Assembly (NCBI GenBank): GCA_021613535.1
Contig: CP075496.1
Location: forward strand, 1,736,001 to 1,800,000
From: Adineta vaga
Taxonomy: Eukaryota; Animalia; Rotifera
Direction: 5' to 3'
Length of the DNA: 64,000 nt
Shown here: in pieces, positions 1 to 64,000 of the stretch
Numbering within the stretch: position 1 is the stretch's first letter
Layout: every line of letters starts with the position of its first letter
Notes under the pieces: model-generated
The model's input: only the letters and a program-made list of their open reading frames with translations
Told to the model about the DNA's origin: nothing
Database searches by the model: none
Position numbers and translations under genes: made by a program

Positions 1-362
1 AAATCTCTATTGTACGATACAAACATTATTTTATTCTCTAATTCACTGAATATTCATTCATCTTTGAAGTACATTATATAGAACTCTGTAATTCATGACT
101 TTTTATTCAATTCTTCGCATTGAAAAAGTCATAAAGAAAGATTTTCGTACATAGTTTAATGTATATTAAAAAAGGTATTTTCTTCTCATTTGTACCTCAT
201 TATTCTTCTCTTAGATTGCTAATGCGATGTTTTTTTACAATAATAAAAACATTGTCCACCTACATAATTCCATTTAGTAAAAAACCGTTTTTATTTCTCT
301 CTTTCATCTTTATTACTTCTTATATTCATTCCAAATTCGATCGTTTGATTCTCATTCGAAAA

Positions 363-3300
363 ATGTCTTCATGTCTGGTGATAATCATTCTAATTCATAT
401 CTGTTTACATCGTTCCGAAGCTTCTCCTTGTTCGGAATTAGATCTTTCAACATCAAATAAGAATACAGATGAAAATTATTCAATTCAAACGGAAAAACTT
501 CCATCAACAAATATTCTGAAAGTTTCATTAATAAAAAAATCTATTATTTCCGATACATCTTGGTTTCTTATGGGTGCAAGTGATTCATTGAAATTAGTTG
601 GTTCATGGCAACCATTTACTCCTATGGATGGTCAAGTTATCGATTGTTCAAGTTCATCATCTCAAATTGTAACAAATGAAAATTCATTAGTAAGAAATTC
701 TGATCAATTACAATATGCATTCTATTGGATTCCTCCAATATCATTGAATGAACCGATCGTTTTCGTGGCAACGATTTTCTATCGAAATGAAAAAACAACA
801 ATGACACATATTCAAAGTTTACCAATTGAAATTAATCAAAATCGATATCAAGACGTTAGTCCAAGTAAGTTCCAAAAGAATTTTTGTATTGCAAGAAAAC
901 ATAATCTTTTCTTTTCTAGCATTTTGCGATTCATCACCTTGTCTAAATGGTGGAACATGTATTCGTGATACACAATATTCATTTTGTCGATGTGTTGCAC
1001 CATGGAATGGTGTATTTTGTGCTCTTCGTAATTTCTTTCTATTTGAATGTTTTTTCTTTTAATATTCTCTTCTTTTTTTTCTCATAGAATATTTTCATAT
1101 GATGTTAGCAAGTACTCAACCATTTACAACAGAATTTTATTTTAATACACTTAATTCTCCATCTTATACGAACTTAACAACTTCATTAACTGCCTATTTA
1201 AATTCAGCATTTAGTACACTTCCAGCTAATCGAATTTATTCAATCAATTCTGTTTCGTAAATTCTTGGTTTTTTTTGTTTTGTTTTCTAAACTAAACTTT
1301 TCTTTTCTTTTTAGGCCAAGTCCCATTGGAACATATTTATCCATCAGTGTAGCATTAACACCAACGAGTGGTTTATATACTCCTGTAATTCTTTCAGCAC
1401 TTGCAACAGCTCTTGCTCGTAATAGTACAACACCATTTGGTCATCAATTATCAATTAGTCCAACATATATAAGTAATGCTGTAACACAAGATGGAACACC
1501 ATATACATGTAAATTGATAGTTTTATTTGAATGAAGAAGTATTTGATTTTGTATTGTTATCTTTTAGCTTGTGTATTTCCATATACATTCAATTTACTTG
1601 ATTATAATTTTTGTATTCCATATCAATCAAATTTTGTTTGCTCATCAACTCGTGTTATTGATAGAAATGCGACTCTTAGTAGTCTAGATTGTTCAAGAAA
1701 TAGTTCGTTCATTTGAATTATGTATACATTTAAAAAAAAACATTTTCTCCTCCTTTCTAGTCTTTAATTATATTACCAGAGATGTATGTTTTCCAAGTAT
1801 TTGTCTCAATGGTGGTACATGTGTGAACGTCAATGGAATTGCTACTTGTAATTGTCCGGCATACTTTACGGGTAGTCGTTGCGATCAATGTAAGTTTGAT
1901 TTGATCTATTTCATTATAATTCTTTTCTTTTGTAGTATATGGTTGTAATCCAGTAACAAATTCTCAAGCAGTTACATGTGCAAATGGTGCCACTTGTGTT
2001 GGTAATATTTGTGCTTGTACTTCGAATAATACTGTTGGTACTTTATGTGAAATTGGTATGATAATCGATAGGTTTAGAAGAGATTTGTTTTATTGATTGA
2101 TGTGTATATTTCTAGTGGCTGGAAATACTGGATGTAATTTTCCATTTACATATATGGGTGTTTCATATTCAACATGTGCAGTAATTAATAATCAACCATT
2201 GTGTGTAGCGAGAACCTATGCATCGAATGGACAATTTCCAATTTCACTTGTTGGTTGTGGAGGTTTGATAAAAAGCTTTTCATAGAGAAAGAAGGATATA
2301 TTTTTTTTTCATTGGAATGTTTAGCTCCACAATGTCAAAATAATCCATGTGGAAATCGTGGAACATGCCAAGATACAGTTAGTGGTTCATTTCGTTGTAT
2401 CAATTGTGTAACAGGATATAATGGTTATTTCTGTGAATTACGTAAGAAATTTCTTTTTTGTTTGTTCTTATTTTTTGTTCAAAATTGTTCTTTCAATCTC
2501 TAGAATATCGTACGGTACAATTAACATTTAATGTGACTTATACACCTGATCTTCAAAATGCAAGTAGTAATGCATCGAAACAATTACAAGGATTAATCAA
2601 TCAAACATTGAGTACAGCATTTGTGAATATAACAAATGGTGGAGTTCGACCGGATATTATTCAATATATGTAATATATTTTACTAACCTTCTCAAAAGAA
2701 TTTTCTATACTTTTCTTTTCTCTTAGTCAAAATCCTGATGGAACAACCAGTGTAGTTATTAATGTTAATACAAATTATTTGAATTTTCTTAATAATTCAA
2801 CACAAAATGCATTGGATAAAATAGGTGCAATAACAACAGTATTAGTGAATACAAGTAAATGACGTTTTAATGAGTTATACTTTAGATCTATTTGTTAATT
2901 ATTTAGCTCGAGACTGTGCACCATGGTATATATATCAAGGACGAAATGTTACTGGTTGTGTAACTAATCCACAAAATGTACCGATTTGTTCATTGACAAA
3001 TAACTTCGATCGTGATGGGCAATTTACGAGTTGTCCAGGTTTGAAATCAGATTACATCGTTGTTTTCAAAGAATGTTGGGTTGTTTTTTTTTGTAGAGAC
3101 AATTAATTTGAATTTATGTAATGGAATTTATTGTAATGGTGGTCGATGCATTGCAACAAGTCGAAATTTAACTTATTGTGTATGTCCAAGTGGTGTTACT
3201 GGAACAAATTGTGATCAACGTATGTAAAATTTTCGCAATAAAATTAAAATTGATTTTTTCTTCAAATAGTTTTACAATGTAGTGATCTTAATTGCTTGAA

Positions 3301-6300
3301 TAATGGTACATGTGTTGCATTATCAACAAGTTATTTTCGATGTAATTGTGCACCTGGCTATGGTGGAACATATTGTCAATATAGTAAGAAGAATAAAATC
3401 TCGATATGATTTGATTTATTCATTTAAAAATCGTATATTTATAGGTATTACTGGTTGTGTCTTTCCGTTCGTTGATAATCAAAATCGAACACAAAATACA
3501 TGTATAACAACAAATGATTATATGAATGGAACTGTACCTTGGTGTAGAAATATTCAAGGTTTACCCCAAAGTTGTCAAAGTATGAAAAATAGAAAAAAGA
3601 TTTTCTATGAAACGAAATGAGAATATTTCGTTTTAGTTGATTATTGTGCACAAAAACCATGTAAATATGGTGTTTGTGTTCCTTCAATACGATGGGCATT
3701 TGGAAATTCTTATCCAGCATTTATCTGTAATTGTACCGCTGGTTATACAGGACAATTATGTACACATGGTAAGATTTTTCTTTTTATTTGAAAGAGAATT
3801 CTTTATGAATTTTCATTTTAGCTTATTTTCGAATAAAATCTTTTTTTTCTGCTCCAAATATGTCGACAACATTATTAAATGCTTTGGAATCACCAACAAC
3901 TCAAGCTTATCAAAATCTAATGAATATGTTTCGAGATTTGATTCGTAATCGAACCAATTCAAGTTTTGATTTTCTACCTTTAATGTTCACAACGTAAGTT
4001 TCATCGTCAAACTTTTCAATATTTATCTTGTTAATTTAGTTTTCGAGGTGATGATGGGAATTATATACAAGTGACCGCTGATGCATCGTATGCTGGTAAT
4101 ATTAGTCAAACACAAATTAATAATATTCTACGACCAATTCTCGCCAATCTTCCACCACAATTCAATCTAGTCTTTGATAATACCAGTCTTACGGATATTG
4201 ATGATGTTCAACCATTGAGTGGTGAGAAATTTTTAGAAAAAAATATCAAATTTTTTTTACATATTTGTTTGATTTTTAGCGGCATCGAATTGTACTTTAC
4301 CATATGGATATAATAGTCAATCATTAGCAGTATGTCATGTGGATAGTAATGGTCTTGCTTATTGTTCATATGGACAAAACTATACATTAGCAGATCGAAA
4401 ATTGTGTGATGCAAGTGGTTTACCAACAGCAATGTATACTGCATGTGAAGGATTATCGAATCCATGTAATAGCACATTGAATTTTCCAATTCGTTGTGTG
4501 GCATCGGATACAAATTGGACTTGTTTTTGTGAAGTAACACAAACATTAGGCAGAGATTGTGGAAATCTTGGTAAGAATAGATAATAAATGTATTGTTCTC
4601 TTTTTCTTCATATTGATTAATAGATTTTTGTCGAAATGGTTCATTACTTTGTCGAAATAATGCTTCATGTATTAATCGACCTGATTTACAAGATTTTGCT
4701 TGTAATTGTACAGATCCATATTATGGTCGTCTATGTGAAAATTGTAAGAGAGAGAAAACAAATCATTGAGAAAATAAGAAATGAATTATTCTCATTCTAG
4801 TTGGTCGTGCTTATAAAATCTTTCTAACAAATTATTCAAATGAAACATCACCAGGTATTCCAACATTGATTTCACAGATTAATCAAACAATTATTAATAT
4901 GACAAATGGTGGTGTTATTGCAACATCTATAACTATCAGGTAATAAAAGAAAAGAAAAGAAATGAAACAGAATGAAAATGAAATCACTTATTTATTTTAG
5001 TCCATCTGGTGAAGTAACAATCGTTGTCACTGGACGAAATTATTCCATACCTGATTTCGAACTTCCATTAACTGATAAAGTTCGAACGAATTGGACAGTT
5101 GGCCCATATGTTGTATCATTCAATCAAACAAGTCTTGTTACTATACAAAGTTGGTGATAGAATTCTTTATATAAATAACTTTTTTGTTTTCGAAAATGTT
5201 ATTTAGCAAATGCAACTTGTGTCTTTCCATTTGCGTATAATGGTGTGAATTATACAACATGTATTACAACTGGCTATGATTTTCCATGGTGTAGTACAAC
5301 ACCGACATATACTGGTCGAATTGTTGATTGTCGAAATGGTATGTTCGATGGAAGATGTTTCCTTTTTTTTGTCGAATGAATTGATAAATTGTCTTTTTGT
5401 GTATTGAATAGTTGATTGGTGTGCATCGGGACCGTGTTTAAATAATGGTACTTGTTCAATTAATCAACAATTAGGTACATTTCAATGTAAATGTGTGGAT
5501 GGATGGGTTGGTGTTCGATGTGCTTATCGTAAGTTTGATTTCGATTAACAATATATTTTGTTTCTCTAATCTATATGAACAATCATTTAGCTTCAACAAC
5601 AATAACAATTGTAATTCCACTTGGTAATAATACATTAAATAATGTTACATTATTAAATATCACCAATTCATTACCCAATGGTACAAATATTGATATTATT
5701 AAGTAAATAATTTTCTCAAAACTTTGTTTTTCTAAATAACAACAACAACAACAAAACAAATCCTATTCTCTAGACCTGGTCCAAATAATACGGTGATCAT
5801 TATCATAACAGTCAATGGTACGAATACACCAAATATAACATGGCCCGTATTAAATATCACGAAAGAACCAACGAAAAGTATGAAAACAAAATACTATTTC
5901 AAAAAAAAATTCATACGAATAAAATGTTATTTTAGATGTTGATGGTTGTGTTTTTCCATTTATATATAACAATGAATCGTATTCTTCATGTATACCTGTA
6001 TTTCAAAATCGGACAGCATATTGCTGTCGAACTGCTAATTGTGATGTCAATCCTCAATGGCAATTTTGTAATAATTCAAGTAAATATTATTTTCCTTTGA
6101 TAATCTTCTATAAGAACAAAAATCAAACTCTCAATTAGATATTTGTTCGGTTTGTGCACCGAATGCGAATTGTATATTAAGTGCACCTGGTATCATCACA
6201 TGTATTTGTCCCGTAGGTTTTACAGGTAGTCTTTGTGATACAAGTAAATATTTTTCGTTATTTGTAGAAAACATGCTCATTTTCTTTCTCATGTTTTTAG

Positions 6301-9300
6301 CAATTGATTTATGCGTACAACGAAATCAAAGTTGTCTTAATAATGGTGTATGTGTGATAAATCCGATTACATTATTACCTTATTGCAATTGTAGTTCATC
6401 ATTATTCACTGGTATACGATGTGAAGTAAGTTTGTAACAAAAGAAAAAGAATGAAGAATTGCAATTGATTATGTTACTTTTGTTTCAAGACTTTTATACC
6501 GTGTTTACAAGGACCCTGTCTAAATAATGGTACATGTTCAGCATATACAAATGCAACAGTTCGATGTAATTGTAGCAATTGTTATAGTGGAGCTTTTTGT
6601 CAAATTGCTGATTATTGTTGTTTGAATGTTTGTTCACCGAACGGTGTTTGTATCCCAGGTTTAAATGGCACATATACATGTATTTGTCAACCAAATTATG
6701 TTGGAATGAATTGTAGTACATTTAATCCATGTGCTTTATTACCATGTCAAAATGGTGGTAAGTTTACGAAAAAAAGATGAAGAAATCAAAAGAATATGTT
6801 TTGATTTTGAGGAACGTGTGTGATTGTAAATGGAACAAATTATCAATGTTCATGTCCAGCAGGATGGACAGGTATTAATTGTGGAACACAATTGAATCCA
6901 TGTGGATTATCACCGTGTCTAAATAATGGACAATGTGTCTCACTTGGTACTCAATTTTTATGCATATGTGCTACAGGTTTTAATGGAACACTTTGTCAAG
7001 TTCCAATTAATCCATGTGGAAGCAATCCGTGTAAATATATTCTTTTAGATTTTGATTTATGAATGAATGAAACACCTAATATGATATATTTCTAGGTTTC
7101 AATAATGGTACATGTTATCAACAAATATTAAATTCAACTAATGCTCTTGGATACGTTTGTGTATGTAATCAATCATTATATACAGGTTCACGATGTGAAA
7201 CTCTTCTTTCACCATGTCCAACAAATCCTGCTCTTACATCACCTTGTCTCAATGGTGGTGTCTGTATTCCAAGTGCCAATGGATTAACTTATAATTGTTC
7301 GTGTCCATATCCATATACTGGTTTAAATTGTGGTCAAATGATAAATCCATGTAGTCCAAATCCATGTTTACCATATGGCCAATGTTATATTAATGTCGCA
7401 ACATCAAATTATACTTGTGTATGTATTAATACAACGTTTACTGGTCCATTATGTCAAAATTTAACGAACCCATGTTTATCATCACCATGTTTAAATGGTT
7501 CAACTTGCATCGCCAATGGAACAGGATTTAATTGTTCATGTCCACCGAATCGTACAGGTCTTTACTGTGAAAATTTTCTTCCACCTTGTACGAATGTAAC
7601 CTGTTTCAATAATGGTACATGTCTTTATTCCACTACATCAGTAACTTGTTTATGTCCACCATTATATACTGGTCCACAATGTCTTCAACCTGTAAATCCA
7701 TGTAGTCCATCACCATGTTTACATAATGGAACATGTATTAATCAATTTCTTAATCAGTTTCTTTGTTTATGTCCAACAACATGGACTGGAAGTTTATGTG
7801 AAACATTAGTAAATCCATGTTTAAACTATCCTTGTTTTTTTGGTGGTACATGTCTATTAGATAGTACATATAAACCAAGTTGTATATGTCTACTGACACA
7901 AACAGGTCCTTATTGTGAAACAACACTTGATCCATGTTTAAATCGGCCTTGTTATAATAATGGTACATGTATTTCGAATTCTCAACGAACAAGTTATACA
8001 TGTACATGTCCACCATTATATACAGGTGTTCGATGTGAAAATTTAGTCGATCCATGTTTACCAAATCGTTGTATATTTGGTACATGTTATACGTTAGCAA
8101 ATGGAACATATTATTGTGCATGTACTGCTAGTTATACAGGACTTATTTGTGATCATCCTATTGATCAATGTGCATTATCACCATGGTAATTCTTTTTCAT
8201 TGTTTCACGAAAAATAACATTTGAAAAATCTTATTTTATTTTAGTATTAATAATGGTACTTGTGTAAATTTAGGTACAACTTATTTATGTTTATGTCCAA
8301 CAGGTACAACTGGTCGTTCATGTGAACAAATTGTTAATCCATGTTTGATTAATCCCTGTAAATCGGGTACTTGTTATTCTACAGGAACTCGTTATCTATG
8401 TGCATGTGATGCAGCACATACAGGACCTTTGTGTGAGATTTCATTAGATCCATGTTTATCATATCCATGTTTAAATAATCAAACATGTATACGTGATGCA
8501 ATGAATACAAGTTATATATGTCTTTGCGCTTCACCATATACAGGTCAACGTTGTGAAACAACACTTTTAACATGTCTAACAGTGACATGTTTAAATGGTG
8601 GTACATGTGTTCAAACAACATTATCAACAACTCAATGTTTATGTGTAAATGGTTATTCAGGTACCTATTGTGAAATTGTAACAAATCCTTGTCAATCACG
8701 TCCTTGTTATAATAATGGAACTTGTCTATCAACATTTAATAATACATATATGTGTGTTTGTCAAACAAGTTATATAGGTACTTATTGTGAACAATACAAT
8801 CCCTGTTTAAATTTTATATGTCTAAATGGTGGTACATGTGCTATTTCACCGTCATCCATTGGTGGTCGTATGTGTATTTGTCTACCATCTTATACTGGTC
8901 TAACATGTGAAGTACCTATAACACCTTGTATAAATTCACCATGTGTGAATAATGGTATTTGTGTTGTTACACCTGGTACAGCTAATTATTCATGTATATG
9001 TACACCTGCATATGCAGGTATATTTTGTGAAACATATATTAATCCATGTCTTACTTACCTTTGTGCCAATGGAGGTACATGTTATCGAACTGCTGATAGT
9101 AGACCTATATGTGCATGTTTAACAATATATACGGGAGCTCAAGTATGAATAATATTTAATTTCTCTTCTTTGTTTTTTGATAGATTAGACTGCTTTATTT
9201 ATTTATTAGTGTTTAACTCGAATTGATCCTTGTCTATCAAATCCATGTGTTAATAATGGTATATGTTTATCATCATCAACAACATATAATTATTCATGTC

Positions 9301-12300
9301 TTTGCGCAACAAATTATACGGGTTATCGTTGTGAAAATTATATTGGTGCATGTACAACAACAATATGTCAAAATGGTGGCACGTGCGTTTATAATGGTTT
9401 AAATATAATATCATGTATATGTCCACCTGTATGGACAGGTACTTTATGTACACAACGTATCGATCCATGTACAACAGCAAATCCTTGTTTAAATTCTGGT
9501 ATATGTATTGCAATATTTAATAGTACAAATCAAACAACTATTCATTGTCAATGTTTAGCAGCATATACAGGTATATTTCATTTTTCATATAAGAAAACAA
9601 CTCTTCTATCATATATTAGGTTCATATTGTGAAACACCAATATCACCATGTCAAAATTTACGTTGTATCAATGGTCAATGTTTATTACGTGCAGATGGAA
9701 CTGCTACATGTTATTGTAATAGTCAATGGACAGGTCTTGCATGTGATACATTAATATCTCCATGTACATCTCAACCATGTTTAAATAATGGTATTTGTTA
9801 TTCTACGGGTGTAAGTTATTCATGTATTTGTACACAAGGTTATTCGGGTTTACGATGTGAAATCATTCCACCAAGTACATGTACTTTAATTTGTGCTAAT
9901 AATGGAACATGTGCTATACGTGGACAAGATAATGTTCAAATATGTGTTTGTCCAACAAGTTATACGGGTAGTCGATGTGAAATACAGATATCATCTTGTT
10001 CACCATCACCATGCTTAAATAATGGTGTATGCTTACCAACAACATATACAAATGGTACATTAGGTTTTCAATGTATTTGTACAGTACCTTATACAGGTAA
10101 ACAAGAGAATGATTTTATTTGAAGAGAACAAACGAAATCAATTTATTCTAGGTCCAATATGTGCAACTTATATAACAGTTGGATGTGGAAATGTTACTTG
10201 TTTAAATGGTGGTACATGTTTAATAAATAATGATCGAACAATATGTCAATGTCCAAGTATTTTCACAGGCACTCGTTGTGAATCATTAATCAATTCATGT
10301 GATAGTAAGAAAACAATATAGAGTGTTAATAGAAAAAGAAAATAATAATAATTTTGTATTCTAAATTCAAGGTAATCCATGTGTCAATGGTGGTACATGT
10401 TATACAACGGGAATGGGTCGTAAAAAACGTCAAACTACAACAGCACTTGGTTATTATTGTCAATGTCCAACAATTTATACTGGTGCTCGTTGTGAAACAT
10501 ATCTTTCTCTATGTGGGTCAAATCCTTGTCGAAACAATGGTACATGTTATCAAGATTCAATTGCAAGTCGAATATATTGTATGTGTTTACCCACTTACAC
10601 GGGCACATTTTGTAATATATCAACAAATGGAACGAATATATGTACATTAAATCCAACGATTTGTGTCAATGGTGGAATATGCCGAGTGAATACATTGTTA
10701 GCAGAAGGTTTTTCATGTATATGTCCAACGACACAAACAGGTGTCTATTGTGAACAAACTATTGATCAATGTAAAACAATTCCAATACCTTGTTTAAATA
10801 ATGGAACTTGTGTATGTTTGCAATTCATTGATTTTCTTTAATGTATAGATTTTTTTCGTTGATTAGATTTCTTCTTTAACGGGTTATATGTGTATTTGTC
10901 CACCGAGTTTTACAGGTACTAATTGTTCGATTCCTACAAATCCGTGTAGTTCACAACCTTGTTTTCGTAATGGAACATGTTTGGCAATTGGTACACAATC
11001 ATATACATGTGTTTGTCCAACTGGTTACCTTGGTAATCGATGTGAAATATGTAATTGTGCATGTTACATCTATCCATGTAAGTTTTTGATATATTGTTCA
11101 ATCATTTCGTTCACTTTTCTCTAATAGGTCTTAATGGAGGTGTTTGTCGATCAACGGAAACGGGTGGTGTTGTATGTGCATGTCCAGTTGGTTTTACAGG
11201 TGTTCGATGGTAGGAAAAATGATTGATTTTATATTGAATTAAATATCATTATTTTAGTGAAACTTCTATTCTTCCTTGCGATTCGAATCCATGTAAGTTT
11301 TATTTTTAAACTGTTTATTCATCTAACTTTTTGTAAATATGATTTAGGTTTGAATAAAGGTGTATGCATTTATGATCCAGTAACGATGCAAATGAAATGT
11401 CAATGTTGTGGTTTGGCAACTGGAACGTCAGTGATCATTTTATATACATTTATTTTTTTAAACGACAATTTTTATATTTAGTTTTTGTGAAATACTACTC
11501 AATCCATGTAATAATTCAATCCCATATTGTTTCAATAATGGTACTTGTGTTCTTGATTCAAATTCAAAACCAATGTGCATGTGTCCAAGTACTTTCACGG
11601 GTTAGTTCACAAAAAAAACATGTTTATAATTCATTTATTTTATTTCTTGTATTTAGGTCTTTATTGTGAAACTTATACAAATCCATGTTCATTAGTTACT
11701 TGTATTCAAGGCACATGTGTTATGTTAGCTAATTCTACCTTTCTTTGTATATGTCCATCAGGTCGTTCAGGTCGGTATTGTGAAATAGCTGATCCATGTT
11801 TGGTTGCATCTGGAACAATGTCACCTTGTCGTAATGGTGGTACATGTAATCGTTTGACTACTACTACTTATTCATGCATATGTCCTGTTGGCTTTACTGG
11901 TGTCACTTGTGATATAGCTAATCCATGTTCAAGTATGCCATGTGCAGCAAATGCAACATGTGCAACTCTATTAAATAGTAGTGCTATTTGTTTGTGTCCA
12001 GCAGGCACTACAGGTAGTCGTTGTAATCAAACGATACCAACACAATTTTGTTCATCATCACCTTGTCGTAATAATGGTATTTGTCTTGGAACAACATGTT
12101 TATGTCCAAATAATACCAGTGGACCCACATGTAATATAACACAGACACCATGTCCAACAGCTGCTCGACCAACACTTGTCTGTTATAATGGTGGTACATG
12201 TATTTCCGGTCAAGGATGTTACTGTGGTACAGACTTTGGTGATGAGGGTTGTGAAACACCTTTAACAAATGGTTGTTCAGATTCAACTTGCTTAAATGGT

Positions 12301-15153
12301 GGCACTTGTGTTACATTATTCAATCGTACAATTATATGTGTATGTCTTACAGGGTATACAGGTAGAAATTGTGCAACATTGATATCATTATGTCAACCAA
12401 ATCCATGTCAATCCAATGGTACTTGTATTCCAAGTGGATCAACTGGTTATATGTGTGCATGTCAACCAAGTTTTACCGGTCCACAATGCAATCTAGTGAC
12501 AAATGCCTGTCTCTATGTACCATGTAAGTTTTCGAATTATGTATATCCTATATCAATCTATTATCTTTAGGTTTAAACGGTGGCACTTGTTTACCACTTC
12601 TAAATGGAGCTTACACTTGCTATTGTCCATCAATATATACGGGTGCGCAATGTCAAACACTACTCAATCCTTGTTTATCATCACCTTGTAATACAGGTAC
12701 ATGTACTACGATAAATAATGGTCTTTCATATGCATGTATTTGTCCATCACAATTAACCGGTCCAAATTGTCTTACAGCAAATCCATGTGGACTTCAACCA
12801 TGTCTTAATGGTGGTACATGTATACCAACAAGTTTAAGTACTTATACATGTACATGTCCACAAAATTATATAGGTATAAATTGTCAAACATTGAATTTAT
12901 GTTCACCAAATCCATGTATTAACAATGGAACCTGTCAATCAGTAACAGCATCAACTGTATCATGTTTGTGTACATCAGCTTATTATGGTTCACTATGTGA
13001 AACATTGAATCCATGTCGAAATTATGTATGTGTTCATGGTCTTTGTCAAATAAATCCAACAACATTAGTTGCACAATGTGCCTGTTATGCTGGATGGACA
13101 GGTACAAATTGTAATATCTCGATTGCTTGTCTAAGTAGTCCATGCGTTTATGGTACATGTGTTGCATCGGATTCGACTGGTTATTATTGTTATTGTTTGC
13201 CTGATTATTATGGTTCAAAATGTGAATTACCAATTGTACGAACACCATGTCAAAATAATCCATGTCGAAATGGTGGTACATGCCAAGTTACATCTACGAA
13301 TGGTTATATTTGTTCATGTCCAGCATATTATGTCGGTGTCAATTGTGAAGCAATTAATCCATGTATTCTAATTGGAGCATTAACATCATGTCAACCAGTA
13401 TTAACTTCAACAGGAAATTATACTTGTTCATGTTCATCAAATCCAGTAAGTTGTATACAAAGTTTTAGAATGAATAATTATTATTTTTTTTCTTTGTTTC
13501 TTTTGTTCTAGTGTTCAAGTAATCCATGTCAATATGGAACATGTACTATAATTAATTCTGGTACGGCTTATCGTTGCCTATGTTATCCAGGTTATTTAGG
13601 TCGACAATGCAATTTACCTGATCCATGTGATATAACTACTTGTTATAATGGTGGTACATGTGTTCCAACAGTTAATGACGCCAATACTCAAGTGACTCAA
13701 ACATGTATCTGTCCACCATCGCAACATTTTGTTGGTCAATTCTGTGAACATTATAATCCATGTATATCATCACCATGTATCAATAATTCAACCTGTTCAT
13801 ATTATATCAATGTCACATGTTATTATTATTGTACATGTCCAGTTGGATATTCGGGTGAACGTTGTCAATTTTCTCTTTCACAAACACGTTGTGAATCCGT
13901 TGGTCTAATAAATAATTGTCGAAATGGAGGTACATGTATGTTAATTGGTGGTGCTACACAATGTTTTTGTACATCAATGCATACGGGTACATTATGTGAA
14001 GGTACAATTGATATGTGTGGATTACGTGTCTGTCAAAATGGTGGTACATGCACAATTGTAAATGGAACAAATGTACTCTGTCAATGTTTGTCAACATTTC
14101 AAGGAAAATTTTGTGAATATCCACTTGATCCATGTGCTGTTAAACCATGTTTAAATAATGGTCAATGTATTGCATCAGGTACAACGTTTGCATGTAATTG
14201 TGCTCAAACAATGTATACCGGACCAAGATGTCAAACATTAGTTTCATCGCCATGTGCATCAAATCCAGTAAGAATTTCTTTGTTTATTTTCATATAGAAT
14301 TCATTTTTTCTAAAATTTAATTCATAGTGTATCAATGGTGGTACCTGTCAGATAGTCGGTACATCATATACTTGTCTATGTCCAACAGTTTTTACTGGTC
14401 CAACATGTTCACAATCATTAAGTCTTTGTTCTACAATTCAATGTATCAATGGTGGTACCTGTTCCGATTATGGTTCATTTGCTATTTGTAATTGTTTAAT
14501 TAATTTTACTGGTGAACGTTGTCAATATGTGAATCAATGTTATCCAACTTCTCCATGTCTTAATGGTGGTACATGTATATCTGTATTGAATAGTTTTTCA
14601 TGCCAATGTCCGGTTGGTCGAACAGGTACGACATGTCAATTATTCTCGGATAATCCATGTGCAGGAGGTCAACGATGTCTTAACGGTGGAACATGTACGA
14701 TATTATCAGGAACAAATGATGCAACTTGTTTATGTCCAACGAATTTTGCTGGACAATCATGTGAACAAATAACAACAACAACAACATCAGTATCGTCATC
14801 AATTGTTACAATTCTTCCAGAAAAGTCTTCGACTGTTATTGAAACAACATCAATGATCAATTTTAATACAACAAATGCACCATATTCATGTGATGATACA
14901 TCATTAGCATGTCTTGCTTATCGTTCATATTGTAGTCCTGAATATGAATTTTCTGGTATTCCATGTCGTGTACTTTGTCCAAGAACATGTGATACTTGTA
15001 AGATTGATTCATTATTTATAATTGATACATCTTATCATTTTATTTTTAGGTTGTGACGACTTTTATAAAGATGGTACATGTTCATTAGAGAATTGTCGAC
15101 GTAATTCTGAACTTGAACCTTATTGTCGAAAATCATGTATCTGCAAAATCTGA
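363..15153 (+). CDS. Very large multi-exon secreted protein (~4000 aa): signal peptide, Reeler-like domain, alternating EGF / SEA-like / fibronectin type II modules, a long EGF tandem array (roughly 60 repeats), Thr/Ser linker and two C-terminal ShKT-like domains
   Basis: ATG at 363 gives MSSCLVIIILIHICLHRSEA (signal peptide). Reeler-like motif FYWIPP...IVFVATI. FN2 motifs such as CVFPFAYNGVNYTTCITTGYDFPWCSTT. Repeated NPCxxxPCxNGGTC...CxCxxxYTGxxC EGF units across the many short ORFs, joined by ~50-60 nt GT-AG introns. ShKT-like CDD...CPRTCDTC and ...YCRKSCICKI end at TGA 15151-15153. No transmembrane segment seen. Confidence 0.85.
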
Positions 15154-15491
15154 CATTGAAAAACTATATATTTTTTTTCTTTCGTTCTTTCGTGTTTAAT
15201 TCAGACATAATAAAATCAATTTCCAGAGCTTCGGTTTCTTTTTTTCTTCGATGTTATGTTTTCAAATGATTTTATCAAATAAAATATCTTTCGTCGATAA
15301 ATGAACGAAACTCTCCCTCTCTCTCTACGTGTATAATATAACCGATGTTTTTACCCTTTCTCTGATTTCAAAAACAAACCAATGAACACACACACGATCG
15401 ACTAACAGACAGAATGAGAAAAACAAACGAATAACGATCTACCATCCTACATTCAAACATATGTAGACAAAAAAAAAGATTCAATGAAACT

Positions 15492-18400
15492 ATGACCGAG
15501 TAAGATTTCTCTTATCTAATAAATTTTCAAATTCTTCTTCTAGACGTTCAATTCATTGTACATTTCATCATGTATCTCCTGATCTTGTTCAAATTCTCTC
15601 GTCATCTTTATCCATTCGTTCGTTATCAAAGAGTAAAGATAATCAATATACATATACATGTTCATTATCAATTGCACGTCATATTCGTTCAATTCTGGCT
15701 GATTCCCTTGCCGAATATCCGCAAATATGGTTTTCAATTGATCATCTCAGTCATTCATCATCGAAACTTTTCAAAGACTCTCAACCTCTCGATCATCTTT
15801 ATTTTGGTTCTTTACTTTCAACAGAAAAATTTCTCATTCATTCAACGCCTCTCAATGATAGAAAATCATGGACAATTCGTATTGATCCAAAACAAAATCT
15901 TCTACTTCAATCTTCCGACGAACAATTATCAATTCCATTGAAATTTCTTCATAAAGAGATTCTCGTTATTGATAGTGAAGACTTTTCCGAAATCATTTTC
16001 AGTTACAATTCAATTTCAATCGATCGTCCAGCAAAGTAAAAACCTCTTCTTCTTCTTCTTCTTCCTAATATTCGATCTGATTGATCGTTATAGATTGTAT
16101 GGAAATCATCCATTAGTTCAATCATTAAATCAATGCAGCGATTTCTTAATATGTTTCTCGCCAAAATCTCGTGTTGATACATTTCTTGATTATCTTCAAA
16201 TCAATCATCATTTTCGAATCTTTTATACAATTCTAACAGTACAATCGAGTATTTCTCAATGGTCCACGAATTGTTTCGAAGATTATCAAACAGATTATTC
16301 ACGTTACGGTCTATCGATATTACATTCGTTAGGTTATGTTTTCGATGATAAATATTTAACAAATAAAAATCTTCAAAATCAAATGAAAATCTTAGCAGAA
16401 GAAAATGAAAATCAATTCTATCAATTATCATTGAAAGTTTATTATGAATTGAAAAAATGTCATTGGTTGAATCTAAGTACACTTTTTCAACAAAATTCTA
16501 CGAAAATCTTAGGAAATAATGACAAAAATCTGTATGTATCTGTTATTCATTTAACACCGACTCGTTTATTAATCATGCCGAAAGAAAAGACGAAAGGTCA
16601 TCGTGTTATACGTCATTCACAATTTCAAGGTATTGATGATTTTTGTCTTGTTTATATCAAACCTGATCCTCCAAATCTTTATTTAAATGACAATCATCAA
16701 TTACTTGATTATTTTCAAGAAATCTTCGAAAGAGGAATTGATTTTAATGGATATAAATATCATTTGTTTGGTTCATCGAATTCTCAATTGAAAGAACATT
16801 CATTTTGGTTTATAAAATCCCTGTCATTAGATGAAATTCATCGAAAACGACAAATTCTTGGTCAATTCGATCAAATACGAAATTTAGGAACATATGTTGC
16901 TCGGTTAGGTTTATGGTTTAGTAAAACTGATTCGACGAATGTAAGTTTTTTCATGTATAGAATTCGTTAAGATCAATGAAATTTTGAATTTCTTAGATTA
17001 AATTGATTTATTGTTCGAATGAAAGGGAATTTTCAACTCGTGTTCAACAAGGAGAGATGTGTGTTGTGATGATTGAAGATATTGAAAGAAATAATTATTG
17101 TTTTACGGACGGATGTGGATTAATTTCGAAAGGTTTAGCAAAATTAATACAAGAAACACAAGAGAAATTAGATGTTCTTCCATCAGCTTATCAAATTCGT
17201 TTAGCGGGATGTAAAGGTTTGATTATTCTCGATCCACAATCTACATTTCAACAATTCTACATGAAAATTCGACCATCAATGAAAAAATTCGAATGTAATC
17301 ATTGGTTTTTAGATATTTGTGATTATAGTCGAGCAAGTAAACGAAGTTTTGATTTGGAAATAGATGATCTATTAGGGAATTTTAGCACCAAGTCGATTGA
17401 ATAATCAATTCATATGGTTATTATCCGATCTTGGAGTATCAGATAAAACATTACTTCAACTTCAACAACGATGGTTTAGTAAGAAACCGTCATCTTCAAA
17501 TTATTCTACGTTAGAATGAAAGACTTCAAAATGTGCTTTTTGACCTTGACATGATTTTCTTTTAGGGACATATTGAAGAATAAGATTCCATTACCTGTTA
17601 ATGAATGTCGTTATATCTATGGTTGTACATTAGAATCGCAACTTGAAGAAGGACAATGTTTTCTTCGTTATGAAGTATTAAATTCTCATGGAAAATCATT
17701 GACAAATCGAAAGTTTGAATGTGTTCGAGGAAGAATTATTGTTACGAAAAATCCATGGTAAATTCTTCTTATTGAAGAAAGAAATTTTCTTAGAAAATAT
17801 TTTAGTCCATATGCTGGAGATATGTTAGAATTATGGGCAGTAGATTTACCAGAGTTACATCATTTAAATGATGTGATTGTGTTTTCTGTTCGTGGTGAAC
17901 GTAAGATTTATTTATTCCTTCATTTTGTTTATAATAAGGACATTTTCAGGACCAGATTTTAATAAAATCGCTGGATCGGATCTTGATGGTGATGGATATT
18001 TCGTAAGGATTTCTATTTTCATAGAATTTCGTTTTCTTTTCATTGACTTTCGTAGGTTTATTGGGGAGAAGAATTACGTCTTAAACGTCAAGTAAAACCT
18101 TTGGATTATACACCGGATGAAAAACAATATCAATCAACAGCAATTTCACCGAAAGATATTATTCGATATTGTTTATCAACATTAAATGCAACGAATTCAG
18201 GTGAAATCTATAATGTACATGCAGTTATTGTTGATAAAAATTATGAAAATCATTCTCAACGAACTTGTCAACCATTAGCAATTGAATTAGCTCGAATGTT
18301 TTCATCTTCTGGTTTGTTTGTTTTTCTTCGATAAGTTGAACTAGAAGAATTGTTTGTGTTTAGTCGATTCGGGTAAAACAGGTTATGTGGTGGATAAAAA

Positions 18401-19919
18401 ACGTATTCAACAAATTCGAGCAACTTATGGAAAGACTTATCCCGATTTCTTAGGTAAAGATAAGAAAAAATCGTATACATCAACTTCCATCGTTGGAAAA
18501 CTTTATCATAATGCATTGAATTATATCCATGGAAAAACAGATGAATTAGAAAAGATCTTTGCTCAATTGAATGTCGATGATAATCATGATCAATTAAATA
18601 CCGTAAAATAAAGATTTCCAATCTTATGCTATAAAAGAATCTTATTTCGATATTTTAGTCTTTGAAAGTCACAACAGATCAACAACCTTTACATCCCGGT
18701 TCACCATTATCACCCATACAAAATATCGATTTAATCAATGTAAAAATCTTCAAAATTTCTTTCAAATAATTTCATTTACATTTAGAATGATCAATCAAAT
18801 CTTTCTGTTAAAGAAATTCCACCTCAATTTCTTCTGATTGATGGTATGACATCATTTAAATCTTCAATTCGATTATCTTCCTCGACAAAACCATTCTATT
18901 CTGAACATACTGATCTTACTCGTTTTCGTATTGAACTAGATTTTTACTCATCATCACCATCGTTATCTTCTCTTTTCTTCGAACAACTTTCAACTCTTCT
19001 AACTGTAATTCATCCTAATGAATATTCTTCAATGATCATTTCATTTGGATATATTTATCTATTAAAATATCCTGAACAAAATCGACAAACAATCGATTCT
19101 TCGAAAACAATAGATTCATTATTAAATCATCATTTTTTACCTTCATTAGGCGATACATTCTTTCCATCGACTATTCTTGAACGTATTGAAATAAATCAAG
19201 AAAATGCCGAGTGTTTACAACAAATATTTTATAAATCAAATCATCGAATTAAACGCGAAGTAAACGAATTTAGTTTTTGTAGATCTTTCGATTCATTTGT
19301 TGAGCTCTTTTAGTACATCGAATCCATATCGGATAGTCTTTATTTAGTTTTTCCTTGGTTTAAAATGAATTTTATTGAACATCAACGTGAAATTCTTTTG
19401 ATTTGTTTAAATATCAAATCGGAAAAAGAAATTTGTATACATTTTGATAAAAATGGTCGAATTAAATCCATGGAAAACTTACCAAAACTATTCTTCAAAT
19501 GTTTTCATCAACAAACATCTTCCTGTCGTCCTGATATTCTCTATGAATATCGTTCTTATTCAAAAATTCCTCAGGAAAATTATTCAACTATATTCAAACA
19601 TCAAACATTACTTGATCCAACTCATCCATTAACACTTCCATTTGAAAACAACATTATTCCAATTGTATCTTATAGTATAATTACAAATATCTTTCAATAT
19701 AATGATCTTCAAGTTCATATTCAACGAATTTATACACCAATTCATTATAAGAATGATGATTGTTATCAATTGCGATGTATATTAGGTTATATTGAACAAC
19801 TTGAACAACAACAATCTATTGAAATTCATGTACAAATGAATAGAAAAGAAGATTTAAATCGAGAAAAATTACGATATTTAATGGCATTAACAATGGAACT
19901 TAGTCAAATGTTAGAATAA
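15492..19919 (+). CDS. Cellular (RNAi-type) RNA-dependent RNA polymerase, multi-exon, with an unrecognised C-terminal extension
   Basis: Conserved RdRP motifs in order: GSSNSQLKE, ARLGLWFS, DIERNNYCFTDGCGLIS, PSAYQIRLAGCKG, RPSMKKF, LNNQFIWLLSDLGV, VTKNPC, catalytic AGSDLDGD (DLDGD at ~17979-17993), VDSGKTG, SIVGKLY. Start inferred from ATG ACC GA|gtaag at 15492 splicing into an open exon. Confidence 0.9.
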
Positions 19920-20179
19920 TTGATGAATTCTGTTGTGATTAAAATCTATTGAACAGTTCTTTCTCTTTATTCTTTCGTTTGTATAAATTTATCTGTCTGA
20001 ACACAAATAAACAATGACACTTTTTGATTTCGAAACATATCTTTGAGATTCGTCAATGATCGTAGATAGAATAAAGAGATTTGATTAATCTGATGATCAG
20101 TTTTTATTTGAAATGAAAAAAGAAAACGTCAAATACGATAGAATGAATAAAAAGCACGTTTGATTACAAAATAAATCTA

Positions 20180-22627
20180 TTATTCGGCTTTTTGAGCTGT
20201 TGTATTTGCTGCTCTTTCTGCATCAGCCATTGCTCCACCTTCCCCAGCTCCTTTGTCTTCACCCTGAAAAAAGATAAACTCATGAAATTTCTTCTAATCA
20301 AATAAATAGATCGAAACTTACAGCTGCTTTTCGTTCTCGTCTACGTTTTTCATCTTCAATAATTTTCCAAAAGTCTTTTTCCGCTTTTTCAATTGGATCA
20401 CCTTCTTTCAATTCCGATTCTTCTGTTGCACCATCCGTCGTTGTTTTTTCCGGTTTCTAACAAAAGAACAATCAAAAGATGAAACAATTAATAATAATTT
20501 CATTTACTTCTCCGCCTGCTGCTTTTCCTCGAACATCACGTTTAGCACGACTTCTTGCTTCAAGAACCTTAGCACGTCTTGTTTCACGATCAAACATCTA
20601 GAAAATAAATCAATTTAAAGAAATTTCTATGAAATCCTTATGAAAACTTACACCAGAAATTAAACCTTTTTCGCTTTTGCCCTGCGTACATAAATTATCC
20701 GAAACTTCAACTAATGTGACCGTACCATTCTGTGATCCACAAGCTATAAGTCGACCATGAGTTTCTTGAACACGTAAACAATGTAATGGTTCATCAACCA
20801 CTTGAATTGATAGAGTTGGTTCATTTTGTTTAAATAAAATATCCCATACATCCAATGTACCTGAAACAAATGTTTTGCGATTTCTTAGAAGAAATCTATT
20901 CTTTACATACCATCCATTTTAGTTGTATAAAAGATTGATGATCGTATTGGCGACCATTGTGCATCAGTAAGTGCATACATACTTGGTCTACATAAAATCG
21001 AAAGAAGTAAATGTAAATAAAATTGAAAGGTTCGATAGAAAATTACTTAGTCCACATGATACAATCGTCTTTCAATTCTTCGGACCATATACGTACAGTC
21101 CAATCACCAACAGAAAGAAAATTCTTTGTGAAATTTGGATGACGTTGAAGTGCATAGACTGGACCCCAATGTCCTGGAAAGACTGTAACGATTTTTTCTG
21201 CATCATTTTTTCCTTTTCGATTACACGAAATAATTCGTCCTTGTTCAGTACCAACCATAAATTTAGTTGGCTAGAATTACCAAACAATTTCGTCGTAAAA
21301 TAAATCAAATTTTATTCTTTACTTACAATGGTTGGTTCATATTCAAGTGTCATAGCACCAAGAGCATTTTCTAATCGACCTTTCTTTTCAGTATCTAATA
21401 TTAATGTATCAACTGGTTCAGATAATTTCTTTGTATCCCACCAGAGAACCTAAGTAGAGAACGTTATGTATCGATGAATGATGATCATTTCGTTTACTTT
21501 GCCATCTGTTGACGCCGAAAAGAATTCAGTACCAGATTTTGATTGTAACCAAATAGTTTTATAAGCAGGATCTCGATGACTATTTTCAATAAGAGATTGT
21601 TCAACAGCAGTACTGCCTTTACGCGTATCGAATATACCTTTTCAAAATAGCAAAGAAAACGAAAGTTTACTCTTGAAATTTTCTCGGCTTATTTTAACAT
21701 ACAAACTTGACCGTTGTAACAGCCACCGACGAGTTGATGTGCATCTTTAGGATTAAATTCTACACAAACAAGTGGCGAGATTGGTTTAAGAAAAAAATCA
21801 GGTTTAGTTGGATTTTCTAGAAGATAAAACAAGAATTAAATTTTTTGTTTTATTTATTAAAATAAGATAAATACCAATATCCCAAATGTATGAATCGATA
21901 TAAGTATCATTTCCTGCTGCTTGAAATCCGAGATTACAATAGGACACAGCTATTTTTCGTGCACCATCAGCATTCCATGAGATATGATTAGCTGTACGTC
22001 GAACATTATGTGGATCACTAAAATACAACATTTTCTTCTCTCAGAGAACTTAATTGAATTTATATTTACCGATAGATATTGATTGTTTTAGCATAAGGTG
22101 GTTCTTCGACTACATCAGCTTCGATATGTTGAAAATAATTTTCATAGATATCAACTGCATTATTTTGTTTAATAGTATGTGCAATTGACTAAAATCAGAA
22201 AATGAATACATATAAAACAAAAGATTTTCTAACTTGTCCAAGTGAAACAACAGCTCGGCCGTAACCATCTTCTTTTTCCGTTTTTTTTCGAAAACGTGTT
22301 GTTTGATCAGGTTCAAGTTGATTGACATCTTTCGGCCAACCACCTTCCACATGATTGATGCCTCGATGTTCGGTTTCGAATCGAACAGTATTTACCTGAA
22401 ATATTTCAACTAATAAATAAATAAATATATAAGTATTTTCCTACCCAATGCTCAGAAAATTCACGGACATGTTGTACACCAGTATCAACTGGATTGCGAG
22501 GAATATAATCATGAATTAATTCAGGATTTGGCTGAATATCAGCAATGATTTCTACAGCTCGATCAACGAAATGAACTTGACGACCGAATTCCGAGCGCTT
22601 TTTCGTATAAACATATTGCATGTCCAT
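20180..22627 (-). CDS. DNAI2: Axonemal outer-arm dynein intermediate chain 2 (WD40), multi-exon
   Basis: N-terminus [17 protein letters not shown], plus [29 protein letters not shown] and [14 protein letters not shown], which are characteristic of the DNAI2/IC2 family. Confidence 0.92.
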
Positions 22628-23678
22628 GTTTCTGGTTGAAGTATAAAAAAGGTTTGTTAGAAAAACTATTGATGATCATTAGCATCGATTTTGTATTGAA
22701 TTCAACTGAGCAACGGCCTCTCTACTAAATCTGTTGCTATGAAGAAGATGTCGTTACATAACGCACTCATGTTTACAATTCTTTCCTCTACATCGCATGA
22801 AATTCTATTCATATCAATTCATAGAAGCATAAAAAATCGATTCAACCAATTCTAATTAAAATCATTTATTCCTAAAAGTATTTGTAATTAACCATACATT
22901 AAACTTAGATCAAGATGAATAAATCTTGTTGTTTGATTCTAATAATAATCGAACGTGAGCTATTCAAGCTTAATGCCTTCTTCATTTTGCACTAACATAA
23001 GATGTGCACTCATCATATATGGTATCTACTGATTGATGATGATGAAATGTCACACTTTATTCAAGAGTTTAATTGTTTTCTTTTTCTTTTCTATAACGTG
23101 ACACTTTGGACATAAATGGTTCATTTTCTATTCTTAAAGTATGATGATAATGCAAAATTTGAAGTAATATTATATAGAATATTGTTTTTTACTTTCTTGA
23201 ATATCGTTCTACTCGATTCAATAATATAATGACTAAGAAAGGGGATGTGTTAATTGAAAATGAAAATGACATTTGAAAACGTGTGATTACTTTCTTTTTA
23301 CACTTCATACACATGCGTCCAACCATTTGTTCTCGATAGATTTTTGGTAAAAATATAAAATCTAGTTTTCTAATAGAAAGAAAACTCGTAGTGAATGATA
23401 GAAATCCTTGTGTCTATGATTTGATTGAGCTTAATAAGTTATAAAGTAATTATAATATCGTTCATTCTCTTTGATTATTATGTACTTTAATTTTTGTACT
23501 TATCGATCAATCTGGAAACGACGCACATCCGTTTGTTAATAAAAAGAAAATAGCAGTGGAGTATTCTTTTATTTTTCTAATTTAAAATAAAAATTCCCCT
23601 CTCTCTCTTTCTCTTTCTCTCTTATAAACTTAGAATGATATTTTGTCATTTCTTTTTTGTCATCATAGAAGAATAGCA

Positions 23679-24704
23679 ATGACAACAGATTACGCCAATT
23701 CTTCATCAACACCTGAAAAACTTACATTATTAGTATTTATTGCTGCAATTGTTATTGGCAATGTAAGTTTAAAATTGTATCTTAACAAAATATTATCTTC
23801 TAAAAATCGATTCATTTAGATATGCGTCTTCATCACGTATCTTGTTCGTGCTGATGGAAAACATTGGTCAAATGTGTTTGTATTAGGTATGGCATTTATC
23901 GATCTATTTATTGGTGGTTTTGTTCTTCCAATGCGTTTTATAAGTGCATACGGAAGTTCCTTAACAGCAAAACTATGTGCAGCTCTAGCTGTTGGTGAAT
24001 CTTGTGCAATGGCAGCTGTGATCTATGCGATCATATTCATGATTTACACACGTTTATATAATCTAAAAAAACCTACAACATATATTCATCGACGTTTTCT
24101 GATTACATTATTACTTTTATCTTGGATAATTCTCTTTCTATTTTATGGTATTCCATTTATGACAAATTATACAAGTTATCTTTTAATCGTTACATCAACA
24201 ACATCAAATTTAACAACATATTGTACAACTTATACAACATCAGTTTTTCGTCCATTATGGATGTCTTATACAGAAATAGGAGTTATTTATGGTTTACCAT
24301 TATTATTTATTCTTATTGGATTAATTTTTCTTACACGACATTTATGTCAACGTCGACCAAGAAAATTAGAAGTAAACGAACGGAAAATTTACAATAATGA
24401 ACGAAAAATGACTTGGCATGTTTTCTTAATAGGAGCAACATTTCTATGTCTTTGGTTTCCTTGGATAACACTTCGTATAATCACTATTTTTTACAATACA
24501 CATGAAATTCAACGTGCCTTACAATTTGCCTATTATGTACTAATTCTTAAATGTGTTATATTTCCTCTTCTCTATGCCTCAACCAATGCATCCTTTCGTG
24601 GATCATTTGCTATTTATAGGCATCGAAGAATTGTAATGAATAATCGTGTTTGGGCCTTACAGGGTCCTCGTCGAGATTCAACCCAACGTCATCGTGGATA
24701 TTAA
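23679..24704 (+). CDS. Class A (rhodopsin-like) orphan GPCR, two exons
   Basis: TM1 ...IVIGN, TM2 GMAFIDL..G..VLP, TM6 FLCLWFP, TM7 FPLLY..TNASFR. One short intron at ~23763-23819. Confidence 0.85.
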
Positions 24705-24841
24705 ATATTCAACGACAAAACTATACATATGACAAACTCTGTTCTTATTTTTATTGAAATAAATAAATAAATATATAAATATATATATATGAGAGAAAAG
24801 AATTTGTTTGATTAACGATATATTGAGATGAGATCGAAAAA

Positions 24842-26517
24842 TTAACATGCTTGTTCATTACAAGTTTTCACTTGTGTATAATCGCCAGTACAATTTTTGC
24901 CAGCTAATAGTGGATCTTCGAGAGTTATTTCAGGTTCGGGAATTGATGGTGATGGATTATTGCAAAGACGTGAACGTGTCATTTGACCAGTACCACACGG
25001 TTTTGAACAGGTCGACCATTGGGTCCAGGATGAAAATCCGCCATCAACTGAAAAAGAAGAGCGAGAACACGTAGAATATATATTTGTCTAGAGACATATA
25101 AGTAATAAATCTTACCGATACATCGTGCAACAACTGCAAATAATTCTTTAATATCGCTCGATGCTAATGATCGATCATATTTACAATCATAGAAATCTTT
25201 TTCTGTTCCATCACATAAAATACCCGGATAACAAGTCGAATTAAATCGAATTGGATTCAGAAAAGCTAAATCAAACAATATTATTCTTAAGATAAATAAA
25301 TTATTCGAATTACCATATTGTGCACCACGTACTAAACCAATTGATTTACAAACCTGAAGACAAAGTTTTTTTGTAAACAATCATCTTTTCAAAATCTTAG
25401 TTTTTTTTCTCTTACTAAATCAGCCATATGTTTTGCCATTGATGAACTATTCTGTGGTACACATAAAATATCTCCTTCTCGAATCGCTAAATATCCTTTC
25501 AAAGGAAATTTTTCTGCTTCAGTTTGTTTAATACCTAAAAGTCAAAAAACCTTCATTATCGACCATCTCAGCAAACCAATTCTACCTGCAACACGTTGAC
25601 AATTCGCTTCTCCACAAGCTCTTTGTTCATCTGTATAATTTCCACAATTTGAACCAGGTGGATTACATGAACGATTACGTTGTTTAAAACCAATTCCACA
25701 AAATGTTGAACATGGTGTCCATGGTGTCCATGGACCATAAACTACCGAACAATATCAATAATCAAAATCAATCATCGTTTGAGGTTTTACCTGGACAATG
25801 TGTGATATCGCATGGTTGTATTTCAATATCTTTTCCAATACATTGATCACTTGACAACTTTTGTGTTCGATCATTTGCTGCTAAACATTGACGTTTACGA
25901 AATCGATAACCTTCACCACATGTAACACTACAAACTGACCAATCGTTAAAATCTGTCCAGACATTTGTTTCTATAGATGAATATTGATGAACAATCAGTC
26001 AATTTGAAAAAAGAAGAATCTCTTACCGATCTTATCACAATCATCGGGTGTTGATTGTCCATTCAAACAAACGCAAGTTGCAACTTTTCTACCTGAACTA
26101 TCATAATCAACACAAATGGCACCTGATTTGCAATTCATTTTGTCACAAACATTCGATTGAACTTCTTCTCGCTACAGAAAAATTCATTGGAATAATTCAC
26201 TCAATTTCTTTTCAACTTACGATTTTAATGATATCAGAATCGAGTTTTCTCGTCGAATCTTCATATAGAGAACACATTTTCTTAGTTGCATCATATGCAT
26301 AACCTGTACATATCGATTGATCTTTTACACATTCAATTGCACATTGATATTCATTTAATAGAGCGAAATCAACATAAGATGTTGATTTTGATACACTTGC
26401 TGGAGTTAAACGTAATTTATTTAAAGTTTGTTCAGTGAATTTAATTAACGATTGTCCAGAATTTGTTGTAATAGAAGAGAAAAGTAGAATATTTGTAAGA
26501 AATAGTAACACACTCAT
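24842..26517 (-). CDS. Secreted protein with PAN/apple, EGF, TSP1 x2, SRCR-like and C-terminal TSP1 domains
   Basis: Signal peptide MSVLLFLTNILLFSSITTNSG. PAN motif CAIECVKDQSICTGYAY...CSLY. TSP1 motifs WSVCSVTCG, WTPCSTFCG and WSTCSKPCG. SRCR-like VCKSIG...CDGTEKDFYDC. Stop TAA at 24842-24844. Confidence 0.75.
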
Positions 26518-26901
26518 GATCGATAGTCGAGTTGATAAATGTGTGAAAAGAACAAATATAAGTAAGGACAAGGTAAGGTTAAGTCTATGGAGAATTAGTT
26601 TACGATTAATATTCTTTCGTTTTGTTTATGAGGGATATTAGTTATAGTCTCAATGACGACACGAATAGTTGATTTTTCTGTTGTTATTAATCTTAAAGTA
26701 ATTCTCAAGAGAATTAATTGAATATTTCATTTTTAATGTGAATTATGAGTTCAAGACAAGAACAGCAAGTTTTGAAGATCGCTAAGGAATTGATTAAATT
26801 AAAACTCTAGTGAATCTTAATTAGTTTCGGTCAATTGAAAATGACAAATGATCGAGAATTTTCTCAGTTGAACATATTCGAATAGTTCACAGAATATTTA
26901 T

Positions 26902-28109
26902 TCATTTATCATGAATTGTCATATAGTAAAGACATCCTTTTAAACCTAAATCATCATCATCAATTAACGTAAGTGGAACACGTGCAACAATTTCACTCAT
27001 TTTCGGTCCTTGATCTAAATAAGATTTAAGTAAAAGATTTTCAGGATTGTTTTGCCAACGCCATGCTAATTTAGGTAGAATACCACCAGTGATATATAAA
27101 CCACGATAAGGTAGAAATGTTTGAGCTGCTGTACCTAATGTTCGACCATAGATATCCAGAAATGTATCAACAACTCGAAGACATAAGGAATCTTGATAAT
27201 CACAAGCATGTTGAGCTATAATTGCTGGTGCATCATCTTGTGAAACTTTTTCAAGATCTTCATTCAATTTCGATGTTAATGATTGATTTAAATATTCGGA
27301 ATAAAATTGTAACATTGTGACAAAAGCTGGACCAGAAACAAGTTGTTCAATTTCGATAAATGATTGATGACGACGTAAATATTTTAATAAACACCATTCT
27401 TCTTCTGATCGTGGACTAAATGTATCTGTCATTCCTGCTTCAGATGGATGAACTTGATACCGACCTGAACCATCTGGCGAAAGATAACATGCACCAAGAC
27501 CTGTACCAGCACCGAGACAAGCAACTGGTGATTTAGTTTCAGAAGTTTCTTCAGTAGAACTTGTATGAAGAACAATAATTTTAGTCGATTGACATAAGGC
27601 ATTTGCTCGAGGATCTACTTGTGCAGCAAGACAATAACCAATTGCTTCAAAATCATTCAAGAAAATGAGCGAATTTGGCTTAAGTTTTAAATAATTTTCA
27701 ATATCATCTGCATGTTGTGTTGGCCATCCTGAACCATCAGGTTCCATACGAACATTATTTGCATCATTACTTCGACGATTATTCCAAATCGGACCACAAA
27801 CAGCTAAAACTATACGAATACTAAAGAGATGATAGAAAAAAAAACATCATTTACAATACTATTCAATTACTTTTTATTTAAAATAGCATTTCGTATATCT
27901 TCTTGTTGATGTTCTTCATTTGAAATCTCATTGAGAAATCGTTGTAAAATTTCACCAAGACCTGTAAAAGTATTTGTTCGATACGTTTGTCGACTTATAT
28001 GTAAAATTGATGGTGTTAATAATGTTTGATTATAATTATACCAAAGAAATTGTACACGTGCATTTGTACCACCAATATCACCAACAATAACTGCACATGA
28101 TTTCGACAT
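26902..28109 (-). CDS. glk: Bacterial-type (Glk, non-ROK) glucokinase with one spliceosomal intron
   Basis: Motifs VGDIGGTNAR, LAVCGP, LNDFEAIGY, GAGTGLG, SEAG, EQLVSG, GLYITGGI and GLKG. A 50-nt GT-AG intron at 27821-27870 joins the two ORFs in frame. Confidence 0.88.
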
Positions 28110-28413
28110 CTCTTTCTCGATTATCTATCTACTTGAAATAGAACTATCAAAATGAATTGATATCAGTAGATTCTTTTTCAAACTAAATGTCTTATCTATT
28201 GTTGAAAGATGATAAATCTTATCGAAAGATACATTCTTCAGTTTCATTTTCTCTCGTTGTTAACTTTTAATTTAACTTGTAAATGAAAACAAACAAAATC
28301 AATATTTGTCAAAACTTTCTGAATATTCAACGTGAATCATATGTATGTCGACTGTAATTACACAATCACAATTATAAATATATTTAAGTAGAGAATAGAA
28401 CTATAAACGAAAC

Positions 28414-28623
28414 GGTGACTGGCATGCTTTATGATCGTTACATCGAAGAGTGAGGGACGATGCCTGTTGTCTTGCAACAGCAGTCAATACTTACGCGATG
28501 ACAGTACATGGACGGTGGATTCGAACAGAGTCATCCGCTAAGGAGTGCTGCGCAACTCACCAACCGAGCGAAGTATTGCACTGAATCGTGTACTTTAAAA
28601 CCGATCTACACAATCCAGTCACC
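28414..28623 (-). mobile_element. Putative small non-autonomous element with a tRNA-like (Pol III A/B box) core
   Basis: GC-richer island. The minus strand has an A-box-like TCGCTCGGTTGG (~28560-28571) and B-box GTTCGAATCC (28517-28526). Bounded by a 9-bp inverted repeat GGTGACTGG / CCAGTCACC. Confidence 0.4.
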
Positions 28624-28775
28624 TTACATTTTTTTTTCGTAATTATTCGATTTATTAGGAGAACTACAGTTTATTTTTTAATAAATAGATGTGAACTATA
28701 TTTGATTAAATAAAATGAGTATAGATGAAATCTTATTCCCAATGAAAAAAATGATTGAAATTCATAATTTTGAAC

Positions 28776-31137
<2,362 letters not shown>

Positions 31138-32621
31138 AGTATAATTACCGTTGTTATGATTCCAATTAAGAAATAAACGTTCTCCTATAGTAACAAAAAA
31201 GCAACAACAATAGAGATGAATGTAAATTTCTACTTATATAGTGAGAAAAAGAGAATGAATGGAGCAAAGTTCTCGTTTAGATTTGTTTTCACAAAAGATA
31301 GGCTTGTTTATCAAGTGCAAAATAATATCTATTCGTCAGAATGACTAAAGCAAAAATAGAAAGGTAGAGAAAATGGTTTTTGCTCCATATCGATTTAAAG
31401 GCTATGAATCTACGCGTATCTTTCTTTGACAATGACGGCAAATATTTAATTTTAAATAAGCTAGTCGGCGGATAGAGATGCTTTTTCTTCTCTATCAAGA
31501 GTACAGAACGCAAAAATATGATAAAAAAAAAGAACGCATAACGTTTTTAAATGACAACTCTTTTCTTTCACATGTCGAATTCCCATATTAATATCTCATT
31601 GTCAAGGACATTGAAAATCGAATAACAATATAATTACATTTTATCATTGTTTATTCTTTTTAAAGTTTCTTCAAGAAAAACATCGTTTGTTTTTTCTTCT
31701 TTATTGTTATGAAAGTAAAAAATAATAACTGTCGTTAGTATCTTTTCTCCTTTTATATGAAGATAAAACCATGAATAGAAGAGGTGTGGTAGGATTGTAA
31801 ACTTAGCGAAAGAAAAATAATTTACTGTTTGAACTAATTGATAGCTTCATTGTACGTTGAAATAACAACCATGATAGATATGGATGAAGCTGAAGATGAG
31901 TTTTAACCAACATTATATCGATCGAATTGATTCTGTCGATAATGAAAAAAAGAAGTGAAGAAGGTCGATTCTATGTCCACTGAATCTTTACGTAATATAG
32001 AAGAAAGAAAAAAGAATGAACAAATGTCTTTCTTTTCGCTTTTTTTTCGCTTTTTCTCTTTCTCTCTCACTCTTGAATATGATTTCGATAGGTTGGAATA
32101 TCTGCGGAAAAAAAATTGCGTTTACTTTCTAATATTATCGAACTTGAAATAAGAAATTATATCAATAGTTTTTGTCTACGTCGCTTTTTTTTCTAGTCCT
32201 AATCATGAAGAAGAAGAACAATTAATACTAAATATAATAAAAAAACAAGGTGTGTCTGGTCTGTATTGACTTTCTCTCAAGCTATGATTCATATCCAATT
32301 CTGTATCAGTATATCTATTTTAATCATAAAATCGAACATAGACTCTACTTAAAGGAAAAATACCTGGTTGACTTCATGTTTTTTTGCTTGATATTAATAT
32401 TTTATATATAAGTCATCTGCATGAAAGTAAGAATCGAATGTCACATCATCTTTTCTAGGCTTCAAATTTCTTTCATGTTTGCAATAATAATTGAGTAACA
32501 TCATGAGGTAAGGGTGAGTGTGAATGTTGATAAAGATATAGTTGGAATATAACTACCCTAATTTTTATCTAAATCCTTGAGAATCAATCTTCTCTCTTTA
32601 TTTATATAAAATTCAATTATT

Positions 32622-33602
32622 TTATGCGACACGATGAAATTTAAAACGATGATTTACTGTTTTATCATTTTCACCAAGTGAAACAACAATTCTCTTTCCT
32701 AAAACTTGTAATCGTTTTGCCCTTGAATAACACGGTCGTATATAGAATAGATTATAATTATCAATTTTTTCCAAAGTAAATCGTTTACATAACTGATTTG
32801 ATTGTTTTCGACGTGTCGAAAGAATTGATGATGGTATCCAATGTTCTTCGCTTTCATAACATTTCAAAACTGTCCATGGACATCGTGTATGTTGAGTGAA
32901 AAATTCATATTCAAGAAAAGATTGTTTGATTAAGAAAATACTTTCACGTAGAAGTTTATTTGACATGACACATAAATCATCTTTACTATCGATTAACCAA
33001 CCTTCAGTTGAAAGACATTCGATCATATAGAAACCATCTGGAAGATAACTACTTTGAGAATATTGTTTTAAAAGTGAAAGATCATTCATCGAAGACAAAT
33101 TTAATACAAGTGATGATGATGGAATTGAAAATTTTTGAAATTGTTCTTCTCCAGATTTGTTTAATAAACGATGACTAATGTGTTCACCGATGATTTGATT
33201 ATTAAATATTAATATTAATGAAATCAATTGATAATGAAGAAATTCAGCGATATACAAACGAATATCATCTTCTTTCGAATAACAATGGATATTTAATACT
33301 TTTAAATAAGGACAATAAGTTTTTATTGATTGAATGTATGTTGATAATCGGTAAGGATGACCAATTGATAGATGAGAAAGATTAAAACCAATTATTGGTA
33401 TAATTTTGTATAAACAATATTGAAATATTGTATTGTCATTCGTTTTTATTAACTGAAATTTTCGTCGAAGGAAATATTCGACAATAAAAGAGAAATCATT
33501 CGTCAATTCAAAGAATGAATAAATTACATGTTCTTTATGAAGATATTGAAAAATTGAATAAATTATTTCAGTTGGTAAATCAATCAACGATTGTTTTGTC
33601 AT
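32622..33602 (-). CDS. Intronless F-box protein with a possible beta-trefoil-like C-terminal domain
   Basis: N-terminal LIDLPTEIIYSIFQYL F-box-like motif in a 326-aa open frame. The C-terminal domain call is pattern-based only. Confidence 0.65.
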   Translation of the reverse strand: MTKQSLIDLPTEIIYSIFQYLHKEHVIYSFFELTNDFSFIVEYFLRRKFQLIKTNDNTIFQYCLYKIIPIIGFNLSHLSIGHPYRLSTYIQSIKTYCPYLKVLNIHCYSKEDDIRLYIAEFLHYQLISLILIFNNQIIGEHISHRLLNKSGEEQFQKFSIPSSSLVLNLSSMNDLSLLKQYSQSSYLPDGFYMIECLSTEGWLIDSKDDLCVMSNKLLRESIFLIKQSFLEYEFFTQHTRCPWTVLKCYESEEHWIPSSILSTRRKQSNQLCKRFTLEKIDNYNLFYIRPCYSRAKRLQVLGKRIVVSLGENDKTVNHRFKFHRVA

Positions 33603-33634
33603 TTAAAATAAGAATAACACCAAAGGACGATGAA

Positions 33635-33636
<2 letters not shown>

Positions 33637-33665
<29 letters not shown>
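33637..33665. repeat. (TA)n microsatellite
   Basis: Run of tatata... directly upstream of the F-box gene. Confidence 0.9.
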
Positions 33666-33669
<4 letters not shown>

Positions 33670-34219
33670 CATAGGGTAAAGAACAAAGATAAATATGGTT
33701 TTGTTAAAAGTACTTATATCTTTCTTTTCATGTTGAGATGAATTTTAGTTAGAATATCTAAGAAATGAAGAGAATACTTAGGAAATATGTTTTTTTTTCT
33801 TGTCTTTGTTTGTGATAAGAAACAGGAGGAAAATGCTTTCTGTCAAAAAGGAAATTAAAGAATACAAATAAATATTTAAATATTTATTAATGTATAACAA
33901 TCATTTACGAAAAAAGAACAGTTTGATATAAAGAATTGAAGGATTAACATTTGAGAACTCTTTTTTCTTTTTATTTCATAAATGAAAATAGTAGTTCGAT
34001 AAATTTTTGTTTTATTATCTTTGAATTTGCTTTATAGACTTTATAAAAAAACAATACTTTTTGTCTTTATCAGTTTTTATATTGTTTCTTTCTAATCGAT
34101 TGATCTTTAACCCTCTAAAGAGATTTCTTTCATAAAGAAAAAGAGTATAAAAAACATACATAAATTTCATTCGATATCGTTCGTAGACAGATACTTTCAT
34201 TGATAAAAAATATTCACTA

Positions 34220-34803
34220 ATGGCAAGCAATAGTTGTGATGGATTGAAAGGTACTTGGGATTATGTATGTAGGAGATATTTGGTATTTTATTTAATGAAT
34301 GTCTTACGATTTATAATCATAGGTAGATGGAGAGAACTTTGATGATTATATGAAAGAACTTGGTGTCGGAATGGCGATACGTTTAGCAGCGAAAGGAGTT
34401 AAACCTCGTCTTGTAATTACCGAAAATGGTGGCAAATGGAATGTACGATCGGAAAGTTCTTTGAAAACAACATCCTATGATTTTACACCTGGTGTTGAAT
34501 TCAATGAAACAACACCTGATGGACGAGAAGTTAAAGTATGATAACAATTTCTGTCATGATTGATTCGTTAGATTGATTTGTTTTTGTCTAGTCCACCATT
34601 AAATTCGAAGGAAACAAATGGGTTCATACATCAATCGATAAAAATGGAAAGAAATCCCTTGTAACACGTTATATCGATGATAAAGGTCAACAAATGATCG
34701 TAAGATAGTTCGAATAGTGTTTAGTCTAGGAAATGATTTGATTTAATTGTAGGATATGGAATGTGGTTCTGTCAAAGCTCGTCGTTGGTACAAACGTGTC
34801 TAA
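34220..34803 (+). CDS. Fatty acid-binding protein (FABP/iLBP), tandem copy 1, 4 exons
   Basis: GTWDY|VDGENFDDYMKELGVG...FTPGVEFNETTPDGREVK|...ARRWYKRV*. Confidence 0.92.
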
Positions 34804-35504
34804 TAAAATATTTATCTAACAAATGCAAACAATGATTATTTATAACTAGAGTTCAACTAAAGAACAATATCTATATTTTTCATTTTTATTCGATAATAGA
34901 TCAATGAAAAACATTACTTTAGTATTCATTTTACGAGACAATAAATATTTATCATCAGTTTTATAACAATGATTTTAGACGCATTTTTATCAGAATCAAA
35001 CATTGTCATCGAAGTTGACATATTTTATTTGAATTAGTACGATCATAATTTCAAGTACACATGCTTATATAGTAACCTTTAATGTTTGAGTATATTTAGG
35101 CTCTGATAAATTGACAGAAAACAGATATCAACAGTAATATACTTAGAATTTTTGAATATAACAGAAAACATTTCCTTGTTTTCTATTATAAATATATCTG
35201 TAAAAGCAAGATCTAATCATAAATGTAAATGAATTTCTCTATAAAAACAAGACACAATAGCGTCGTAAACACTCATTTAACGATATATTTTTTCTTCCTC
35301 ACCGTCTATTCATCAATAGAACTGACGAGTCTTTAGGCTAACCCATTATCTAACGCACATTTACTGTTGGTTTTTAACCAATTAAAATACTTGTTCTTCT
35401 TCTTTTTTTCTTATCGTCTTTATTCTTAGTCTTTCTTTCTTCATTTTATCTCGAAAGACTTTAGTCTTTTGTAATTACTCATTTGTTTCAATTCTGTCAC
35501 AGAT

Positions 35505-36087
35505 ATGACTAGTAGCGGTATTCAAGCGTTGAAAGGCACTTGGGATTATGTATGTACTAACATGATTTCTACTGCATTATATAGGACTTTCTTGAACTTA
35601 TAGGTTGATAGTGAGAATATTGATGAGTTTATGAAAGAACTTGGTGTTGGTTGGGCAATGCGTATGGCAGCTAAAGGTGTTAAACCACGTCTTATTATTA
35701 GTGAAAATAATGGCAAATGGAATATAAAATCTGAAAGTACATTCAAAAATATTTCATATGATTTTACACCTGGTGTTGAATTCAATGAAACTACACCGGA
35801 TGGTCGTGAAGTAACAGTAGGAACAATTTTGTTGATAATTTCAACTGTCTTGACTTTTGAAAAGAATTCATTTTTAGACAATTATCAATTTTGAAGATGA
35901 TAAATGGGTAAACATTAGTGTTGATAAGAGTGGAAAGAAATCTGTGATAAAACGTTATGTTGATGATAAAGATCAACAAATAATTGTAAGTATTTTTCTC
36001 TTTAAACAATATCTTCAATGTTTCTATGTCTAGGAAATGGAATGTGGTTTAGTAAAAGCTCGTCGTTGGTATAAACGTACGCAATAG
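35505..36087 (+). CDS. Fatty acid-binding protein, tandem copy 2, 4 exons
   Basis: GTWDY|VDSENIDEFMKELGVG...ETTPDGREVT|...ARRWYKRTQ*. Intron positions match copy 1. Confidence 0.92.
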
Positions 36088-37936
36088 ATGAATCATATTA
36101 TACAAACAGGATTAATGAACTAGATTAACTTGTTTTAATATATGATTTCTTTTCTGAATCTCGTCTATTTGATTAAAAGAGTATATGAACAAATTTTTTA
36201 AATTCATTTAAACTTTTCAATAAAATAATTTACAATGAATGTTCCTTAACAAATTTTATGCGGACTGTCTTCTAGTAGCCTAATCAACTTTACTGTTGAA
36301 TTTGAGAAAATGATAATTGATGTCTTCAGATACATAGAGATCTTAGAGTCCTTTTTTGCGACATCAGAATTATATGGTTAGTTACCACAACGATCTGCAG
36401 ACTTAGAAAAATTATATCTCATGTCTACAGAATTACAAAGAATCTCAAGGAGTCTTGTTCAAATTCTTACAGATTTAATTGTTAGTGTTAAAAATAATAT
36501 TCCATTACTGCTAACTTTTCTCTTTTGTTGTCTTATGTTTCTGTTTCAGAGACCTTGCACGTATTTCCATATAGTATCTCAATATCAACTAATCTGGCTT
36601 AGCGCTACCTTTGTTAGCTATTGTGATGTAAATGCAGTTACGTGTAATGGCGGCGTAGTTGTTAACAATTCGCACGTTTATTCTTGATCGAAGGTTTAGG
36701 CTTGAGGTGGTCTGAAAATATCGTACTTTCTTATGATATTTTGGCCTTTATACTCGATATTGATAAATTATACGCACCATCCGAAAACAAAATCAAAGTG
36801 AAAAATAATTGATAATTATCCTTTCAAACCCTTGATTCATTTTATTTCATAGTAATTTCTTTTTTTTTCATGTGTTTTATCGAAATCTGATATATTTGCT
36901 TTTCCATTATACATTTTTCTCTTCTTATTGACTAGATATAAGTAAATCGCTCGGATCTCAATGAAAAACACGAATGTATACTTCATCAAGCAATATTCAA
37001 TTCTATTAGAACTAAATAGGTTATTTTTGACGACGTAATATAAAGTCGAGGCAAACTTTCTTTCTCGTTGTAAATATATGGGACAATATGTGTATGACAT
37101 TTTTAATTCTTGAGTATGAAAAGCATCGATCAACATTACTTTTAAAGAAAAAATGATTGAAACTTTCATGTTTTTTTGTGCATGCCTTGTCATATCAGAT
37201 TACTTAAGAGGTACGATGAAAATAGGTGATATCGTATAATCTTTGGTAAATGATTTATAGTAAGAAAATATTTATATTTCTTTTCATTTATTAAATACAC
37301 TATAACGTTGCTCGTAAAACAAAGAATTCTTCACACTTTGCTTTCGTTACTATCAATCTCAATTGTATTATTACTCAATTTTTATCTCTGATATCTATTC
37401 GAATTCTTTGTTTATATCATAGATGAAAAGTAATCATTCTTATGATAAAAACAGTATAAATAGAAGAGATATTTTTCGACTTAATTGTTCTTGTTCTATC
37501 ATAAGTAAGATGACGTACATCTCTTCAATTCTTTCTTTTAAACTATATCTCTACACTCGATAAAATGCTGAAGTTGCATCGTATCTATTTATTATTAACG
37601 ATTTGCTTTTGTTCGTTCGTTCTTTCTTCTTCTTCTTCTTTTTCGTTTGACGAAACAATACTAAGACATGGTTATATCATTTTTGAAGAATCTATTACGT
37701 GTTGTTCTTTTTTAACCAATTGAAATATTAGTTCTCTCATTTTTACTCTTATCAACTATCTTTCTTGCTTCTTATTTTTTTTCTCTCCTACTACTTCGTA
37801 TATTTGGACAACCTTCGGCCTTCTTCAAAAAAATTATTCATCTAGTTAAATGATATAAAAACGTTGACAAAATCTTCTTTTAGATTCGATTTGTTTCTTT
37901 ATATCATCATTTTTTCTAACCGAAAAACATACGAAT

Positions 37937-38513
37937 ATGGCTAGTGTTGAAGGACTCAAAGGACGTTGGGATTATGTATGTACGAAATAGATTCGTATTT
38001 CAAATACAAAATTCATTATAATTTAGGTTGATGGAGAAAATTTCGATAATTATATGAAAGAAATTGGTGTTGGAATGGCTACACGTATGTTAGCTAAAGG
38101 TTTAAAACCTAGTATTGTTATTAGTGAAAATGGTGGTAAATGGACTGTTCAATCGGAAAGTACATTGAAAAATGTTTCATATGAATTTACACCTAGTGTT
38201 GAATTCAATGAAACAACACCCGATGGACGTGAAGTTAAAGTATGAAGAGATTGAATTTAGATTTTTAATTCTTTCCTATTTCGTTTTTCCCATTAGTCAA
38301 CCATCAATTTTGAAGGAGACAAATGGGTTCACACATCAGTTGATAAAAGTGGAAAGAAATCCGTTGTAACACGTTATATCGATGATAAAGGTCAACAAAT
38401 GATCGTAAGATAGTTCGAATAGTGTTTAGTCTAGGAAAAAAATTTCGATTTAATTTTAGGATATGGAATGTGGTTCAGTTAAAGCTCGTCGTTGGTATAA
38501 ACGTGCTGAATAA
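37937..38513 (+). CDS. Fatty acid-binding protein, tandem copy 3, 4 exons
   Basis: GRWDY|VDGENFDNYMKEIGVG...ETTPDGREVK|...ARRWYKRAE*. Confidence 0.92.
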
Positions 38514-38941
38514 ACATGTTTGAAAAAGTTAACTTCAATGAACGTTTCATACATCCTTAGTTCTATTCTTTTCAATAATTGATTTCTGTATTAATAAAAA
38601 AAAACCTCATATGAAAATAAAACAACAATCTTTTGTTTTTTGTTTGGGAAAAAATCTGTATTTGATAACAGTGCGAAGTACGTTCTAGTAAAAACTCAAG
38701 TCGAACGAAGAGTTTTTTTTTTCGTTGATTATCTATCCAGGGATGTTTTGATACTTTGTTTTTTTCATCGTTCTGAAACAAAAGATAGAAGTTATTCGAT
38801 TAACAAATAGAACAACTGATATATCTGTCGTTATCTATTTCAAATAGATGCTGTTTTGGAAATATACAATCTGACAAATTCAAGATAAAACAAACAAAAT
38901 CACAGATAAAAGATAAACTTTGATAGAATTTATGATTTGGA

Positions 38942-39974
38942 TTAGTTATCTTGAATATTCGATAAGATTTGTTTAGCAATCTGTTGTAGCTGAGATTGTT
39001 CGATGATATTTTCATTATACAAGTTTTTCCAATGATGATTTTGTTTAGCTAAACTTTGCAGTTCAGATTGATAATCAAGTGTTAAACGTTGTAAACGAAT
39101 ACGTTCTTTTACTATTTGTTCCCATTCAGTTTTTAATGAAGCAATTAATTGTTCATGTTCATTTTCTAATTGATTAGACCGATCTACATATATCAATCGA
39201 AGTTGAGTCATATGTTCATTTATATTCAATGTTAAAGTAGGTGAAATAAAATGACTAGACGGAAGATCACAATTTCCAATATTCGTTATGAATGGTGATG
39301 AAAGTTTTGCACTGATTGGTCGAGATCTAAATTTAGAAAAGAAAATGATCATAAGAAAAGAGAAATATATTTCGAAATTACCTTTGTTGATATTGAACTC
39401 GACGACGTGCGATTTGTTCATCCGGACATTTTTCGATTTCAACTAGTTGATTTCGAATACGATGAGGTCGAGATAAACAACAAATATCAACAGGATCATA
39501 ATCATCAAATTCGATCAGTAACGTTTTATCATCAAATCTTTCAAAACGTAAAATTTGTCTAATAAATGATTTGAAATAATCCAGAATGATATTATCTTTC
39601 GGTAAAAATTCGTGATGATTTTCTCGAGGAATACGAAGAAGAATTTTATTAGTAATTATTTGTGCTTCATAAGGATACCGGCGAGTTATAGGTAAACAAC
39701 GATGAATAAACAATTGATAATCATTGAGAAAAAATGGACGTTGTGACATAATTTCATCGATACTTACGCGTTTTTCGTATATCAAAATGATAAATGGATT
39801 AGGTAAGATTGAAGGAGCATTTTTTACTATTCGACGTTTGAGATGTACTTTGATAATTTTACCAAATTGATCAAATAAATTAGTGACTTGTTTAACATTA
39901 ACATCTGTTGGTAAATTAGAAATATGAATTTGATTTTGAAATTCTTCGAAAGATTGATCGATATAAGCTGGCAT
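38942..39974 (-). CDS. Protein with two divergent RRM domains and a C-terminal coiled coil, two exons
   Basis: RNP2-like QIHISNLP, LFDQFGKI, and LIEFDDYDPVD (hnRNP A1-like FDDYDPVD) followed by RPH. An intron at ~39327-39381 joins to a heptad-rich C-terminus. Confidence 0.75.
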
Positions 39975-40273
39975 TGAAATAAATCTAAAATGAAGAAGAA
40001 TACTTGATCGGTGTAGAAACGAATTTATCTATGTGTTCTATGCACACGTACATCAGATGATAAATTTATTTCGTTTTTCACATTTTCTTTTCGTTTATAA
40101 AAGTGATCGTAGATAATCAGTTGAAATTCTTCTATTTTTGACTTATTTTATATTTGTATAGAAGAAATAATGTTCGAAAACAAAAAAAATGAATAGCGAA
40201 TTTTTAGAGATTTATTTGAACGATAATAAATAAGAATATTTAAATGAAAAGATAAAGAAATAACGGAATTAAA

Positions 40274-43200
40274 TCACAGTTTTAATGCCCGTACATCATC
40301 ACTACGGAAGTCCGTTCTAAATAGAAGTAAATTATATTATTAATTGTAAGAAATATAGATATATTTTTACCTTAAACCAAGAATTTGTCGCACTTCCGAT
40401 GGTGTCAAACGCCAGGTAATCTTTCCGGATGTTGGATCCCAATAATCATTAATTTCCTTCAACTAAAACCACAAAAATCATCGATAAAAACATTTCTTTC
40501 TCATTTAAATTTACTTTTTCAAGTGTAAGTAATGTTGCAAATTGTGTCAGACGTTGAAATTTATCACGAATCGGAAGACTTGTTGCATTTGTTAAATATG
40601 TCATTAATGATCGAACTTCTTTATCGAATTGAAGACCTCCTAACTAAAACCATTCAAACAATAAGATAGTATTGATCAAATAATATGATCAATTAAACAT
40701 ACTCGATTAAATCCACATTTAAACAAAACTTTTTCCCAAATCGTCACAATCTCATTTGTTGACGCACTGATTAATCGATCAAAATTTCCTGAACTAATTG
40801 TAGTCTAAAACAAATGTTTAACATTATAGTATCATATATAAAAGCATCGAAAATGAATTACTTTAAATGGAGCAAATAATTGATCAATTTGTAGAATAAA
40901 ATTTTGTATAAATGGATCATTAGCTTCATATTGAGAAAATTCATCCTGAAAAATGAAGTTTTAATTAGAACAAAAAATATTGTCTCATTTTCGGTAATTA
41001 TGTTTTTCGTCGATTAAAGAATCCAGCAGAAAGGTCAAAGAAAAACTAGATATACCCCGAACCGAAACTGTTTGGGTGAGGGTGAAGATGTCAAGATTCA
41101 AACGATTATACTCTTGATACACATACATTCATACTCTGACCCACACCCTGTTTTTCTCACCTCAGATAATTTATGATTAATGGTTATATAAGCATCCATT
41201 AATGTCTTAATTCGTGGTTTAATCGCACTTGTACATAATTGTTGACAAGCAAATTCAATTAAATCTTTAAAACGATTTGCTATTGAATTAAATTCATTCA
41301 AACAAGTCTAGATGAATCAAAAGAAAATCATTGATTAAATAATTAAATTAAAAAAATTCTTACATCTAATTTCGTTTTACTATGTTCATTTAATAATAAA
41401 CTCTTTTTTAATTCTTCATCTAATAAGTTTTTCAATGTATGTAAATTTCCATAAGTTATTTCCACATTATCAAATGTTGATAAAAATGTTTGTTTTAATT
41501 TGTCAATATCACTACCTTGTAATTTACCTAATTGAATACTTGATTGAATAACTGTATATGCTTGAGATAAATCAAAGCCAGATGGATAACCAGATTTTAA
41601 TCGTGTATATAATTGTTCACGATAAACAGAATCAAGAATACTAACAGCATGATTTAACATCGCACAAATACCTTCTATATTCGAACTAGATGCTGAACGT
41701 CTAAATAAAATCAAGAAATAGACAGTTTTTTTTTCTGAATGTTTCAGTTAGATATAGTTTGATTAGCTCTAGAAGTCAGTTGAAGACTAGAATTCGAATT
41801 GATCTATAATCTTAATAACTTTCATCCTCCAAAAAACTGATATTTACTTGAGACATTTTCGTAGAATGAAAAATACATCATCAACCATATTAGACGAATC
41901 ATTTAGAATGGCTTTATAAATACTTTCACGCATGAAATAATCTTCGATTGTAATATACTGATTAATAAATGCATGTAATATTCGACTTAAACCAGATTGA
42001 TTAAGAAATCTTTCAATTTCTTTTAATTGCTGTAAACAATCGTCGGTTTTCGTGTTATCAACCAATGGAAAAGCGACTTCACAATCGGCATTTAATCGAC
42101 GACGAATAAAACGTAAATATGTTTCACAAGTTGCATTAATCAATGTAATTTCACCAAGAAATTCATCTAATTCTCGTGGATCAATCTTATCCGATGATGG
42201 TAAAGTTGTTTGTGTTAAACTTGTTGATGTATTCGAAAGTACTTGTTGTGTTAACGATGATGAATGTTGAATTCGACGATAGATCGTTTCAAATTGACGT
42301 TTAGATTTAAATGAACTAATTGCATGTTCAACTTGTACATCACATGCAGGTTGAAGCATAGAAACAAAGATAAATAGTTTTCCTGGACCTAATTAAATAT
42401 CGAAGAAGAGAAATATATCGTTGACATAACAAAAAAATTCTTTTTACCATAAAATGATTCAACAAGTGGTTGAAAAGTATCGATTTTTTCTGCAACATAA
42501 TCTAATAAACTTCTTAAATGATCTGCATAAAGAACAGGATAACGTTTGTTATTAAATGGTATTTCTGAAGTTTTTCTTAAGGATTCTTCTCCATAATCAT
42601 GAATTTCTGATGACAGATGTTTACAAAATTTTTCTAAACCAACTCGATCAAGTTTTAACAATGGAAAGATTTTAAAGTAACGCATAGCTTCGGGCAAATG
42701 ACCATTTTCAATGGCTTCATCAAATTTAATATTTACAATTACTTTTAATTTCTTCTCTGCGTCTTCAAGAGAACGTAATGCATGATGAAGACTACTTCCT
42801 GCAAAATCAATTTCTAAAATCAATTAAAAAAAAGTGAAGAAAAACGAACCTTCAGCTGGATCACTACTTAATTGAAGTGAAGCAGGATCAATATTTAAAT
42901 ATCGATGAATATGAGCAGCAGCCTGAGATAAGAAAATTTGCTATCGAAGTTTATTGATATGAATAGTGACTTACTTGTTCGTATTCTTCATCTTCTAGAG
43001 CTTTTTTAACTCCATCTGTACATTTTTTCAGATCAATTATATCATTTGCTCGTCGAAGACAAGCAACGACATGTCTCTAAATGATTTTGATTTGTATAAA
43101 ATTTGAAAATTTTCTTTTATTTACTTTTGTCACATCTAATTCTCGAACTTTTTTACTAATATTATCTGCTAATGCTGCGGTAAATGTAATTGTATTCGAT

Positions 43201-43496
43201 AGATTATGAGCATCTTGTGTAATTATTTGTAATGCTGGTCTAAATAAAAAAAACGTTTTCAATAGAAAGTTTCACCAATCTAGTATCTAAATCTACAAAC
43301 GCTAGATTTTTAATTGTAGTTATTTGTTTTTCAATTGAATCTTGATTGGAAAGTAAAACTGATAGTTCATCATTTAAAACTTTCTTCAATTAAACAAGAA
43401 AATCGATTTCTTTTTCAAATGAAATACAATTGATCTTACTTCACGTTTGTTCAATGTTTCTAATTCTTTTTCTAATTGATTAAAATCTGCCAACAT
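40274..43496 (-). CDS. COG4: Conserved oligomeric Golgi complex subunit 4, multi-exon
   Basis: [60 protein letters not shown] and [17 protein letters not shown]. Confidence 0.92.
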
Positions 43497-43596
43497 TTTA
43501 TGTATGTATTCAAAAAGAATAAATGAATTTAAACATGACTGACACGTTTCATACATTTTTTTTCTTTTTTCACAGATTTTTTATTGGTTTGACTTT

Positions 43597-43630
43597 AACC
43601 AATGAAAGTATAGCATTACTTTCATTGGTT
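43597..43630. promoter_or_regulatory. Perfect 14-bp inverted repeat carrying two opposed CCAAT boxes in the COG4/GATD3 bidirectional promoter
   Basis: AACCAATGAAAGTA-tagcat-TACTTTCATTGGTT lies in the ~190-bp gap between divergent ATGs. Confidence 0.6.
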
Positions 43631-43688
43631 TTCTTAGATTATTTCTATCTATATTCATCTATTTATTTATTATAACGGAACTTTCGCA

Positions 43689-44438
43689 ATGCTTCGAACG
43701 ACATTTAGACATCTTTCATCCAAACCAAGTTCATTAAGAAATGTAGCTGTTGTTCTCAGTGGTTGTGGAGTTTATGATGGAACTGAAATTCATGAAGCAT
43801 CGGCTTGTTTAGTTCATTTAAGTCGTCATAATGCATCTGTTCATATGTTTGCACCGAATAATGTACAAAAACATGTGATTAATCATTTAACTGGTGAACC
43901 AATGCCTGAAACACGAAATATTCTGGTTGAAAGTGCTCGAATTGCACGTGGTGGACAGAATATTTCATCTTTAGATAAACTTCAAGTTAATCAATTTCAA
44001 GCCATTGTTCTTCCGGGTGGTTTTGGTGCAGCGAAAAATCTTTCAACATTTGCTTTTGACGGAGAAAATATGACTGTTAATGAACAATTAGAAAAAATCT
44101 TAAAAGATTTTCTTCGTAGTCGAAAACCAATTGGTATGTGTTGTATTTCACCTGTTATTGCAGCAAAATTAATTCCTGGTGTTCAATTAACCTTGGGTAA
44201 AATGAAGAATTTGACTGATAATGAAACGAAAAATGTCTTTCCCTATTCGGGCGCGGTGATGAGTGCTAGACAAATGGGTGCTGAAACACAAGAATGTGAT
44301 ATCAATGAAATATGTGTTGATAATCATCATCGGCTTGTTACAACACCAGCATTTATGAAAAATGCACCATTTCATGAAGTTTTTGATGGTGTTGGACTTA
44401 TGATTGAAAAAGTTGTTGAGATGATTGGAAAGAAATAG
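43689..44438 (+). CDS. GATD3: ES1/GATD3 (ElbB-like, DJ-1/PfpI superfamily) mitochondrial protein, intronless
   Basis: VAVVLSGCGVYDGTEIHEA, RNILVESARIARG, PGGFGAAKNLS, KPIGMCCISP and TTPAFM. Basic N-terminal transit-like peptide. Confidence 0.93.
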   Translation: MLRTTFRHLSSKPSSLRNVAVVLSGCGVYDGTEIHEASACLVHLSRHNASVHMFAPNNVQKHVINHLTGEPMPETRNILVESARIARGGQNISSLDKLQVNQFQAIVLPGGFGAAKNLSTFAFDGENMTVNEQLEKILKDFLRSRKPIGMCCISPVIAAKLIPGVQLTLGKMKNLTDNETKNVFPYSGAVMSARQMGAETQECDINEICVDNHHRLVTTPAFMKNAPFHEVFDGVGLMIEKVVEMIGKK

Positions 44439-44523
44439 ATATTTTTAGATAGATTATGGACTTTACGTAGTTTTATTATTGTTTAATTTTAGATTATTCA
44501 TTATTGAGAATTAAGTTTTATTA

Positions 44524-45129
44524 ATGAGTTCATCAGCGGGAACAAGTGGAATGAATTCTCCGACATTATCACGAAATGCACCTCGATTAACAGCAACTTC
44601 ATCAGAACAATTAACAATGGCGTTTATTAAACGAGCACTTACACCAAAAGCAACATGGACACATAAGGTAAAAAGTAAATCTTCAATCTTTAATATAAAT
44701 ATATATGAAAAGTTTCGTTTTAGGAAGAATTTCTTGATGCCGTATATTGGCTTCGACAAGTGGTAAGTATCATTCTTGGTGTCATTCTTGGTATTTTATT
44801 GGTTAAAGGTTTTATGGGTATTCTTACGTAAGTACATTGATTTTAATGCTATGATAAACTATAAACAAACCAATCATTTTAGATTTGGTATAATTAGTTC
44901 CCTGATTGTTTTTTTCTATGCTACAAATATTCAAAATGTTGATGCAGAAGAATATGGTGGTATTTTAGAAATTATTAAAGAAGGTTTTATGACGGCGTTC
45001 GCAACGTTTCTTGTAAGATATTGATTATTATTTTTTAATGAGAAATTTCTATTTTTCTTTTTCTAGGTTTCATGGGTTGTACTCTATTCGGCATTTTATA
45101 CTCCAAAGTCGTCACTTCCATCCATGTAG
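44524..45129 (+). CDS. RAB5IF: RAB5IF / C20orf24 (OPTI) family membrane protein, 4 exons
   Basis: Spliced product WTHK|[12 protein letters not shown]...KGF...|...[24 protein letters not shown]|VSWVVLYS. Stop TAG at 45127-45129. Confidence 0.88.
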
Positions 45130-45241
45130 TCAGCAATACACTTTTCTTTTCACTTCATGTCTTAGATTTTCTTGTTGTTGTTGTTGTTCTTTAACAAAAG
45201 AAAAAAAATCTAGTTTCGTTTTTCTTTCAGATAGAATAGAA

Positions 45242-48200
45242 ATGGCAACAAAGAAACGAAATAAAGCATTTATGGGCATGGCTGCACCATTAGGTTATGT
45301 TCCTGGTCTTGGTCGTGGTGCAACAGGTTTCACAACACGATCCGATATTGGTCCAGCTCGAGAAACAGGTGATATTAGTGACGAACGACATGCCCCACCT
45401 ACTAAACGTCGAGATGAAGAAAATGATGATGACGATATCGATTTAAATGATTCAAATTTTGATGAAGAATTCGGTTATGGTGGAAGTTTATTTAAGGTAA
45501 AGAAAATAATAGGAAATGACAATGGAATCGTTTATTTTTTTCTTTTTCTAGAATGATCCATATGAAAAAGATGACGAAGAAGCTGATGAAATATACGAAT
45601 CGATTGATAAACGTATGGATGAAAAACGAAGGGAACGAAGGTAAAGATTTAGTTTTTTTTTCTCAACAAATAAAAATGAAATATTCTTTGTTGTTTCTAG
45701 AGAACGTCGATTTCAAGAAGAAGTTGAAAAATATCGTCAAGAACGACCGAAAATTCAGCAACAATTTAGTGATCTCAAAAGAAAATTAGCTGATGTAACA
45801 GTCGAAGAATGGATGAGTGTGCCAGAAGTTGGAGATGTAAGAAATAAACGTCAACGAAACCCAAGACAAGACAAGTAATTTAAAATCGATGAAAAAAAAC
45901 AATCATTTTTTCGATTAATCCTTGTTTATTTTTTTTATAGATTTACACCCGTACCCGATTCAGTTATTGCAAAAGCTGTTTCAGCAACTGAACAAACGAC
46001 TTCCATCGATGCACGAGAACAAAAATATGGAGGATTTACAACACCTATGGGAATGTCAACACCTTCAGAAGAAATTGAAATGGTTAAAATTGGCCAAGCA
46101 CGAAATACACTTATGAATATGAAATTGAAACAGGTAATAACAATAATTCATTTTTAGAAGAAAAAAGCTGAAAATTCTCAAACTTTTTTAGGCTTCCGAT
46201 ACTTATAGTGATCAGACAGTTGTTGATCCAAAAGGTTATCTAACCGATATGCAGTCCATGTTACCATCCTACGGTGGCGATATCAATGATGTTAAAAAAG
46301 CTCGATTATTATTAAAAAGTGTTCGAGAAACGAATCCATCTCATCCACCAGCATGGATTGCATCAGCACGTTTAGAAGAAGTTGTTGGTAAAGTTCAAGC
46401 AGCACGAAATTTAATTATGCGTGGAACAGAACATTGTCCAAAAAGTGAAGATATTTGGTTGGAAGCAGCACGTTTAATGCCACTTGATTTAGCACGTGGT
46501 GTTGTGACACATGCTGTTCGACATTTACCACAGTCAGTTAAAATTTGGATTAAAGCCGCTGATTTAGAACAAGAACCAAAAGCAAAGAAACAAGTTTTAA
46601 GACGTGCACTTGAACAAGTACCAAATTCTGTTCGATTATGGAAAGCAGCTGTAGAATTAGAAGAAGAAGAAGATGCAAGAATTATGCTTAGTAGAGCTGT
46701 TGAATGCTGTCCAGCATCAGTCGATGTAAGTAGAGATTTTCATTATTTTCTTTATTCATGAACAAACATTCGAGATAGTAAGTCCTTCCAAGATAATATA
46801 TGAACCTGAACAGATTAAGAAATTGGAAAGCTTTGAACTTATATACCTTCATAAATGATTTTTCTTGAGATCATATAGTATTTAATTGATATGCGAAACT
46901 ATAATTCATTAATGTATTATATATATGTTTTCTTTTAGTTATGGTTAGCATTAGCTCGTTTAGAAACTTATGAAAATGCACGACGCGTTCTTAACAAAGC
47001 TCGTGAACATATTCCAACTGATCGACAAATTTGGATAATGGCTGCAAAACTTGAAGAAGCAAATGGAAATAATGCTATGGTTGACCGTTTAATTGACAGA
47101 GGTTAGTGTTTTTTTTCTTCTTCTATCTTCACAAGTTTAATAACTTTTCTTTTAGCTGTGGCTTCATTAACTTCAAATATGGTTGAAATCAATCGTGAAC
47201 ATTGGATGAAAGATGCCGTCGAATGCGAAAAGGCCGGCTCTGTTATTACCGGTCAAGCATTAATTCGTACTGTTATTGGCATTAATATTGAAGAAGAAGA
47301 TCAGTTAACTACATGGATTGAAGATGCCCAATCTTGTCAAAGTGAAGGTGCATATGAATGTGCACGTGCTATCTTTACACATGCCCGTAAATTTCATTCA
47401 ACGAAAACATCCTTATGGTTAGAAGCAGCTGATTTTGAGAAGAAACATGGTACACGTGAACAATATGAAGAACTTTTGTCAGCTGCAGTTGTTAGTTGTC
47501 CAAAAACAGAAGTTTTATGGCTTATGTTAGCAAAAAGTAAATGGTTAGCTGGAAATGTTCCAGTCGCAAGAGACACATTATCAGCTGGGTTTCAGGTAAG
47601 AGACATTTTTTTTGTTCGACTACAAAATCTAGTTTTCTTCTCTCGAAATATTTAGGCAAATCCAAATTCTGAAGAAATTTGGCTTGCAGCTGTTAAACTT
47701 GAATCGGAAAATAATGAATATAAAAAAGCAATTGGTTTGTTGAAAAAAGCTCGGCAGTAAGTATCTTAAGTTTTTTTTTTCTGTTTTGTCTGCAACAGTT
47801 TTTTGTTGTTTTCTTCTAGAAATGCACCCACAGCTCGTGTTTATATGAAATCAGTTCGTTTAAATTGGTGTTTAAATGATATTCCTGCAGCAACAGAATT
47901 ACTCGCCGAAGCATTGAAATCCTACGGAGATTTTCCGAAATTATGGATGATGAAAGGACAAATATTTGCACAACAAGGTTCTACTGGTTTTGAACCGGCT
48001 CGTGAAGCTTATTTAGAAGGAATAAAACGATGTCCAACAAGTATACCATTATGGTTACTTTTAGTTCATTTGGAAATGGAACATGGACAATTAATTAAAG
48101 CTCGAGCTAATTTAGAAAAAGCTCGTTTACGAAATCCAATGACACCAGAACTTTGGTTAGCTAGTGTTCGCCTGGAAGTTAGTGCTGGAAATATTCAACA

Positions 48201-48942
48201 GGCGAAAGTTATGCTTGCACGCGGTAAGTTATCTCAAGCAATCTTTAGTATTTTATTTAAGATTCTATACGAAATTCGTTTGTTTTTGTTCAATTTACCT
48301 TCGATGAGAGATCGTCAAATAGAAGAAAAACTAAATTCTGGACTCAGTTCTCTTGGAAATAAGAGCTCATATATTGAGAAGTATCATATCTCGTCTTTAT
48401 CTTGAGAATTATGATAAAATACAATACTTGTCTCTCATATAGGCGATATTTTTCTTCAATTTGACGATCATTGAATAATTCTATGTAGAAACTGCTATTA
48501 TCTTGAACTTTCTATTTTCACAGGTATGCAAGAATGTCCGGCTGCAGGTATTCTTTGGGCTGAAGCAATATTTATGGACAGTCGTCCTCAACGTAAATCA
48601 AAGAGTGTCGATGCTCTGAAAAAATGTGAACACGATCCACACGTCCTCATGGCTGTCTCGAAATTATTTTGGTCTGAACGTCGTATTGATAGAGCACGTG
48701 AATGGTTCAATCGTACGATTAAACTCGAAACAGATATAGGTGATTGTTGGGCAGCTTTCTATAAATTTGAATTAATGCATGGAACGGAACAACAACAAGC
48801 TGATGTAAAACAAAAATGTATTAGTTTTGAACCACGACATGGTGAATTATGGTGTCGAATCGCCAAAGATGTTCGCAATTGGAAATTGAAAACAGGAGAT
48901 ATTCTCGAATTATGTGCAGCTGAAATGCCTGTAGCTGATTAA
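45242..48942 (+). CDS. PRPF6: Pre-mRNA-processing factor 6 (U5 snRNP, TPR/HAT repeats), multi-exon
   Basis: [56 protein letters not shown] and [14 protein letters not shown]. Confidence 0.96.
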
Positions 48943-49528
48943 AAATTGTTCTTTAATTTATGTTTGTGCTTTGTCTATAATGAAAAAATAAATAAGAGAA
49001 CGAGATAAAATTTCATCGATTATTATTACTAAGCATTCATCGACTACTTTTTATCTAGTCTAAAGCATTGTCGTTTATGTACTATGCATATGTCATGTCA
49101 TGTAAATGCTTAAGATCAAGTTTGCACCGATGCATCTGATACAAATTCAGATTTTAATTATTCATTCGATTTAATCATCAAAACCTTGATTTTTTTTTCT
49201 CACCTACACAAATGAGTTACATAAACGTATAGGAAAAAATATTCTTAACAAGGTCATTCATTTCAAACGAAAAGTTTTAAATGTTCCGTTCAGGGTCATT
49301 TCGTTGCTGTATTTCTAAATCACCTTCATATCAGTTCAAAGAATAGTTACAAGAAAATGAAGAAATCAATCGCATGCGTACATACACACACACACACAAA
49401 CAAAGACATACGTGAACGAAAGAGAGATGACAGAAAAAGAACAAAATATGAACGAGAGTTCGACTTTTTTTTACAATGGTAATCTGCCTAAGAATAAAGT
49501 TCGGTGAAGTAAATGAAGTTTTGAATAT

Positions 49529-49916
<388 letters not shown>

Positions 49917-50932
49917 GGTTGGAGTTTCTATTTAACAAAAAAAAAAGAAGAAAAAGGACAAATTTTGTTATGATGATCAATGAGCATAAATGTATGTTAA
50001 CTCACTCTGAATTACGAAGACGACGACGATGAGTGAAGCACAAATGAATGGACGCTCTATTTATATAAGTAACGGTGAGAGAACGAGAGAGAGAGAGAAA
50101 CCTAATATCTTTTCGTGCAATCGTATGCTCTCGCAGCGAGAAAGAGAGAAGAATAGACGAACAACCTTTTACACAACAAGCTATGGAATAGGACAAACTA
50201 GCTTTACATATATGCTATTGAGGCAATGGTTGCTAAGCAATGCAACCATGTTCTTGCTATAGGGAAGCGCGAACAAACGAAATCGTACGCGCGTTAGTGA
50301 ATGTAGATGGCGACACATATTGACAACAATAAGCTTTCAAAAAATATCACTTGTTGATTATTTATCTATTTTTAATATCATTAAAGATCGATCAAACAAA
50401 AAATCCATGAAAATGTTTTGACGACAGAGTACGTCCGTTTCTTTTCTTCGATTGCTGACAATCTATCAATAAATTTACATACTAAATAGAAATATGTACT
50501 CAAATCAATTACTTTCATTTCTATGAATTGTATGAGTTTTAATTTGAAGAAAAGAAGCAAATAAACAAAAAATATTATCTGAAATAGCAAGGACATTTAA
50601 TTTCTGTTCTGTTTAAACAATTCTGTTGTTAAAAAAAAAGATGATCGTTAAGTGCACATCGTTTGCATTCATGTCAAAGATGGTTTAATTGTTCATCTTT
50701 GATATATTACAACATCTGCTACGGAAAATACCAATTAATTTATCTTAATTATTTATTTTTTCTTGACAACAAAACTTATTGTGATTGCTCTTATGACATG
50801 TATCAACTTATGAATGAATCTTCTTTTAGTAAGAGCACGATTTTGGATAATATTCAAAAAAATCAAGGCTAAGATGCCGTTCAATTTATTCTATGTCAAC
50901 AATACAGTACATGAAGATTCACTCGTATGTTT

Positions 50933-51937
50933 TCATTGACATTTAAGTTGACGAATAGACAAATTAACTAGACGGATGAATGTTTGTCGAAATAGGGTGC
51001 CATTAAGTGTGTAAATATAAAATGAAATTCCATTGCCAACATATGTTAATGAAAAATTGAAATTTACAATAAAATTTTCAATTGCAAGACGCAATGGACT
51101 TTTATCGACATCAATAGTAAATGTTAAATAGAATTGATGCATTGCTTGTGGTACGGAACAAATTGTTAGAAGGCAAACTTGCAAAAGAAGCATAACAGTG
51201 AGAGAATTTTCACGACGTCGAATACTTTTTCTTCGTGTTCTACTTGCTCGACTTACCTTCGAAACAGCAGAAATTTTAAGTATAACTGGTCGAATTGCTT
51301 GTTGAGATCGATTGATATTTCGAATCATAAGAAGTCCAAAAATCAGCATAAGAATTGATGGAATCGCTACAGTTGAACTGGCATAAACAATATCATTAAA
51401 TATGCGACAACTATCAGATTTACCATAGCATTTTAAAGGTGCACGAGTAACATTAGCATCGTAACAAAATAATGCTTCTGCCCAAAGAATACATGATAAT
51501 AAATAGATAATTAGAATACTTTTGTAGGCAATTTTACATGAACTAAAACGACGGTTATGAACTCTCCTATTGCTTGATAACCATCGATCTATAGTAGCAA
51601 ATACAAGTAACCAAGCTGATATGGTTCGAAAGAAATATAGAAGGAAAATACGTAATTTACAAAACCAAGAACTAGTACTTGTCGGATCTGTTACTATCCA
51701 TCCAGCTATGATACGTGATGGAAGACCGATAAGAAGAATTCCAAGACTAGCGATAGATGAAGCAAGAAAATAGAGTACACACGGATTTTTACGTAAAATT
51801 GGTTGAGACAATACGATAATATTTAATAAACTTCCGATTGTTCCAAAAAGAAAAACGAATAGTGTTATATAACGATTGAGGAGAGAAGAGATATTATTCA
51901 GTAAAGCGATTTGAACGGTATCAGTAGAATTGGACAT
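50933..51937 (-). CDS. Intronless class A orphan GPCR
   Basis: Seven hydrophobic segments. CKLR at the start of TM3, ATIDRW, TM6 ICSVP and TM7 ISFYIYTLNGTLFR. Confidence 0.9.
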   Translation of the reverse strand: MSNSTDTVQIALLNNISSLLNRYITLFVFLFGTIGSLLNIIVLSQPILRKNPCVLYFLASSIASLGILLIGLPSRIIAGWIVTDPTSTSSWFCKLRIFLLYFFRTISAWLLVFATIDRWLSSNRRVHNRRFSSCKIAYKSILIIYLLSCILWAEALFCYDANVTRAPLKCYGKSDSCRIFNDIVYASSTVAIPSILMLIFGLLMIRNINRSQQAIRPVILKISAVSKVSRASRTRRKSIRRRENSLTVMLLLQVCLLTICSVPQAMHQFYLTFTIDVDKSPLRLAIENFIVNFNFSLTYVGNGISFYIYTLNGTLFRQTFIRLVNLSIRQLKCQ

Positions 51938-53884
51938 CGATGTACGGAACTTTTAAAAAGACAAAAAAATGAGCTGACAAACGAATTAGTATAATATTTT
52001 CTTTTATTTATAACAGTATTAATATTCTTGATTGTGCGTGTTATTGTCATCTATAATGAACTTTGATGTTGCAGGAATCTCATTAGTTTTTTGTTAAACT
52101 TAATTGGTATTGCGTAGTCATACAGTTACTTTTGAAAGTTTTATTTCTTCTGTGAAAAAAGATTCTCTGTCTTTTATTGATTGATTCATCATCCAGGTAT
52201 CATTGTTAATGTAAATGTTGTGTTGGACCTAATCGCATTCGACAACATTAAGGAATGTTAACTGTAAATGATTGCGATCAATGTTCGTTAGTATGTGAAT
52301 CAAGTTGTCGAATAGTCCATCCAAAGGAGACATGGCATAATCGAATTAGGAAACAGTTCATGATGTAGTTCATATAGATTATTCTACATTTATCGATTCT
52401 TCCATTACGACATTTTTTTTAAATCGAAAGAAATCAATAACGACGGATTGTCCGCTGAAAATTTTCTACAATAGAACAAAATAAACTTTTCCATTCACAA
52501 TATATATTTTTTCGTAAAAACTTCATTCAATTTCTGTTGAAATGATCTGGAGACAGCTCTTGCTGGAAGATGACATCAATCACACTTCTTCTTCGATTTG
52601 TCATGCTTTAAACGAATTTATAACTCATTTATTTGGTAGATCTTAGATCAATATCTGATTGAAGCCAATCTAACATTGATCCTGTACATACAGCTAAAGT
52701 TGTGCTTGCTAATTAATCATCATTTGACGGTGATAATCAAGATGGTAAAGTACTCTCTCGATATGCCGATAGAATATATTGATTACATACAAGGGGTAAA
52801 AAGCAGACTATTTCGGATTCTAGGATACATTTTTCACCTTTGTCAAGATGGAATAAGATCCGATAGAAAAGTAATTAGCATCGATTTCTTAAATAAACAC
52901 AATCGTGATATTAGATAAGGAAACTACTATAGGTATATATTTAATAACGACTATATAACAACTTCAGGTGGAGCGACTTCTTCACGGAAAATCAATGAAG
53001 TATAACTCCGGTACATCATGTAAACATGAAACACATTTTGTGTTTACAAATACATCTCATCGCATTTCAATGAAGTTCAAATATATCAAGAATCGCAGAC
53101 CGGATGCGATTATATCCTAAACTGCATCTTTCCGCATTTGTTAGTTGCGACTGCAATACATAATTTTTCTCTAAAAGATTTTCTGTCCATGCTAGAAGAC
53201 GTATACATTCAAAACATCATTCTATCATCAGACATTAAACGTAAAATCCAAGAACCAACTAGTAAAACTTGTGGACTAGACCATACACTTCATTTTCACA
53301 TTAATTCGAACCCTTCATTTTCCAAATAGCGTAGCAATCTACGACACCGTGAACCTTGAAACAAAAGCCCACTTATGAGAGCAATGCAAAAAAAAGTTCC
53401 GACGTATATTTCGATGCTTATTGCACCAGCATAAGCTGTAAAAGAAATAATCTTTCATAAGTTTCCCAGAGATCACCAATGAGAGTGAATGGAACGTAAC
53501 TATGAAAAGGTTTATATCGTCTGCTGCTTCTGTTCTCCTTCCCTTTATCCGCTAAACCATTCGAACTTTCCTGAAAAACATTATTTACATCAGTACAAAG
53601 TTTCAGTAGAGAAGCTGTAAAACCCATCAACCTTTCAACAAAATTGCGAAACTAAAGCGGATTCCATAGAAAACATGTCTCGTTGTCTGACCCGCTCTAA
53701 ACTCATTACTTTGATGAAAATTTCCCTTTCACAGTGCCAAATCGTTAGTTCCGAACACAACATGCTACCATCTGAAAAATCACGCTTCCTACATCAGAGT
53801 ATATCAGATATTCCTATCAACCAATTTATCGAAAAGAATTCCAAACAAAAAAAGGACCACAAAGTAATATCCGACGATTCAGGA

Positions 53885-56800
53885 CTAACATAACACCCTA
53901 TTTACTAAACAATTCCGAAGCTGTTCTCGTCTTTCGTCGGCGATTTGATTATTCCAGAGAATGAGTTGGGTGAGTGTCTTTAAACGAGAGGGAAGATGAA
54001 TATATCAGTTCTACAAATAGCGATTTAATATTACCGTATTCATTCGCAATGCATCACCGATATGTTGTGCTCCTTGGTCGCCCATTTGATTTTCCCCGAG
54101 ATCTAGTGCGGTGAGTGTCTTTAAACGAGAGGGAAGATCAATATATCAGTTCTACAAATAGCGATTTAATATTACCGTATTCGTTCGCAAGCCATCACCG
54201 ATATGTTGTGCTCCTTGGGCGCCGATTTGATTTTCCCCGAGATCTAGTGCGGTGAGTGACTATAAACGAGAGGGAAGATGAATATATCAATTCTACAAAT
54301 AGCGATTTAATATTACCGTATTCGTTCGCAAGCCATAACCGATATGTTGTGCTCCTTGACCGCCGATTTGATTCGAACAGAGATCTAGTGTGGTGAGTGT
54401 CTATAAACCAGAGGGAAGAAGAATGTACGAGTTCTCTAAAGTGCGAATGACTGTTACCGTATTCGTTCGCAACGCATCACCGATATGTTGTGCTCCTTGA
54501 TCGCCGATTCTATTGTATCCAAGACGTAGTGTGGTGAGTGCCTCCACATGAGAGAAAACATGAATATATCAGTTCTACAAATAGTGATTTAATGTTACCG
54601 TATTCGTTCGCAAGGCATAACCGATATGTTGTGCTCCTTGAGCGCCGATTTGATTTAGCATGAGATTTAGTGTGGTGAGTGTCTATAAACGAGAGGAAAG
54701 ATGAATGTACAAGTTCTCTGAAGTGCGATTGGCTGTTACCGTATTCGTTCGCAAGGCATAACCGATATGTTGTGCTCCTTGTGCGCCGATTTGATTTCGC
54801 GTAAGATCTAGTGTGGTGAGTGCCTGCAAATGAGAAAAATATGAGTATATCAGTTCTCTAAACACCAATTTAATATTACCGTATTCGTTCGCAAGCTATC
54901 ACCAATATGTTGTGCTCCTTGATCGCCGATTCTATTGTATCCAAGATCTAGTGTTGTGAGTTCCTGCACATGAGAGCAAATATGAATATATCAGTTCTAC
55001 AAATAGCGATTTAATGTTACCGTATTCGTTCGCAACGCATCACCGATATGTTGTCCTCCTTTATCGCCGATTTGATTTCGCGTCAGATTGAGTTTATTGA
55101 GTGTCTATAAACGAGAGGTAAGATGAATATATCAGTTCTCTAAATACCAATTTAATATTACCGTATTCGTTCGCAACGCATCACCGATATGTTGTGCTCC
55201 TTGATCGCCGATTTGATTTCGCGTCAGATTGAGTTCGGTGAGTGCCTGCAGATGAGAGAAAATATGGATGTATGAGTTCTCTAAAGAGCGATTTAATGTT
55301 ACCGTATTCGTTCGCAACACATCACCGATATGTTGTGCTCCTTGATCGCCGATTTGATTTCCCCTGAGATCTAGTGTGGTGACTGCCTGCAGATGAGAGA
55401 AAATATGAATATATCAGTTCTCTAAATACCAATTTAATATTACCGTATTCGTTCGCAACGCATCACGGATATGTTGTGCTCCTTGAGCGCCGATTTGATT
55501 TAGCATGAGATTTAGTGTGGTGAGTGTCTATAAACGAGAGGGAAGATGAATGTACAAGTTCTCTGAAGTGCGATTGGCTGTTACCGTATTCGTTCGCAAG
55601 GCATAACCGATATGTTGTGCTCCTTGAGCGCCGATTTGATTTCGCGTAAGATCTAGTTTGGTGAGTGCCTGCAAATGGGAAAAATATGAATATATCAGTT
55701 CTACAAATACCAATTTAATATTACCGTATTCGTTCGCAAGGCATCACCGATATGTTGTGCTCCTTGATCGCCGAATTGATTTTTTCCGAGATCTAGTGCG
55801 GTGAGTGTCTATAAACGTGAGGGAAGATGAATATATCAGTTCTCTAAATACCAATTTAATATTACCGTATTCGTTCGCAACGCATCACCGATATGTTGTG
55901 CTCCTTGATCGCCGATTCTATTGTATCCAAGATGTAATGTGGTGAGTGCCTGCAGATGAGAGAAAATATGGATGTATGAGTTCTCTAAAGAGCGATTTAA
56001 TGTTACCGTATTCGTTCGCAACGCATCACCGATATGTTGTGCTCCTTGATCGCCGATTTGATTTTCCCCGAGATCTAGTGCGGTGAGTGTCTATAAACGA
56101 GAGGGAAGATGAATATATCAGTTCTACAAATAGCGATTTAATATTACCGTATTCGTTCGCAAGCCATAACCGATATGTTGTGCTCCTTGATCGCCGATTT
56201 GATTTTCCCCGAGATCTAGTGCGGTGAGTGTCTATAAACGAGAGGGAATATGAATATATGAGTTCTACAAATAGCGATTTAATATTACCGTATTCGTTCG
56301 CAAGCCATAACCGATATGTTGTGCTCCTTGATCGCCGATTTGTTTCGAACAGAGATCTAGTTTGGTGAGTTCCTGTATAGAGAATGTACGTTTTGAAAAT
56401 ATATAAGGGAATCGACACTTCTAATCAACGTTTTGGAAGTTGTTACAGGAGCTTTCATAGTGTTTCTGTTATTCTTCTATTCCTTCGATCCGATATTTTT
56501 CTTTCTTGATGATGATATATATTTGATCACACATCATCACCTAGCTGTATTATGTCTAAACCCTTGATTCGTTGGACCTTATATATATATGTGTGTGTTC
56601 GTTTTCTTCTCTATAGTTGGTCTCATGTCGTGTGTATCTATATGATGATGATTCGATAACGATAGTTCACTTTTCTAATTATTTAGCCATCTAAATTTTG
56701 ATTCACGTTATTACTATGCATAACGCTTTGTTTGTTCCCTCATCGGTGTAAGAATATCTATAGATAAAAGTTATTCGAGGAATGTGTGAATTCATATCTG

Positions 56801-58310
56801 ATCCTCTCCGGCATATCAAAACTTTCGAGAAAATGGGTCTCTGTTTTCCTGAACCCGGTTTTTCGCACGGTCAGTTTTGTACAGGATGTTCAAGAGTGAT
56901 GGAGTCTAATTGCCCAAAGATTCAGGTGTAAGATACTTCTATACAGAGTGAAATGAATAATGAAACAAGTGTAACAGATGATGTTGTTTATGAGGAAATT
57001 TTTTCGTAAATGTTTCTTAGTTAATTTTCGTAGTTGATCATTTCAATAATATTTTTATTATTTAATCTTTTTAATCTTTTCAAATGAAAATACTGATTTA
57101 AAACTCTTAGTCAGCCAAATTTTATGATAATTCCAAGGTCAAATTATTCATAGGGTTTTTAGCCTGTGTGTATTTATCATCGTCAAATAAACCCTAACAG
57201 AAGTAAATGTGGAATTCCAACAAAATTCTGTTGAAGGTATGTGAAAGGGTTTGGAAATCGTTTGTTCGGGTGTATTATACAAAGACATGAATTATTATGG
57301 GGCTAATTATCACTGCTTAATGTGCGAAGTATTGAATGGGTAGGGTGACGACGGCAATTAGAAATGGTAGCTAATGTATGAAAATAGTTCTTATGTGTGG
57401 AATGTTTAAAGATGCATTTGACGTGGACCTCCTGACTTTTGAAACGGTCGTGGAGCTTTGTCGTTCATTCACAGTTGATTGAACCATAGTTGCTGTTAAA
57501 GGGAAGTAATGTTTACTAATGTTTTTTTTACAGGCGACGAAGATTTTTTTAGATTTTAAGTTTTCGTATTAGATACTCGAGTCAATGCTACTGTTTTATT
57601 GTTGATTTTTATGGTTGATTAATGAGGTAGAATACTCAGTCGTTCCTAAGTATTGTACAGTCCACTTTATCTTATCTGCTTGTTTTGAAAGAAAGTTGTC
57701 GCATTGTTTGAGAGATCCAATCAGGGGCGTGACACTCCCCTGTTTCGGGAAAATTTTTGTATTTTTGCTCGTCAAAACTTTTTAAAGCAAAAACAACTTT
57801 TTCGCTGCGCTCCCCCTGCCTTTGACAGTTTGTGACGCGCCTGGATTCAATAGGGACATCTGTTTGTGATGAGAAAAGTGCGTTTTAATTGGACAATTTT
57901 ATTCTTGCTTCGCTCACGATCTTATATTAGCTAAGAAGCATATTTTCTGGGCATCGAAGGAAAAGAAGAGAATGAAGAAGCGTTTGTTTTGTAATAACAT
58001 GAGTCAATGTTTTGGTTGACTCACTCGTGGCAATTGCTTCCAAATTGTGAAATTATTTGCTTTCTTCTTTGAGTAAAATCATTGAGTAGGATATTGCTAG
58101 ACTCGTGTGTGGTAGAGCAGACGAGAAAATAGTTTGAGCATTTAGAAAACTTACTAGATATCGATGATAAGTGTTAAGGATTTGATTGAAACGTCGACAA
58201 ACATTTTGCATTGAACAAAACAGTGTAAAATCGCTCTGATGATCCATAATTCGATAAACGAGTTCGATAGGCAATGTTAAAAATGTGTACATATTCTTTT
58301 TAGATTCCAT
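53885..58310 (-). CDS. F-box + RI-like/NLRC3-like LRR protein (~558 aa if all exons are used): F-box exon, 17 single-LRR exons and a terminal capping exon
   Basis: Exon 1 at 58155-58310 (FLTLPIELVYRIMD...VCRRFNQIL, ends at a phase-0 gtaag). 17 exons of 84 nt with consensus TLTxLxLxxNQIGDQGAQHIGDALRTNT. Last exon at 53885-53977 reads TLTQLILWNNQIADERREQLRNCLVNRVLC*. Confidence 0.85.
53970..56372 (-). repeat. Tandem array of 17 units of ~141 bp (84-nt LRR exon + 56-57-nt intron)
   Basis: Low coordinates of the exons: 54035, 54176, 54317, 54458, 54599, 54740, 54880, 55021, 55162, 55303, 55444, 55585, 55725, 55866, 56007, 56148, 56289. A recurrent core TTACCGTATTCGTTCGCAA marks each unit. Confidence 0.95.
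57722..57843. mobile_element. hAT-like MITE (~122 bp) inside intron 1 of the F-box/LRR gene
   Basis: Imperfect TIRs CAGGGGCGTGACA / TGTGACGCGCCTG (11/13 match). Flanked by an 8-bp near-perfect TSD, GATCCAAT (57714-57721) / GATTCAAT (57844-57851). Confidence 0.75.
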
Positions 58311-58581
58311 ACAAAAGATTGTTGAAAATACAAGGTTTTGAATATATTTTATTTATTACAAGAAGCAGTTTGTTATACTGAAATAGTTATTTTTTGTTAT
58401 TGAAAACGAATGAAGTGTGACGGTTTAAACAGTATAGCGAATAGTTAGTTTACTCAAGAAGATGGCGTTAATGTAAGGATGGCTCATAAGTCAGGTAACA
58501 AAGATTTTTTTGATTTCTTTCTTATATACCGTTGTTCACATCTGATATTTATAGCATATATATATATATATATATATACTA

Positions 58582-59234
58582 CAGTCGAACCTCTCTTAAA
58601 TGCGCACTGATGGGACGGTCCCGAACTGCCCATTTAACCTAGGTGCCCTTTTTTTTAGAGAGGTTCACCTTCATACACATTAGAAGGCTGCTTTGCGTCC
58701 ACATATACACAAAAACTAGTAGGGAGCTATCGCTGATGTATTGTTAGATTGTATGAATTGTCCTTTATTCAAATTTCGATACAAAGTAACTCTTTCTTTA
58801 TTGAGGGTGTGGGTGGAATACTACCATCGCCCTCACACAACGTGCACTGCGAGAGCCCAGCTCCATCAGCTTAGTCATTAATCAACCCGATATTCTGTTC
58901 GAGTGATATATAATGACCAAAGATCATTTTAATGTTCTGTCAGCTAGCTTCAACTCAATGCACGACTTTTTATACTGTATTCATAATTGACTTCACAATT
59001 TCGTATGAATAAACGATGACCTTTCATGTTTGACTTGAACAGAAAATTTATTCCCATTCAAATAACAATAACGGATGGCAAGTGACGAAAGAGTTTTGCG
59101 CTGATTGGAACATTAATCACATGTACCCATGTAAGAGAGGTTTTAATGTATTGTTAGGATTTAAAACAGTGCTCACTGGTCAGAGTTTCTAGGTGCCCTT
59201 GTTCGAGAGATGCCCACATATAGAGGTTTCACTG
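58582..59234. mobile_element. Tc1/mariner-pogo (Tigger-like) MITE, ~650 bp
   Basis: TIRs CAGTCGAACCTCT / AGAGGTTTCACTG (11/13 match), TA on both sides, next to a (TA)n tract. Internal subterminal repeats AGAGAGGTT and CTAGGTGCCCT. Confidence 0.8.
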
Positions 59235-59398
59235 TAGTTGGTATTACCTAAAGATGCAGCATATGAATCATATTGGAGTCGCGTCACTTGGTCTAACACA
59301 TACATATACTGAATAACCTATAAAAATGGCAACATATTTGAGCTCTAAGAAAACTACACAGAAAAATGGTTCTTTGAAGTATTTCACCATGAAACTTT

Positions 59399-59740
59399 TC
59401 ACAAATATTGCTCAATGTATATACCCTCGTACGTCTTTGTAAAGTTGTAGTCTTTCAGGTACACAATGACAAGCTCTGTGACATAATTCTTCCGGTAAAC
59501 TTTCCAATTTTGTAATAATAGCATTTTGAATTTATTGAAGACCTTTAGGTTTTGTTGCATATACGCAGTCTTTGATAACTCCGCGTAAGGAGTAATCGAT
59601 TGATATCGAATCTGAAAATCGCGTCGGCTACTCAATTGGTCCATGTCGGCCAATCCATTGATCAGAAAATGTTTCACATAGGAAGTGTCGAACGTATTGA
59701 GCATAATGAACTTGTGCTCCATCTTGCATGTAAAATGTCT
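59399..59740 (-). mobile_element. Degenerate DD41D (rosa-type) Tc1/mariner transposase, C-terminal fragment
   Basis: In a frame different from the listed ORF it reads FYMQDGAQVHYAQYVRHFLCETFSDQWIGRHGPIE*PTRFSDSISIDYSLRGVIKDCVYATKP. There are 41 residues between the QDG Asp and the final Asp, with in-frame stops. Confidence 0.8.
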
Positions 59741-59744
59741 CTCC

Positions 59745-61036
59745 TAAATTCATTCGAAAAAACATATGCTGATATAATAAAAACGATTACTGCTGTTGCA
59801 ATTAAACCACTAATCATACCTAAAAATTAGAAGAACAAAAATCAGTGTTAGATACTTCAATAATAAAAATACTTCCCCTTTACAGATTCTATCTATTTTT
59901 CGAAATATTTGTTTGACACGATCTCGAATATAATGTAGATGAGAGTGAAGTTTTTCAGAAAGTCTCATTCTAATTACTATAATATAAATAACAATCATGA
60001 CATGTATAATTCGTGTTATAGGCGATACAAGCAAACAATGAACAGATTTTATATTGAAAGTAAATATATTTTGCATGAGTATATCACCAAAGAGAATATT
60101 TTCAGGATATTCTTGATCTTGTTCAATTGATTCAAATGCTGGATAAGTCACTTTACCAATAACTTCATGTGGACAATAAAATTCTTTTGAACAATTATTG
60201 GTTGATGATGAATGTAGGTAACATAATTCAATTCCATAATAATCTCGATTTATACCACGATTGCAAGGTAAATAGTTTGTAACATATGTACTTGTATTTG
60301 CACAAATATTCGGTGGGGCACTAAGAATAACAATACCATTAACAAAACGATCTAAAAGACCTAAGTGAGCATGAGCATTGAGAGAACATGTGATACGGAT
60401 AAAGGATGGATTGATGTAGAGTCTATGGAGCATTTGGATGTATAAGAATTGAGGGTGTTGAGTCATTGAAACCATCGGATTGAATATCATAAACATGTAC
60501 TGATGATGAAATTCATTGATAATTTCAATATGAATAAACTTTAGCTAAAATAACTGCTTTATGACAAGTTTCATTTAATCATGCAACACTTTTCCCAAGA
60601 TACATTGAAACTACTTCTTGTTTGACGTATACCAATTGTAAAGTTTGAGTATTATTTAATGAATGTAAAAAGACGGTATTTAGAGATTGAACACCAATGA
60701 GAACCTGTTGTGTTTGTCAACAGATACTCACTGACATAACAGATGGTGATGTGTAAGTTCGACCATTCATTATTCAATGCATAGAAGGGTGTGGGTCAAG
60801 GTATCTCTTCTACAGTACATCCACATCCTTCTTGATAATTTTTTTATAAAAATTGATTCCTATGAAAATGGTTATATAACCAAGGTTCAAAAAAATATAA
60901 ATCGAATATTAACTTTGAGTTGAGATTTGCAAGATTAAAATGATAAAACATTAGATAGGAAATGAATTGAATTGAACACATAATAATAAATGAAGATAAT
61001 TAATATTCACAGAGCTAGTTGAGCTGATTTATCATT
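59745..61036 (-). pseudogene. Disrupted gene for a Cys-rich membrane protein of unknown family, truncated at the transposase relic
   Basis: Coding-like Cys-rich and hydrophobic segments (…CNRGINRDYYGIELCY…IIHVMIVIYIIVI…GE|…ISGLIATAVIVFIISAYVFSNEF) with stops upstream and an apparent frameshift. The frame runs into transposase sequence. Confidence 0.45.
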
Positions 61037-61416
61037 AATTTTATCTTAAACATCTTTGTTCCATTTAGTAATTCATTCCAGTATAATCTTATTCGATTCT
61101 GTTCAATGAAAAAAAAATCAAATTGACAAGATTATTTCGTTTATTTATGATCTATCGATCGTAATGGAGAAAATTAATCTTTTTTTAAATAAAAATATCA
61201 AATGATGGATTAAAAGCGATCGATGATAAAGTTTTATTTTGTTAATTAAAGATAAATATTTCAAAGATTTTATTTATCTGATGGGAAAACTTATAATTTG
61301 TTAAATATGTTTTTATTAAAATTCTGGAAAAAAATATATTTAGAATATTATTTATTTTCATTTTAACAAAAGAGAACATTCGTCATAGGAGGAAATGGAA
61401 AAGGAAGTTAATTAAA

Positions 61417-62007
61417 TCAACTTTGTAGTTCGATTGTAAAACGTTGAACACAATGGTTTAAGTACTCCACGACGTAAAGATAATTGTTTACATCCAATGA
61501 AATACCGATGGGCCAACTCTTCTGACAGTTCTGTCTTCTACAACAAGTTCCTCCAATAATAGGTATCCCAGTAGTGGCTCCTTTCGAGCAACGCATCACT
61601 CGATGGTTTCCTACGTCTGCCACGTAGACAGTTTCCAAATCATTCACAAACAATCTATTGGGATAAGATAATTGTGGATTACTATTTCCTTCTTTTACAT
61701 TCTTCATCCATTTCGCCACACGATGATTAAGCCATTCTGATATATACACTGTCTGATCTGCAGTGACAAGGACGTAAGAATGACAATGTAGCTGATTTGA
61801 ACAATCATCCTTCCCATTTCTACCATCTACTATTACATAATTCGTGCCTCCCGGTTGATAGCGTCTAACTACATAATTTTTATCGTCTGTAACGTAGAGA
61901 AATCCTTCTTTATCTTTCGTTAAATCGTAACAACTAATCTTTTTTATGATCACTTCTCCACTTGTTTTTTCAATCACAAATGAGAAGACTATTTGTCTCT
62001 TTTTCAA
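61417..62007 (-). pseudogene. NHL-repeat (beta-propeller) gene fragment, probably degenerate
   Basis: NHL units LYVTDDKNYVVRRY, VYISEWLNHRVAKW, VYVADVGNHRVMR and LYVVEYLNHCVQRF. The typical VAGGNG linkers are eroded or deleted and no clear N-terminus is seen. Confidence 0.65.
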
Positions 62008-62900
62008 CGATCACATTAGTTCACGTATTCAACTGGTTCATTTGTTTACCTACCTCGTCCGTTTTCACCAGCGACCAAATAGCTCTCATCTGTTATCTTT
62101 CGTGAAAAACACAACACACTTTCACCAAACGCATCCACGAAAGTGAATTAAGTTTAACTAAATTAAACAGGAAAGTTGAAGTATTACTGTTGAGCTTACG
62201 ATTAAATCCTCTTTTTTTATACGATTTAAGATATAATCTGCAAATCATATTGTTAAAATCAATCTTTACTGGATTTATTTGTTGGTGTGTTTGTCCTTCC
62301 TGCAATTCGGGTACTAAAAAGCAGATATTTACCAGAAAAAAACAATGGATATTGTGTCTTCTTGTTGACCGATCCGTTATGTATCTACTTATTTCTTTAT
62401 CTGTTTGTTGAACGAGTAGAAGTATATAAATACTTCTTTGAACTCAGTTGCTCATTGTTATTGACATCATTTTGTATTTGCGCATATATCGATTTGCAAT
62501 GGCACAGGAAGTCGCAGAACATGGAAACTCTCTGATATAGTTGATTCATTTCTTTTAACTCTATTAATCGTTTGTGCTTATCATCTGTTAGGGGTCTATT
62601 TAATTATGTAAAATACACACCACATCCTCATATATATTATTTCTCACGAAAATATAAGTACAATACCACTCATTTATTTACATAATAGTGAAAATATTCT
62701 ATTAACATTTATAATTTGGTTCTAGTTTAACTTTTGTTATAAAATCAATATACAACAAAACAGCAAAAAAAGAAAAAAGTGTCATGTTAATATTCAACGA
62801 CATTTATTCAAATATTTCTATTTGAAGAATATCATAAGTTTAAATCATGAATCAATATTAAATCTATTGCACAATTGTAATAAACCAAAACAATAAGTCA

Positions 62901-63482
62901 TCATTTGAAATCATCATCGTCAGCGTCTTCTTCGTCTTCTTCATCCTCTTCGTCTTCCTGTTTAATATCTTCTTCAACTTCATCGTTAGAATCCCATTCT
63001 GATGTATGTTGTTCACCTTCAGGTTGTTCGAAATCTACAGCAACATCATAAACAAAATCCTTTGATGAAGGATCAACAAAATTCTTTTCAAAAGTTTCAT
63101 TCATAATCAATTTCTTATGTTTCAATGCATCATCATCAAGTTTATTAAGATCTTCATTGACATCCAAGTCATCAAATTGTCGTAGTTTCTTATCTAAATC
63201 ACTCTTGGATAGATTTGTACCCAAACCTTCTTTTAAAACAAATAAAAGACGTTCAATTCGTCGTAATGGAATATATCGAAAAAGATTTCGATTTCTTGTT
63301 GTTTTATCATCATGAAGTTCTTGAGCATAATCAGTAATATTTGTAGTTTTAGTAAAATCTTCCAATGTCACTGTACGACGACGGAATTTACCTGTTGATG
63401 TATCCGTATAGAAGAGAAATATAGTTGGTGGCTTAAATCGAACACCCATTTTTTGCATTTTAATTGATGTTGAAGATGTCAT
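62901..63482 (-). CDS. CEP19: Centrosomal/ciliary protein CEP19, intronless
   Basis: GVRFKPPTIFLFY...GKFRRR, EDLNKLDD..LKHKK.IMNETFEKN...DFVYDVAVDF and EWD, followed by an acidic tail. Confidence 0.88.
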   Translation of the reverse strand: MTSSTSIKMQKMGVRFKPPTIFLFYTDTSTGKFRRRTVTLEDFTKTTNITDYAQELHDDKTTRNRNLFRYIPLRRIERLLFVLKEGLGTNLSKSDLDKKLRQFDDLDVNEDLNKLDDDALKHKKLIMNETFEKNFVDPSSKDFVYDVAVDFEQPEGEQHTSEWDSNDEVEEDIKQEDEEDEEDEEDADDDDFK

Positions 63483-63829
63483 CTTTCGATTGAAAGTAAA
63501 ATTTCACGAATGAGTACAAGAAAGAGAATGATTTCTCAGGTTACCATGCCATAGGTAGTTGTTCGTTCGATACCTCTCTCTCTTTATTTTAACATCCTGT
63601 GAATGTGTTCCGTGAGAGAAATGACTGCCATCTGTAGGTGAAGTCTATAAGAATTTATAATTGTCATTCTTTTATTCAATACTATCAGTATGTTCTAAAA
63701 TGATAATTGTTACGACCTTTTATTGAATAAAACTAATCACAGGTTTATGCGGGAATACGTTTTCGAAAAGAAAATAGAAAAAGCTAAGCTGCAAGAATAA
63801 TTACTAATTATAAGTAAAAAAAAAAAGAA

Positions 63830-64000
63830 TCATTTGTCGATCAATTTTGATAGATTGATTGTTAATCGATGAAGTTCTTGTGTAAATCTCAATTGTGTTT
63901 TATCGATTTCTTCACGAATTTCATTGATTTTATGTAATAATTTTTCATTAAAAATCTCTTGTGAATTTTCTTTATTTTGATTTAGGTCTGATAAAATCTC
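63830..64000 (-). CDS. 3' end of a coiled-coil protein gene entering from beyond the window
   Basis: Open frame EILSDLNQNKENSQEIFNEKLLHKINEIREEIDKTQLRFTQELHRLTINLSKLIDK*, ending at TGA 63830-63832. Confidence 0.55.
   Translation of the reverse strand, partial: EILSDLNQNKENSQEIFNEKLLHKINEIREEIDKTQLRFTQELHRLTINLSKLIDK

Follow-up and report, generated by a model that had tools for sequence, protein, structure and literature searches.

Does the repeat-rich locus described here, on Adineta vaga chromosome CP075496.1, encode a receptor whose binding surface is recombined within the animal, or a gene that has been diversified over evolutionary time? Bdelloid rotifers are ancient asexuals, and little is known about their defences against pathogens and foreign DNA. 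Within the window, by which we mean the whole 64,000-nt stretch that was analysed, an F-box/LRR gene lies on the minus strand, and the initial annotation had presented it as a candidate combinatorial recognition system built from interchangeable one-LRR exon cassettes.

The gene begins with an F-box exon at 58310-58155 (ATG at 58310; 156 nt, 52 codons) that has a GTAAGT donor right behind a complete codon, and it ends with a C-terminal cap exon of 30 codons (53977-53888) followed by TAG at 53887-53885, below which the 3'UTR runs on. Intron 1 (58154-56373, GTAAGT...ACAG) is 1782 nt long, which is unusual for the A. vaga genome, and a search for terminal repeats that would mark an insertion inside it found none. 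Between intron 1 and the cap, a minus-strand parse gave 17 LRR exons, each of exactly 84 nt (28 amino acids). In order of transcription, and with the residues at repeat positions 8 and 9 in brackets, these are exon 1 at 56289-56372 (CS), exon 2 at 56148-56231 (GE), exon 3 at 56007-56090 (GE), exon 4 at 55866-55949 (GY), exon 5 at 55725-55808 (GK), exon 6 at 55585-55668 (TR), exon 7 at 55444-55527 (ML), exon 8 at 55303-55386 (RG), exon 9 at 55162-55245 (TR), exon 10 at 55021-55104 (TR), exon 11 at 54880-54963 (GY), exon 12 at 54740-54823 (TR), exon 13 at 54599-54682 (ML), exon 14 at 54458-54541 (GY), exon 15 at 54317-54400 (CS), exon 16 at 54176-54259 (GE) and exon 17 at 54035-54118 (GE). Exon 10 is the sole cassette with two framework changes (K15 and G17). 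Every LRR exon is preceded by AG (GGAG in the case of exon 14) and followed by GTAA, and the short introns between them are all GT..AG introns of 57 nt, except for two of 56 nt. TRF returned a period of 141 nt and 17.3 copies over 53937-56370; the unit, first reported as 141 bp, is 140 nt in two cases.

When the exons were joined in a local script, they gave 1677 nt, that is 558 codons and a single terminal stop. From this continuous frame it follows that all junctions are phase 0 and that no cassette carries a stop or a frameshift, so that the initial annotation was correct on the 17 one-LRR exons, on their phase and on their intactness. It had also placed the F-box exon, the cassettes and the cap in one phase-0 series; the phase stands, but the long intron 1 separates the F-box exon from cassette 1. 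The GenBank locus was reached via the annotated neighbouring GPCR protein, and over the span of the F-box/LRR gene its annotation holds a product of only 138 amino acids. Neither the 85-amino acid F-box read-through ORF nor the ORF of the adjacent GPCR was on record in an exact database look-up. With a 138-amino acid public product for a 558-codon gene, the family is under-counted when studies start from the proteome.

Domain and homology searches were made exon by exon or with database relatives of the gene. The F-box exon alone falls just under the Pfam cut-offs (21.1 bits for F-box-like, with a cut-off of 24.3, and 20.1 bits for F-box, with a cut-off of 20.5), but 19 of 21 F-box exons of the family match PF12937 at E≤0.01 and 11 of the 21 match PF00646. 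Full-length relatives carry precomputed F-box matches and are named F-box domain-containing, whereas a profile of the family F-box exons gave no match at E≤1 against PDB sequences. The N-terminal exon probably encodes an F-box for ubiquitin-ligase docking, as first proposed. Pfam LRR_6 exceeds its cut-off of 23.4 bits on a single LRR exon (exon 4, 24.3 bits) and scores 22.1 bits on exon 6. In an AF2 model of residues 1-218 of the relative P0167 (pLDDT 83.9), three N-terminal helices lead into a solenoid with one strand and one helix per 28 residues; the helices of the F-box part (9-16, 22-25 and 28-41) are of low confidence (pLDDT 57-72). The best Foldseek matches of this model are NOD2, NLRP3 and ribonuclease inhibitor (RI), with E values of 1e-13 to 1e-9, and these matches come from the LRR part of the model and not from the F-box part. 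Judged by the LRR_6 match and by the predicted fold, the repeats are RI-like LRRs, a class with 28-29-residue repeats of the form LxxLxLxxNxIGxxGAxxLxxALxxN, in agreement with the initial annotation.

A search with the F-box exon recovered 492 cluster representatives at E≤1e-3, among them A. vaga ADD91459.1 and UJR34376.1 and proteins of A. ricciae, and a further search with the relative P0052 added F-box/LRR proteins of A. steineri and of Rotaria species. As tblastn could not place 28-amino acid exons, the exons of relatives were placed with an exact-match exon mapper. The 84+57-nt architecture is also present in A. ricciae and Rotaria socialis, and one LRR per 84-nt phase-0 exon holds likewise in the loci L001, L003 and L004, which have 19, 6 and 8 cassettes, respectively, compared with 17 in the window. 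The identical architecture at four loci in three species counts against the 17-cassette array being an assembly artefact. The F-box exon reaches a summed depth of ~15-20 times the intron baseline in DNA run X1. The nearest relatives of the window gene are bdelloid-specific paralogues and not FBXL orthologues, and literature searches found no description of a bdelloid F-box/LRR family. By these sequence relationships the window gene is not unique but one germline member of a bdelloid-wide multigene family.

Transcription had been set beforehand as a test of the proposed gene. In the RNA-like runs X13 and X17 the F-box exon and cassettes are covered and depth is zero over 56417-58077 of intron 1, a part of the intron that has a baseline depth of 76-125 in DNA run X1. 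Exact RNA-like contigs lie over both unique ends of the gene, one at 58168-58338, reaching into the 5' flank and 5'UTR that are common to the paralogue L001 (58311-58475), and the other at 53850-53977, where the cap is joined to exon 17. Five GT..AG short-intron joints (56-57 nt) link neighbour to neighbour in the RNA-like runs and are missing from DNA run X1: 56231>56289 between exons 2 and 1 (X13), 55667>55724 at exon 5 (X17), 55385>55443 between exons 8 and 7 (X13 and X17), 55244>55302 between exons 9 and 8 (X17), so that both joints flanking exon 8 are seen, and 53977>54035 between the cap and exon 17 (X13). These joints come from contigs and not from reads and give no isoform frequencies, and RNA-like contigs at 95% likeness may derive from paralogues, the exact matches being those at the two unique ends. 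An RNA contig of a paralogue runs from the F-box exon straight into an LRR cassette; the corresponding joint of the window locus (58155>56372, F-box exon to LRR exon 1) was not seen in the RNA-like contigs. Together with the unusual length of intron 1, this means that the window copy could splice differently or less efficiently than its paralogues. The window locus is a real, transcribed gene. We rejected its reading as a pseudogene in view of the intact frame, the constraint on the framework and the exact transcripts over both unique ends.

The initial annotation had gone further and suggested that exon skipping may add to the diversity. On this reading, regulated skipping of symmetric phase-0 cassettes would yield many in-frame isoforms with different cassette subsets and so multiply the recognition specificities within an animal. 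Every junction is indeed phase 0, but symmetric phase is the automatic outcome of tandem duplication of one exon-plus-intron unit and is therefore not evidence for skipping. Two long GT..AG-type joints (54682>55725 and 54962>56006) are found in the RNA-like runs only; they are supported by 21-46 letters of framework common to several cassettes, in one contig with a mismatch. As cassettes have the same framework and expressed paralogues number in the dozens, these joints are ambiguous, and we rejected them as exon skipping, an ordinary neighbour joint in another copy being sufficient to explain them. The 138-amino acid GenBank product corresponds to the F-box exon, two cassettes and the cap, and the annotated R. 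socialis relative omits an intact in-frame cassette (L004 4876-5074), but gene models across repeats are unreliable, and the five short-intron joints that were observed are ordinary ones. We regard regulated skipping as distinctly unlikely. A broader form of the idea, in which combinatorial cassette use, possibly with frequent germline or clonal gain and loss of cassettes, supplies many F-box receptors per animal or clone from dozens of loci, seems to us very unlikely; if it were true, the cassettes would amount to a Dscam-like or ROCO-like intracellular repertoire coupled to ubiquitination in an asexual animal.

Within the LRR exons, diversity is concentrated in a small part of each repeat. 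The 17 cassettes have 13 distinct signatures at positions 4, 6, 8 and 9, and the 13 strand variants listed in the initial annotation are all present. Pairwise diversity among the window cassettes is 0.19 in the introns and ~0.02 in the framework codons (nonsynonymous ~0.02, third positions 0.017, eight four-fold sites 0.000), which bears out the near invariance of the framework at the DNA level. At positions 1-2 of codons 8-9, diversity rises to 0.66, or 3.4 times the intron value, and in the paralogue L001 the same pattern is seen at 6.4 times the intron value. In 100,000 random draws of intron sites the codon 8-9 diversity was never reached; the resulting P-value is only indicative, because cassettes are not independent samples. 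In a set of 109 cassettes taken from 24 F-box/LRR proteins of bdelloids, entropy is highest at positions 8, 9 and 11. The concentration of change at strand and loop positions was thus correctly noted at the outset and lies far above the neutral (intron) level. These data suggest selection for diversity at the presumed binding loop, although the codon 8-9 diversity could partly reflect old cassette types that escaped homogenisation and not fast substitution.

Between the window locus and L001, framework third positions differ by 0.23, and codons 20, 26 and 27 carry fixed locus-specific synonymous differences that are uniform within each array. Such fixed differences suggest that the cassettes of an array evolve in concert. 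Nucleotide-level purifying selection was dropped as the main cause of synonymous framework invariance, since the same sites are fixed-different between paralogues. Exons 12-13 are a near-duplicate of exons 6-7 and exons 15-16 resemble exons 1-2. Diversification by exon duplication, as first proposed, is supported, with exon and intron duplicated as one unit. Across the array the pairing of variable segments with downstream intron types is shuffled.

This shuffling, the invariant ~50-nt framework around the variable segments and the differing cassette numbers of paralogues are also what somatic DNA-level rearrangement in the style of the lamprey VLRs might produce, with the framework serving as the homology on which copy-choice or unequal recombination would act in somatic cells. 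The same shuffling, however, results from gene conversion and unequal crossing-over in the germline, and the germline gene is complete and spliced. The joints in DNA run X1 carry extra letters and fit paralogues, and none is a locus-specific deletion joint; rearrangement machinery was not identified either, and a change of cassette order within the individual is not supported. Somatic rearrangement is, in our view, extremely improbable.

How the gene came to lie at this position was addressed by comparison with L001 and with syntenic regions. By blastn, L001 13264-13800 aligns to window 58475-57932 at 78% identity. Intron 1 and the 669-nt L001 intron are homologous only in their first ~220 nt and last ~50 nt, and the homologous cap exon in L001 begins at 16933. 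Further downstream, a non-coding stretch at 52865-53516 (3'UTR or flank of the duplicated unit) aligns to L001 17387-18128 at 67-80% identity and contains no convincing ORF. Homology to L001 stops at 58475 and 52865. The neighbours of the gene are a GPCR, a dynein light chain, PRPF6, an NHL-repeat gene and CEP19. The syntenic CEP19-to-GPCR interval of A. ricciae measures 3.7 kb and holds an ankyrin gene and no F-box/LRR gene, and the A. vaga ohnologous block is also without one. The window copy therefore appears to be a lineage-specific arrival of a ~5.6-kb unit in an otherwise conserved housekeeping block.

An arrival of this kind might be the work of a ~10-kb transposon (Helitron-like or Penelope-mobilised) that spreads selfishly with the gene as cargo, and the variability would then be a sign of decay under relaxed constraint. 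For A. vaga, expanded LRR families have been described, with one member that may have been copied through a Penelope pLTR (PMC3846280), the window copy is missing from the syntenic A. ricciae interval, and ~1 kb of downstream non-coding DNA moves with the gene. Against this, the L001 homology spans only ~5.6 kb and includes no further gene, depth is single-copy over the intron and over the 35 nt directly below the stop (53850-53884), no transposase, Rep or helicase ORF lies nearby, and 17 of 17 cassettes are intact with a framework nonsynonymous diversity of ~0.02, which indicates strong constraint and not decay. We consider transposon cargo rather unlikely.

Taken together, the reading that we favour, and hold to be probable, is that the locus is an intact, transcribed, germline member of a bdelloid F-box/LRR family, with an array in concert, diversified binding residues, a likely role as an SCF adaptor and a lineage-specific arrival. 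The design of the family would be a single F-box exon spliced directly onto an array of 28-residue RI-like LRR exons, which grew as blocks of one or two cassettes were duplicated in tandem. Each locus would be kept uniform by unequal crossing-over or gene conversion, for which the invariant framework (~50 nt) may act as the homology tract, and selection would hold positions 8, 9 and 11, and less strongly positions 4 and 6, variable from one repeat and one paralogue to the next. In the predicted solenoid, positions 4, 6, 8, 9 and 11 occupy the concave side, on the beta-strand and on the loop that leads from strand to helix. The protein may serve as a substrate adaptor of an SCF ubiquitin ligase, its F-box binding Skp1 and its LRR solenoid a target, and the family would then be a fast-evolving recognition repertoire diversified over evolutionary time and not within an animal. 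The anti-pathogen role suggested in the initial annotation finds no support in these data. The window gene itself is one ordinary member. What it brings to light is a large family of putative F-box adaptors in bdelloids in which the LRR binding loop is held diverse and the rest of the repeat is homogenised, a clean natural case in which concerted evolution and diversifying selection operate within a few dozen bases of each other in one 141-nt unit. Predicted proteins also link this LRR cassette to RING/B-box, U-box-kinase and ADP-ribosyltransferase domains, and with the F-box proteins these fusions are candidates for a repertoire that recognises variable targets and tags them for modification or degradation.

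Several known systems share parts of this design. The LRR domains of ribonuclease inhibitor and of the NLRs (NOD2, NLRP) are of the same repeat class and fold as those of the rotifer family and occur without an F-box. The exon structure of RI and NLR genes is modular and in register with the repeats, and their exons usually carry two repeats (~171 nt); to our knowledge, array uniformity like that of the rotifer gene has not been reported for them. The lamprey VLRs resemble the rotifer gene in their LRR modules, variable concave-face residues and conserved surrounding framework. In the VLRs, diversity comes about when non-coding germline cassettes are assembled somatically, whereas the rotifer germline frame is complete and cassette splice sites are used in its RNA.

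Canonical FBXL proteins (Skp2, FBXL2; PMC7729025) likewise have an F-box followed directly by an LRR solenoid, which binds the substrate, but their repeats contain cysteine and are of ~26 residues, and they are conserved single-copy orthologues. The rotifer family is multicopy, is restricted to one lineage and has 28-residue RI/NLR-type (LRR_6) repeats; with such repeats, and with bdelloid-specific paralogues as its nearest relatives, the window gene falls outside the canonical FBXL group. The expanded, positively selected F-box families of Caenorhabditis and plants parallel the putative bdelloid adaptors: they are lineage-specific expansions of SCF adaptors that evolve fast where the substrate binds, and foreign or rapidly changing proteins have been suggested as their targets (PMC8120010, PMC3719486). 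Substrate binding there relies on FTH/FBA2 domains in nematodes and on kelch, FBA or plant-type LRR domains in plants (PMC8120010, PMC3719486), and for neither group has an array of identical one-repeat exons been described.

The LRR-ROCO genes of the brown alga Ectocarpus share with the window gene one LRR per short, fixed-length, phase-0 exon, and with its family a cassette number that varies among paralogues, along with exon duplication and shuffling (PMC3341825; PMC11378527). Their concave-face residues are under diversifying selection, and they have been proposed as immune-type receptors (PMC3341825; PMC11378527). Their exons are of 72 nt (24 amino acids), their repeats belong to another LRR class and they carry a ROC-COR GTPase (PMC3341825; PMC11378527), whereas the rotifer gene has 84-nt RI-like exons, an F-box, 57-nt introns and strong within-array homogenisation, and belongs to an animal. 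In its fixed one-LRR exons, its variable cassette number and its excess of change at ligand-facing positions, the window gene resembles the ROCO type.

The gene lies on the minus strand at 1,789,885-1,794,310 of chromosome CP075496.1, about 1.79 Mb into its 15.2 Mb, where window position c corresponds to chromosome position 1,736,000 + c, and the reverse complement of the locus record that contains it (L002, CP075496.1 1,776,933-1,797,937) is identical to window positions 40933-61937. With Tandem Repeats Finder, the stretch 53937-56370 resolves into 17.3 copies of a 141-nt period. Parsing of this region on the minus strand gave a first coding exon for the F-box at 58310-58155 (ATG at 58310, 52 codons ending at a codon boundary followed by GTAAGT), 17 LRR cassette exons of exactly 84 nt, every one with AG before it and GTAA after it, and a last, cap exon at 53977-53888 with TAG directly after it. 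The introns that follow the cassettes, also on the minus strand, are 57 nt (15 introns) or 56 nt (two introns) in length. The exons, joined with a local script, yield 558 codons with a single terminal stop, which confirms the 17-cassette architecture proposed in the initial annotation, and all 13 of the strand variants listed there are present. The symmetric exon phase that had been taken to allow any subset of cassettes also exists, but it is the automatic outcome when one exon-plus-intron unit duplicates and is not a sign of skipping. The GenBank gene span (3628-8053 of the locus record, window 58310-53885) coincides exactly with that of the initial annotation, and its product of only 138 amino acids corresponds to the F-box exon (52), two cassettes (56), and the cap (30), so that the public model leaves out 15 of the 17 cassettes. 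A paralogue, UJR34376.1, is annotated no further than its F-box exon. Given the 138-residue model set against 558 codons here, and the truncation of UJR34376.1, annotation of the family in A. vaga seems to be systematically incomplete.

Database searches were run with individual exons or with relatives. Against Pfam, the first exon scored 21.1 bits for F-box-like (cut-off 24.3) and 20.1 bits for F-box (cut-off 20.5). With an alignment of 21 F-box exons of the family, PF12937 was matched by 19 and PF00646 by 11 at E ≤ 0.01, and a profile search with these exons found no match among PDB sequences. Individual cassettes hit LRR_6, and the score of one exceeds the cut-off. The predicted structure of an A. 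ricciae relative (P0167, residues 1-218, from an alignment of 11 sequences, mean pLDDT 83.9) has three short N-terminal helices of low confidence, followed by one strand and one helix per 28 residues, and its top structural matches are NOD2, NLRP3, ribonuclease inhibitor, and axonemal LRR proteins. In cassette numbering, the modeled strand occupies positions 4-6 and the strand-to-helix loop positions 8-11. In ribonuclease inhibitor complexes, it is this strand and strand-to-helix loop region that carries most of the contacts.

Variation among the cassettes is concentrated in the same strand and loop. The introns of the array have a pairwise diversity of 0.19, the framework codons (12, 13, 15-21, and 24-28) about 0.02 at all three codon positions, and the eight four-fold framework sites 0.000. 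Positions 1-2 of codons 8-9 reach 0.66, which is 3.4 times the intron value, and in 100,000 random draws of intron sites the diversity observed at these codons was never attained. A paralogous locus on the same chromosome (L001, at 14.58 Mb, with 19 cassettes) has an excess at codons 8-9 of 6.4 times its own intron diversity, and its residue pairs at positions 8 and 9 (EN, RY, GG, KD, EK, and GY) form a different set from those of the gene under study (GE, TR, GY, CS, ML, GK, and RG). Across 109 cassettes from 24 bdelloid F-box/LRR proteins, the entropy maxima fall at positions 8, 9, and 11. Between the two loci, divergence is 0.36 in the introns and 0.23 at framework third positions, and synonymous differences at codons 20, 26, and 27 are fixed by locus while being uniform inside each array. 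Because the same synonymous sites are fixed between loci and uniform within them, the invariance of the framework at the DNA level mainly reflects concerted evolution inside the array and not selection on nucleotides. The variable segment shows tight linkage with the 3′ half of the intron upstream of it and is shuffled with respect to the 5′ half of the intron downstream, on the far side of the invariant framework; the pattern suggests that exchanges between cassettes happen within the framework. Two-cassette blocks have been duplicated as well, with exons 6-7 resembling exons 12-13 and exons 1-2 resembling exons 15-16.

Transcription was assessed from sequencing runs, all stored as contigs, which were aligned to 53850-58350 only. 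Two runs, X13 and X17, had zero depth over the long intron (56417-58077) with the F-box exon and cassettes covered, and for this reason we regard them as RNA-like. Between them they contain GT..AG joints that skip 56-57 nt (53977>54035, 55244>55302, 55385>55443, 55667>55724, and 56231>56289), none of the five being present in the DNA run X1. Exact contig matches to the unique ends of the locus cover 58168-58338 and 53850-53977, the latter continuing into exon 17. No contig of this gene was seen to span the joint between the F-box exon and cassette 1; one paralogue contig passes from its F-box exon directly to an LRR cassette. Joints 54682>55725 and 54962>56006, both long, were considered as exon skipping and set aside. 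Both depend on 21-46 letters of framework common to several cassettes, one supporting contig is mismatched, and many paralogues are expressed, so we treat the joints as uninformative. The proposed combinatorial use of interchangeable cassettes is unsupported. Cassette shuffling within an animal and a role in defence are likewise unsupported. At the Rotaria socialis locus (L004, 4876-5074), the annotation of P0187 treats as one intron 196 nt that hold an intact in-frame 84-nt cassette with AG/GT flanks, which reflects either genuine skipping of a cassette or a gap in the annotation. Within intron 1, a 217-nt contig of X18 (labelled as another organism and guessed to be RNA) is identical to 56600-56816, and X1 contigs depart from the window sequence at 56581 and 57172; these oddities could reflect a small insertion, a difference between haplotypes, or mixed samples.

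A search with the F-box exon alone matched 492 cluster representatives at E ≤ 1e-3, 35 of them also at E ≤ 1e-10, the nearest being A. vaga UJR34376.1 and ADD91459.1 (the latter named only "leucine rich repeat containing protein"), with A. ricciae proteins next. Summed X1 depth over this exon is about 15-20 times the single-copy intron baseline, a rough sign of many close copies. Searches with the relatives recovered many proteins with the same LRR type in Adineta steineri, A. ricciae, and Rotaria species. The layout of 84-nt exons and 57-nt introns with a longer first intron recurs in A. ricciae (L003) and R. socialis (L004) and is thus older than the split of these bdelloid genera. Expanded LRR families have been described in A. 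vaga, one member possibly copied via Penelope (PMC3846280), with no description there of a one-LRR-per-exon layout; our literature search found nothing on bdelloid F-box/LRR cassette architecture, this paper alone touching on the expanded LRR families. In several bdelloid proteins (P0152, P0156, P0188, P0189, P0198, P0204, and others) the RI-like LRR array is predicted to be joined to effector domains, namely RING plus B-box, U-box plus kinase, B-box alone, or ADP-ribosyltransferase. These predictions suggest a broader LRR-plus-effector repertoire, though some of the fusions may be gene-model errors. The top non-rotifer matches to the array (P0154, P0172, P0173, P0203, P0273, and P0276), at about 45-55% identity, come from Mortierella-type fungi, Capsaspora, and Legionellaceae and Rickettsiales bacteria, a likeness that may stem from convergence of consensus-like repeats or from gene transfer.

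The neighbours of the gene are ordinary (PRPF6-like, dynein light chain, GPCR, an NHL-repeat gene, and CEP19). Only three parts of the region are homologous to L001, the one paralogue compared: 58475-57932, the array, and 53516-52865. This unit spans about 5.6 kb and brings no other gene along. Judged from that comparison and from contig depth over 53850-58350, there is no indication of a transposon-like unit of 9-11 kb around this copy. The non-coding segment 52865-53516, about 0.4-1 kb past the stop codon, has 67-80% identity to L001 and could be a long 3′-UTR, a regulatory element, or the end of a mobile unit. In A. ricciae the syntenic block is kept on both flanks, and the CEP19-to-GPCR interval is 3.7 kb with an ankyrin gene inside; its counterpart in A. 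vaga spans 11 kb and contains the NHL gene, an unknown ORF, and the F-box/LRR gene. The ohnologous block of A. vaga is without an F-box/LRR gene. Judged from the ankyrin gene found instead in A. ricciae and from the ohnologous block, the copy at 58310-53885 is an arrival in the A. vaga lineage.

Elsewhere in the window, a 326-residue ORF (32622-33602, minus strand) opens with an F-box-like motif, LPTEIIYSIF, has no Pfam match, and may be a member of a second, unrelated F-box family. Another minus-strand ORF (26902-27747) matches the bacterial-type glucokinase family PF02685 (E = 2.6e-39) and is a candidate horizontally acquired gene; such genes are common in bdelloids. A plus-strand ORF (15969-16970) has a eukaryotic RNA-dependent RNA polymerase domain (PF05183, E = 5.5e-19).

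An F-box adaptor whose LRR face is diversifying, produced by exon duplication, is a reasonable reading of this gene. The nearest described analogue is the brown-algal ROCO family, with one LRR per exon (PMC3341825, PMC11378527), and in function the nearest are the F-box families that have expanded in nematodes and plants.
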